IMG/VR virus record: IMGVR_UViG_3300020419_001178
Coordinates: 81,742-145,741 of that record
Origin: a virus
Length of the DNA stretch: 64,000 bases
Reading direction: 5' to 3' (one strand)
Shown here: positions 1-64,000 of the stretch, piece by piece
Numbering within the stretch: position 1 is the stretch's first letter
Layout of the letters: each line of letters opens with the position of its first letter
The notes under the pieces: generated by a model
Seen by the model: only the letters and a program-made list of their open reading frames with translations
Told to the model about the DNA's origin: nothing
The model's database searches: none
Program-made: the position numbers and the translations under genes

Positions 1-33
1 TTTTATCTTTATTTCTTTATATAAGTCTGCCAT
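1..33 (-). CDS. 5' end of a gene running off the window (MADLYKEIKIK...), possibly a gp25-like baseplate wedge protein
   Basis: ATG at 33 on minus strand, open to the window edge; identity inferred only from position after gp5/PAAR. Confidence 0.35.
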   Translation of the reverse strand, partial: MADLYKEIKIK

Positions 34-41
34 AATAATAT

Positions 42-353
42 TTATTCGTTTGCGTATACCGTGGTTTGCGTTGTACTTTTAATCTCAGCACTACAATCAT
101 AGGTATCCCCTATTCTGCCAACTTCTAAATCTTCAGCAAAAACATTTGGACTATGTGTTACTAAAGGTGTGCCGTAAACAGGTGGACAATGTGTGTGTGG
201 TTCATTGAGATCTGTCTTTCTATGTATACCGTGACCAGCAACAAATACTGTCGCACTACCCGTGTCTGTAAGTATGTCTCCAGGCGCAACACAGATTGGG
301 TGTACTGTGTTTACTATATCTCCTGATCCTACTTTTCTAGCTATCAATGGCAT
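42..353 (-). CDS. PAAR-like spike tip protein (gp5.4-like)
   Basis: 103 aa, His/Cys metal ligands, GS-x-TVF and SPNVF...RIGD repeats; directly downstream of gp5. Confidence 0.8.
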   Translation of the reverse strand: MPLIARKVGSGDIVNTVHPICVAPGDILTDTGSATVFVAGHGIHRKTDLNEPHTHCPPVYGTPLVTHSPNVFAEDLEVGRIGDTYDCSAEIKSTTQTTVYANE

Positions 354-3103
354 TATTGTACCTGCATCACTCCTCCGCCATGTGCTATCGGTGTTGGCGG
401 TGTTACGGAAGCTAACGGAGTCAACTCCCCTTTCTTAATACTTAACCAATAGCTTTGTCCTGATTCAATTCTTACTTGAGTTTTAGTCTTACCTTTATCT
501 CTTCCTTCTTTTATTGTTGAATTGACATATCCAATAGCATTTAAAAATTGATTACCTAATGAAGTAAAATTAGTAGTCGTCCAAGTAATGAATCCGGCCT
601 TTTCTCCTTTTGTCAAATACGCTACTGCTAACTTACAAGCAACAGCTGGATCATTTGCCAATTCAGGATTGTTGTAAATGTCCACCCCTATCATTCCACC
701 GTATGCTTTATAGTTGTCTGTGCCTGTCAATTGTATCAAACCTCTTCCTCGATATGTCCAACCATCGCCCGTTTCCGGACCACCGTTACCCATTCTATTT
801 CCATATACCACACTTGCTATTTGAACAGGTTTTCTAGATAACTGTTGTGCTAATGCTGTTCCTCCTGGCTTTTTAAACATTTTAAATGTGTCAATTAATC
901 CTTGAGCATTATAGTTCATGTTTTCACTCTTAGGTATAAAACTGCTTTCAGCAAATATATTAGCACAGGCCATTGCTATGGCTTCGCCGGCTCCTCCAGG
1001 AGTAGCTCCACTATTAAGTGCTTTGGCTGGATCAAGTCCTAATCCTTTAATAAGTTCACTTATAAAAAATCTTGTACTCTCTTCATAGTTGACAGGATCG
1101 TTTGGTTGTGTACCCTTGGTTCCATCATTATTATTTTGGAATATTTTTCCAGTATCTATACTTTCAGGTTCAGCATCTCCTGCCCTGAATACTCCTGATG
1201 TACTGTTTCGTTCTGGCATATCAGATTCTTTTGTTAATGGAGAATTTTGTGTTCGTACTTCAGGTGCTGGTGAATTTATACTGTCTGTTTCTCCTGGTGT
1301 ATGAGCAGAAGGATTAAAACTTTCATGTGAGTTCCACGGCTCATGTTGCGGAGTTCTTCTTGGTAGTAATGCTATAGCGGCGTCTGATGCTCTTGAAGCA
1401 TCTGCTGTAACCCTTAAAGGGCTTCCAGAAGAGTCATTTATAATAACTCCGTCTTTATCTAAAACTTGATCATCATCGTCAACTACTTGATTTGTAGCAG
1501 GTTTAGTAAATGTATCACCTATAGAGTCTGATGTATCTGAAGGATCTGGAACTTGTGCCGGACTGTTCATGTGTATTTGTAAAGCCTGCTCTCGGTGTAC
1601 ATCAACTGATAAAATTTGCGTTTTACCTCCAGCGTCTAATTTATTATCAGTAGCACTTTTAATTTGTGTATTAGCGCCACTTGTAAATTTATTATCGCCT
1701 ACAGTATTTAAATTAAACGCCCCATTGACCGTCTGTCTGTAATCGCCAACAACCTTTGAATGGAAGTTTTGATTAATTGCTATATGTCCATCTAATGTAA
1801 CCTGTAGATTATAGTCGCCCGTAATTGTAGTCCTATGTGTTCCTTCTATTTGGACATCTTCATCAATACCAATTGCTTTTGCTCTATTACCACCAATTTT
1901 TAAATCTTGATCAATAGCAACATATTTTGTATCATTTTGTAAAATTCTCACATCATTGTTCTGTGCTACCTTAACTTTTTTATCACGCAAAGCTGTAAGG
2001 TTAAAATCTCTTCCAGCAAGTATATTGATATCTCTGTCAGCAGTAATGTTTAAGTCTGTTTCTGTTCTTATGTTTATACTATCACTTGCGTAGATATCAA
2101 TTTTTCCATTAGAGGTCATTTCTAACCAAGCACTACCTGTTGCGTTTCCTATATAGATTATGTCTTCAGAATTATGTAAAAGTATCTGATGGCCTGTTCT
2201 AGTTCTCAAACGCACATGGTCATTAAACGGTATAGTCTGATCACCCTTTGACACATTCTCTGGAATTGCTTCTATGTCATAGTATTTTGCTCCTGTATTT
2301 CCTGCTTGACCTGCTCTAATTATTGAAGGATCTCCGTCGTCCATAACAAAACTAGAACCACCTAGTCTACTTCTAAAAAATTCAATAGACTGACCTTTTT
2401 CTCCGTAACTTCCTTTAGGTGCTCCGTCCCTCTTATCTAATGGTCCTGGAGTATTCCAACCGTATACAGTATTAGGAGTATCTCGTCTAGCACTAGAAGT
2501 AGTTTGACCTCTAATTGGATCTTTTAACAAACCTTGTGTAGAAAGAGCTCCTGCGAATAACGGATTATGGGGTCTTTTAAAACGATCAGGATCATAACCT
2601 TTATGTGTTTGTTTTTTATTATATTCGCCTGTAGGAAGTCTTCTACCTTTTAAATCATTTGTTAGGCCGTCCTGGTAAATTAAATCCGCAGACGACGTTG
2701 GATTACTCCCCGGAACCATGCTATTCATATATTGGTCTTGAACACATCCTATCCAAAAACATTGATTAGGTTTGTTTTCAACAAACATAACCAAAACCTT
2801 AGTACCCGGATCAGGTGGTACTGCCCAGAAGCCATAACTTTGTTGTGTGCCAGCATATTGTTCATTACGTGTATTTGACTGTGCGTCATTTACTCCGTAA
2901 AAAGGCATACAATAATGTGCTGTAAATTGTTGTCCTGCGGGAAACTGTTCTTGCCCACTTGGATTAGCAAATGATAAAAGTTCAACTCTCAGTGATCCCA
3001 TTCGGTGTGAATCAAGATGATTCACAACTCTTGCTAGAAAGGGCCCACTTGTAAAATTCTTTTCGGGTTTTGCTCCCTCACTTCTTTTTATTTCCCCTGC
3101 CAT
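353..3103 (-). CDS. gp5: Baseplate central spike gp5-like protein with C-terminal GH19 (chitinase-like) lysozyme
   Basis: N-terminal OB-fold-like region (PPDPGTKVLVMF), RLRTRTGHQI plus beta-helix repeats, C-terminal GH19 motif DGWTYRGRGLIQLTGTDNY. Confidence 0.85.
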   Translation of the reverse strand: MAGEIKRSEGAKPEKNFTSGPFLARVVNHLDSHRMGSLRVELLSFANPSGQEQFPAGQQFTAHYCMPFYGVNDAQSNTRNEQYAGTQQSYGFWAVPPDPGTKVLVMFVENKPNQCFWIGCVQDQYMNSMVPGSNPTSSADLIYQDGLTNDLKGRRLPTGEYNKKQTHKGYDPDRFKRPHNPLFAGALSTQGLLKDPIRGQTTSSARRDTPNTVYGWNTPGPLDKRDGAPKGSYGEKGQSIEFFRSRLGGSSFVMDDGDPSIIRAGQAGNTGAKYYDIEAIPENVSKGDQTIPFNDHVRLRTRTGHQILLHNSEDIIYIGNATGSAWLEMTSNGKIDIYASDSINIRTETDLNITADRDINILAGRDFNLTALRDKKVKVAQNNDVRILQNDTKYVAIDQDLKIGGNRAKAIGIDEDVQIEGTHRTTITGDYNLQVTLDGHIAINQNFHSKVVGDYRQTVNGAFNLNTVGDNKFTSGANTQIKSATDNKLDAGGKTQILSVDVHREQALQIHMNSPAQVPDPSDTSDSIGDTFTKPATNQVVDDDDQVLDKDGVIINDSSGSPLRVTADASRASDAAIALLPRRTPQHEPWNSHESFNPSAHTPGETDSINSPAPEVRTQNSPLTKESDMPERNSTSGVFRAGDAEPESIDTGKIFQNNNDGTKGTQPNDPVNYEESTRFFISELIKGLGLDPAKALNSGATPGGAGEAIAMACANIFAESSFIPKSENMNYNAQGLIDTFKMFKKPGGTALAQQLSRKPVQIASVVYGNRMGNGGPETGDGWTYRGRGLIQLTGTDNYKAYGGMIGVDIYNNPELANDPAVACKLAVAYLTKGEKAGFITWTTTNFTSLGNQFLNAIGYVNSTIKEGRDKGKTKTQVRIESGQSYWLSIKKGELTPLASVTPPTPIAHGGGVMQVQ

Positions 3104-5895
3104 TACAATCCGCCTCGTATTCTACCAGCTTGATCAACATCATCTAATTTTTTCTTTACTGCGTAATCTGCCTTACGCATTTCAAATTGGGCAAGATCAG
3201 CTTTTGTATTTTGTAGATACTTTTCATAAGCCTGCGTTTCTGTACCAGCATTCAATTTACCATCTTCGTTAAAATCAGCTAATGCTCTTGCTAATTCATC
3301 AGCATTTCCTGACGCTATGGCAGTATCAATTCTGGCTTGTCTTGCGTCTCTTTGGTTGAATATTTGCTCTTTTATTTTCTCAGCATTGTCGTATGATTCT
3401 TTAGCATATTGATTAAGTCTTCTTACAAGAGTCAATTCGTTGGTATATGTATTTCCTCTGAAACTGTTAGTGACAGTAATCACTTTGTATAAACCACTAA
3501 ATTGAGCAACATCCTCTAATCCTTTTGCTGTTGGACTACCTTCACCTATGTCAACTGGTGTCTTAAAGTTAATTATTATATCAACCTCTCCGTTTTGGTG
3601 ATTCATGGTTCCGTCAGCATTTATGTTTATAAAAGGTGTGGGTGCTGAAAAATAGTTTCCTAGTCCGCTGTCCGACATGAAATACAGATCTCCAAGGATA
3701 GTCAAATCCGCTGATATAAGATCAGCAGGACTGTTTATTAAAGAATCTTGGAAAGCTCTAGCTACTCTCACAGAAGGTGTCTCAGCTACAGCACCATTTG
3801 TCTGTTCATCTTGTTGGGTTTCATTTAATGAAGCAACGATATCTGCTGTTTTTAAAATATTATTGTTTCTTGTTCCTGATGCCGCTTTCATATCTGTAGC
3901 TGGGTCTTGGTTGTCACGACCACTACTGGATAAATCATTGCTTGTGGAACTATTCATAAAATCTTTAGCAATAGCTGTAAAAAATGCTGTTCGGAAATTA
4001 ATATCAAAGCTAAGAACATCCGTATTTTTTCCAGTATAGATATAATTGTAATGTTTTACTGCTTGTTGTTTAAGAAATCCATAACCTACAGGAGGATCAT
4101 TTGGCATCATGAATACTGAACAATGTACCTTAGCTGGCACTACGTTGTATACAAAAATTTTAGGAAACTTATTAAACTTTCCTTTATTTACAGGAGCATC
4201 AAGCACATAGGTTTGTACTTCAATTCTAAACCAATCAACGAATCCTGTATTTGAGTCAGTTACCAGTTGTCCTTTCTTTAAAAGTCCTTTTCCCCAATCA
4301 CTAATTAAAACCAATTCTTCTATAATTCTTTGAATTTTTGTGCCTTGTTTAAATTGAATATTTTTACTGGTTGGATTAATTGTTGTTCCGTTCCTATGAA
4401 CTACTTTAGCCTTTGGATCGTAAACAAAATTTGGATATCCAAAATTACTTGAGCCAGGATCTAAACTTCCATCTGTAAACATTTGTGTAGAACCAATTTT
4501 ATTAGTAAAATTACTAGCAGTGAATTCGTTTTTAATTTTTTCACTTAGATTGTTTCTTTTAATACTGTATCCTAGTTTATTATCAACAAAAGTTTTTACC
4601 TGACTTTCTATCGAACCTCCAAATTGAGGTCTTGGATCTATAAAGTCTACACCAACAGCAGATCCTAGCACTTCCTCTTGATCATATTCTCTTTTATCTT
4701 TTGTAAAATCACCAAATAATGCTGTGTTGTCTACATCAGCAAGTGTATCTTTCATTATATTCTGTGCCATGTCTGTAGGAAATAAGATTATTATTTCATC
4801 CGGCTCATGTGGTTGTTTTCCTTTTGTAGCTGTTGTAAGTTTGCTACTATTCACTGCGGTAGCTAAACTATTCACTCCTGTTTGTAAAATTTCCTGTATT
4901 GTTCTACCACTTATAGATACGTTATCAGGTATGCTTTGATTTTGGTCTGTCAACGCATTTTCATTGAACGGGGTTGCTTTTACTGTATATCTAGATCCTC
5001 CGCCGTTAACGTCAAATTCAACACTGAAAATCTTGACACACATTTGTCGTTTAGGTTCTCTAGCAGGGAAAAGTTTATGTAAGTCTCCCTCGACGTCTTT
5101 GTATCCTACAACATCTAATTGAAGTAGATATGGGCATTCTAGATAATTAGAATATCCAGCTTTCATCGCACATAATTGTAAATGTTGTAAAAACTGTCCC
5201 ATACTATAAGGTTCAGTGACTTCAAATTCTATAGCAAAAGCCGTGGTCACTCTAGTTTTTTTGTTAGGAGCAACTACAGATTTAATGGAAACATTATCTA
5301 TATAATATTCTGTGTTAGGTATTTTTTGTTTCTTTTCTAGCTCAGTCATAGGTCTAGCAGGCATTGGGCCTGCCGCTGAAACTGATCCCGGAAAGCCACC
5401 CATCTTAATTACAGTCTGCTGAGCCTTTGGACCTTTCAATCTATAAGTCTTATGGGGGAAATTACACTCATCGTTACTTAAAGCGGCTAATGTCCAAAGA
5501 TAATTCTTGCTGGCATACGCATCTAAGCTGTTTGGTTTTCTTGCTGATCCAAAATGGAAATTCCTAAAAGTATCCATTGTGTCTTGACTAATAGCTGATC
5601 TTTCGGCGGCCATTTCTTCTTCTTCAGATATTTCACCTAAATCCGTGCTATATCCATTAGCTACAAATTTAGGAGCATTAGGATCAGCATCTCCTACTGT
5701 AGCAGATTCTGATTTTGCTCCTGAAGTATCTTTCTTAATATTATTATTGTCAGGTTTTACTTTATTTTCTTTTTTTCTTTCAGCTACTTCAAGGTCTTCA
5801 TCGGTTTGTTCGCCTACAAGTTTTTCACCTTCGGGTGTAAAAAACTTTTTTTTACCTACTACTATATCAGCGTAGGTATAAGGTTGTTCAGCCAT
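3103..5895 (-). CDS. Large baseplate hub-like protein (possible gp27/GpD-like)
   Basis: 930-aa ORF translationally coupled to gp5; C-terminal FSGLYKVITVTNSFRGNTYTNELTL resembles hub proteins. Confidence 0.5.
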   Translation of the reverse strand: MAEQPYTYADIVVGKKKFFTPEGEKLVGEQTDEDLEVAERKKENKVKPDNNNIKKDTSGAKSESATVGDADPNAPKFVANGYSTDLGEISEEEEMAAERSAISQDTMDTFRNFHFGSARKPNSLDAYASKNYLWTLAALSNDECNFPHKTYRLKGPKAQQTVIKMGGFPGSVSAAGPMPARPMTELEKKQKIPNTEYYIDNVSIKSVVAPNKKTRVTTAFAIEFEVTEPYSMGQFLQHLQLCAMKAGYSNYLECPYLLQLDVVGYKDVEGDLHKLFPAREPKRQMCVKIFSVEFDVNGGGSRYTVKATPFNENALTDQNQSIPDNVSISGRTIQEILQTGVNSLATAVNSSKLTTATKGKQPHEPDEIIILFPTDMAQNIMKDTLADVDNTALFGDFTKDKREYDQEEVLGSAVGVDFIDPRPQFGGSIESQVKTFVDNKLGYSIKRNNLSEKIKNEFTASNFTNKIGSTQMFTDGSLDPGSSNFGYPNFVYDPKAKVVHRNGTTINPTSKNIQFKQGTKIQRIIEELVLISDWGKGLLKKGQLVTDSNTGFVDWFRIEVQTYVLDAPVNKGKFNKFPKIFVYNVVPAKVHCSVFMMPNDPPVGYGFLKQQAVKHYNYIYTGKNTDVLSFDINFRTAFFTAIAKDFMNSSTSNDLSSSGRDNQDPATDMKAASGTRNNNILKTADIVASLNETQQDEQTNGAVAETPSVRVARAFQDSLINSPADLISADLTILGDLYFMSDSGLGNYFSAPTPFININADGTMNHQNGEVDIIINFKTPVDIGEGSPTAKGLEDVAQFSGLYKVITVTNSFRGNTYTNELTLVRRLNQYAKESYDNAEKIKEQIFNQRDARQARIDTAIASGNADELARALADFNEDGKLNAGTETQAYEKYLQNTKADLAQFEMRKADYAVKKKLDDVDQAGRIRGGL

Positions 5896-5898
5896 GTA

Positions 5899-6183
5899 TT
5901 ACTCCAATGCGTCACGAACCCTAGTAGGGTTTGGTAAAAAGATAGAAGTACCTGTAGTGATATCATATACAAAATCTTCTATTACATCTAAATTTCTTTG
6001 ACCAAATATCCACCATAGATCCTTATTACCATAATAATCATATGCTAGTAAATCGGGTCTATGATTGTACTGTGGTTCTATTGTATACAATTTGTCATCA
6101 GTGAAAGAAGGAATAGGTCGTATTGTCAAAAGATCTAACGTTCCGTTTCCTTTTAAATCTGTATTTTTATATGGACTACTCAT
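5899..6183 (-). CDS. Baseplate wedge gp53-like / LysM-like protein
   Basis: RPDLLAYDYYGNKDLWWIF motif. Confidence 0.7.
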   Translation of the reverse strand: MSSPYKNTDLKGNGTLDLLTIRPIPSFTDDKLYTIEPQYNHRPDLLAYDYYGNKDLWWIFGQRNLDVIEDFVYDITTGTSIFLPNPTRVRDALE

Positions 6184-7118
6184 TAAATGTATCCTTTGCC
6201 TATATTATCTCCATTAACAAAGTCACTGTAACTAAATTTAGATACTTTAGCTCTGCTGTAGATCGGTTGTACTGTTACTGTAAATTGTGATTCCGCAGGT
6301 GCCCACGCAACTGACATTCTATCAGCTTGAGATTTTATAGAACCTCCAAAGTCTGAAAAATCAATAGGATCAAAACCTGTGGCTATGTAATCAACTTCAT
6401 TAGGCATGTCAACAGTAAAGTTAACAATTACACAAGGTACGTTGTTAAAAACATAATCACCGTAACCATTTAAATTAATTACGGGAGGTGGATTACCTCT
6501 TCCGGTGTCGTCAACGCCATGTTGCATTTTTGTTACTGTTCTTAAATAATGTAAACATCCTATCCAATATTTTGCTTCAAGACCATTTTGATTATAAAAC
6601 TGTCCTGTAATAACTAGTTGATCCACTTGTGAATTCTGATACGCAAAGAACGGATAATTATTATGTATAGGAGCCACTTGGTTATAATTTGCTGAGTGAC
6701 TTAATATAATAGTAGGAGTATAAGGAAACATCATTCCTCCTGTGTTAACCAAAGGCGAAATAATCGGTGAATTTTCAAAATTTGTTGGCAAGCTCAATTT
6801 GACTCTCCAATCTCTATCTTCGACTGTAGACTGTCCCCAATATGCTTGTGACTTGGTAGTTCCTAGTTCAGAATCTCCACCTTTCAAACCTTTGGATCGC
6901 ATGTTGCTTGCAAAGTTTTCAGCACCACCTGAAACACCATCATATATATCTTGTGCGGTATTTTTCATTCCTTGGTACATTGGTGATTCTGTCAACCAAC
7001 TTGGAGCATTGCCTCCCGCTGTGTTTTGTCCTTCACTAGCAAAAGCTGTTTTAGATTTATCTACTGCTTGGCTTACGCCGTTTTTGCTAATTACGCCGTT
7101 TTTGAAATATGATGTCAT
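6183..7118 (-). CDS. Tail tube initiator / baseplate (gp48/gp54-like) protein
   Basis: FPYTPTI...PPPVINLNGYG...NVPCVIVNFTVDMP pattern of tube-fold baseplate proteins; baseplate context. Confidence 0.55.
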   Translation of the reverse strand: MTSYFKNGVISKNGVSQAVDKSKTAFASEGQNTAGGNAPSWLTESPMYQGMKNTAQDIYDGVSGGAENFASNMRSKGLKGGDSELGTTKSQAYWGQSTVEDRDWRVKLSLPTNFENSPIISPLVNTGGMMFPYTPTIILSHSANYNQVAPIHNNYPFFAYQNSQVDQLVITGQFYNQNGLEAKYWIGCLHYLRTVTKMQHGVDDTGRGNPPPVINLNGYGDYVFNNVPCVIVNFTVDMPNEVDYIATGFDPIDFSDFGGSIKSQADRMSVAWAPAESQFTVTVQPIYSRAKVSKFSYSDFVNGDNIGKGYI

Positions 7119-7137
7119 TTGGTAAACTCCTTACTAT

Positions 7138-7143
7138 TATTTA
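7138..7143 (-). promoter_or_regulatory. Late promoter (TAAATA) for the baseplate operon
   Basis: TAAATA on minus strand ~20 nt upstream of the 7118 start, with AGGAG SD between. Confidence 0.6.
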
Positions 7144-7144
7144 G

Positions 7145-7173
7145 TTGACAAAATTAACAGAGTATATTATAAT
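7145..7173 (+). promoter_or_regulatory. sigma70-type early promoter of gp55
   Basis: TTGACA-17 nt-TATAAT, perfect consensus. Confidence 0.85.
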
Positions 7174-7196
7174 GTGGTATAAACCTTGGAGAAAAG

Positions 7197-8036
7197 ATGA
7201 AAAGAATCAATTATTTAAACAACAAAGACATACTATCAGAGATACACAAGTCTAAGTCGTCGTTTTGTAGCTTTACAGACAATGATTTTGCTGACTTTGA
7301 TATAATCTTACCTAGTATAGCTAAAATAAATGTCCGAACAGTGGCAGAAGCAAAAAGGAACAAGGCAAAAAAATTACAGCAAAGAGCATTCGAAAAGGCA
7401 AAAGAAAGTGGAAAGAGAGTTAAATTAGCAGAATTTGCTATTGATTACAGAAAAATTGAGAAAACAGACGTAATATTTAGAATTATGATGTATGATCATA
7501 TTCCTGAGGAACCTGGCAGGAAAAAGAATCCAAAGACTATAGCAGACACAAAAACAAAAGTAAATTTTCCTCCATTCCAACACTTTAAATACAATGACCA
7601 AGGTGATCTAATTATTGTAGGGAAAAGTCATTGGGAAGGCGGTATGGAAAATGGTAATTTTACCAAAGAAGGCGGTAAGGTAACAAACAAACTGGCTTTA
7701 ATGTGGATGAAACTTTGTGATAGATATGCTACTAGAGGTAATGTTAGAGGCTACACATATAATGACGAAATGCGTGGACAAGCTATATTACAGTTATCAC
7801 AAATTGGATTACAGTTTGACGAGTCAAAATCTAATAATCCGTTTGCTTATTATACTGCGGCAGTAACCAATTCATTTGTAAGAGTAATTAACATAGAAAA
7901 ACGTAATCAAAACATACGTGATGATATTTTAGAAATGAATCACATGAACCCTAGTTACACAAGACAAGCTAAAGGTGAATGGGAAAGACAACAGCGTGAT
8001 CATGTGGCTAGCCAAAAAACCACAAAAAGTGATTGA
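7197..8036 (+). CDS. gp55: Late-transcription sigma factor, gp55-like
   Basis: NYLNNKD N-terminus; RGYTYNDEM...FDESKSNNPFAYYT motif. Confidence 0.85.
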   Translation: MKRINYLNNKDILSEIHKSKSSFCSFTDNDFADFDIILPSIAKINVRTVAEAKRNKAKKLQQRAFEKAKESGKRVKLAEFAIDYRKIEKTDVIFRIMMYDHIPEEPGRKKNPKTIADTKTKVNFPPFQHFKYNDQGDLIIVGKSHWEGGMENGNFTKEGGKVTNKLALMWMKLCDRYATRGNVRGYTYNDEMRGQAILQLSQIGLQFDESKSNNPFAYYTAAVTNSFVRVINIEKRNQNIRDDILEMNHMNPSYTRQAKGEWERQQRDHVASQKTTKSD

Positions 8037-8061
8037 CAAACTGTAGATTTTCTATTATAAT
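8033..8061 (+). promoter_or_regulatory. sigma70-type early promoter of the gp47/gp46 operon
   Basis: TTGACA-17 nt-TATAAT, perfect consensus. Confidence 0.85.
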
Positions 8062-8081
8062 ACTAGAGGAAGGATTGTAAT

Positions 8082-9092
8082 TTGTTTAAAAAAGCGGCTG
8101 TCTTTACTGATATCCACCTTGGATTAAAGTCTAACAGTAAAGTACACTTACAAGATTGCGAAGAGTTCGTAGATTGGTTTATTGAACAGGCAAAAGCCAA
8201 CGGTTGTGAAACCGGAATCTTCTGCGGTGACTGGCATCATAATCGAAATACTATCAACGTACAAACATTAGACACAACAACAAGATGTTTAGAAAAATTA
8301 GGTGCGGCATTTGAAAAGTTTTATTTCTTTGCTGGTAACCACGACTTATACTACAAAGATAAACGTGATGTGTATAGTGTTGAATTTGGTAAGCATATCC
8401 CTGGTATCACTTATGTTGACGATATACTAGTTGAAGATGATGTAGCACTAATTCCTTGGTTGGTTGGAGAGGAATGGAAAAAGATTTCTAGTATAAAGAC
8501 AAAGTATATGTTTGGTCATTTTGAACTTCCAAACTTTTACATGAATGCTATGGTACAGATGCCTGACACTGGTGAACTTAAAGCTGAACATTTTAAACAT
8601 CAAGAATATGTTTTTTCAGGACACTTTCATAAAAGACAGATTCAAGGAAGAATACATTACTTAGGAAATGCTTTTCCACACAACTACGCAGACGCATGGG
8701 ACGACAAGCGTGGTATGATGATACTTGACAAAGAAAATAACAAAGAACCACATTACATTGACTGGGACGATTGTCCAAAATATAGAACAGTTAAACTTTC
8801 ACAACTGTTGGACGAAAAAGACAAATTATTAAAAAGTAAAATGTACTTAAGAGTAACACTTGACTTACCTATTTCATACGAAGAAGCAAGTTTTATTAAA
8901 GAAACATTTGTAAACGATTATGACTGTAGAGAAATAACACTTATTCCAAGTCAAAAAGATGAAGAAATTCATACAGATATAGATATCAGTACCTTTGAAA
9001 GTGTAGATCAAATTGTTACTAAAGAGATTACTGCTATTGATACTGAACAGTACGATAAAAATACATTGTTAAGGATATATGACGAACTATGA
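8082..9092 (+). CDS. gp47: Recombination endonuclease subunit (Mre11/SbcD-like)
   Basis: Metallophosphoesterase motifs DIH, GD, GNHD, GHF, SGHFH; TTG start with AGGA SD. Confidence 0.92.
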   Translation: MFKKAAVFTDIHLGLKSNSKVHLQDCEEFVDWFIEQAKANGCETGIFCGDWHHNRNTINVQTLDTTTRCLEKLGAAFEKFYFFAGNHDLYYKDKRDVYSVEFGKHIPGITYVDDILVEDDVALIPWLVGEEWKKISSIKTKYMFGHFELPNFYMNAMVQMPDTGELKAEHFKHQEYVFSGHFHKRQIQGRIHYLGNAFPHNYADAWDDKRGMMILDKENNKEPHYIDWDDCPKYRTVKLSQLLDEKDKLLKSKMYLRVTLDLPISYEEASFIKETFVNDYDCREITLIPSQKDEEIHTDIDISTFESVDQIVTKEITAIDTEQYDKNTLLRIYDEL

Positions 9093-10867
9093 TTAAGATA
9101 AAAAGCCTTACAGTAAAAAACTTTATGAGTGTGGGTAATCAAACCCAAGCAGTTGACTTTGATAAACAACAATTAACACTAGTTCTAGGAGAGAATCTTG
9201 ATCAGGGTGGTGATGACATGGGATCAAGGAACGGCACTGGTAAGACAACTATTATAAATGCCTTAAGCTATGCTCTATACGGACTAGCACTCACTAATAT
9301 AAGAAGAAACAATCTAATCAATAAGACTAATAATAAAGGAATGTTGGTTACATTAACTTTTGAGAAAGATGGCACTAGCTATAAAGTAGAAAGAGGACGT
9401 GGTCCTAACTTATTGAAGTTTTTTATCAATGACCAAGAACAAGAATTAGTAGATGAAAGCCAAGGTGACAGTAGAAAAACACAAGAAACAATAAATGAAT
9501 TGTTAGGCATGAGTCATAATATGTTTAAGCACATACTTGCTTTAAACACATATACAGAGCCTTTTTTAAGTATGAAGGTAAATGATCAAAAAGATATAAT
9601 TGAACAACTTCTTGGTATTACTATTCTATCTGAAAAAGCAGAAACACTGAAAGAGAAAATAAAACAAACAAGAGATTCGATTACTGAAGAAAACGCAAAT
9701 ATAAATGCTAGACAACAAAGCAATGACAGAATAAAAGAAACCATCGACAGTCTTAAAATAAAACAAAGTGCCTGGGAGAGTAATAAAAAGACAAATCTTA
9801 AAAAACTTGAAAAAGGTATATCTGAATTAGAACATCTTGATGTAGATAGCGAACTTGATAAACATGAAAAATTACAATCGTGGGAAGAATTAAATACAAA
9901 AATTACTACATTGAGAAAAGAAACAGCAACTCTTGATTCGACACTCTTAAGGGCAAATAAGTCTGTAGACAAAGTTAAAAAGGATATAGAAGAACTTGAC
10001 AATGCTGTTTGTTATGCGTGTGGTCAGGAGCTACAGGAAGATAAAGTCAAAGAGATTGAAAACAAAAAAGCCAAAGAGCTTGAAGATGCTGAGACATATC
10101 AAAAAGAAATAAATGATAAACTAATTGAAGTTAATACAGAGTTGACAAATATCGGAGATATAAACGGTAGGCCGGATACGTTTTATGAAACGATAAAAGA
10201 AGTATATGATCACAAACAAAATGTAGCACAATTAAAACAGGCATTAGAAAATAGTAATAACGAAACTGATCCTTATCAGGAACAAATAGAAGATCTAACT
10301 AAAACTGGAATCCAAGAAGTTGATTGGACTACAATCAACGCACTCAATGATCTAAAAGAACATCAAGAGTTCTTACTAAAACTGTTAACAAACAAAGATA
10401 GTTTTATACGTAAAAAGATCATAGATCAAAACTTGGCATACTTGAACAACAGGCTCACTCATTATCTTGATAAGCTAGGACTTCCACATCAGGTTGTATT
10501 TCAAAATGACTTGAATGTTGAAATTACACAGCTTGGACAAGATCTTGATTTCGACAATCTTTCCAGAGGCGAGCGTAATAGATTAATACTTGGTATGAGT
10601 TTTGCTTTCAGAGATGTCTGGGAGAGCTTGTATCAAAATATTAACCTACTGTTCATCGACGAGCTTGTTGATTCAGGTATGGATACTAGTGGTGTAGAGA
10701 ATAGTTTAGCAATACTTAAAAAGATGGGTAGAGAACGTCATAAAAACGTTTATCTAATATCGCACAAAGACGAACTTGTTGGTAGAGTTACACACGTATT
10801 AAAAGTAATTAAGGAAAACGGCTTTACATCATATGAAAATGACGTGGAAATATTTAATGAAAGATGA
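9089..10867 (+). CDS. gp46: Recombination ATPase subunit (Rad50/SbcC-like)
   Basis: Walker A NGTGKT, coiled coil with CYACGQ zinc hook, LSRGE signature, FIDE Walker B, ISH. Confidence 0.93.
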   Translation: MIKIKSLTVKNFMSVGNQTQAVDFDKQQLTLVLGENLDQGGDDMGSRNGTGKTTIINALSYALYGLALTNIRRNNLINKTNNKGMLVTLTFEKDGTSYKVERGRGPNLLKFFINDQEQELVDESQGDSRKTQETINELLGMSHNMFKHILALNTYTEPFLSMKVNDQKDIIEQLLGITILSEKAETLKEKIKQTRDSITEENANINARQQSNDRIKETIDSLKIKQSAWESNKKTNLKKLEKGISELEHLDVDSELDKHEKLQSWEELNTKITTLRKETATLDSTLLRANKSVDKVKKDIEELDNAVCYACGQELQEDKVKEIENKKAKELEDAETYQKEINDKLIEVNTELTNIGDINGRPDTFYETIKEVYDHKQNVAQLKQALENSNNETDPYQEQIEDLTKTGIQEVDWTTINALNDLKEHQEFLLKLLTNKDSFIRKKIIDQNLAYLNNRLTHYLDKLGLPHQVVFQNDLNVEITQLGQDLDFDNLSRGERNRLILGMSFAFRDVWESLYQNINLLFIDELVDSGMDTSGVENSLAILKKMGRERHKNVYLISHKDELVGRVTHVLKVIKENGFTSYENDVEIFNER

Positions 10868-18806: not shown

Positions 18807-19406
18807 ATGACCGTAGCTTTCGTGATAGGCAATGGCGAAAGTCGTAAAGACTTAGACTTACATCCACTTAGAAATTACGGCAAAGTATATGCTTGTAATG
18901 CAGTTTTCCGACACTATCAACCCGATTATCTAGTAGCAGTAGACGTAAAAATGATACTGGAAATAAATCAACACAAATGGCAAATGGAAAACGAGGTATG
19001 GACTAACCCTAATAAACAGTACCACGGATTTCAAGGATTCAATTTTTTTCAACCTAGCAAGGGTTGGAGTAGTGGCCCTACAGCATTATGGTTGGCAAGC
19101 ACCCATAAACATGATACAATTTACATATTAGGTTTTGATTTTCATGGTAAGGCTGACGACAAAGGACAGCGTACTAAGGTAAATAATTTGTACGCAGGAA
19201 CACACAATTACAAAAGATCAGGTGAACCAGCTACGTATTTTGGCAACTGGGAAAGGCAAACTGCTTCTACTTGTGAAGCACACGCAGGAACTAAATACAT
19301 TAGGATAGTTGAAGACGGTGACGATTTTGTACCTAAGCAATTGAAGAAAGTAAGTAATTTATCTCATATCACATTAAGTGAATTTAAGAGATATTATGAT
19401 TTTTGA
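18807..19406 (+). CDS. DUF115/Maf-like Rossmann-fold protein (putative glycosyltransferase-like)
   Basis: VIGNGESR...YACNA...PDYLVAVD...SSGPTA...IYILGFD motif series. Confidence 0.55.
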   Translation: MTVAFVIGNGESRKDLDLHPLRNYGKVYACNAVFRHYQPDYLVAVDVKMILEINQHKWQMENEVWTNPNKQYHGFQGFNFFQPSKGWSSGPTALWLASTHKHDTIYILGFDFHGKADDKGQRTKVNNLYAGTHNYKRSGEPATYFGNWERQTASTCEAHAGTKYIRIVEDGDDFVPKQLKKVSNLSHITLSEFKRYYDF

Positions 19407-19431
19407 TACCAAGATGTCAAAAAACCCCGTT

Positions 19432-19473
19432 TTGACACCATTTTCCACGTATTTTATAATAAAAGTGTAAATA
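19432..19473 (+). promoter_or_regulatory. Tandem sigma70 and late promoters upstream of the prohead core/protease/scaffold/capsid genes
   Basis: TTGACA(19432)-17-TATAAT(19455-19460), then TAAATA at 19468-19473. Confidence 0.65.
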
Positions 19474-19514
19474 TTACTGACAGCCTTACACCATTAACAT
19501 GACAGGAGAAACAA

Positions 19515-20501
19515 ATGGCAGATCAATCAAAACTAGAGCAAATGCTCGAAAAATTAGTTAACAATGATCGCGATGGCGCGGATTCATTGTTTCACGAGTT
19601 TGTAATCGAAAAATCACGTGGCATTTATGAAAAAATGCTAGAAGATGATCTTAAAGATCTTGAAGTAGACGAAGCATCTAAGAAAAAAGATGACGAAAAA
19701 GATCACGATAAAAAAGACAAAAAAATGAAAGAAGAGTCAGACGAAGAAGTTGACGAAGCTTCAGATGATGAAGAAGTTGACGAAGCTTCAAATGATGACG
19801 AAGAAGTAGACGAAGCATCAGACGAAGAAACTGACGAAAATATGGAAATTACACCAGAAGCTGACCCAATGGGCGGCGATGCCTCTGACGATATGATGAA
19901 AGATATCGAAGCAGACGGCGATGATGGTGATATGGACGGCGACATGGGCGGCGATGAAGAAGAAATCGAAGACCGTGTAGTTGATCTAGAAGATGCTCTT
20001 GATGACCTAAAAGCTGAATTTGAAAAAATGATGGCTGATAAAGGTGGCGAAGACGACATGGATGACATGGACGATGATGCCGCTGATATGGATATGGGTG
20101 ATAAAGAGAAGGAAGATGAAGCATTTATGCCAACTTCCGAACTTAGCGGTGAAGAACTTCCAGTAGAAGACATGGAGCCAGCATACGAAGGCAAAAAGTC
20201 ACAACAGGAAGTAATGCGTGAATATGTTAATAAAGTTGCTATGCCTAAAGGCGAAGACAACAAAGCTAAAAGCCCAGTAGCAGGTGCTAATAATATGGGT
20301 GGAACAGCAAGTAACATAGCACAAGGCGGCGAAGGTGATACAAAAGGTTCAGGACAAACTCCTAAAATTGAAGACATGGGGAATGTTAACAAACCAGGTA
20401 ACACTAAAGCTCCAAGCATGAACAAAGCTAATGGCCACGGTGCTGAGAAAAAAGGCGCAGGCGAAACAGGTACTGATACTAAATCACCTATCGGTAGCTA
20501 A
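19515..20501 (+). CDS. Highly acidic prohead core-like protein
   Basis: Asp/Glu-rich, EEVDEAS repeats; lies between portal and protease, where T4 has gp67/68. Confidence 0.6.
   Translation: MADQSKLEQMLEKLVNNDRDGADSLFHEFVIEKSRGIYEKMLEDDLKDLEVDEASKKKDDEKDHDKKDKKMKEESDEEVDEASDDEEVDEASNDDEEVDEASDEETDENMEITPEADPMGGDASDDMMKDIEADGDDGDMDGDMGGDEEEIEDRVVDLEDALDDLKAEFEKMMADKGGEDDMDDMDDDAADMDMGDKEKEDEAFMPTSELSGEELPVEDMEPAYEGKKSQQEVMREYVNKVAMPKGEDNKAKSPVAGANNMGGTASNIAQGGEGDTKGSGQTPKIEDMGNVNKPGNTKAPSMNKANGHGAEKKGAGETGTDTKSPIGS
19740..19830 (+). repeat. Imperfect tandem coding repeat (three 27-30-nt units encoding DEEVDEAS)
   Basis: GAAGAAGTTGACGAAGCTTCA twice plus GAAGAAGTAGACGAAGCATCA. Confidence 0.8.
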
Positions 20502-20519
20502 TTGAGGACTAAAGGGTAG

Positions 20520-21158
20520 ATGTTAAACTTAACTGAAACGCTATCATTCGACCAAGCAAAAATGGTCGTGGAGCAAACCGAAAATAAAGATACGGGTGGT
20601 AAGGACTTGTATCTTAAAGGTATTTGCATCCAAGGTGGTGTACGTAATGCTAATCAAAGAGTATATCCTGTGAATGAAATCGGTAGAGCTGTCAACACGC
20701 TCAACGATCAAATACAAGGCGGATATAGTGTACTTGGTGAAGTAGATCATCCAGACGGACTCAACATTAACCTGGATCGTGTATCACACATGATAACTGA
20801 AATGTGGATGGACGGACCAAATGGTTACGGAAAACTTAAAGTAATTCCTACCCCGATGGGACAACTAGTAAAAACAATGCTGGAAAGCGGAGTTAAAATA
20901 GGTGTTTCATCTAGGGGTTCAGGAAATGTAAGTGAAGACGGAAGCGGAGAAGTTAGCGAGTTTGAAATTATAACTGTTGACTGTGTCGCACAACCAAGTG
21001 CTCCGGGAGCATATCCAACTCCCATTTATGAGCATTTGATGAATACAAAACATGGCTACAAGGCATTCAATATGGCTCGTGAGTTAAAACACGATGAAAA
21101 GGCACAAAAGTATCTAAAGGACTCGTTGGTAAACATTATCAGCGGGCTCAGCAATTAG
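20520..21158 (+). CDS. gp21: Prohead protease
   Basis: NANQRVYP, GEVDHP, GVSSRGSG, DCVAQPSAPGA. Confidence 0.93.
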   Translation: MLNLTETLSFDQAKMVVEQTENKDTGGKDLYLKGICIQGGVRNANQRVYPVNEIGRAVNTLNDQIQGGYSVLGEVDHPDGLNINLDRVSHMITEMWMDGPNGYGKLKVIPTPMGQLVKTMLESGVKIGVSSRGSGNVSEDGSGEVSEFEIITVDCVAQPSAPGAYPTPIYEHLMNTKHGYKAFNMARELKHDEKAQKYLKDSLVNIISGLSN

Positions 21159-21168
21159 GAGAAACAAA

Positions 21169-22269
21169 ATGTTAGATGCACTGAAAAATCTCTTCGAAAA
21201 CAACGCTATTTCAGAAGAAATCAGAGCAGAAATCGAAAAGGCTTGGAACGATAGGGTAAATGAAAACCGATTACAGGCGACAGCAGAGCTACGTGAAGAG
21301 TTTGCTCAAAAGTATGAGCATGACAAGCAGACAATGGTGGAAGCTATTGATAAAATGCTTGAAGACAGACTAGGCGCGGAGATTACTGAGTTTGCGGACG
21401 ATCGTCATAAACTAGCTGAAGCAAGAGCAAAGTATGCAGTAGCAATGCGTGAAAACGCAGATCTATTGAAGAACTTTGTTGTTGGCCAACTAGGTAAAGA
21501 AGTAGGCGAATTGCACGAAGACCAGAAGGCTATGGCAGGTAAGTTCCAAAAACTTGAAGATTTCATTGTTGATTCTTTATCAAAAGAAATCGCAGAGTTC
21601 TACGAAGATAAAAGAGATTTGGCAGAAACAAAAGTACGTTTAGTACGTGAAGCCAAAAATCATCTAGCTAAAGTTAAAGGCAAATTCATCAAGGATGCGA
21701 CTACAGTTGTAGCAGAAACAGTTGAAAAAGGTCTAAAGAAAGAGATCGGACAACTTAAAGAAGATATAGATTCAGCTCGTAAGAATGACTTTGGTAGAAA
21801 GATTTTCGAATCTTTTGCTAATGAATACTCACAGAGCTATCTAAATGAGAAGTCAGAAACTGCTAAACTACTTAAAGTTGTAGACTTGAAGGACAAGCAA
21901 TTAGCAGAAGCTAAAGTTAAAGCTAGTGAACAGAAAGCACTAGTTGAATCTAAACAGCAAGAAATTGCTAAAGTAACTGATTCAGCTAAGAGAGCAGAAG
22001 TCATTGGCGAACTTATTGCTCCTTTGAATAAGAAGCAAAAAGAAATCATGACAGATTTGCTGGAATCTGTACAGACAGTTAAACTAAAGTCACAGTTTGA
22101 CAAGTACATACCAAGCGTAATAGCAGGTGATAAACCAGCGAAGGACACCAAGGCGACGTTAACAGAAGGCACAGAAGTTACAGGCAATAAAGAAAATAAT
22201 GACATAGATGCAGGTTCGTCTAACACAGATAATGTGATAGACATTAGAAGACTTGCAGGATTAAACTAA
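21169..22269 (+). CDS. gp22: Prohead scaffold/core protein
   Basis: Coiled-coil protein between protease and capsid genes. Confidence 0.8.
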   Translation: MLDALKNLFENNAISEEIRAEIEKAWNDRVNENRLQATAELREEFAQKYEHDKQTMVEAIDKMLEDRLGAEITEFADDRHKLAEARAKYAVAMRENADLLKNFVVGQLGKEVGELHEDQKAMAGKFQKLEDFIVDSLSKEIAEFYEDKRDLAETKVRLVREAKNHLAKVKGKFIKDATTVVAETVEKGLKKEIGQLKEDIDSARKNDFGRKIFESFANEYSQSYLNEKSETAKLLKVVDLKDKQLAEAKVKASEQKALVESKQQEIAKVTDSAKRAEVIGELIAPLNKKQKEIMTDLLESVQTVKLKSQFDKYIPSVIAGDKPAKDTKATLTEGTEVTGNKENNDIDAGSSNTDNVIDIRRLAGLN

Positions 22270-22279
22270 GGAGAAAAAC

Positions 22280-23467
22280 ATGTCAGAACTACTAGAAAGT
22301 CGCTGGCAGGATACGAAAACTGCACTTCTAGAAGGCCTCGAAGGCAATAAAAAGTCAGTTATGGGTGTTACATTAGAAAACACTCGTAAGTACTTGGCTG
22401 AGGCCGCAACAGCAGGTGCATCTAGTGCAGGCAACGTTGCTACACTAAACAGAGTGATCCTTCCAGTAATAAGAAGGGTTATGCCTACGGTTATCGCTAA
22501 CGAATTAGTTGGTGTACAACCTATGACAGGCCCTGTGGGACAAATCCACACACTAAGAGTAAGATATGCTGACAGTATGGCATCATCTGCAACAGCTACT
22601 ACAGCAGGCGAAGAGGCATTAAGCCCATTCAAAATTGCTGAGGGCTATTCAGGTGCTGGCGATGCGGCTACTTACAACGACAAAACAGCTAACACAACAG
22701 CTTCTTTAGAAGGTGTAGCTGGTAAGAGATTGTCAATTCAGATCTTAAAGCAAACAGTCGAAGCAAAAACCAGAAAGCTATCAGCTAGATGGACTTTTGA
22801 AGCGGCTCAAGATGCTCAAGCTCAACAAGGTATTGATATCGAAGCAGAAATTATGGCGGCATTGGCGCAAGAAATTACTGCTGAAATTGACCAAGAGATT
22901 CTTTCATCTCTACGTACTTTGGCTGGAACAGTCGAAACTTACGATCAGGCGGCGGTAAGCGGTACAGCAACTTTCGTTGGTGACGAACATGCGGCATTAG
23001 CTGTTCAAATCAACAGAGTGGCAAACTTAATTGCGGCTAGAACAAGACGTGGTGCTGGTAACTACGCAGTGGTATCACCATTTGCGTTAACATTACTACA
23101 GTCTGCTACAACTTCAGCGTTTGCAAGAACAACTGAAGGTACTTTTGAAGCTCCAACTAACACTAAAATGGTTGGTACACTTAACGGTGCGATGAAAGTA
23201 TACGTAGACGCTTATGCGGCGGATAGTACAGAAGTATTGATTGGATACAAAGGTTCAAGTGAATCTGATGCTCCAGCATTCTACTGTCCATACATTCCGT
23301 TAATGTCAAGTGGCGTTGTATTAGATCCAAGCACATTTGAACCAGTAGTGTCATTTATGACAAGATATGGTTACATTGAGCTATCTAATGTGGCATCATC
23401 ACTTGGTAACGCGGCTGATTACCTTGGCGCAGTAGCAATTACTAACGGCAACGTATCATTTAGCTAA
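22280..23467 (+). CDS. gp23: Major capsid protein
   Basis: VGVQPMTGPVGQI, VEAKTRKLSARWTFEAAQD, AEIDQE, FYCPYIPL, TRYG. Confidence 0.96.
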   Translation: MSELLESRWQDTKTALLEGLEGNKKSVMGVTLENTRKYLAEAATAGASSAGNVATLNRVILPVIRRVMPTVIANELVGVQPMTGPVGQIHTLRVRYADSMASSATATTAGEEALSPFKIAEGYSGAGDAATYNDKTANTTASLEGVAGKRLSIQILKQTVEAKTRKLSARWTFEAAQDAQAQQGIDIEAEIMAALAQEITAEIDQEILSSLRTLAGTVETYDQAAVSGTATFVGDEHAALAVQINRVANLIAARTRRGAGNYAVVSPFALTLLQSATTSAFARTTEGTFEAPTNTKMVGTLNGAMKVYVDAYAADSTEVLIGYKGSSESDAPAFYCPYIPLMSSGVVLDPSTFEPVVSFMTRYGYIELSNVASSLGNAADYLGAVAITNGNVSFS

Positions 23468-23488
23468 TACCTAAACGACGACAAATTT

Positions 23489-23517
23489 AAAAGGGCGGCT
23501 TATGTCGCCCTTTTTTT
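23489..23517 (+). terminator. Intrinsic terminator after the capsid gene
   Basis: AAAAGGGCGGC-TTAT-GTCGCCCTTTTTTT. Confidence 0.9.
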
Positions 23518-23550
23518 ATGGATTTTGGTAAACAAAATACAAAAAAAGTG

Positions 23551-23579
23551 TTGACAAATGCTTTTTTCTCTGTTATATT
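23551..23579 (+). promoter_or_regulatory. sigma70-type promoter driving the intergenic RNA
   Basis: TTGACA-17-TATATT with extended TGn. Confidence 0.75.
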
Positions 23580-23585
23580 GTATAC

Positions 23586-23845
23586 ATAAGCTAGAAACTT
23601 GTAGCTAGAGTTTTTAAATAGTGCAAGGAAGAGGCGTTTACCAGAGCGTCGAACTTGACTAGTTAGGGGTGGTACCCAGGCTTGGTAGTAGAAATACGCT
23701 GAGTCACATCGCTCTCCCGAGCGGAACTAGGTTCCCTGGTTATCAGAATGGCATCTGTGGCGAGGGGTTGTAGGTATAACCGAGTCCTACCTATTATTGC
23801 TTATTTTAAAAGGTGTGCAAGGAAACTTGTATACCTTTTTCCTTT
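23586..23845 (+). ncRNA. Unidentified stand-alone structured ncRNA (~250 nt)
   Basis: Own promoter and terminator, no credible ORF, multibranch fold with G-U pairs and a GAAA tetraloop. Confidence 0.7.
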
Positions 23846-23846
23846 T
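23808..23846 (+). terminator. Intrinsic terminator closing the ncRNA
   Basis: AAAAGGTGTGCAAG-GAAA-CTTGTATACCTTTT followed by a T-rich tail. Confidence 0.75.
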
Positions 23847-23850
23847 GTGA

Positions 23851-23944
23851 TAAATACAATGTCTAAGAGAGAACCTCTAAGATGAGGACTTATGCTGTTT
23901 AACCCACAGCGTAGACCTAGAACGTCTAACATAAGGAGAAAAAA
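23851..23944 (+). promoter_or_regulatory. Late promoter plus structured 5' leader
   Basis: TAAATA at 23851; stems CCTC/GAGG, TATGCTGT/ACAGCGTA, GTCTA/TAGAC; SD AAGGAG. Confidence 0.6.
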
Positions 23945-24562
23945 ATGGGAAGACCTATTAATAAAAAGCACATTGGTGATGGAGCAGGTAAAATCCAAGT
24001 AACTGCGGTTAAATTCGCGGCTGGTGGAGAAATTACTACTGAGTCACATATTGTGTCACAACGATCAACAAGAAAATTCATCGTTACTGATGGAACTAAA
24101 ACAGAAACTTGTACACTTGTTAACAAATCAATCGGCGGCTTAGGTGCTAGTGAATTCTGCATCAACGTAACTGACAGTGATGGTGTTACAAAACAAGTTA
24201 CCAAGTTAATGAACAGAAAAATGCAACTTGAAGGTGCTTCTAACCATAAATGGGCTAGATCATCAACAGGTACATCTGAAGCAATTGAAAAAGTTATTTC
24301 AGGTGCTACAGCGGCAAATCCATGTGTTATTACAGCAACTGGACACGGCTTCAGCAACGGAGATAAAGTATCTATCCGTGGCGTAGTTGGAATGGTTGAG
24401 CTAAACACTGAAACTGCTTACACAGTAGCTGGTAAGACAACTAACAACTTCCAATTATCGGGTGTTAATAGTTCAGGCTTTACAGCATACGGTTCAGGTG
24501 GTGTAGTTACTAAAGCGGCGGCTGAAAGCGGCGGCATTGTAGTTGACGCACAGGCATCGTAA
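23945..24562 (+). CDS. Virion structural/decoration protein with a C-terminal beta domain
   Basis: ISGATAANPCVITATGHGFSNGDKVSI motif common in phage structural proteins; late promoter. Confidence 0.55.
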   Translation: MGRPINKKHIGDGAGKIQVTAVKFAAGGEITTESHIVSQRSTRKFIVTDGTKTETCTLVNKSIGGLGASEFCINVTDSDGVTKQVTKLMNRKMQLEGASNHKWARSSTGTSEAIEKVISGATAANPCVITATGHGFSNGDKVSIRGVVGMVELNTETAYTVAGKTTNNFQLSGVNSSGFTAYGSGGVVTKAAAESGGIVVDAQAS

Positions 24563-24575
24563 GATAAGATATAAA

Positions 24576-24602
24576 TGTTGTGGGGGCAAGTTCCCCACAA
24601 CA
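24576..24602 (+). other. Intergenic 11-bp hairpin (stability/processing element or weak terminator)
   Basis: TGTTGTGGGGG-CAAGT-TCCCCACAACA, no long U tail. Confidence 0.55.
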
Positions 24603-24618
24603 ATTTAAGGAATTATAA

Positions 24619-25569
24619 ATGTCAAAGAATTTAAATGTAAACAGCGGTAATTATACCATAAGAGTAGCAGACGGTAACACTATTACATTAGATACCGGAA
24701 CTACTGGTACTACTACCCTAACCGGTAACTTGACTGTTTCTGGTACCACTACTACAGTAAATTCTTCTAATCTAGCACTAAAAGATAATATCATAAAAAT
24801 TAATGATGGCGAAACAGGAAGTGGAATAACATTAAACACAGCTGGATTACAATTTGATAGAGGAACACAACAAGATGCGTTGTTCTTATTTGATGAACAA
24901 ACATCACATAACGATCCTGTAACACAAACTGTAAGAGCAGGTACTTTTACGTTTAAAGATAACGCAGGTGCCATTAGAGGAATACTTACAAACAGTATAA
25001 CAACTGGCGGCGGAGATTTATATCTCATAAACAGCGGTACTGGAGTAATCAATGTTAGTGGAACAAACAATTACGAAACACAAGTAACAGCAGATGATGA
25101 TATTCCAAACAAGAAATATGTAGATGATGCTATTACAACAGGTATTCAAACTATCCAAATTACATCTGTAGCTAGAGGAAACACAGCAGTAAATCTTTTT
25201 GATGATAGTTTAGATGACAGCATTAGTGCTATTAGATTTACAGTAGACGGAAACGAAAGAGTCTTAATTAAAAATGATTCTACAGAAATTGAAAATGTTA
25301 GTTTTCAAGATAATTTAATTACAACAACATCTAGTGGAGCAGATCTTACTTTGAGTAGTAATGGTAGTCCATTTGTTAAAATTGACGGCTTACTTAGGTT
25401 ACCTATACAAGACGATAGTTCAGCGGTAACTTATTCACCAACTCATGTTGCTGTATATGCTAAAGATCCTGATAAAGGAAAGACAGGAGTTTGGTACAAA
25501 AACAAGTACGATCATGAGGATGAATTGATAAGTACTAATAGATCACTACTTTATAGTATGTTATTTTAA
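24619..25569 (+). CDS. Fibre-like structural protein
   Basis: GNLTVSGTTTTVNS...KDNII and NKKYVD fibre motifs. Confidence 0.65.
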   Translation: MSKNLNVNSGNYTIRVADGNTITLDTGTTGTTTLTGNLTVSGTTTTVNSSNLALKDNIIKINDGETGSGITLNTAGLQFDRGTQQDALFLFDEQTSHNDPVTQTVRAGTFTFKDNAGAIRGILTNSITTGGGDLYLINSGTGVINVSGTNNYETQVTADDDIPNKKYVDDAITTGIQTIQITSVARGNTAVNLFDDSLDDSISAIRFTVDGNERVLIKNDSTEIENVSFQDNLITTTSSGADLTLSSNGSPFVKIDGLLRLPIQDDSSAVTYSPTHVAVYAKDPDKGKTGVWYKNKYDHEDELISTNRSLLYSMLF

Positions 25570-25578
25570 GGAAAGAAT

Positions 25579-25923
25579 ATGGCGATTGTAAATAAACAAA
25601 TAGGTTTAACAGATACAATAATTCATACAGTACCTAATGGAAGCAGACACGCAATTACTACTTTGCTTATCTGTAATAAGGCGGCGGTAGATACAGGAGG
25701 ATCAAATGATACTTCTGTGGACCTACATCTTATACCAAACGGACAAGCAAAAGGTAATGCTGACCCAAACGCTAACCAAATTTTGAATGATTTGGTAATA
25801 GCAGGAGCAGACACTTTTACTTTTGATACTGAAAAAATTGTTCTTGAAGGAGGAGATAAAATTGTTGCTGTAAGTCAATCTCCGGCTAACCTAATTGCTA
25901 CAGTAAGTTATTTGGAAGTGTAA
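25579..25923 (+). CDS. Small beta-rich virion protein (paralogue of 33579 and 44751)
   Basis: Shared pattern T-x-x-x-TVP...CN...EKIVL. Confidence 0.6.
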   Translation: MAIVNKQIGLTDTIIHTVPNGSRHAITTLLICNKAAVDTGGSNDTSVDLHLIPNGQAKGNADPNANQILNDLVIAGADTFTFDTEKIVLEGGDKIVAVSQSPANLIATVSYLEV

Positions 25924-26441
25924 TGAGATTTATTAAAGCACAAAGAACATCTCGAGGAATCAATGCCGATACAAAAGGCTTCAATATTGATGCTTTAGGA
26001 TTGGCCACAGTTAATACTGACAAAGCAATTATTCCACCCAAAGGTGATCAAAATTCTAGACCTTTTACACCTGTAGAAGGAATGTTAAGATATAACACTG
26101 ATGTTACAAATTTTGAAGTATATCAAAATAGTGCTTGGAAACCTATTAGATTCAAAGAACCTATTACTATTACACAACAAAACCTAGGTAACGGTAACGG
26201 AACAGAAACAACATTTGGCCCGTTAAATTCAGGAGATAGTTTTTATCCTGTACCTATTTCAGAAAATAATATACTAGTTACTATTGAAAACGTTTTTCAA
26301 TTAGCAACAACAAACTACACTCTAGTACAAAATCCATCTTCAGGACCAGGTGCTCCATATGCCGCAGGTTGGTACCTTGTGTTTGGTACTCCTGTACCTA
26401 CAGGAAAGCCAGTACAAGTGCTACATAACTTCGACAAGTAA
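25923..26441 (+). CDS. Structural protein
   Basis: PKGDQNSRP...GMLRYNTD...FEVY fibre repeat. Confidence 0.6.
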   Translation: MRFIKAQRTSRGINADTKGFNIDALGLATVNTDKAIIPPKGDQNSRPFTPVEGMLRYNTDVTNFEVYQNSAWKPIRFKEPITITQQNLGNGNGTETTFGPLNSGDSFYPVPISENNILVTIENVFQLATTNYTLVQNPSSGPGAPYAAGWYLVFGTPVPTGKPVQVLHNFDK

Positions 26442-26477
26442 TACAATAAATACACTTGTTAATTCGAGGGAAATAAT

Positions 26478-29400
26478 ATGGTACAAGTAGCCCGTATAGC
26501 TGGTCAGCTTTTACAAGACAACTTACAACGTGAACTTGCCGATTTGGCATTTGACACTGATCTATTGGTTGTAAAAAGAGATAATACTCTTGGAATTAAT
26601 ACAACAACAACTCCTAGAAATTTAACAATTAACGGTACAATGCGTACAGCATCCGGAACATCGGATCCAGATATTATATTTGGTAACAGTTTAAGTGTAG
26701 GAAATTTAACATTAGCTACTACGGGTATATCAACACCAAGTGGCAATGTAGAACTAAAATCAACGCATCCATCAGGATATATTAAAACAAACGGAATAGG
26801 TAGTTATAACTTTGCTGTTAGAGATGACGGAATTAAAGCATTACAAACCAATGGTGGTGTAGGATTAAGATCAGAAGTTTATGACGGACAAACAGCAGTA
26901 TGGAATGCCAATGGCAATTATGGAAACTATTGGTACCCAGGTCCAATTAATTCTGCTAGTTCACTACCAAACGATGGCACAAGGTTATACGATATCGCAG
27001 ACTCTATTAGATTAAGAGGAGCTCCATTTACAGCAGAAGAACTTGAAGTATTTGACTGGGACAATGACGGAGATATTCAAGCTGATGATGTTTTAAAAAC
27101 TGGCACATTAAATACAGCATATTCTAGTGGAACAGCATTTCCTGCTTCAAGAACACTTGCCGACCATCCTAGACCTGACAAATTAAAAGCATATATAGAA
27201 TCTGTATTACCTAGAAGTGCTCCTAGAAAATTACAACTTACAACTGGTGGAACACTTACAGTAACAGGTAACGTACATGCTACTGGCAATATTACATACG
27301 GTGGTACAAGTATTACTATTGGTGATGATTCAACAGATACAGCTAAATTTTTTAGTGACTTTCATAATGATATAGAACCAGATCAAGATAATGTTTTTCA
27401 TATAGGAAAAGATGATGACAGTACTGGTGGAGCAAAGAGATTTAGAATTAATGTTAATACGTTGGTTGCTGACACAGTACAAGCGAACGGATTGATTTAT
27501 CAAGGAATTGAAGTTTCTAAAAACGTTGGACTTATTTTTGTATCTAATGGTAATGGTAAAGATACCAATGAAGGAACAAGTCCAGGAGGACCTTTTGCTA
27601 CAATCACTAAAGCGTTAAGCATAGCAAATGAAAATTCAATAATTTATATCTATCCTGGAACGTACCAAGAAGCATTTCCAATGACAGTTCCAAGAGGAGT
27701 AACGATCCAAGGTGATAATATTAAAAATGTAGAAATTATTCCTACATCTGCTACACAAAGCAATGACTGTTTTAAACTCAATGCTGATGCTACAATAGAA
27801 AATATTACAATAAAAGATTTTTATTATGATTCAGGAAATGATAAAGGATACGCTTTTAGACTAGCAGACAATTATACAATAGGTATTATTAATCAAGAAA
27901 TAGGTAGATCTCCTTACATTAGAAATTGTACAGTGATTACAAAAGGTACTACAACATCCGCATCAGATCCTAGAGGATATGCTAGTGGTGACGCTGGTAG
28001 AGGAGCAATGATAGACGGTGGAGTTGTACAACAAACAAGTAGGTCAGCTAGTATGTTATTCCACGCTGTAACCTTTATTACGCCAGGAGTTACAGGACTT
28101 GTAGCTAAAAGTGGAGTAAGAGTTGAATGGTTAAACAGCTTTACATATTTTGCTGAAACAGGACTAAAATTAGAACAAGGCTCAGGAAGACTACAAGCTG
28201 ATAATACAACTGCTTATGGTTGTGAACTTAGAAGTATTGCTAGTGCTAACGTATATGGTAACAAAGGATTAGTAGCAGACGGTGCCGCTAATCTTGCGTA
28301 TTTGATAAATCATAATTTTGCGTACATAGGAGCAGGAAAAAATGTCACTAATGATAATACACTTACTATACAAGCTAATGAGGTTATTACGACAAATAAT
28401 GCTAAAGCGTATTACACAACACAAGATCAAAGAGGAAATTATAGAGTAGGAAATAACTTTTTAGTTGACTTAGAAAATGGTAGAACAAGTTTTGATATTG
28501 AAAGTATATTTGCTTCTAATTCTACAGTAAGAATAAAAGACGATAACGGAACAGTAACATTGTCACCAGGTCAGATAGCAATGGATAATATATACATCCA
28601 AGGAAACACAATCGAAGCTACAAGGTCAGCTTTAGATTTTAATAGTACTGGTACAATTCAATTTCAAGACAATGTAACAATGCCGAGTACTACTATGACA
28701 GGTAATTTTACTATAGGTGGATCTTTAAATACAATTGGTAATTCACCAAGCGATACAGTTGACTTTAATACTCCTATTAGCCAAGCATTTATACCAGGAG
28801 ATACCGAAGGTCAAAAATTAGGTACACCTACAAATAGATGGGCCGAATCAAACACGGTATCTGCTAATATAAACACTATAACAATTGGAACAGGACAGAT
28901 TAGCACAAATGAAACTAATGCTGATTTAAATTTACAAAGCACAGGTACAGGAAAAATTAAATTTGATAATGTTAGATTCAAAAGCAATATAGTTGATTCA
29001 AGCACAGGTGATCTTGTTTTTAAACCAACCACTGAATTAAAGATTGATGCTACAGGTGAACTTAGATTACCAAAAGGAGAAACAGCCCAACGTCCTTCCA
29101 CACAAGGTGGAGTAAGATTTAACACAAATTTCAACGGCTTTGAAGGAACATCCGTAAGCGGATCTGTTAGCTTACAAGGTATATATGATTCAGACAGAGA
29201 TACTTATTTAGACTTGTCAAACAATCAATTTAATTTTGTAACAGCAGGACAAACTAATCATACTCTTAACGGAACGTTACTTGAAAGTAAAGGATTTAGT
29301 TCAGATCATAAATTATCTATAGATGGAAATGTTGTGTCTACTGATCAACAAGATGGAACATTCCAACTTAAATCTAACGGCACAGGTAAAACAGTTATTG

Positions 29401-29708
29401 GCGATTTACAATTTCAAGAAAGTAATTTGTTTAACGATTCAAACAGTAATTTTATTTTTAATTTAACAAATAATAACAATCAAGCATATCTAAAATTTGA
29501 TAATGTTAACGGATTAATTCCTCCATCAGGAAATACTGCCCAACGTCCAACAAGTCCAGAAGTTGGTAATACTAGATATAATCTACAACTAGAAAGAGTA
29601 GAAACTTGGAACGGAACTAGCTGGATAAATGCCGCAGGAGAGGTTGAAAGTATACTTTCCGGTGACGTTGAAGAATTAGCCTATTTATTCAACCTTATCT
29701 TAGATTAA
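26478..29708 (+). CDS. Large tail-fibre/appendage protein (paralogue of 29845)
   Basis: Pectin-lyase-like beta-helix region (PGTYQEAFP, SPYIRNCTV), PxGxTAQRP repeats; late promoter at 26447. Confidence 0.7.
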   Translation: MVQVARIAGQLLQDNLQRELADLAFDTDLLVVKRDNTLGINTTTTPRNLTINGTMRTASGTSDPDIIFGNSLSVGNLTLATTGISTPSGNVELKSTHPSGYIKTNGIGSYNFAVRDDGIKALQTNGGVGLRSEVYDGQTAVWNANGNYGNYWYPGPINSASSLPNDGTRLYDIADSIRLRGAPFTAEELEVFDWDNDGDIQADDVLKTGTLNTAYSSGTAFPASRTLADHPRPDKLKAYIESVLPRSAPRKLQLTTGGTLTVTGNVHATGNITYGGTSITIGDDSTDTAKFFSDFHNDIEPDQDNVFHIGKDDDSTGGAKRFRINVNTLVADTVQANGLIYQGIEVSKNVGLIFVSNGNGKDTNEGTSPGGPFATITKALSIANENSIIYIYPGTYQEAFPMTVPRGVTIQGDNIKNVEIIPTSATQSNDCFKLNADATIENITIKDFYYDSGNDKGYAFRLADNYTIGIINQEIGRSPYIRNCTVITKGTTTSASDPRGYASGDAGRGAMIDGGVVQQTSRSASMLFHAVTFITPGVTGLVAKSGVRVEWLNSFTYFAETGLKLEQGSGRLQADNTTAYGCELRSIASANVYGNKGLVADGAANLAYLINHNFAYIGAGKNVTNDNTLTIQANEVITTNNAKAYYTTQDQRGNYRVGNNFLVDLENGRTSFDIESIFASNSTVRIKDDNGTVTLSPGQIAMDNIYIQGNTIEATRSALDFNSTGTIQFQDNVTMPSTTMTGNFTIGGSLNTIGNSPSDTVDFNTPISQAFIPGDTEGQKLGTPTNRWAESNTVSANINTITIGTGQISTNETNADLNLQSTGTGKIKFDNVRFKSNIVDSSTGDLVFKPTTELKIDATGELRLPKGETAQRPSTQGGVRFNTNFNGFEGTSVSGSVSLQGIYDSDRDTYLDLSNNQFNFVTAGQTNHTLNGTLLESKGFSSDHKLSIDGNVVSTDQQDGTFQLKSNGTGKTVIGDLQFQESNLFNDSNSNFIFNLTNNNNQAYLKFDNVNGLIPPSGNTAQRPTSPEVGNTRYNLQLERVETWNGTSWINAAGEVESILSGDVEELAYLFNLILD

Positions 29709-29722
29709 TTACATAATTCACA

Positions 29723-29844
29723 TAAATAAGTATAATGCAACAATAGCAGGCCAAGCTGTTGCAGTACAAACTGTGGTTAGCCGGCAAAGAGCAAATGCTG
29801 AGAATCGGGCTAGTGGGACAGGATCCCCGTATTGAGGAGTAGAC
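29723..29844 (+). promoter_or_regulatory. Late promoter plus ~110-nt structured 5' leader
   Basis: TAAATA at 29723; GC-rich leader with TGCAACA/TGTTGCA, GTTAGCC/GGCTAGT, CTGT/ACAG or GGGA/TCCC. Confidence 0.6.
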
Positions 29845-32800
29845 ATGGCAATCGGTCGCATATCCGGTCAGCTCTTGAAGTCAAATCTAACGCGAAATGG
29901 CGTAGATTTAGCTTTTGAGACAGACCTTTTATACTTAGATGTAACAAATCGCAGGATCGGCGTAAAGACAACATCACCTCAATATCCATTAGACATTCAA
30001 GGCGTAGCAAGAGTTACAGATCTTGAAATTACAAATAACACATTCCAAGTAGGTAATATTACACTTGACGGTTCGTCAAACACAATTTCTACTTCGGCAC
30101 AAGAATTTAACATCGCAACAGCTGATAATACTATTGTAGGAAATAGAGTATTAGTTGGTGACTTAGAAATTAATAACAACTTCATTGAAAATACAAACAC
30201 AAACAGCGACTTGTTTATTAGAGCTAACGGTACAGGTACTGTTAATATAATTGGTAATACACAAGTAAATGGTAATTTACATGCTACTGGAAATATTTCA
30301 GCAGATGGAAATATTACACTTGGAGATGCTGATACAGATAGTATTTTCCTTAACGCAGATATTGCTAGTGATATTATGCCTGATGCTGACAACACTTATG
30401 ATATAGGTAAAGCTGGTAAACGTTGGGCAACTGGTAGATTTGCTAACGTGACTACTAACACATTAACAACAAACGATCTTGACTTTGGAAGTATAGACTT
30501 AATTTCTGTACCAGGAAATATAATTTATGTTGCGGCAAATGGTAGTGATACTGCTACAGGAACTCATCCGCAAGATCCTGTTTTAACAATTTCGAAAGCA
30601 TTACAACTTGCTTCACTAGGTGATACAGTATACATTTACCCTGGACAGTTCCAAGAAGCATTTCCTTTAAACGTTCCTTTAGGAGTAACTGTAAGAGGAC
30701 ATAGTTTAAGATCAGTAGAAGTATCTCCTACAAGCGGAACGCAAAGTAATGATGCTTTTGTATTACAAGGTGATTCAGCTGTTGAAGATTTAACGATAAA
30801 AGATTTTTATTATAATTCAGGAAATGATACAGGTTACGGTTTTAAATTTGCTAGTAATTTTAGAGTATATTTAAGATCTCCTTATGTGAGAAACGTAACT
30901 GTAATTACAAAAGGTACAACTACTTCAAATACAGATCCAAGAGGATTTGCCGCAGGTGACGCAGGAAGAGGTGCGTTAGTAGATGGTAGCGTAGCCAATG
31001 CTGATTCAAGAGAAGCTTCTATGTTGTTTCATGCTGTGACTTTTATTACTCCAGGGCAAACAGGATTAAAAATTACAAACGGCTCAAGAGTAGAATGGTT
31101 AAACTGTTTTACATACTTTGCTGACAAAGGTATACATATTGTAGACGGTGCGGCAGGGTTAAAAGGTGATGGAAAAACAAAAATAAAATATAGTGGAATA
31201 AGTGGATCGGCTCCAGGAGCAGGTAACACTATTACTTTATTCAATGCGGCTGGTACACAGTTAGCAACAGCTACTATAGAATCTGTATCAACTAATGAAG
31301 TGATTATCGATGGCAAGCCTACTGGATTTATTACACCTCTAAGTAGAGCAAAGAAAACTATAACAGCAATTGGAAATGCTCAAATAGTTACAACAGGTGC
31401 TATTAAGTTTGGCACAGGTATGGGATTACTAGACGGTACTGGAGATAGATTTAGCATTACAACTTCGTCAGACTTTGGGTTTGGAACTGGAGACTTTGAT
31501 GTTGAATCATGGATTTACATTTCAGATGATACAGGAACAGAAACATTATTCGACTTTAGAGCAGGAAGTGATACAGATAACGGACTACATGTTTACTTTG
31601 TTGATAGAAAACCAAAAGTATATATTGGTAACACAGAGATATTAGCACCAAATGTAACTCTTACAAACACAACTTTTTATCATGTAAGTGTAACAAGAGT
31701 TGGTACAACAATAAGTTTATTCATAGATGGATTATTACAACAAAATACTACTAACAGTACAGACTTAGGAACTACAAAACCTTTAATTATTGGATCTAAG
31801 TTTGATGGTAGCTCAAGTGATTGGCAAGGTAGAGTCGACGATATAAGAATTAGAAAAGGCACAGGGGTAAGTTCAGCGCCTGGCTCAGCTCCAACTGCGG
31901 CAAAAGTTGTTGATCAATATACAGTTTTAAAACTAGACTTTGACGGAGATAACGGTAGCCAGTCTATTGTAGATAATGATACATTTATTCAAGATATAAG
32001 ATTTAATAATGGTGCTACAGCAACAGCATTAACTTTAATTGATCAGTCCGACTTTGGAGGAGAAATTAGATCAATTGCTAGTGCAAGTGTTTACGGAAAT
32101 TATGGACTATATGGTGACGGACCAGGATGTATTGTTTATGCGATTGGAATGAATTTAGCTTACATTGGTACAGGTAAAGACGTAACAAATGATACAACAC
32201 AGGTCATACAAGCTAACGAAGTTACAGCATTAAACGGAGCAAACATTTATTTTAGTACAGTTGATCACAAAGGTGACTTTAGAGTTGGAGATTTATTTAG
32301 AGTCAATCAGTCAACAGGTGAAGTTACATTTACAAACGCAGAATTTTTATTTAATAATAACCAAGGTATTACTTTTACTGACGGAGTAAACACTACAATT
32401 ATTGACGGAACTAAAGTAGAATCTGGTGCTATAAGAATTACTGGCAATACAATATCAAGTACAAGTGGTGACATAAATTTAAACAGTTCGTCAGGAACTA
32501 TCAACTTATTAGACAATGTTGCTATAACAGGAAATTTAGATGTTACTGGAAATGTTTCCGTTGGTGGAAACATAACATTAGGTGACGAAGCTACTGATAC
32601 AATAGATATCCAAGCTAGAATAGCTAGTGATATTGTACCAAGTGTAGATAATACTTACAAATTAGGAACTAACTTATTAGCTTGGTCCGAATTAAATGTA
32701 GGTAAAGTTGTTGTTGACGATATTACAATAGATAACGACACAATCCAATCTACAGGAAGTGATGGAAGTATTAATCTTGTTCCAAACGGATCAGGAAAAG

Positions 32801-33567
32801 TTGTTATTGATAATTTAAAATTTGATTCTAATATTATTTCTAATGATGGCGGAGATATTGTTTTAGATCCTAGCAGTGAATCTGTACAGATTGACAGTAC
32901 AGGAGCACTGGTTTTACCTAAAGGAACAACAGCTCAAAGACCAGGATCTGCTATTACTGGAATGATAAGATACAATACAGACACAAACGTCTTTGAAGCA
33001 TATGACGGACAGTGGACTGAACTAGGTGGTGTATATGACGATGATAGAGATACTTATATTACACCAGAATTAACACCTGGTGCTGATGACGATACAATAC
33101 GCTTTTATGCTGGTGGATCTGTTGTAGCAGACGTAACAGCTAATAGATTTGATATTAAAAAATTAGAAGTAGATGATATATCTGTCTCAGGAAATACTCT
33201 ACAAACTATTACAACCAATCAAAACTTGGTTCTGACAGCCAATGGTGGGGGTTATGTATCCATAGAAAACTTCAGTTTTAATGGAAATCAGATAACTAAT
33301 ACTATAGACGGTGCTGTTACTACACTGAAACAGACAGGTACTGGATATTTTAAAATTGACGGTACTGGTGGATTTGTGATACCTGTAGGCACAAACGCTA
33401 ATAGACATCCAACTCCTGTAACAGGAATGATGAGATATAATAGTGTTGCTGACAGAGTTGAAATATATGACATCGGTGGTAACTGGGTATCAGTTGCTGG
33501 TTCAACTGGTGCTGTTTCGTTTAATGATGCGGAGGAAATAGCTATCAAACTTGCTTTGACAATTTAG
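29845..33567 (+). CDS. Large tail-fibre/appendage protein with an inserted LamG-like lectin domain
   Basis: Beta-helix region as in 26478, plus FGTGDFDVESWIY...GRVDDIRI LamG-like motifs. Confidence 0.72.
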   Translation: MAIGRISGQLLKSNLTRNGVDLAFETDLLYLDVTNRRIGVKTTSPQYPLDIQGVARVTDLEITNNTFQVGNITLDGSSNTISTSAQEFNIATADNTIVGNRVLVGDLEINNNFIENTNTNSDLFIRANGTGTVNIIGNTQVNGNLHATGNISADGNITLGDADTDSIFLNADIASDIMPDADNTYDIGKAGKRWATGRFANVTTNTLTTNDLDFGSIDLISVPGNIIYVAANGSDTATGTHPQDPVLTISKALQLASLGDTVYIYPGQFQEAFPLNVPLGVTVRGHSLRSVEVSPTSGTQSNDAFVLQGDSAVEDLTIKDFYYNSGNDTGYGFKFASNFRVYLRSPYVRNVTVITKGTTTSNTDPRGFAAGDAGRGALVDGSVANADSREASMLFHAVTFITPGQTGLKITNGSRVEWLNCFTYFADKGIHIVDGAAGLKGDGKTKIKYSGISGSAPGAGNTITLFNAAGTQLATATIESVSTNEVIIDGKPTGFITPLSRAKKTITAIGNAQIVTTGAIKFGTGMGLLDGTGDRFSITTSSDFGFGTGDFDVESWIYISDDTGTETLFDFRAGSDTDNGLHVYFVDRKPKVYIGNTEILAPNVTLTNTTFYHVSVTRVGTTISLFIDGLLQQNTTNSTDLGTTKPLIIGSKFDGSSSDWQGRVDDIRIRKGTGVSSAPGSAPTAAKVVDQYTVLKLDFDGDNGSQSIVDNDTFIQDIRFNNGATATALTLIDQSDFGGEIRSIASASVYGNYGLYGDGPGCIVYAIGMNLAYIGTGKDVTNDTTQVIQANEVTALNGANIYFSTVDHKGDFRVGDLFRVNQSTGEVTFTNAEFLFNNNQGITFTDGVNTTIIDGTKVESGAIRITGNTISSTSGDINLNSSSGTINLLDNVAITGNLDVTGNVSVGGNITLGDEATDTIDIQARIASDIVPSVDNTYKLGTNLLAWSELNVGKVVVDDITIDNDTIQSTGSDGSINLVPNGSGKVVIDNLKFDSNIISNDGGDIVLDPSSESVQIDSTGALVLPKGTTAQRPGSAITGMIRYNTDTNVFEAYDGQWTELGGVYDDDRDTYITPELTPGADDDTIRFYAGGSVVADVTANRFDIKKLEVDDISVSGNTLQTITTNQNLVLTANGGGYVSIENFSFNGNQITNTIDGAVTTLKQTGTGYFKIDGTGGFVIPVGTNANRHPTPVTGMMRYNSVADRVEIYDIGGNWVSVAGSTGAVSFNDAEEIAIKLALTI

Positions 33568-33578
33568 GATAAAAAGAT

Positions 33579-33908
33579 ATGGCAACAAATTTTAGAAATA
33601 TAGTAGGAAAAGAAATAGGAACGCAGAGGGTAGCGGTATATACTACACCTTCAGCGACTAGTACTACAATTATAGGAATGAATATAGCAAACTTAACTGA
33701 TTCAATGGTAAGTTGTACACTTGAATTAGGTGATGAAGCAAGTTCAATAGGAACATTAATAAGGAATATGCCCATAGCACCAAACACGGCAATGAAACCA
33801 ATAGGCAAAGGTGAAAAAATTGTTATGGACGCAAATAATGTTTTATATGTAACCGCTGATCAGACAGCATCAATTGATGTTATCCTCAGCATAGTGGAGA
33901 TAGTGTAA
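33579..33908 (+). CDS. Small beta-rich virion protein (paralogue family)
   Basis: VYTTPS...GMNIAN...GEKIVM. Confidence 0.6.
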   Translation: MATNFRNIVGKEIGTQRVAVYTTPSATSTTIIGMNIANLTDSMVSCTLELGDEASSIGTLIRNMPIAPNTAMKPIGKGEKIVMDANNVLYVTADQTASIDVILSIVEIV

Positions 33909-34267
33909 TGGCTGATACATTTTTAGGACAAAGCATTACTGATATGGTTGCCCAACTAGATCAGAGATATTTTTATGGATTAAGAAGGACTGCTGACGGA
34001 GAATTATTTATTGCCAAAGTTGATCAACTTCAAGCAAACGACAGTATTACTATTAACAAAGAAGGTGATCCGGCACAAAATTATGAGGATTTCGAACAAG
34101 GGCAAGATTTTTACGAAGGAAAAAATGTAAATCATGAAGTGGTATACACAAATCTAAATTATGAACAATTTAGATGGGATAACAGAAATATTAATTATTA
34201 CGTAGACGATGGTGGTAATCTTGTTGCTAGAATTAACGAAGGGTATACTTACCCTACAGGAGTATAA
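33908..34267 (+). CDS. Hypothetical structural protein
   Basis: Coupled ORF in fibre operon. Confidence 0.6.
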   Translation: MADTFLGQSITDMVAQLDQRYFYGLRRTADGELFIAKVDQLQANDSITINKEGDPAQNYEDFEQGQDFYEGKNVNHEVVYTNLNYEQFRWDNRNINYYVDDGGNLVARINEGYTYPTGV

Positions 34268-34290
34268 TAAATACATAAAAGGTTGAGAAA

Positions 34291-37200
34291 ATGGCAGATT
34301 TTAAGTTAAGTAGAATTAGATTTAATTGGAAGGGTAACTGGTCCGGCGGTGCTGATTATATCGTAGATGATATGATCCATTACAATGGATATACCTATGT
34401 AGCACTAAGAACACATACTTCAGCAGATTTTTATAATGATCTAGCAGGAACAGATAAAACACCCGCTCAACCAAAATGGAAAAAACAATCAGAAGGCGTC
34501 AGCTGGAAAAAAGATTGGAGTACAAGTACACTTTACTCTGTAGGAAATATTGTAAAATACGGTGCGTCAGTTTATCAATGTACTGAATCACATACTTCAT
34601 CTGGTACACTAGCATCAGGTACAGACGGACTTGTTGCTGATATAACAAAATGGACATTAGTTGCTGTTTCGTCAGCTGATTGGAAATACAACTGGACAGT
34701 AAGCACACTATATAGAATTAATGACCTTGTTAGATACAACGGTAAAGTTTACAAATGTACAGCCCAGCACGTATCTGCTGTAACTATATTACTAGGACTA
34801 GAAGCAGACCAAGCTAAATGGACAGTATTATCAGACTCGGATACTTGGAGAGCAACTTGGGCAATTGGAACAAGATATAAAGTTAATGATATTGTTAAGT
34901 ATGGTGGTATTGTATATAAATGTATCACAGGACATACTTCAGCAGACAATACTGCTTTAGGCCTAGAAGAAGATCAAGCTAAATGGGAAATACAAATTTC
35001 CGGAATTGAATACAAAAGTTTATGGACCGGCGAAGTACGTTATAAAGTAAATGACATAGTCAAGCGTGGCGGAAACTTAATGAAATGTATTGTTGGTCAT
35101 ACAGCAACTGCAGGTGATAACGGATTTCAAACAGATTATGCTACAAGTAAGTGGAGCATATATCTTCCAGGAACTGAATACGATAGTGTTTGGGATAATG
35201 GTGTTTATTATCAGTCAGGTGACCTAGTTCTTTATGGCGGATATATTTACAAAGCAGTAACTTTTAACACAAATAAACCACCAAGCCAATACACTGGTGA
35301 CTGGAACTTAACTTTTGAAGGATACAAATTTAGAGGTGACTGGAACCTAGCAGGATCAGAAGATAGTGCTGATATTAATTACTTAACTGGTGATATTGTT
35401 AGACTTACAGGTACTTTATATATTGCTATTCAAGACAGCACAAACTTACAACCAGACCAGTGGCCAACATATTGGGAAAAACTTGTAGATGGTAGAAACT
35501 TTAGAAACTTCTGGGAAGATAACACAGAATATTATCAAGGCGATATTGTAACTTGGGCTGGTACAGCGTATGTTTCACTCAAATATCATCGTTCAACTGA
35601 ATCAGCATCTAGACCAGATCTTGATGTAGAACAACCAGATAACGATTACTGGAAGTTAATGATTCTAGGTAATAGAACAAACAAACTTGCGAGAAAAGGT
35701 GATCTTAAGACATTTGAAGATCAAGATTCTACAGCAATTGACACACAAAGATTAGCTATTGGGCAAGACGGTGCCGCTTTAATTTCAACAGGTACAATGC
35801 CTGCTTGGGACTTAATTGATTTAGCAAACAATGTTTATTATGTATCTACTGATGGAATAGATGATCCAGATAGAGGTGGAACATTAAACGCACCATTTAG
35901 AACAGTGAGATACGCTACACAATATCTATTTTTAGACGAAGTGAATAGAGTAGGCACTGGAGCAACTATATCAGTTGCGGCAGGAGATTACAAAGAAGTA
36001 CTGCCAATTAGCTTACCAGCAAAGGTAGCGTTAGTTGGAGCAGAACTAAGATCAACAAGTATTAGTCCAGCCCTTAACGGAATAGATGTTGTTTTAGGAC
36101 CAAGAAATGCTAAAGGCGAACAGACAGCTTTAACAATTCCTACATTGAACGAAAGAAACGATATGTTCTATGTAAGAAATAGTTGTGGTATAAGAAGACT
36201 TACTTTAAGAGGATTGACTGGCGTATTAAGTGTAGCAAATACTTACGGAACAAAACGCCCATCAGGTGGAGCATTTGTTTCTTTAGATCCAGGTACAGGT
36301 TCTTCAGATACTGATGTTTGGATTGCTAGTAAGTCAAAAGCATACTATACACCTTCTACTGCTACATACAATCCAGCAGACGGTGTGTTTACAATGACAT
36401 TACCTACACAACAATATACTGTTACAGATGCTACATATGATCCAAAGTCAGGAGTAATGGTAGCTACAATAGGAAATCACACACTAGACGTAGGAGAAAC
36501 AATTAGAATAGCTACAGAAAGTGTTTCATTTACATGTTCTAAAGACAATTATACTTCAGTTCATGCTTATCCAAGAATAAGTGATCCAGCGGCTGGAGCA
36601 GACATAAGAATATTTGATAAATCTGCTACAACTATTTCAGTAAATGTTGGTAAGAGTAAAGATACAGATCAATATACACATAAATTTTCAAGTGCTACTA
36701 ACAACGGTATAACTTGGAATCATAATTTAAAAGTTGGTAATTCAATAGCGATTGCCGGCAATGCTTTTACTTTTACTTGTACAATGGACGGAAACACAGC
36801 ACAGAAAACATATCCAAGAGTAACAGACCCTGCTTACAATCAAAAATTAGCAATTACAGCGGTAACAACTACATCGTTCACAGTGAATGTAGGAAAGTCT
36901 AGTGCTAGTGATCAATATGCTCATACTTTTGTATCAGTTAATCCAGAATCAGTTAGCTTTGAAAGAATATCTGCGGGACGTTCACCTTACATTCAAGGTG
37001 TAACAACTATTGGAGATAATTGTGTTGGAATGAAAATTGACGGAGCATTACATAACGGCGGAAACAGATCAATCGTTGCTAACGACTTTACACAGGTATT
37101 AAGTGATGGAATTGGATACTGGGCAACAAATCTAGGACGTTCAGAGCTAGTGTCTGTGTTTACATATTACGCACACATAGGTTACCTTGCTGAAAACGGC

Positions 37201-39837
37201 GGAATAATGAGAGCTACAAACGGAAACAACTCTTACGGAGACTTTGGTTCAGTAGCAGAAGGATTTGATGCTAACGAAACACCACAAACTGCGACAGTAA
37301 ACAACAGGGCAACGGAAGCACAAGTTGATAATATCTTTACAGATGGTTCACAAGTACTTGCCTTAGAATATACTAACGCAGGAGAAACATATAGCAACGC
37401 AACAGCGGCATTTACACAAGTTGCTGGAACAGGATTATCTGTATATTGGGAAGAATTTAGACAAGGAGCTGTTAACAAGATTGAATTAGAACTACCTGAT
37501 GATAGTACAAACATTGGTGGTAGAGGATTTCAATTTGCTACAAACAATGCCCAAGCAGGAGATTTAACAAGTATTACATTATCTGCTTCAGAGTCAAGAA
37601 CAGCATCGCAAATAAACGGTTCAAGAATAGTTATTACAGAAGGTCCAGGAGGCGGACAATATGGTTATATTGTAAATTATAATGCGTCAACAAAAGTAGC
37701 ACAGGTTTATAAAGACAGTACAGGTACACCAGGATTTGATAATTTACTTGCTGGTAAAGTTAATGCTACAGCATTAGGAGCAACAACAGTATATGCTATA
37801 GAACCAAGAGTGACTGTGTCAGCACCAACATTTACTGTTTCAAACAACAGTATTCAAGCAGGTGCTCCAGACGTAGGTTACAGTGATACTTTAGGACTTT
37901 GGTATTACGGAATAACTGGTACTGATGATTTTTATACATCAGCAGATGGAAGTGTTTGGACACAAAGACCAACATCGGGTAGTAATATTACAGCAAAAAA
38001 TTACACAGCATTTTCTAAGTCAGGTCCAATATTAGCGGCCGTGGCAAATGCTACCAATCAATTAGTATTTTCAAATGATGGAGCAACATTTGATACTTCA
38101 ACATTACCAGCAACAAACAATTGGTCAAGAGTACAAATAGGCGGACTTAATGATGATGTAATTATGGCGACTGGAAATAACAATTCAGATATTTACGTTG
38201 GATCATTAGTTACAGCAAGTGATAGTACTGTCGTAACAGGAACTTGGTCAACCAAAGCACTTGGAACAGGAAATAAAAATTGGGTAGGATTGGCTTACGG
38301 AGCAGGCAAATGGATTGCTATTGCTACTGACGGAACAACAGTTACATCAGCTGATAACGGAGTATCATGGAGTTCAGGAACAGCAGTAACACCAGGTGGA
38401 TCAGAAGAATATACTGATTTAGTTTTTGGTAATAATGCTTGGGTAGCATCTATGAAAAATTCAGATAGAGTTATATACAGCGCCGACGGATCAAACTGGT
38501 ACGATGCGGCATTACTAGGAGACTCTACAGCTAACGCATGGAAAGTTGGTTACACTCAAGGAGCTTTTGTTTGTGTAAATGAAAATGGAAATGCTTTAGA
38601 ATCAGGTGACGCACATAACTGGAATGTCATTACAACAGTAAACAATTTGACAGCTATAGTAGGTGGCGTTGCTTCTAATACTCCGACTTGGATAGGTGTA
38701 AGACAAAGCACAGGCACAGGAAATATTATTACGGGTGGTAAGAAAGCATTCGCAAGAGCTGTAGTTGCTACAAATAAAATTAGTCAGTTCTTACTATATG
38801 AAGTAGGTAGTGGATATGATACTTCAAGTCCTCCTACAGTAACAGTTTATGATCCAGAAGAAACAGGAGAACCTTATTATACAGTTACAGTAAGAAATGG
38901 CGTTATAGGACAACCTACTTTTTACAATAGAGGAACTGGATATGCGACAGCAGTTATAGCAATCACTGGTAACGGTTATGCTGAAGCAAAACAAACAGGA
39001 AATTCAATGGTAATTACTGGAATAGATCTTGTTCCAGGACCAGGAGCAAACGTTGTGTTTACAGGAGATGCGACAGTTTACAGATTAGTTAAAGTAACTA
39101 AGACAGAAGGATCTGCTCCTAATAGACAAATTACATTCCAAATATCTCCAATACTTACAAGAGCAACAGCACCATTACATGGTGTAACAGCTACTATAAG
39201 AGAAAGATATTCACAATGTAGATTAACAGGACACGACTTCCTAGATATTGGTACAGGTAACTTTGCTAATACAAATTATCCAGCACTTTATATCGCTGGA
39301 CAAACCAGTGTAAACGAAACTGAACAAGCAAATGAAGTACGTGAAGCCAATGGTGGTAGGGTGTTCTACACAAGTACAGACCAAGATGGTAACTATAGGG
39401 TAGGTGAACTATTTAAAGTTTCACAGGCACAAGGTGGTGTGACTCTAAGTGCTGACTTCTTTAACTTGGAAGGTTTAGACGAAATTAGATTAGGTGGTAT
39501 TAGTGTAGGTGGTACACAAGCTGTTATTAGAGAATTTTCTACAGAAACTACTTTTGTAGCAAATAGTAACAATATTATACCAACAGAAAAAGCACTGAAA
39601 TCATATATTGAGAATAGATTTACAGGAGGTGGATCTAATCTGTTTACAAACGCACTTACAGCGGGACAGATTAAGCTAGAATCAAGGACTATATCCAACA
39701 CAGCTGGATCAAATAATCCAAATGCGATGGCAACAATTTCACCTAACTTTGAAATTAGGGGGTCGTTAGGCGGAGGACTAGCGGCACTTAATATGTTCTT
39801 TTCATCAAGAACTGAAAGAGATGACTTTAACGGATAA
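34291..39837 (+). CDS. Giant fibre protein: Trp/Tyr-rich CBM-like repeats, beta-helix, Asp-box propeller
   Basis: Repeats W...Y..NDIVKYGG..Y.C...HT; SxDGxxW Asp-boxes; late promoter at 34268. Confidence 0.72.
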   Translation: MADFKLSRIRFNWKGNWSGGADYIVDDMIHYNGYTYVALRTHTSADFYNDLAGTDKTPAQPKWKKQSEGVSWKKDWSTSTLYSVGNIVKYGASVYQCTESHTSSGTLASGTDGLVADITKWTLVAVSSADWKYNWTVSTLYRINDLVRYNGKVYKCTAQHVSAVTILLGLEADQAKWTVLSDSDTWRATWAIGTRYKVNDIVKYGGIVYKCITGHTSADNTALGLEEDQAKWEIQISGIEYKSLWTGEVRYKVNDIVKRGGNLMKCIVGHTATAGDNGFQTDYATSKWSIYLPGTEYDSVWDNGVYYQSGDLVLYGGYIYKAVTFNTNKPPSQYTGDWNLTFEGYKFRGDWNLAGSEDSADINYLTGDIVRLTGTLYIAIQDSTNLQPDQWPTYWEKLVDGRNFRNFWEDNTEYYQGDIVTWAGTAYVSLKYHRSTESASRPDLDVEQPDNDYWKLMILGNRTNKLARKGDLKTFEDQDSTAIDTQRLAIGQDGAALISTGTMPAWDLIDLANNVYYVSTDGIDDPDRGGTLNAPFRTVRYATQYLFLDEVNRVGTGATISVAAGDYKEVLPISLPAKVALVGAELRSTSISPALNGIDVVLGPRNAKGEQTALTIPTLNERNDMFYVRNSCGIRRLTLRGLTGVLSVANTYGTKRPSGGAFVSLDPGTGSSDTDVWIASKSKAYYTPSTATYNPADGVFTMTLPTQQYTVTDATYDPKSGVMVATIGNHTLDVGETIRIATESVSFTCSKDNYTSVHAYPRISDPAAGADIRIFDKSATTISVNVGKSKDTDQYTHKFSSATNNGITWNHNLKVGNSIAIAGNAFTFTCTMDGNTAQKTYPRVTDPAYNQKLAITAVTTTSFTVNVGKSSASDQYAHTFVSVNPESVSFERISAGRSPYIQGVTTIGDNCVGMKIDGALHNGGNRSIVANDFTQVLSDGIGYWATNLGRSELVSVFTYYAHIGYLAENGGIMRATNGNNSYGDFGSVAEGFDANETPQTATVNNRATEAQVDNIFTDGSQVLALEYTNAGETYSNATAAFTQVAGTGLSVYWEEFRQGAVNKIELELPDDSTNIGGRGFQFATNNAQAGDLTSITLSASESRTASQINGSRIVITEGPGGGQYGYIVNYNASTKVAQVYKDSTGTPGFDNLLAGKVNATALGATTVYAIEPRVTVSAPTFTVSNNSIQAGAPDVGYSDTLGLWYYGITGTDDFYTSADGSVWTQRPTSGSNITAKNYTAFSKSGPILAAVANATNQLVFSNDGATFDTSTLPATNNWSRVQIGGLNDDVIMATGNNNSDIYVGSLVTASDSTVVTGTWSTKALGTGNKNWVGLAYGAGKWIAIATDGTTVTSADNGVSWSSGTAVTPGGSEEYTDLVFGNNAWVASMKNSDRVIYSADGSNWYDAALLGDSTANAWKVGYTQGAFVCVNENGNALESGDAHNWNVITTVNNLTAIVGGVASNTPTWIGVRQSTGTGNIITGGKKAFARAVVATNKISQFLLYEVGSGYDTSSPPTVTVYDPEETGEPYYTVTVRNGVIGQPTFYNRGTGYATAVIAITGNGYAEAKQTGNSMVITGIDLVPGPGANVVFTGDATVYRLVKVTKTEGSAPNRQITFQISPILTRATAPLHGVTATIRERYSQCRLTGHDFLDIGTGNFANTNYPALYIAGQTSVNETEQANEVREANGGRVFYTSTDQDGNYRVGELFKVSQAQGGVTLSADFFNLEGLDEIRLGGISVGGTQAVIREFSTETTFVANSNNIIPTEKALKSYIENRFTGGGSNLFTNALTAGQIKLESRTISNTAGSNNPNAMATISPNFEIRGSLGGGLAALNMFFSSRTERDDFNG

Positions 39838-39873
39838 TGATAAATATGTATAATACCAAGAACGGAGCAAAAA

Positions 39874-42800
39874 ATGGCAGAATTTAAACTAGGTAGAATT
39901 AGATTTATCTGGAAAGACAACTGGGTAGCTTCTACTGCATATCTAAAAGATGACGTAATTAGATATGGTGGAAGAACTTATGTTTGTGTTACTGGACATA
40001 CAGCAGGTTCTAATTTCTACACTGATATATCAAACTGGAACAATTTCAGTGACGGTACTCAATGGAAAAGTGATTGGAGTGCGGCAACATTTTACAAAAT
40101 TAATGACATCGTAAGATACGGTGGTATCATTTACATTTGTAACAGTGGACACACAGCACAATCAACACTAGAAGCTGATCAATCAAAATGGGATCAGTTT
40201 GCTACATCAATTGACTGGAAAGATAATTGGGTAGCTGGAACAGTTTATAAAGCAAACGACTTGGTAAAATATGGTGGAAACATTTACATTTGTAACACTG
40301 GTCATACTGCCGCGGCCACTAATGCACTTGGACTTGAAGCTGATATTTTAAAATGGGACCTATTCTCCGAAGGTCAAGATTGGAAACAGAACTGGGCTAT
40401 AAACACAAGATATAAAATTAACGATATTGTAAAATATGGTGGAACTTTATATGTTTGTAATACAGGACATACTTCAAATGCATCTGCGGCAAGCGGACTT
40501 GAAGCCGATCAAGCAAAATGGGATTATTTAAATAAAGGAATTGAATATTTAGGTGAGTGGGCAAATAGTTATAGATACAAAATTAATGATGTTGTATTAT
40601 ATGGTGCTACTCTTTGGATTTGTACAACACAACATACTTCAGTTGTTACAAATGCAGATTCACAACTAGGTACACTTCAAGCAGATATTACAAACTGGGA
40701 AAAATTTGTTCCTGGATTGGAATTTGAAAATACATGGCAAGGTGATGAAAGATATCAACCAGGTGACTTTGTAACTTATGGTGGTAATCAATACGTAGCA
40801 AATCAAAATGTATACGGTGATGTTCCTCCAGCAAGTGCTAAATGGGATCTTGTAACATCAGGATTTAATTTAAGAGGCGACTGGGGAGATGACTCAACAA
40901 ACCAAGAATACAAAGTTGGTGATGTTGTAAGACTAGGTGGTTATACTTATCTTGCTACAGCTAACAGTACAGGACAACGTCCACCCAACGCAACTTATTG
41001 GTCAAGATTAAACCAAGGTATTGAGTGGAAAAATACTTGGACTACAGCTACATTATATGATTTAGGTGATGCTGTCCGTTACGGATTAATCAGTTATGTT
41101 TGTGTACAAGCACATACTTCTGATACAGCAAAAAGACCAGACAACGACTCAGCAGGTGCTTTTTGGAATAACCTAGCGTCAGGTGCTGAGGAAAGCACAA
41201 TTACAACACAAGGTGACTTATTATACTTTGGTGGATCAGGTCCAACTAGATTACCAATTGGAGCAGACGGTCAAGTATTAAGTGTATCAAGCGGTGGCAT
41301 TCCAGAGTGGAAAGACTTTGGTGCTGTACCAGATGTATTTTATGTTTCAACAGGAGTTGGTACAGATAATCCTACTCCAACAAACGGAACTACATTAGAT
41401 AGACCTTGGAAAACAATTAGATACGCATGTGATCAAATTGAAAAAGGTGCTAAGAATCCTAATGCTGTAGGATTGCTAGAAAAGAATAGAATGTTTATAG
41501 CATACGAAACTGCTAAATGGGCTAAGAGACAAATTATTACTCAAACAAGTCCGTTCTTTATTGGATTTGCTTTTGATGAAGCCAAGTTCCAAAGACTAGC
41601 AGGATTTGCTTTAGATGCGATAACAGTTGATTTAAGAAGAGGCGGAAACGTAGAAACACGTAGAGCCGGACAGGCAATGAAAGACAACATAAGTGGCGAT
41701 TTCTTTGATACAGGATCAGAAACACAAAACGTTGCGGCATTGAATCATGTTATTTCTTTATGTAGTGATGTTATTACAAGTGCTACACCATCCGCTGATT
41801 ATCAAGCATTAGATGGAATAGCAGAAGCTGATAGATATTTACAAACAAAAGATGCTACATTGACTGCAGAGTCAACTGCTTTATCTACATTAACAACAAA
41901 TATGGCAGTAATTACTAGTTCTATTACACTTGGAGCAGGTTATGCTCTTCCAACGGAAGTAAAACTACACAAAGTATTACTTGTAAAAACAGGTACTTAC
42001 AAAGAAGTTCTTCCAATTAGGGTTCCAGAAAGAGTTGCTATAGTTGGAGACGAATTACGTTCAACTAGAGTAGAACCAGCAGGACAATTAACTAATTCGG
42101 GTGATACTACGTATTCATTAGCTGGTATTCTTCATATGAAGAGTATACTAGATGATATCATTGAAGGTACTGCTATTACACGTCAAACAGGAAATACACT
42201 TACACAAGATGTATCAAAACCAAATAGTACTTCAGCTGTATCAGCTATTGTAACAGAATTATCACAAGAATTATATGATAAAATTGATTATGAAGTAAAC
42301 GGTGCGTCAGGTGATTCTACTGCTCCTACTATTAGAGGATCAAATACAAGAGTAGATGACCAAGATAAATTTGCTGGTGTAAGAGCTATAATGATGAATA
42401 AAGATTTTATAGCAAGAGATGTTACAAAATATATTGCTGTAAACTATCCTTCATATACTTTTGATACTGCTCAATGTGAGTCAGATGTTAAAAACTACTT
42501 GGATGGATTTATATTTGATTTAACATTTAGTTACAGCGAAGCTTCAAACTACGCTACAATCTATAACGGATTATATTATGGAAACAGCGTAAATGGATCT
42601 TTATTGGAAAACATGTATCTATTAAGAGATGCTACAGGTATTAGAAACCAAACACTAGGTGGATTAAGCGGAACATTAGGATCAGCAAACGCATATGGAA
42701 CTAAACGTCCAACAGCAGGAGCATATTGTTCATTAGATCCAGGATGGGGACCAGACGATACAAGAGTTTGGATTCAAACAAGATCTCCATATGTACAAGG

Positions 42801-44721
42801 TGTAACAAACTTTGGTACAGCATGTATTGGATTAAAGATTGATGGTGATTTACATAATGGTGGTAACGATTCAATTGTTGCTAACGACTTTACACAGGTG
42901 TTAAGTGATGGTATCGGAGCTTGGGTTACAAACTTAGGTAGAGCAGAACTTGTTTCTGTGTTCTCATACTATGGACACATTGGTTATCTATCAGAAAACG
43001 GCGGTAAGATACGTGGTACTAACGGAAACTGTTCATACGGTGACTTTGGTGCTGTATCAGAAGGCGTTGACGGAAGTGAAACTCCAATTACAGGTGGTGT
43101 GAATAATAGAAGACTTGAAGCACAAGTTGGTAGAGCTTTAACTGATGGAAGTGCTATTATACATTTTGAATACACTAACGCAGGTAACAACTATACCAAT
43201 GCTACTTACACAATCAGTGGTGCTGGATATGGTGCTGTTATAGCAAATGCTAACGCTGTAAACAATGGTATATTTGAAGTCAGACTTAGAAATCCAGACG
43301 ATGGATCTACTTATAATACAACAGATGTTGATAACGACGGTTCATTAAATGATCCGGATGTTATTGGTGGTAGAGGTTATGTATCAAGTGAGAATACAGC
43401 ACAGGGCGGTAACGCAACAACTATTATCCTTTCAAACACTGAAACAGCTAACACATCTAAATATGTTGGCATGAGAGTTGTAATTACAGCGGGAACTGGT
43501 GCTGGACAATACGCACAAATTACTGCATACAATCCAGGAACGAAAGTTGCCAACGTTGCTAAAGAATCAGATGGAACAGCTGGATGGGATACATGGCACT
43601 ATTCAAATGGTATTCAATCTACTTTAGATGCTACAACAACTTATTCAATAGAGCCAAGATGTATAATTTCCGGCGGTGGAGGAACTGGAGCTCAGGTTAG
43701 AGCACAAGTTTCCAACGGTAGAATTACACAGTTTTATATTGTAAATCCAGGAAGCGGATATACAAGTGGTCCATCAATGTTAATTGTTGATAACAATGAA
43801 ACTATTGAAGCACCATTTGAAATTAGAATTGGTAACGGAGTATTAACACAACCTACATGGACTAGTAGAGGTATTGACTTTGAAACAGCAGGTGCTACCT
43901 TAGTAGGTGACGGTTATGGAGATATATTCCAATCCAAGAACTTCTTAAATGTATACGGAATGACTGATCAACCAGAAGAAGGTTCAAATCTTGTGTTAGA
44001 CGGAGATAGCAGATTCTTCAAGGTAGTGTTTGTAAGAGAACTTACTGGAAGTGCTGGAAACTACTCCGCAAACTTACAAGTTTCACCAAACTTAGGTGTA
44101 GAAAAAGCACCTATACATGGCACAAACATCAGTATAAGAAAACGTTTTAGTCAGGTTAGATTAACAGGACACGACTTCCTAGACATTGGTACAGGTAACT
44201 TTGCTAGTACCAACTATCCAGGAACACCTGCTACGCCTAATGACGCAAACGACGAAGTTAAAGAGTTTGGCGGAGGAAGAGTATTTTACACTTCAACTGA
44301 CCAAGATGGTAACTTTAGAGTAGGAAGATTGTTCAACGTTGAACAGTCAACTGGTTCTGCGAGTTTGAACACAAGTGCGTTTAGTTTAGCAGGACTACAA
44401 GAACTTTCATTAGGAGCTGTGGGTCTTGGTGAAAGTGGAGCAACTATTAACGAATTTAGTACAGACGGTACGTTTAGTGCTAATTCTAACAGCGTTGTTC
44501 CGACTCAGGCGGCTATTATAACTTACATCAATTCACAAATTGGTGGAGGTTCAAGTAGTCTAAACGTTAACGCAGTTACAGCTGGTAAAATAAATATCAC
44601 TGGAAACACGATTGGTACAACTGACAATTCGCAGATTACTGTCACTACTGGAATGAATTTCAACGGTGGTGTATTAGGATCTCCGGTTGCCATGTCGTAC
44701 TTTTTAACAAGTAAAACATAA
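39874..44721 (+). CDS. Giant fibre protein, paralogue of 34291
   Basis: Same N-terminus (MAEFKLGRIRF), same repeats, shared RLTGHDFLDIGTG and FYTSTDQDGN; late promoter at 39841. Confidence 0.72.
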   Translation: MAEFKLGRIRFIWKDNWVASTAYLKDDVIRYGGRTYVCVTGHTAGSNFYTDISNWNNFSDGTQWKSDWSAATFYKINDIVRYGGIIYICNSGHTAQSTLEADQSKWDQFATSIDWKDNWVAGTVYKANDLVKYGGNIYICNTGHTAAATNALGLEADILKWDLFSEGQDWKQNWAINTRYKINDIVKYGGTLYVCNTGHTSNASAASGLEADQAKWDYLNKGIEYLGEWANSYRYKINDVVLYGATLWICTTQHTSVVTNADSQLGTLQADITNWEKFVPGLEFENTWQGDERYQPGDFVTYGGNQYVANQNVYGDVPPASAKWDLVTSGFNLRGDWGDDSTNQEYKVGDVVRLGGYTYLATANSTGQRPPNATYWSRLNQGIEWKNTWTTATLYDLGDAVRYGLISYVCVQAHTSDTAKRPDNDSAGAFWNNLASGAEESTITTQGDLLYFGGSGPTRLPIGADGQVLSVSSGGIPEWKDFGAVPDVFYVSTGVGTDNPTPTNGTTLDRPWKTIRYACDQIEKGAKNPNAVGLLEKNRMFIAYETAKWAKRQIITQTSPFFIGFAFDEAKFQRLAGFALDAITVDLRRGGNVETRRAGQAMKDNISGDFFDTGSETQNVAALNHVISLCSDVITSATPSADYQALDGIAEADRYLQTKDATLTAESTALSTLTTNMAVITSSITLGAGYALPTEVKLHKVLLVKTGTYKEVLPIRVPERVAIVGDELRSTRVEPAGQLTNSGDTTYSLAGILHMKSILDDIIEGTAITRQTGNTLTQDVSKPNSTSAVSAIVTELSQELYDKIDYEVNGASGDSTAPTIRGSNTRVDDQDKFAGVRAIMMNKDFIARDVTKYIAVNYPSYTFDTAQCESDVKNYLDGFIFDLTFSYSEASNYATIYNGLYYGNSVNGSLLENMYLLRDATGIRNQTLGGLSGTLGSANAYGTKRPTAGAYCSLDPGWGPDDTRVWIQTRSPYVQGVTNFGTACIGLKIDGDLHNGGNDSIVANDFTQVLSDGIGAWVTNLGRAELVSVFSYYGHIGYLSENGGKIRGTNGNCSYGDFGAVSEGVDGSETPITGGVNNRRLEAQVGRALTDGSAIIHFEYTNAGNNYTNATYTISGAGYGAVIANANAVNNGIFEVRLRNPDDGSTYNTTDVDNDGSLNDPDVIGGRGYVSSENTAQGGNATTIILSNTETANTSKYVGMRVVITAGTGAGQYAQITAYNPGTKVANVAKESDGTAGWDTWHYSNGIQSTLDATTTYSIEPRCIISGGGGTGAQVRAQVSNGRITQFYIVNPGSGYTSGPSMLIVDNNETIEAPFEIRIGNGVLTQPTWTSRGIDFETAGATLVGDGYGDIFQSKNFLNVYGMTDQPEEGSNLVLDGDSRFFKVVFVRELTGSAGNYSANLQVSPNLGVEKAPIHGTNISIRKRFSQVRLTGHDFLDIGTGNFASTNYPGTPATPNDANDEVKEFGGGRVFYTSTDQDGNFRVGRLFNVEQSTGSASLNTSAFSLAGLQELSLGAVGLGESGATINEFSTDGTFSANSNSVVPTQAAIITYINSQIGGGSSSLNVNAVTAGKINITGNTIGTTDNSQITVTTGMNFNGGVLGSPVAMSYFLTSKT

Positions 44722-44750
44722 TGGCTAAATATAGAAAAGAGGAGTAATAA

Positions 44751-45077
44751 ATGGCAACAGGAGTATTAGGATCAAACGATTTATCAGCCGCAACTGATAC
44801 AAGCGTTTACACGGTTCCGGCAGATACTTACAGCGTGGTAACTGTATCGTTTTGTAATAGAGGTGCTTCAACAGCTAGTATTAGATTAGCTGTAGCAGGC
44901 TCTGGTACACCAACGGCGGCAGAATATCTAGAATACGATGTATCTCTAGGACCAAACGGTGTATTAGAAAGAACTGGTATTGTGGCACAGGCTACTAAAA
45001 TAATTGTTGCTCGATCATCAGCTACCAGCGTAAGTTGTGTAGTAATGGGTATCGAGACAGCTATACCGGCTACATAA
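44751..45077 (+). CDS. Small beta-rich virion protein (paralogue family)
   Basis: VYTVPA...VSFCNR; late promoter at 44726. Confidence 0.6.
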   Translation: MATGVLGSNDLSAATDTSVYTVPADTYSVVTVSFCNRGASTASIRLAVAGSGTPTAAEYLEYDVSLGPNGVLERTGIVAQATKIIVARSSATSVSCVVMGIETAIPAT

Positions 45078-45091
45078 GGATAGGAAAGAAA

Positions 45092-45541
45092 ATGGGAAGA
45101 CGAATTTCACTAGGTTCACCAGGTTTAACTATACCTTTTGGGAACACGGCACAAAGGACATCAAACGCGGGAGCAGGTTCTATAAGATATAACACACAAG
45201 TAAATGTGTTAGAACTTTATAACGGAACAAACTGGATTCCTGTGGGTGTTTTAAATGCTAAAACAGTCACAACTACGTATACAGCGGCATCTGGAGAACA
45301 GTTGTTTGTTGATACTAATGGTGGAGGCTTTACTATTAACCTACCTGCTGGACCAGCAGTAGGAGATGTTGTTAGATTTTTCGATCTAAGAAAAACATTT
45401 GATAGTAATAACTTAACTATTGGTAGAAACGGCAAACCAATTCAAGGTGATGCGAGTAACATGACTGTTAACTCAGAAGGCGCGGCGTTCGACCTCGTAT
45501 ACTCAGGTGATAGTTACGGTTGGCGTATCCTAACTGTATAA
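45092..45541 (+). CDS. Tail-fibre connector-like protein (start reassigned to ATG 45092)
   Basis: FVDTNGGGFTINLPAGPAVGDVVRFFD motif of T4-like fibre proteins; SD upstream of 45092. Confidence 0.6.
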   Translation: MGRRISLGSPGLTIPFGNTAQRTSNAGAGSIRYNTQVNVLELYNGTNWIPVGVLNAKTVTTTYTAASGEQLFVDTNGGGFTINLPAGPAVGDVVRFFDLRKTFDSNNLTIGRNGKPIQGDASNMTVNSEGAAFDLVYSGDSYGWRILTV

Positions 45542-45562
45542 TATTATTGGAGAGAGAACCAA

Positions 45563-46402
45563 ATGGCAAGTTACGCAAGTTATAAGAAGGTTACATCAGA
45601 AGGCATACCAAACGGTGCCATTACTAGGAGTAAATTACAGCCTGGTGCGGGTGCTTGTAGGAAAGTGCAATACATTTACAACGAACGTGGATTACGTTGC
45701 CACATGTGTGCGAGACAAAGTGGTTGTTGTGAACAAGCAAATGGTAAATGCTGTTATTGGTGCGTTCCTAGTAACGTATACAAAGTAACTTTTGAAATAT
45801 GGAGTGGCGGAGGCGGAGGCCCCGGACACACCTGTTGTAATAACTGTTCATTTGCTATTGGCGGATCAGGTGGAAATTACGCATTAAAGACTATTGACAC
45901 AAACCCAGGATGTCAATATACTGTATGTGCTGGCGGAAGTTGGCCATGTGGTAAATCACATACATGCGGAGCAGGTATGGGATGTCGTTCATATGTAAAC
46001 GGTCACAATCTAAGTAACTTTTGTGTTACAGGAGCATGTGGCGGTTGGATGTGTAATGGTGACGCATGGGGTCAAAGACATATGACTCACAGTTGTGCTA
46101 ACTGTTTAATATGCGGAGTCTTTGGAGCAGATTTTGGTGGAATGGGAGCTACTGGAAGAAAAGCAGGAACTACTACTTGTAGATGTCATGGACAAACAGG
46201 TTATAGTGGTGAAGCATTTGGAATGGGTGTAATAGGCGGAACAGCAACTAATGAAGCATGGTGCTCATGTGGTTGTCACATTGTTTGGCCTGCTGGTGGA
46301 GGTATGCCAGGCACTTCTAGTTATTGTAATAACTGGGCAAAATGCTGTGCTGGTGGTTCTGGACAAGGTGGATCAGGAATTGTTAAAATAACATTCGTGT
46401 AA
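45563..46402 (+). CDS. Cys/Gly-rich adhesin-like protein, paralogue 1 (30 Cys)
   Basis: VTFEIWSGGGGG...GGSGIVKITF glycine-rich fibre-tip framework. Confidence 0.6.
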   Translation: MASYASYKKVTSEGIPNGAITRSKLQPGAGACRKVQYIYNERGLRCHMCARQSGCCEQANGKCCYWCVPSNVYKVTFEIWSGGGGGPGHTCCNNCSFAIGGSGGNYALKTIDTNPGCQYTVCAGGSWPCGKSHTCGAGMGCRSYVNGHNLSNFCVTGACGGWMCNGDAWGQRHMTHSCANCLICGVFGADFGGMGATGRKAGTTTCRCHGQTGYSGEAFGMGVIGGTATNEAWCSCGCHIVWPAGGGMPGTSSYCNNWAKCCAGGSGQGGSGIVKITFV

Positions 46403-46414
46403 GGAAAAATAATT

Positions 46415-47251
46415 ATGGCAACATACGCAAGTTACAAAACATTAACAGCAGAAAATTTTACTGATAACAGTATATCTGCCAGTAAACTTGGTGCAGGAGC
46501 AGGACACAAATACTGTACTAAATGGATTTATAACGAACGTGGCCTAAGATGTCACGCTTGTTCTGATGCTGGTGACTGTTGCGAACAAGCTAACGGAAAA
46601 TGTTGTTACTGGTGCGTACCAACCGGAGCAAGTAAAGTAACTTTTGAAATATGGTCAGGTGGTGGAGCAGGTGGTGGAAATACCTGTTGTAACAACTGTT
46701 CTCACTCAGCAGGAGGATCAGGAGGAAGCTATGCTATAAAAACTATTAGTAGCTGTCCTGGTTGTCAGTATACTGTTTGTGCTGGTGGAACATGGCCTTG
46801 TTCTAAATCACATACTTGTGGCCCAGGAATGGGTTGTAGAAGTTACGTTAACGGACATAATTTATCAAACTTTTGTGTAACAGGTGGATGCTCAGGTTGG
46901 ATGTGTAACGGAGATGCGTGGGGACCACGACATACACAGACTTGTGCTAACTGCTTAATATGCGGAGTTTTTGGAGCAGACTTTGGAATAATGGGTTCAA
47001 CTGGAGTATCAGGCGGACACGGTGCTTGTCAATGTAAATCAGCTGACTGGATGCAGTCAGGTGTAGCACCATTCGTTGGAAGAACAATGACACACTCACA
47101 CGCAGAAGCATGGTGTGGTTGTGCTTGTTATGTAAATTGGCCAGCAGGCGGCGGAGCATCAGGAACAAGTTCATATTGTAATAACTGGGCAAAGTGCTGT
47201 GCTGGTGGAAACATGGGAGGATCGGGATTAGTAAAAATCACGTTCGCATAA
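46415..47251 (+). CDS. Cys/Gly-rich adhesin-like protein, paralogue 2 (31 Cys)
   Basis: Colinear with paralogue 1, same Cys spacing. Confidence 0.6.
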   Translation: MATYASYKTLTAENFTDNSISASKLGAGAGHKYCTKWIYNERGLRCHACSDAGDCCEQANGKCCYWCVPTGASKVTFEIWSGGGAGGGNTCCNNCSHSAGGSGGSYAIKTISSCPGCQYTVCAGGTWPCSKSHTCGPGMGCRSYVNGHNLSNFCVTGGCSGWMCNGDAWGPRHTQTCANCLICGVFGADFGIMGSTGVSGGHGACQCKSADWMQSGVAPFVGRTMTHSHAEAWCGCACYVNWPAGGGASGTSSYCNNWAKCCAGGNMGGSGLVKITFA

Positions 47252-47260
47252 GGATATAAA

Positions 47261-48100
47261 ATGGCAACATACGCAAGTTATAAAAAAGTACCAGGTGACA
47301 GTATAGCAGACGGATCAATTACCGGCGATGATATCGCACACGGAAACGGTAATAATTACGGAGTACAATGGATCTACAATGAACGTGGATTACAATGTCA
47401 TCAATGTGCTAGACAATCAGGATGTTGTCAACAAGCAAATGGTAAGTGTTGTTACTGGTGTGTGCCAGATGGTGCTTCAACAGTAACGTTTGAAATATGG
47501 TCAGGCGGCGGTGGCGGCCCAGGTCATACTTGCTGTAATAACTGTTCATTTTCAATTGGTGGAGCAGGCGGAAATTACGCATCAAAAACAATAGCAACTA
47601 CACCAGGGTGTCAATATACAGTATGCGCCGGTGGAAGTTGGCCTTGCGGTAAAGCACATACTTGTGGAGCAAGTATGGGATGTCGTTCATATGTAAACGG
47701 CTATAACCTAAGTAACTTCTGTACAGAAGGAGCATGTGGTGGCTGGATGTGTAACGGAGATGCTTGGGGACCAAGACATACTCACTTTGCTTGTGAAAAC
47801 TGTAGAATTTGTGGTATGTTTGGAAACGATTTTGGTATGATGGGATCCACAGGTTGGAACGTAGGACACGGTGGTTGCCACTGTAACTATACATATTCCG
47901 GTTCAGGACAAACACCTTTAATTGGAAAAATGAACGTATCAGTAACCAACGTAGCCTGGTGTAACTGTGGTTGTCATATTGAATGGCCAGCTGGCGGTGG
48001 TATGCCAGGTGTTAGTTCATACTGTGATAATTGGGCTAAATGTTGTGCTGGTGGCTCTGGACAGGGCGGATCCGGGGTTGTTAGAATAACTTTTATGTAA
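47261..48100 (+). CDS. Cys/Gly-rich adhesin-like protein, paralogue 3 (~30 Cys)
   Basis: Colinear with paralogues 1 and 2. Confidence 0.6.
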   Translation: MATYASYKKVPGDSIADGSITGDDIAHGNGNNYGVQWIYNERGLQCHQCARQSGCCQQANGKCCYWCVPDGASTVTFEIWSGGGGGPGHTCCNNCSFSIGGAGGNYASKTIATTPGCQYTVCAGGSWPCGKAHTCGASMGCRSYVNGYNLSNFCTEGACGGWMCNGDAWGPRHTHFACENCRICGMFGNDFGMMGSTGWNVGHGGCHCNYTYSGSGQTPLIGKMNVSVTNVAWCNCGCHIEWPAGGGMPGVSSYCDNWAKCCAGGSGQGGSGVVRITFM

Positions 48101-48130
48101 AATGATAAATACTTGTAGGAGCAAAACGCA

Positions 48131-48922
48131 ATGAGAAGAATAGAAAAAACATTTACTTACCCTGTTTGGGACGCATGGAGATCAAACAGCTTTGCTAAAG
48201 GTTTAACTGGAACACATACTTATAAAGGTCCAGAATTTTTAACTTTAGAAGTAAACAGTGACAAAACTAGTGAAGATTATGGTAAAGAATCTGGCTGGTG
48301 TTTAACGCTTAAAACAGAATTTGAAAGACCTACTGGTGCTGATATTATGAGAGTCACCGTAGATTGTAAAGAAAATCCATTGCTTTGTGAAATTGCTAAC
48401 GACGAAGGACGTGAAGACTTAGTTGATATGCGTCGTGGTAGAAAATGGGAAGTACTTTGGGACGCTCCAGACGGTTACCCAGATGTAGAACATACTACTC
48501 AAGTAGAACCAAGAGATATCTATGATGAATGGAACATTACCTATGACATTGAGAACGATAAATGGAATATACCAGCACACGATTGGGAAGCAACAGGTGT
48601 TAATAAATCAATTACTTGGAACGATGTTAGAGACGTTAGAGATGCTCACTTACACGAAACTGACGCTAAGGTAGGACAAACAGATGCTCCTGCCGCATTA
48701 CAAAAAGAGTGGACAGATTACAGACAAAAATTAAGAGATCTTCCAGCTGTAATGACAGCAAAAGGTTATGAACCTTGGCAAGCGGTGATGATGTTTCCTT
48801 CATATCCTAAAGATATGCGTGATCCGGAAGCGTCTTCAGATCCAAACGATCCATACAGAGATGGTGCTTATTCCATTGATGTTGAAGTACACGCACTAAG
48901 AACAGCTGGTAAAAAAGGCTAA
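48131..48922 (+). CDS. Tail-fibre assembly chaperone-like protein
   Basis: VRDVRDAHLHETD...WTDYRQKLRDLP motif; late promoter at 48106. Confidence 0.75.
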   Translation: MRRIEKTFTYPVWDAWRSNSFAKGLTGTHTYKGPEFLTLEVNSDKTSEDYGKESGWCLTLKTEFERPTGADIMRVTVDCKENPLLCEIANDEGREDLVDMRRGRKWEVLWDAPDGYPDVEHTTQVEPRDIYDEWNITYDIENDKWNIPAHDWEATGVNKSITWNDVRDVRDAHLHETDAKVGQTDAPAALQKEWTDYRQKLRDLPAVMTAKGYEPWQAVMMFPSYPKDMRDPEASSDPNDPYRDGAYSIDVEVHALRTAGKKG

Positions 48923-48953
48923 CCACTTTTACTTTCAGTAACCACTAAAACTC

Positions 48954-48961
48954 TATAAATA
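48954..48961 (+). promoter_or_regulatory. T4-type late promoter TATAAATA heading the enzyme operon
   Basis: Exact consensus; GGAG SD at 48982 and TTG at 48992. Confidence 0.7.
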
Positions 48962-48991
48962 TTTCTGTACAAGGAAATATTGGAGTTTAAT

Positions 48992-50050
48992 TTGTCTCGA
49001 AAAAAAGCATATTTTATGAACGGTGGAGCAGGCCGTGTTATAGCGTCTATTCCTGCTTTTGAAAAGTTATACGAAAAAGATCAAGATTTTATCATTGTTT
49101 GTGAAGGAGGTATGGACTTTTATAAGGGGCATCCTAAATTACACGAACTAGCATACGATCATTGGCATAAAAATTTATTCAAAGATTATATTAAAGATAG
49201 AGATTGTATAACACCTGAACCTTATAGAGTTTGGGAATACTACAATCAAAAATGTAGCTTATCACAAGCGTTTGATATTGCTATCAATAACGAAGGTGTA
49301 AGAGATTTACCTGATCCGACTATCCATATGAACAAGCACGAACTTGTACAAGGATATAAAGTTGTGGAAGAGATTAAAGCAGTCACTGGTAAAGATAAAA
49401 TAGTAATATTCCAACCATTTGGCCGCACAGCTGAAAACATGGGAGACTTTGTAATTGATGGAACATCAAGAAGTTTTCATTTAAATGATGTTATTAAAAT
49501 ATGTAAAGACTTAAGAGACGATTATGCTGTAATTGTTATGAGTGAATTTCCAATTACTATAGAAGAAAATCCAAAAGTTCCAATAGCAGTACCACAAATT
49601 CCAGATGTAAGAGTTTGGTCAAGTGTTATCCAGATAGCAGATCATTTCTTAGGTTGTGATAGTTTAGGACAACACATGGCAAAAGCATTAGGAACTACGT
49701 GTACTAGTGTTATTGGAAGCACGTATCCTATTAATATTTCTTATCCTAATTCAGAAGATTTTGATATTATTGACTTAGGCGAAGGAAAAAGAAAATTTAG
49801 CCCAATAAGATTATCAATGGAAGATGAAATTGAAAGGTATAACGACGAAGTTATGGAGTTGACTGATGAAAGTTTTAAAAAAATTATATCAAGTGTGCGT
49901 AAACGTCTTGGTAAGCCTAGGGCTTATACGGGAACCTATAAACCGGACCAAGGACAAGGAGAAGTTTGCCCGACGCATGGGGTCGTTCACAATGATGGAG
50001 TAACACATGCTAAACCACAAGCACAGATCTTAGGGAGAACTGGACAATGA
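48992..50050 (+). CDS. GT9/heptosyltransferase-like GT-B glycosyltransferase (start reassigned to TTG 48992)
   Basis: GGAGRVIASIPA (cf. GD motif), IFQPFG, ADHFLGCDSLGQHMAKALG (cf. DSGxxHxAxA). Confidence 0.6.
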   Translation: MSRKKAYFMNGGAGRVIASIPAFEKLYEKDQDFIIVCEGGMDFYKGHPKLHELAYDHWHKNLFKDYIKDRDCITPEPYRVWEYYNQKCSLSQAFDIAINNEGVRDLPDPTIHMNKHELVQGYKVVEEIKAVTGKDKIVIFQPFGRTAENMGDFVIDGTSRSFHLNDVIKICKDLRDDYAVIVMSEFPITIEENPKVPIAVPQIPDVRVWSSVIQIADHFLGCDSLGQHMAKALGTTCTSVIGSTYPINISYPNSEDFDIIDLGEGKRKFSPIRLSMEDEIERYNDEVMELTDESFKKIISSVRKRLGKPRAYTGTYKPDQGQGEVCPTHGVVHNDGVTHAKPQAQILGRTGQ

Positions 50051-51870
50051 CACAGTGGATCGGAGCAATTACAAGAGGACATAATGGTGGAGCAGTTCTA
50101 CTAAAGGATGGACAGATTGTTTTTGCCATAGAAGAAGAAAGATTATCAAGAAAAAAATACGACGGCGGCCCTTTTGCCGCTATGCTAAAATTTAAAGAGT
50201 TTACTGACAAGTTAGATTATTTGGTTGTAGCACATACACAGCCATTAGAAGACTCTAGTAGAGTAGACTTTAGTGGAGGTGATATCTATACAGGACTAGC
50301 AAGAAAACTAGGACTAATTGACGGTAAAGATTCAGCTTATGATCAAAAGTCTCAGCATAGACAAGTAATAGATTTAAGTCATATTCACCACAAGTTACAT
50401 GCGGCCTGTTCTTTTTATAGATCAGGTTTTGATTCAGCAACAGCAGTAATTGTTGACGGAGCAGGTACTTTTATTCCAATGAACATAAATTCAGGAAATT
50501 TTAACGAAGAGTTTATGACATGGGAATGTGAAAGTTTGTTTTCTTGTGCCTATCCCGATGATTTTAAAACTTTATATAAACATCAAGGAGGAAACGGTCC
50601 TTATCCTGGTACATATATTACACAAATACCTAGTGATAGAGAAGGTGAAGAAGGATTTCATGAATTAGTATTAGATGACTCTGCTGGAATAACAAAAGCA
50701 TACGAAGCTGTTACACAATATTGTGGATTTCAACCTATAGAAGCTGGCAAGACAATGGGACTAGCTCCTTATGGAAAACCAAACAGTAAAATTCCAGCAC
50801 TTTATACAGATGGCTCAGGAGGAAAATGGAGAACAGCAGACAGAAATGTCATTATTCCAACTTATCCTAATGCGGCTTTAGTAAATGACGGGAAGTATGA
50901 ATACTTACATACATCTTTTGATTTACAAAACAGTAAAGTAGACCTTACTACATTAGAAAATAGAAGAGATCTTGCTTATGCTGTACAAGAACAATCACAA
51001 GAAGAGGTTTTAAAATTAATATTCAAAGCAGTAGAGATGACTGGTAATAAAAATGTTGTTTTAAGTGGAGGATATGCTTTGAATTGTGTGGCAAACTATT
51101 GGTATTTAGATAAACTTAATAAAGAAGGAATTAACCTGTATGTTGAACCTGTGTCTAGCGATGCTGGTACAGCCATAGGAGCCGCTTTATTATTATATCA
51201 TCAATTAACAAAAGATAAAACTGTTAGACCTCATACTGAAACTATATACGAAGGTTTTAAATATGAGTTGACACTCAATGAAATAGATAATATAGCTGAA
51301 AAATATGGAGCATCAGTAAGTGATGTTGATCATAAAAAAGTAGTTGAAACTATTAGAGACAGAAATATTGTTGCTTTATGGCAAGGGTGTTCTGAAAACG
51401 GACCAAGAGCTTTAGGTAATAGAAGTTTATTATTTGATCCAACAATTGAAGACGGCAAAGACCATGTAAACAAAGTAAAAAGAAGAGAATACTTTAGACC
51501 ATTTGCTGGTACAATTATGTTAGAGCATGCAGAAGAGTGGTTTGATATGCGAGGATTAGAACAATCACCTCATATGATGTATGCTATGAATTGTAAAGAA
51601 GGTGTAGCAGAAAAGATACCTTCCATAATTCATGTTGACGGAACTTGTAGAATACAGACTGTAACTAAGGAACAAAATGAACATTATTATAATATTATAA
51701 AAGAGTTTTATGACCAATCTGGTGTTCCTATTATTTTCAACACAAGTTTTAATTTAGGTGGAGAACCATTAGTTGAAACATTAGATGATGCTGTCAGAAC
51801 TTTATATAACAGTGAAATTGAATATCTTTATCTACCTGAATATGGAAAATTGGTAGAAATGAAGAACTAA
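50047..51870 (+). CDS. NodU/CmcH-family O-carbamoyltransferase
   Basis: EEERLSRKK, HHKLHA, VDGAG, GKTMGLAPYG, SGGYALNC, DAGTAIGA, GPRALGNRS, RPFA, HVDGTCRIQTV, NTSFN. Confidence 0.93.
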   Translation: MTQWIGAITRGHNGGAVLLKDGQIVFAIEEERLSRKKYDGGPFAAMLKFKEFTDKLDYLVVAHTQPLEDSSRVDFSGGDIYTGLARKLGLIDGKDSAYDQKSQHRQVIDLSHIHHKLHAACSFYRSGFDSATAVIVDGAGTFIPMNINSGNFNEEFMTWECESLFSCAYPDDFKTLYKHQGGNGPYPGTYITQIPSDREGEEGFHELVLDDSAGITKAYEAVTQYCGFQPIEAGKTMGLAPYGKPNSKIPALYTDGSGGKWRTADRNVIIPTYPNAALVNDGKYEYLHTSFDLQNSKVDLTTLENRRDLAYAVQEQSQEEVLKLIFKAVEMTGNKNVVLSGGYALNCVANYWYLDKLNKEGINLYVEPVSSDAGTAIGAALLLYHQLTKDKTVRPHTETIYEGFKYELTLNEIDNIAEKYGASVSDVDHKKVVETIRDRNIVALWQGCSENGPRALGNRSLLFDPTIEDGKDHVNKVKRREYFRPFAGTIMLEHAEEWFDMRGLEQSPHMMYAMNCKEGVAEKIPSIIHVDGTCRIQTVTKEQNEHYYNIIKEFYDQSGVPIIFNTSFNLGGEPLVETLDDAVRTLYNSEIEYLYLPEYGKLVEMKN

Positions 51871-52481
51871 TGTTCATAGATCTTTATTCTATTCCAGTTT
51901 TTTCACAGCCTTTATCAACACACGCCGAAGTCAAAGAAGACTTTTCATCAGTTATTAATGATGATTCTAATTTTAACAAGTACCCTAGTTGGTATTGTAA
52001 TGTTGATACTACATTTGGACTACCTGAGTCAAGTAAATTACCGTTCCATAATTTTATTAAAGGTGCTGTAAGCGGATTGAATAGTTATCTTGGCAAATTA
52101 GGAGTAGATTCTAATGTAGCATATGGAGTAGAATGTTGGCTCAATAGATACAGCAAGAATCAACATCAAGAATTACACAATCATGCTGGAGAGAGTGTTA
52201 TAAGTTGTGCTTACATGCTAAAACTTCCGCCTGACAGTGGCAGATTTGTTTTTTATCGTAACACTTATGATTTTTTCCATAATAGTACATTACCTGGTTT
52301 GTCTTCAGAGCCTTTTAGATACAACAATAGAGTAACTCCACCATTACGTGAAGGAGATATTGTATTTTTTCCTAGTGTGCTAGAGCATTATGTTACAGTT
52401 AATGAAAGTGATAATATAAGAGCTACTATAAGTGCTAACTTCGTCATAAAAGAGAGAAATAATGAAGAAAAATCAGATTAA
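51870..52481 (+). CDS. 2OG-Fe(II) oxygenase-like protein
   Basis: WLN...HNH...ISCAY...EGDIVFFPSVLEHYV...RATISANF. Confidence 0.8.
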   Translation: MFIDLYSIPVFSQPLSTHAEVKEDFSSVINDDSNFNKYPSWYCNVDTTFGLPESSKLPFHNFIKGAVSGLNSYLGKLGVDSNVAYGVECWLNRYSKNQHQELHNHAGESVISCAYMLKLPPDSGRFVFYRNTYDFFHNSTLPGLSSEPFRYNNRVTPPLREGDIVFFPSVLEHYVTVNESDNIRATISANFVIKERNNEEKSD

Positions 52482-53169
52482 CGAAGATGAAATTTTTGAA
52501 ATAAACTCCGACTATTCAGTTCATGTACAAAAATTAGGAAATAAAGAAACTATTGTACTTACTGTTGACGATTTTTATAAACATCCTATGGCTGTACGAC
52601 AACTTGCTTTAGATATACCAGCATCTTATAATAAAAGGATACGAGGAAACAATCCGGCATGGCGTATAAACGCATTTTATGTTCTAGATTCAATGTCTTG
52701 GATATTCGATCAGCTGTGTAGACAATATTATCACGATATAATGTCTCACTGGTCACCTAATATGATGATGGAAAGTTTTCAAAGGGCAACTTTTATGGTT
52801 AACGTAATGCAATCTGAAAATTTACCACCTGTTGCTCCGCATATGGACAATCCTAGTGGATTAAACTTTGCTAGTACCATTTATTTAAACACTGAAAACG
52901 AAAGTAATGGTGGAACTTCCTTTTATGAGTTTGCCGGAAACGAGTCTATTGACGATCCTGATCTATATAACTATTATGACAAGCAGAAAACTACTCCTAT
53001 TACAAAATATATTACGGAATCAATAGGAGATTGGAAAATGACTGGTATGGTTCCTATGAAATTTAATAGGATGGTCTTATATCCACAAAACATGTTACAT
53101 ACTGCTTATGTCAAGCAAGGAATGTTTTATGATAATTTATATAGACTTAACCAACAGTTTTTTATTTAG
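52462..53169 (+). CDS. DUF6445-like 2OG-Fe(II) oxygenase-fold protein
   Basis: VDDFYKHP, PHMD, IYLN...GGTSFY, FNRMVLY...LH, RLNQQFF. Confidence 0.7.
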   Translation: MKKNQINEDEIFEINSDYSVHVQKLGNKETIVLTVDDFYKHPMAVRQLALDIPASYNKRIRGNNPAWRINAFYVLDSMSWIFDQLCRQYYHDIMSHWSPNMMMESFQRATFMVNVMQSENLPPVAPHMDNPSGLNFASTIYLNTENESNGGTSFYEFAGNESIDDPDLYNYYDKQKTTPITKYITESIGDWKMTGMVPMKFNRMVLYPQNMLHTAYVKQGMFYDNLYRLNQQFFI

Positions 53170-53177
53170 GAGGTAAT

Positions 53178-53753
53178 ATGGAAGGCGACTTTAACGGAAT
53201 AGAAGAATACAAGCACGTATTCCCATTAGACTATTGTAAAAAATTAATAGAAACATTTGAGCAACGAGCTGAAATGCAGTTGACTGAACACCAAACCGGC
53301 TTTAAGAATCAAGATGAAAGAATATTTATGGACCTAGCTAACCATAATAATATGTTTCATGTAGACGCAGACTTATGTAAATTCTTTTATCAAACTATAA
53401 TGACTACATATGAAGAGAAATATAGATCAAAATACGATAGTCTTTCCGCGGTTGTACAACATTCTCCTAAAGGTATGAGCTTACAAAAGACTAGACCACA
53501 CCAAGGTTACCATGCTTGGCATTGTGAGAACGCAGATTTATGTACTTCTTCAAGAGTAATGGCATATACTTTATACCTAAATGCCGTAGAAGAAGGTGGT
53601 GAGACAGAATTTTTATATCAAGGTGTAAAAATTAAACCAGAGCCTGGCAAGTTGGCATTTTTTCCAGCATATTATACACACCCACATAGGGGAAATCCTA
53701 TATACAAAGGTGTAAAATACATAGTGTCCGGTTGGTATACTTTAGACGAATAG
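53178..53753 (+). CDS. Prolyl-4-hydroxylase-like 2OG-Fe(II) oxygenase
   Basis: GYHAWHCE, YLNAVEEGGETEF, FPAYYTHPHRG, KYIVSGW. Confidence 0.85.
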   Translation: MEGDFNGIEEYKHVFPLDYCKKLIETFEQRAEMQLTEHQTGFKNQDERIFMDLANHNNMFHVDADLCKFFYQTIMTTYEEKYRSKYDSLSAVVQHSPKGMSLQKTRPHQGYHAWHCENADLCTSSRVMAYTLYLNAVEEGGETEFLYQGVKIKPEPGKLAFFPAYYTHPHRGNPIYKGVKYIVSGWYTLDE

Positions 53754-53761
53754 GAGTTACA

Positions 53762-54127
53762 ATGAAATTATTAATAGCAATACTAGTTGTATTTACAGCA
53801 GTCGCAGTATTTACAGATACAAGAGCAAAAGCAGGAGAATGGAACGAAAAACCTGTGATGTGTGGAGAAGAAACAGAAGTTTTTGGACTTATGGGTTCAA
53901 AAGACGAACAATTATTAATGACAGGTGACCTATTAGCTAAAGTAAAAGATCCTGACGAAGCAAATGGTTTATCACCTGTACCTGCTATATTGCCTTTGGC
54001 TGTTTATGTAAACTTTGATACTGGTTCATTCACTATTGTAGAGCGTCATGGAGATCCTTATAATGTATATTGTATAATTGCTTTAGGACAAGGCATGAAA
54101 CTTCCTAATTATGGAGGAACTGAGTGA
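53762..54127 (+). CDS. Hypothetical protein with a signal peptide (start reassigned to ATG 53762)
   Basis: AGGAG SD; MKLLIAILVVFTAVAVF...AKA; two Cys. Confidence 0.6.
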   Translation: MKLLIAILVVFTAVAVFTDTRAKAGEWNEKPVMCGEETEVFGLMGSKDEQLLMTGDLLAKVKDPDEANGLSPVPAILPLAVYVNFDTGSFTIVERHGDPYNVYCIIALGQGMKLPNYGGTE

Positions 54128-55578
54128 AAATTTGCGTCGTAGGTGGTGGTACAGCTGGCTTTGTTGCCGCCCTTATACTTAAAAAAAGTTATCCAGATTA
54201 TATTGTAGATGTAATCAGAAGCACAAAGATCGGCACCATAGGTGTTGGTGAAGGAAGTACTGAACATTGGTCAGCCTTTATGGATTTTTGTGGAATACCT
54301 GTTGGAGAACTTATAAAAGAAACAGATGCTACTTTTAAATCAGGTATTATGTTCCAAAATTGGAGCGATAAAGATTTTTTACAAAGTGTACATGATCCTT
54401 TTGTAGGTGAACACATGGGATTACCTCTTATGTACGCAAAATTAATAGCAGACAAGGTACCTCCTAAAGATCTTGTAGGCTCGTATACGTGGAATAGCTA
54501 TACACCGTTTAACAAATACATGGAGGAAAGACCTAACGATACAGGAGTAAGTCAATATCATTTCAATACAAGTAAGTTAAATGACTTCTTGACTAACAAA
54601 GCACAGGATTTAGGATGTAAAGTTATAGATGATGAAATTGTTGATGTAGTTGTTGACGAAAAGGGAATTGATTACATAAAAGGCGTCAGTGAATATTACG
54701 ACTATGACTTTTATATTGATTGTACAGGATTTGCTAGACTTTTAATTGGCAAGCTAGGTGGAAAATGGCAAAGTTATTCTAAATATCTCAAAATGAAAGA
54801 AGCTATTGTATTTCCTACTGAGGAAGAAGACGAAATACCTATTTGGACTGTAGCAAGAGCAATGGACAGCGGCTGGATGTTTCGAATTCCTGTATGGGGA
54901 CGCAAAGGTAATGGATATATCTATGATAGCGACTTTATATCAGCAGATGAAGCTAAGATTGAAGCTGAAAAGATACTAGGACATGAAGTTTCAGTAGCAA
55001 AAAAATTAAAATTTGATCCAGGAGCAATAGACAAGCCGTGGATTAATAATGTATGTGCAATAGGATTGTCTGCTAGTTTCGTAGAGCCATTAGAAGCAAG
55101 TAGCATAGGTACTAGTATCAATCAAAGTTTCTTATTAGCTCAACGCATTGTAAATTATAATCAAGACACCATTGTGAGATACAACAAAGAAGTTGAAGCA
55201 ATAATGAATAACATTAGAGATTTTATTTGTTTACATTACATAACCAATAAGACACATACAGAATTTTGGAAACATTTACAAGAAGTAGACATACCTGATA
55301 GTTTAGCAGATAATTTAAACATGTGGAAAACAAGATTACCTATAGCAGATGACTTTACAGATCATACGAAAAAAATTATATTTAACGAATACAATTACAT
55401 TCTAGTTATGTACGGATTAGGTTTATTAGATACACAAGCAGTTAGAAAGCAATTCGAAAGTATTCCTATGGAGGCAAAACAGTTTGTTGAACAACAAATA
55501 CAAAGTAAATTACAAAATGATAGATTAAAATCAATTCCGCATAAGATGATGTTAGATCTTATTAGGAGATTGTCGTGA
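54124..55578 (+). CDS. Flavin-dependent (tryptophan-halogenase-family) halogenase
   Basis: VVGGGTAG, IGVGEGS, ATFKSGI (catalytic Lys), YHFN, IDCTGF, GWMFRIP, FVEPLEASS. Confidence 0.88.
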   Translation: MKICVVGGGTAGFVAALILKKSYPDYIVDVIRSTKIGTIGVGEGSTEHWSAFMDFCGIPVGELIKETDATFKSGIMFQNWSDKDFLQSVHDPFVGEHMGLPLMYAKLIADKVPPKDLVGSYTWNSYTPFNKYMEERPNDTGVSQYHFNTSKLNDFLTNKAQDLGCKVIDDEIVDVVVDEKGIDYIKGVSEYYDYDFYIDCTGFARLLIGKLGGKWQSYSKYLKMKEAIVFPTEEEDEIPIWTVARAMDSGWMFRIPVWGRKGNGYIYDSDFISADEAKIEAEKILGHEVSVAKKLKFDPGAIDKPWINNVCAIGLSASFVEPLEASSIGTSINQSFLLAQRIVNYNQDTIVRYNKEVEAIMNNIRDFICLHYITNKTHTEFWKHLQEVDIPDSLADNLNMWKTRLPIADDFTDHTKKIIFNEYNYILVMYGLGLLDTQAVRKQFESIPMEAKQFVEQQIQSKLQNDRLKSIPHKMMLDLIRRLS

Positions 55579-56438
55579 GAATATTTGCGTTTGGTTGTAG
55601 TTTAACGCAATATTTTTATCCTACTTGGGCTGATATACTAATTCATCAATATAGAAATAAAGGCTACGAAGGATCCAATTGGGCAAAAAGTGGAGCAGGT
55701 AACATGTATATTAACATGCGACTATGGGAAGCTAATACTATACACAAATTTAAAAAAGATGATGTAATATTGCTTCAATGGTCAAGTATGTACAGAGAAG
55801 ATAGATATCATATGGGTAGAGGTTGGTGGACCCCAGGAAACTTTAGTAGACAGACAATACAAGATGAACAAAGTTTTGTTTTAAATAATTATAGATATGA
55901 AAACACATGGGTGTGGGCAGATATTATGCACTGTACAATGCGAGACTGTGCTACAATTAGTGCTACACACAAAGCATTAGATACAATAGGATGTAAAGTC
56001 TATTCAACTTATTTTAGAGATCCTTTTGAGGGTTGGGAGGATGCTCCTAAACAATTTAATCAAACCAATCCTAAATTAGAATTAGAGGACGTTGGAGCAG
56101 TTTTAGAAACGTACAAAGAAGATATTGCTACAACCTGTCCACCAATACTTAACGCATTAAATTTTGGTGTGGAAGAAGATTTCTTTCGTACAAGACCTAA
56201 GAGTGTTCCTAGTCATAAAGAGCAACATCAGCACATGCTCACATATGAATTACATCCTTTGACACATGAAGCCGCAGATTATGTGGAAAAACATGTTGAG
56301 CCTTTGACTGACGAAACTAAAAAATTTGTAAACACCTGGAAAGATAAATTAACATCAACTGATCCTATTGTGCTAGAAGAATTACAATGGTATAATAAGG
56401 AAAAAATTGGTTGGTCAGATGATAGATGGAGACCATAA
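55575..56438 (+). CDS. SGNH-hydrolase-like hypothetical protein
   Basis: FGCSLT, GAGN, QWS, late HP motif. Confidence 0.5.
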   Translation: MRIFAFGCSLTQYFYPTWADILIHQYRNKGYEGSNWAKSGAGNMYINMRLWEANTIHKFKKDDVILLQWSSMYREDRYHMGRGWWTPGNFSRQTIQDEQSFVLNNYRYENTWVWADIMHCTMRDCATISATHKALDTIGCKVYSTYFRDPFEGWEDAPKQFNQTNPKLELEDVGAVLETYKEDIATTCPPILNALNFGVEEDFFRTRPKSVPSHKEQHQHMLTYELHPLTHEAADYVEKHVEPLTDETKKFVNTWKDKLTSTDPIVLEELQWYNKEKIGWSDDRWRP

Positions 56439-57001
56439 TGTCAATACCAGTTATAGGATTAGATAGAGACGGAACTATCAATGAAGACATAGGGGACTAT
56501 GTTACAAAGCCAGAACAGTTTAAACCTATACAAGGTAGCTTAGAAGCTGTTAAAATGCTAAGAAATAAAGGGTATGACGTTGTCATACTAACTAATCAAG
56601 CAGGCATACAAAAGGGAACAATGGATGAAGTTGATGTTGATATTGTACATAATTATATGATGACACTCTTAGGAGAAATAGGTTGTAAAAGTATTAATGG
56701 ATTATATTATTCAACAACACCTTTTAAAGACGATCCTTATAGAAAACCTAACATAGGTATGTTTAAAAGAGCATCAAGTGAAATTGGAGTAGACTGGACC
56801 AACGGAGTTTATGTAGGAGATAAGATAACTGACTTGAAAGCCGCAGTAAAAGCAAAAGCAAAGCCTATATTAGTAAAAACAGGCTATGGATTAGAAACTG
56901 CTAAAAAGTTAGAAACCTTTGCTAACAAAGAATTAAAGAAAAAGACCGAAGTATACGATAATCTACTAGCTTTTGCCCATTCTTTAGTGGATATTTCCTA
57001 A
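56438..57001 (+). CDS. gmhB: GmhB-like HAD phosphatase (heptose-1,7-bisphosphate phosphatase family)
   Basis: LDRDGTIN, TNQAGI, RKPNIGM, VGDKITD, VKTGYG; lacks the Zn-binding cysteines. Confidence 0.8.
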   Translation: MSIPVIGLDRDGTINEDIGDYVTKPEQFKPIQGSLEAVKMLRNKGYDVVILTNQAGIQKGTMDEVDVDIVHNYMMTLLGEIGCKSINGLYYSTTPFKDDPYRKPNIGMFKRASSEIGVDWTNGVYVGDKITDLKAAVKAKAKPILVKTGYGLETAKKLETFANKELKKKTEVYDNLLAFAHSLVDIS

Positions 57002-57057
57002 AATATTAAAGCTCTACATATCAGTGTAAAACGATAAATACAGTATGGAGCAGTTAA

Positions 57058-57573
57058 ATGAATAAACTTCTGACAAACTTTTTTACAAAAGGGCAAAATA
57101 ATTCAATATTATTACCTAGTAGATCTAATTTCAGCTTTAGAGGAAGCTGGATAGCAGTTCAAAGAAACAACACTATATTAGATAAATTTCATCTAGGAGA
57201 TTTTAGTAGTGCTATGTACCAAGTCGCTGTCGAATTTGATTCAAACGAAAAAGAAACAATGCAGATTTCTGTAGTAGCTAGACCGGACAGAGCAGTTGTT
57301 TCGATATTTGGTAGGGCTACAATTAACCAAGAATTAATAACTGTCACTGCGGCAGTTGATGCCAGTAGTGTATATCTATATGCTAGTCCAAAATCAAACA
57401 CGTATTTAGGCAGTAAAGTAACATTTCATGCCACGTATGCTCAAGCAATACACCAGTTAACTCCGCCAGCGATTGTCGCAGATACATCGACTGAGGCGTC
57501 ATCTGGAATAAATACTTTTGATGCTACAACTAGCACATTTGATAAAACTAATGTAACATTTGATAGGACGTAA
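57058..57573 (+). CDS. Structural protein
   Basis: Late promoter at 57035; C-terminal TFDxTxxTFD motif. Confidence 0.55.
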   Translation: MNKLLTNFFTKGQNNSILLPSRSNFSFRGSWIAVQRNNTILDKFHLGDFSSAMYQVAVEFDSNEKETMQISVVARPDRAVVSIFGRATINQELITVTAAVDASSVYLYASPKSNTYLGSKVTFHATYAQAIHQLTPPAIVADTSTEASSGINTFDATTSTFDKTNVTFDRT

Positions 57574-57575
57574 CA

Positions 57576-59063
57576 ATGGCAAAATCAGTAATTAACGTAG
57601 GTACAGCCGCAAACGATGGAACAGGTGATAATCTTAGAGCAGGTGCCGCAAAGATTAATGCCAACTCTGATGAGCTGTATAACGCAATAGGTGACGGCAC
57701 AACCTTAAAAGACATCATCAATTCAAATCTTGAACTTGATGTACCAAACGATAACGCAAAAATAAACAAAGTAAGTTTTCATGCGTCAACACTAAACCAA
57801 ATGAATGCTATAGACACAAGCACATATCATGGTGCTTTACTTCATGTTCATGAAGGTGGTAGTGTATATGTAGCACACGCTGGAGCATGGCACAAGATGC
57901 TTTTAGATGCTAGTGCCGGAGCAATTACAAATTACACTGATCCATTGAAGTCAGTAGCATACATAGGAAATATTAATTCATTATCAGACGTTGATACAAC
58001 AAGTTCAGCACCACAGACAGGAAACGTTCTTAAGTGGGACGGTGGTAAATGGGCACCAGGTACAGACGCAACAACAGGCGGAAGCGGTACTGACGCTGAT
58101 ACACTTGACGGCTTCGATAGTGCTTACTTTTTAAATTACAATAATCTAAATAATAAACCTACTGTTCCGACATCACTTACAGGCTTAGGTATTACAGATG
58201 GTTCAAATGGACAAGTTTTAACTACTAATGGTAGTGGTACATTTACTTTTACTACAGTCAGTAGCGGTAGCACACAGAATCTATTTGCTACATTCGGCGG
58301 AGACACAGGAACTACAACAGCAAACTCAATTACTGATACACTTACAGTAGCAGGTGGTGCTAATATTAGTACAAGTATAGTTGGTGATACACTTACTATT
58401 GCTTATACAGGTTCGCCTAACTCAGGAGAAGAAAACCAATTTGCTTTTAGTAATGTTCAATCTGATTCAGGACTAGCACAAGCTGATTCTAAAACAGACA
58501 CGCTAACAATAGCAGGTGGTACGAATATTTCTACAGCAGTATCAGGAGATACAGTAACAATTAATTATTCTGGAACAAACAACTTAACAAGTTTGGCAGA
58601 TACAACTATTACAAGTCCAGGATCAGGAGCTTTGTTTGCTTATAGCGGTTCTTCCTGGATAGACTTGAATCAAAAGATTGACCAAGTTGCCTATCAAGCA
58701 ATTACAAGATTAAAAGTTACAGCAGACTCATTCAATGGTTATAAATTTGATCAATACGGAAATACAGAAGACCCTATCATTTTTGCGATCAACGGAACAA
58801 CTATTGCGTTTGATTTAAATGACAGTTCAATGAGCAGTCATCCATTCCAAATTGAAACAAGTGGTGGTACTGCTTACAGTGAAGGACTTGTTCACGTAGC
58901 AAATAACGGAACAGAATCAACAGGATCATCTGCTCAAGGTAAAACATCAGGTACTTTATATTGGAAGATACCTTCAGCAATAAGTGGTAACTATGCTTAT
59001 CAGTGTACTAGTCATGGTGCCATGAGAGGTACTATTACTGTTAAACAGATAAGTGCGATTTAA
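57576..59063 (+). CDS. gp9/gp10-like baseplate/fibre protein with a C-terminal cupredoxin-like domain
   Basis: INVGTAANDGTGDNLRAG..KIN N-terminus; DADTLDG; HPFQI...YQCTSHGAMRG. Confidence 0.7.
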   Translation: MAKSVINVGTAANDGTGDNLRAGAAKINANSDELYNAIGDGTTLKDIINSNLELDVPNDNAKINKVSFHASTLNQMNAIDTSTYHGALLHVHEGGSVYVAHAGAWHKMLLDASAGAITNYTDPLKSVAYIGNINSLSDVDTTSSAPQTGNVLKWDGGKWAPGTDATTGGSGTDADTLDGFDSAYFLNYNNLNNKPTVPTSLTGLGITDGSNGQVLTTNGSGTFTFTTVSSGSTQNLFATFGGDTGTTTANSITDTLTVAGGANISTSIVGDTLTIAYTGSPNSGEENQFAFSNVQSDSGLAQADSKTDTLTIAGGTNISTAVSGDTVTINYSGTNNLTSLADTTITSPGSGALFAYSGSSWIDLNQKIDQVAYQAITRLKVTADSFNGYKFDQYGNTEDPIIFAINGTTIAFDLNDSSMSSHPFQIETSGGTAYSEGLVHVANNGTESTGSSAQGKTSGTLYWKIPSAISGNYAYQCTSHGAMRGTITVKQISAI

Positions 59064-59072
59064 GGATAGATT

Positions 59073-59624
59073 ATGACAACTGTTATTAATGAAAAATTCC
59101 AAGCACAAAACGGATTTGAAAGTCCAAATTTTACTGTAGATAGTACAGGAAATATTAAAGCACCAACTATTGACGTTCAATCTATTTTGCTTAACGGAAC
59201 ACAGTTTGTTCAATACGTAGCACCAGCTGATGATGATGACGATACTGGTACAACTGTTTCTAATAGCTTTGATAGTTTAGCTGTTACAGGTGGAGTATTC
59301 AAAGTAAATTATCAGAACAGTACAATACTTTCTGTAATTAACGGCAGAGTAACAATTAATAACAAAGGCATTTCAGGAAACATTGATAATGTTGATATAG
59401 GTTACACAACAGCAGGACAAATTAGAACTTATGGAATTGATATGACAAACGCACCAGACAGTACAGCAAGTCAAATCAATTTAAACGGAGCATCAGTAAG
59501 CGGAGATTTAAATATGAGTGACAATGTTGTGTTAGCAAAAGATCCGTCATTAACAACACACGCATCAAGAAAAGGATATGTAGACGCAACGGCAACAGCC
59601 TTAGCAGTAGCATTTGGAGCATAA
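59073..59624 (+). CDS. Structural protein
   Basis: KGYVD...ALAVAFG fibre C-terminal motif. Confidence 0.55.
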   Translation: MTTVINEKFQAQNGFESPNFTVDSTGNIKAPTIDVQSILLNGTQFVQYVAPADDDDDTGTTVSNSFDSLAVTGGVFKVNYQNSTILSVINGRVTINNKGISGNIDNVDIGYTTAGQIRTYGIDMTNAPDSTASQINLNGASVSGDLNMSDNVVLAKDPSLTTHASRKGYVDATATALAVAFGA

Positions 59625-59627
59625 AAT

Positions 59628-62600
59628 ATGGCAAAGAAAAAAATTGTAGAGTATAGATTTTACCCGGGAATAGGAATTAACGATAGTCTTTACCCTAATG
59701 CGTATGCTCTTATTACAGCTAACAAAGCCTTTATACAAAAAGAAGTAACAGCTTGGATTGCTAGGCAAGTACAACTAAACGCAACAGGATTTGTTGGTTA
59801 CACATATGATGCGTCTAAGTGCGAGAGAGACACAGGTTATAATGTAGATGCTTGGGCACACGATTTAACCTATGGTGGTAATCAGGAAACAACAAGAATA
59901 GCAAACACATACTGGGAAGGTGATGTTGCCCAACTAGATGGTGATAGACAAGCTGAAATATTAGCAAAAGGATTTACAAGAGACTTAATTAACAATCATG
60001 TTATTACTAATAGTCCTCAAGGTACACCATACCAATCTACAGTAGCACAGGTTACAAATTCTAATACTGGAGAATCGGCGGCTAGCACAAGAGTTCAGCT
60101 ATTAGCACAGATTGTAATAGATGTAATTACTACAGGAACAAGTGCGTTACCTACTTTCGAAAGAAAAGGATTAGGACATATAAGATTCCCAGGTAATTAT
60201 GATACAAGTGACCTATTAATTGTAACAAATACAACCAAAGCTACGGTAATTTACAACTTTACTGATCCTCTTAAAGGTGGTAAAGTAACTAGAGAAGATG
60301 ATGTTACACCGAGAGACTCAGGTGGATATGTTATCAAATATGATACAACTGATGCGAACAGTGATGCTGATGATGACTTTCCAAAATATTTACAAACAAC
60401 AGACAGTATTGCTGTATTAGATCTTAATTTTAACACAAGTAATATGTTAGCAAATGATGAGTTACAAATATTCATCGATTCACCAGAACAAACAATTAGA
60501 CCATTTGATTTTGGTACAGATGCTATTGAAAGAATCAGAGTAGCACAACCATTAAGTATGCTTGATGCTGACTTTGAATACGGCTTACAGCCTACAAAAT
60601 GGTCAGCTATTGGTATGATGAGAGGCTATCCAAGTATTTACGAACTGCCTGGTACTGATACACAAGTTTTATCTGTGACTACAGATGCTTCATCAGGTAC
60701 AGCAGGCATTGGTGCTAGTAGAATTACTGTAACAACCATAGGTGCTCACGGGTTTGAACCAGGTACACCGATATCAATTAAAGCATTAGAAGATGCTGTT
60801 GTTGGTGCGGCTAGAGGTGAAGGTTCATTTATAATCGATGATGTACCAACTCCTAATACATTTAGATTTTTTGCGAAATCTAAAGTTGGTACTACTAATG
60901 GACAAGTGCTTTCAACAACATATACACAACTTAGACAAGGTGCTTTTTACACTGGTGCTAGTGTAGGACAGCCACAATTTATAGTTTCTAGTAATGGTAC
61001 TAATGGTACTATGACTCTTGCTTTGGCGGCACAGGTAGGCGAAAACAGATTAGCATTTACAGGAGATGTTCCAGAAATAGGTGCGCCTATTGTTAATGCG
61101 GCATTTCCAACAGGAACACAAGTTTCAGGTATAAACAGTACACCAGGTGGTACTCCTTTGTCGATGAACTTATCACAAGACATTAGTCCGGGTAATACAT
61201 CATTCACAGTCAGTAGCACAACTAATATTACCCAAGGCCAAGCCGCTAATAACGGCTCAGGTGACGCGATATTTGTTAACAGTATTGTTGGTAATACAGT
61301 AAATATGAGTGGACAGTTTACAACTAGTATTGCTAGAAACACGCAAACTTATACAGCAGTAAGCGGAAGTATAACTGCGCCAGTTGGAACCAACGCACAA
61401 TTTGATATTAATAGATCAGGAGTAAATTATTCAATTACAACTGTTAGTCAAGCAGGCTCAGGATACAGACAGGGTGACGTAATTAAGATTACAGGTAATA
61501 ACTTAGGTGGATTTACTCCAGCAAATGATGCTGAGATTGTTGTAGCAACTGTTAATGGATCAGGCGGGGTACTGACAGCAACTATATCAGGAACAGCATT
61601 AAGCGGAAGTGTTACATATCAAGATGTAGCGTCAACTTATAATCATGGAAGTGGTACTTGGGGATCGTCAACAGTAGATATAAGTTACGAAAATGACGCT
61701 TATTCTTCAATTTCTATAGCTAGTCCGAACGATACAACAGGGTATGCTGTAAACGATGGATTAAGAATACAAGGTTCACAAGTTTTAGGTGGCGGTGGTC
61801 AAGACGGAAGTCAAAACGATAATGGTAATGACTTGGTAGTCAAGGTAGCAACCGTTGGCGCAGGTGGATCAATTTCAAGTTTCAGTATCGTAAATGATGC
61901 TGGTAGAACAGGTACAGCACCAGATAACACAATAAGTTATAGTTTTGGTGGCTCAGGTGGACAAGCGTTTACAGGTGGTTCAGGATCAAGTTTAGAATTT
62001 CAAATTAGTAAAACTGTTGGAGCTTCATCAGCATATTCTTACATGGGATCAAATGGTGGTTCTGGCTATAATACAGCAGATGTTATTGTTTGTTCTGGTG
62101 TAAATTTAGGTGGCGCAAGTCCAGCTAACGATCTATATTTAAGAGTTGTATCAGTTGATGGTAATGGCGGCATAACTGATGTAAGACTAGAAGGTTCAGA
62201 TATATCTTCAATACCAGCAACATTTAATGGTGGTAACTTTCCAGGAAAGACTCTTACAAACTTTAATGGATCAGGAGCAATTTTTGACATAACCAACAAT
62301 GGAACTACTTATAGTGTTGCTGTTGATACACCTGGTACTAATTATATAGATGGACAAAGTTTCACAATAGCAGGAACAGCTTTAGGTGGAGCAAGTCCAA
62401 CTAATGATGCTACAGTTTCAATCACAGCTACAAACTCAACTGGCGCGGCTAGTCAAGGTATAATCCAATCAGTAAACGTTTCTGGTACAGCACCTGCTTT
62501 ACCAACAGACTTTGCGGCCACAGCTGGAGCTAATCAAGCTCATGCTGGTACATTAGGAACTTTTGATGTTACTAGAACACAAGGAACCTATGGTGTAGCA

Positions 62601-64000
62601 CTTAACGGATTCGGTAGTGGATACAAAGCTGGTAACCAAATTACAATCCTTGGTACAGATTTAGGCGGCACAAGCACAGCAAATGATGCTGTAATTGTAG
62701 TTACAGGGGTTGATGGATCAGGCGGATTAAGTTCTGCTACAATAACAGGTACAGGTGTAGGCGGTGGTACACTTAATTTAGTAGGTGGTGTAACACTAAC
62801 AGACTTTACAACAACTACTGTAGCTTCTAGTTCAAGTGTAAACTTTGAAGCATTGTCAACTATTGAGGTTACATGGCCGTACGCACACGGAATTGTACCA
62901 GGTGATACTTTTATTGTCGACGTGAATTCAGATAGTGGAGCAGGCGGAAATAATCACAGCTTGGCTTCAGGATCATTTATAGCAACACAAGTACCTTCGC
63001 AGAAAAAAATTAGATATAACACAAGAGCTCCAGGTTCAATAGCAGAATTTACAGCTGGTACTTCTACAGAAGATAGAATACAAGGTAACGTATACTTACG
63101 TCCAGACAGTTTCTTTGTACATAGACCATATGATGGTGGTGTTCAGTTAGGAACAGGCGGACCACAGCACGGTGCTCAAGCAATTAGACAGAGTAAAAAA
63201 TACATTAGATACCAGTCAGGTAAAGGTATTATGTATACAACTGGTGCTTTATTTGCTCCATCCTATGATGTCAGAAGCATTACAGCTTCTAGTACAGCCA
63301 TAGGAGCAACATTGACAGTCGTGACAGATGATAACGATCACGGTGCTCAGGTAGGTGGTAGAATAAGACTTATTGGAGTAGAAACAAAAGGATACAACGG
63401 CGAATATGTTATCACACAAATCGTTGATGAAAGAACATTACGTTGCTTATCTACTAGAAGATTAGGGTCAACAAATGCTGTACTTGGATTCGGAGCACAG
63501 ATGACAGTCGTTGGCTGGCATGGTGCTACTGTACGTTCAGGAGTATTTGATGATCAGAATGGAATTTATTGGGAGTATGACGGAACCAATGTAAGTGTCG
63601 CTCAGAGAACTTCAACAAGACAGATAGCAGGTACTGGGTCAGTTACTCCAGATAGTAACTTGATAACAGGTAACAATACAAGATTTAGAGACCAGCTTAA
63701 AGCAGGTGATAGAATTGTAGTAAAAGGAATGACGCATGTTGTATCTCATGTAAATTCACAAACAGAAATTACAGTTACTCCAGACTACAGAGGTGTAAAT
63801 GTTTCAGCGGCATGTAAAATTAATTTAATAAGTGACAAAAGAGTACTACAAAATGAATGGAATAGAGACAAACTAGACGGTACAGGTGGTAGTGGATATA
63901 AAATGGATGTAAGATACATGCAGATGATTGGTATCCAATACAGTTGGTATGGTGCTGGTTTCATTGACTGGATGGTTAGAGGTGCTGATGGTAACTTTGT
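59628..64000 (+). CDS. Very large virion structural protein, truncated by the window end (absent from the ORF track)
   Basis: ATG 59628 (MAKKKIVEYRFYPG) with GGAG SD; frame appears open to 64000; repeated GxxLGGxxPxND units. Confidence 0.75.
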   Translation, partial: MAKKKIVEYRFYPGIGINDSLYPNAYALITANKAFIQKEVTAWIARQVQLNATGFVGYTYDASKCERDTGYNVDAWAHDLTYGGNQETTRIANTYWEGDVAQLDGDRQAEILAKGFTRDLINNHVITNSPQGTPYQSTVAQVTNSNTGESAASTRVQLLAQIVIDVITTGTSALPTFERKGLGHIRFPGNYDTSDLLIVTNTTKATVIYNFTDPLKGGKVTREDDVTPRDSGGYVIKYDTTDANSDADDDFPKYLQTTDSIAVLDLNFNTSNMLANDELQIFIDSPEQTIRPFDFGTDAIERIRVAQPLSMLDADFEYGLQPTKWSAIGMMRGYPSIYELPGTDTQVLSVTTDASSGTAGIGASRITVTTIGAHGFEPGTPISIKALEDAVVGAARGEGSFIIDDVPTPNTFRFFAKSKVGTTNGQVLSTTYTQLRQGAFYTGASVGQPQFIVSSNGTNGTMTLALAAQVGENRLAFTGDVPEIGAPIVNAAFPTGTQVSGINSTPGGTPLSMNLSQDISPGNTSFTVSSTTNITQGQAANNGSGDAIFVNSIVGNTVNMSGQFTTSIARNTQTYTAVSGSITAPVGTNAQFDINRSGVNYSITTVSQAGSGYRQGDVIKITGNNLGGFTPANDAEIVVATVNGSGGVLTATISGTALSGSVTYQDVASTYNHGSGTWGSSTVDISYENDAYSSISIASPNDTTGYAVNDGLRIQGSQVLGGGGQDGSQNDNGNDLVVKVATVGAGGSISSFSIVNDAGRTGTAPDNTISYSFGGSGGQAFTGGSGSSLEFQISKTVGASSAYSYMGSNGGSGYNTADVIVCSGVNLGGASPANDLYLRVVSVDGNGGITDVRLEGSDISSIPATFNGGNFPGKTLTNFNGSGAIFDITNNGTTYSVAVDTPGTNYIDGQSFTIAGTALGGASPTNDATVSITATNSTGAASQGIIQSVNVSGTAPALPTDFAATAGANQAHAGTLGTFDVTRTQGTYGVALNGFGSGYKAGNQITILGTDLGGTSTANDAVIVVTGVDGSGGLSSATITGTGVGGGTLNLVGGVTLTDFTTTTVASSSSVNFEALSTIEVTWPYAHGIVPGDTFIVDVNSDSGAGGNNHSLASGSFIATQVPSQKKIRYNTRAPGSIAEFTAGTSTEDRIQGNVYLRPDSFFVHRPYDGGVQLGTGGPQHGAQAIRQSKKYIRYQSGKGIMYTTGALFAPSYDVRSITASSTAIGATLTVVTDDNDHGAQVGGRIRLIGVETKGYNGEYVITQIVDERTLRCLSTRRLGSTNAVLGFGAQMTVVGWHGATVRSGVFDDQNGIYWEYDGTNVSVAQRTSTRQIAGTGSVTPDSNLITGNNTRFRDQLKAGDRIVVKGMTHVVSHVNSQTEITVTPDYRGVNVSAACKINLISDKRVLQNEWNRDKLDGTGGSGYKMDVRYMQMIGIQYSWYGAGFIDWMVRGADGNF

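Follow-up and report, generated by a model that had tools for sequence, protein, structure and literature searches.

Which kind of RNA is encoded behind the major capsid protein gene of a marine giant phage, and does it act on the next gene or as a molecule of its own? The question is raised by positions 23551-23846 of a 64,000-nucleotide stretch of viral DNA (referred to as the window; positions 81,742 to 145,741 of the IMG/VR record IMGVR_UViG_3300020419_001178), for which a stand-alone, early-expressed structured RNA had been predicted from the letters, with a ribozyme, a protein decoy or anti-defence RNA and a packaging-related RNA as suggested roles. The source record comprises 145.7 kb at an estimated completeness of 41%, and the window contains a T4-like head module with profile matches for portal, protease and capsid. 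The nearest cultured relatives of the capsid protein belong to jumbo phages of 285-470 kb (65-71% identity; e.g., Sinorhizobium phage Phosso, 71%), and the RNA runs containing the 23551-23846 stretch are marine.

A folded RNA of the manA family

The stretch is genuine: a marine giant phage here encodes a folded RNA, which belongs to the known manA family and not to a new class. Using cmscan, positions 23593-23800 matched Rfam manA (RF01745) over model positions 1-192 with 60.3 bits (E 7e-13; gathering cut-off 55.2 bits), the sole Rfam match above cut-off in the window. The original prediction had implied that no known family applies, which was wrong, and had counted such an assignment against itself; its statement that hallmarks of tRNA, tmRNA, RNase P and SRP are lacking agrees with the absence of any such match in Rfam or ARAGORN. 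The copy is divergent, scoring 60 bits vs 182-184 for the manA copies of Prochlorococcus phages. A match in HTVC008M (25.9 bits) lay under the cut-off and was left uncounted. The manA motif was described in possible 5' UTRs (Weinberg et al., 2010; PMC2864571); in the literature searched no functional study was found, and no function has been assigned there since 2010.

The covariation check on relatives that had been proposed with the prediction was run on 60 phage homologues of subtype A and supports the fold (Table 1): 91.7% of the cells are paired and 46 of 80 pairs show two-sided change, while pairing drops to 36-51% in slid-partner controls on the same homologues. The homologue sets are the exact-pattern matches listed, the subtype A pattern fixing P5, L5 and P7; the homologues are related by descent, and shuffle counts are not to be read as probabilities. 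Covariation is found in P1-P4, P6, P8 and P9, and the four-way junction of P4-P5-P6-P7 together with the enclosing P2 is the manA layout. For P5 and for P7 (CGCTC/GAGCG), both constant in subtype A by choice of the pattern, compensated versions occur in Pelagibacter phage Mosig, which was found by BLAST independently of the pattern and in which the register of P5 has moved by one base. The fold z-score is -3.46 with the terminator and -2.25 without it. Among the helices originally proposed, four hold and a fifth holds with a shift in register; P3b, CTAGTT/AACTAG (P4), the GAAA-capped arm (P6), P8 and TAGG/CCTA (P9) covary. Three further proposals were not borne out: the closing stem 23611-26/23797-811 is paired in 65% of the cells without compensation, the true closures being P0 and P2; T23732 covaries with A23658 (31 A-U, 29 G-C) instead of taking part in a GAAC/GTTC pairing; and the GGTTG/TAACC pseudoknot shows zero compensatory change, with 40 of 300 cells broken.

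Table 1. Features of the manA locus and its surroundings (window positions).
Feature	Position	Strand	Remarks
Major capsid protein gene, gp23-like	22280..23467	+	phrog_138, E 4e-97; PF07068; upstream neighbour of the RNA
Capsid-gene intrinsic terminator	23493..23517	+	7-bp GC-rich stem, 7 T; read from the letters, missed by the terminator scanner
Host sigma70-type promoter of the RNA	23551..23579	+	-35, 17 nt, extended -10; TTGACA-17-TATATT
manA-family RNA body	23586..23804	+	RF01745 match and covariation; ends sealed by P0; inferred start 7 nt past the -10 box
P0	23586-91/23799-804	+	outer end-sealing helix
P1	23592-616	+	helix of manA body
P2	23617-21/23791-95	+	encloses body
P3a	23624-27/23654-57	+	helix of manA body
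P3b	23633-38/23645-50	+	covaries
P4	23658-64/23725-32	+	CTAGTT/AACTAG stem; covaries
P5	23666-77	+	held constant by search pattern; compensated in Mosig
P6	23679-705	+	long arm, 11 bp, GAAA loop; covaries
P7	23710-23	+	CGCTC/GAGCG; held constant by search pattern; compensated in Mosig
P8	23734-66	+	covaries
P9	23770-90	+	TAGG/CCTA of the original prediction; covaries
Predicted L5-L7 kissing contact	23669..23718 (23671-74 with 23715-18)	+	U-C mismatch 23673/23716
Predicted L3-L8 kissing contact	23639..23753 (23639-43 with 23749-53)	+	A-C mismatch 23640/23752
Intrinsic terminator of the RNA	23808..23839	+	14-bp stem, GAAA loop, U tract
T4-type late promoter (GATAAATA) of next gene	23849..23856	+	10 nt past the RNA terminator
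Freshwater-2-like leader RNA of next gene	23873..23947	+	RF02980, 47.4 bits, just below GA 49.9; separate element
Next gene, 205 aa, probable virion protein	23945..24562	+	phrog_584, E 5e-9; PF16190; own promoter and leader

Promoter, terminator and neighbouring genes

The RNA had been described as a complete transcription unit insulated by the capsid terminator, and each of these parts was recovered: the capsid terminator is present by direct reading, the TTGACA-17-TATATT promoter has 11 of 12 consensus matches and an extended TG, no ORF opened by a start codon lies on the forward strand of the body, and the RNA's own GAAA-capped terminator was found. Taken by itself the promoter does not exceed chance expectation (8 such sites vs 7.4 expected). 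A sigma70 promoter stands at a nearly fixed distance in 64 of 66 subtype A and 79 of 82 subtype B copies (143 of 148 among the matches listed) and also, for P-SSM2, P-SSM4 and Mosig, immediately in front of manA; moreover, P0 starts 7 nt beyond the -10 box, i.e., at the expected transcription start. Elsewhere in the window, back-to-back sigma70-type promoters were seen at 19420-19460, between a 199-aa ORF and an acidic 328-aa head gene, the minus-strand promoter of the pair aiming antisense into the head module.

The terminator of the RNA forms with a pair probability of at least 0.998, the best fold without it being 15.9 kcal/mol worse. Among the matches listed, a heuristic caller used without shuffle control finds a terminator-like hairpin after the RNA in 52 of 66 subtype A and 54 of 82 subtype B copies by a strict rule, and in 119 of 145 by a looser rule, which includes terminators behind a tRNA. 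Furthermore, 40 different terminator sequences occur in 59 subtype A copies among the matches listed. Where the terminator is absent, four recurring non-coding stretches were observed 3' of the manA-type RNA (in loci L203/L236/L257/L274/L308/L311, L204/L227/L279, L110/L213/L266/L271 and L268/L295); within the loci scanned none of them reaches an Rfam cut-off, and they are possibly further small RNAs.

Contigs from four marine RNA studies overlap parts of 23559-23789, their strand, ends and level not being readable and DNA carry-over being possible, so that they are a weak hint of expression. One of them is mismatch-free over 23559-23712 and starts inside the promoter, another begins at 23581. 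None covers 23806-23846, which is uninformative since the terminators differ between relatives.

The next gene appears to be served separately. Boxes of the type GATAAATA/TATAAATA are intergenic in 14 of 14 cases in a genome record that is 94% coding, and the freshwater-2-like element ends at the start codon of the next gene. Many relatives, both those that have manA and those that lack it, carry freshwater-2 (RF02980) above GA at the equivalent place. In many relatives it was also seen to lie between the late promoter and a virion gene with an MGRP start, of which it is possibly a translational operator; no paper on freshwater-2 was found in the literature searched. A 5' UTR position before a metabolic gene, which is a described habit of the manA family and not a criterion of the model, is not what is found here, as terminator, late promoter and separate leader intervene before a virion gene. 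In homologues the downstream neighbours are unrelated or convergent genes (L102, L127, L192) or a tRNA 11 nt away (L201, L209, L254), and in cyanophage S-CREM1, where the 5' UTR habit is not followed either, manA sits flush between tRNA-Leu and tRNA-Asn and should be freed by tRNA processing. Some copies lacking a terminator run directly into an ORF: rubrerythrin in Mosig, a gene annotated purL in P-SSM2 and, by manual reading, an Hsp20-like gene in L110. It is from this arrangement, as in Mosig and P-SSM2, that the cis-regulatory label of manA derives (PMC2864571).

The comparative evidence shows that the manA RNA is independent of its neighbouring gene. That the window copy is a stand-alone transcription unit is well supported on the level of sequence, and a free RNA is probably the product. 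The original idea of a structured phage RNA that is expressed early and on its own finds good support in the comparisons, and what did not survive is its placement outside the known families.

Occurrence among phages

In relatives, a gap of 155 to 2038 bp separates the capsid gene from the gene that follows. A manA-type RNA occurs in 17 of 55 complete gaps and is absent from 38, counted at this locus and not over whole genomes. Three manA-type subtypes with about 50% mutual identity are interleaved among capsids that are 80-86% identical. The RNA was thereby shown to be accessory, and this occupancy and interleaving fit an exchangeable cassette at a hotspot of insertions just past the capsid gene rather than a part of the head. 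In Mosig, P-SSM2 and S-CREM1 manA lies in replication or tRNA regions, outside the head modules.

Several observations accompany this distribution. Glutamine riboswitch aptamers (RF01739) occupy the same capsid-adjacent hotspot (L001:4234-4281, L002:4235-4282, L005:4233-4280, L007:3972-4021, L018:4666-4713), preceding a short ORF and standing behind a late-promoter-like box in L001 and L005. The divergent subtype B (L199-L315, e.g., L199:1852-1894, minus strand) stayed under the cut-off of manA in all 10 scanned loci. A cellular origin was rejected: a search of 185,579 species genomes gave 4 matches, all amid phage-like genes on contigs of metagenome-assembled genomes (MAGs). RNA-bearing phage contigs (L319-L322) were binned in MAGs labelled Marinimicrobia, Verrucomicrobia and Gammaproteobacteria, labels which probably reflect misbinning and are not host evidence. 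Alphaproteobacterial-type permuted tmRNAs on manA-type carriers (L116:7797-8211, L127:2332-2666, L192:468-784, L203:12888-13275) hint at the hosts of these four phages; the Mosig genome also carries a tmRNA. The hypothetical CDS that overlaps the manA RNA in the annotation of P-SSM4 (L332:1085-1258) is probably a false gene prediction.

Predicted self-assembly, possible roles and known systems

By cryo-EM it was shown that manA RNAs form pentamers, decamers and one 60-mer in vitro, held by contacts of L5-L7' and L8-L9' when P6 is short, or of L5-L7', L3-L8' and GNRA-P6' when it is long (bioRxiv 10.64898/2026.07.01.735769). The L5-L7 contact is intermolecular in these structures and the L3-L8 contact is present in the Photobacterium-type decamers; the preprint still terms manA a putative cis-regulator (10.64898/2026.07.01.735769). 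The long, GAAA-capped P6 of the window RNA makes the decamer class the nearer model. The complementarity of L5 and L7 is found here with 3 of 4 pairs, and with 4 of 4 in 49 of 60 subtype A relatives; L3-L8 has 4 of 5 pairs here, is 91% paired in subtype A without covariation and is perfect at the mismatched position in 40 of 60 relatives. Within these 60 homologues neither contact covaries, the variation being too small. The variable pair of L5-L7 is kept in 70 of 79 subtype B copies among the matches listed, 7 of them with a compensatory G-C, and in the same subtype the P8 tip tracks both L9 and L3 over 22 loop types (8.7 paired bases vs 6.4 +/- 0.3, maximum 7.2, in 200 permutations); such loop-loop covariation reads the same for intra- and intermolecular contacts. 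A possible L8-L9 contact in subtype A would consist of just two invariant G-C pairs, flanking pairs being often broken. Moreover, the P1 apex (window 23600-23608 and homologues) was seen to carry a GACG tetraloop or a short palindrome (AGCT, AATT and TATA variants), which could provide a two-fold contact between oligomers and is in part expected from hairpin symmetry.

With its own promoter and terminator, this RNA, from a family long regarded as a possible gene switch, seems to be produced as a free molecule whose copies pair with one another. As best explanation of the whole we propose, with a probability of roughly 55%, an accessory manA gene yielding an early, free and self-joining RNA that acts in trans. 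Judging from promoter and terminator, the transcript made by the host sigma70 polymerase at an early stage of infection would span roughly 23586-23840 and measure about 255 nt. It would adopt the manA architecture that covariation shows, P0 taking up the 5' end and the terminator hairpin closing off the 3' end. Pentamers or decamers would then arise, as in the solved long-P6 class, when copies join through L5-L7' and L3-L8' kissing and through docking of the GAAA tetraloop in its receptor. As manA copies with their own promoter and terminator point to a free RNA as the product, assembly in vivo becomes plausible, and we would give it even odds. Working in trans and not on the next gene, the RNA might most likely serve as a multivalent scaffold or decoy binding a host factor during takeover. 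Such a decoy or scaffold is the best remaining of the roles originally suggested, put forward here tentatively as a putative one. Against the proposed explanation count the mismatches of the window copy in both predicted contacts, the missing covariation of these contacts within subtype A, the observation of oligomers in vitro only, the homologues that run into an ORF without a terminator, and the exact-match contig starting inside the promoter.

Control in cis, i.e., a riboswitch or attenuator governing the downstream gene through the terminator, would agree with the Rfam type Cis-reg, with the possible 5' UTR placement (PMC2864571) and with the ORFs following directly, without a terminator, in Mosig and P-SSM2. 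However, no antiterminator fold and hence no riboswitch expression platform was found in the window, and the terminators are interchangeable, their sequences varying freely where an antiterminator would require conserved complementarity; the downstream gene is equipped with a late promoter and a leader of its own, and copies that face a convergent gene or are flanked by tRNAs leave nothing to be controlled, which makes this reading unlikely. A free RNA that serves in trans as aptamer, sponge or sensor for an ion or a small molecule, and whose oligomerisation would be of secondary importance or driven by the ligand, could account for the unpaired bases that never vary where P2 meets P3a and in the four-way junction, and for the long-standing status of manA as a riboswitch candidate (PMC2864571). 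It appears rather improbable, since the conserved positions are explained as the non-Watson-Crick modules M1 and M2 (10.64898/2026.07.01.735769) and no ligand is reported in the literature searched.

A pRNA-like ring on the five-fold capsid vertex that aids head assembly or DNA packaging is brought to mind by the C5 pentamers of manA formed through kissing loops (10.64898/2026.07.01.735769), by the rings of phi29 pRNA (PMC5066667) and by the frequent position of the RNA directly behind the capsid gene. Yet a phi29-type pRNA would be present in every member of the group, the three subtypes are interleaved among close capsid relatives of which 38 of 55 lack the RNA at this site, the copies of Mosig, P-SSM2 and S-CREM1 lie in replication or tRNA regions, the promoter is early and not late, and pRNA is essential and known only from phi29-like phages (PMC5066667), so that the suggested packaging role is very unlikely. 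Least probable of all is the suggested ribozyme, self-cleaving or other: the complex multi-junction fold would suit it, but no ribozyme family, self-cleaving ones included, is among the 16 Rfam matches down to E 10, and full-length manA RNAs are stable enough for cryo-EM (10.64898/2026.07.01.735769). Going beyond the proposed trans-acting RNA, manA RNAs might in general be mobile early phage RNA genes and not leader switches, forming RNA-only rings or cages in infected marine bacteria that sequester a host defence or regulatory factor, and the jumbo-phage subtypes may hold L3-L8 and L8-L9 side by side at the P8 tip in an assembly type not yet solved; this wider picture is doubtful as a whole.

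Compared with known systems, the RNA resembles manA RF01745 in its full-length match, its P1-P9 layout, its four-way junction and its marine T4-like phage setting, and the P-SSM2 and P-SSM4 copies in the sigma70 promoter at its 5' end. It departs from catalogued manA, a cis-regulator of 5' UTRs, by its own terminator, the extra P0, the separately promoted next gene, its divergence and its long P6. With the long-P6 manA RNAs solved by cryo-EM it shares the GNRA-capped long P6 and, save for a single mismatch per contact, the complementarity of L5/L7 and L3/L8; unlike theirs, its assembly is a prediction. The 60-mer was obtained with the short-P6 class (A0F1, L8-L9 contact), to which the P-SSM4 copy looks similar by eye. 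Pelagibacter phage Mosig EXVC030M, which infects SAR11, is the one cultured carrier of a close homologue, an unannotated RNA (MT647606, 108164-108371, minus strand; L318:3970-4190) of 64 bits against RF01745 with 77% identity over 84% of the RNA and the same type of promoter; unlike the window copy it lacks a terminator, runs into the rubrerythrin gene and lies in the replication region. Phi29 pRNA (174 nt) is likewise a stand-alone phage RNA of similar size that forms rings via loop-loop pairing, but it has no Rfam match here and is essential for packaging, whereas the window RNA is accessory and mobile. The window copy itself is one further member of an abundant family; it lends support to recasting manA from a 5' leader to a free self-assembling phage RNA, and the cultured carriers, i.e., Mosig on SAR11 HTCC1062, P-SSM2, P-SSM4 and S-CREM1, open this view to testing.
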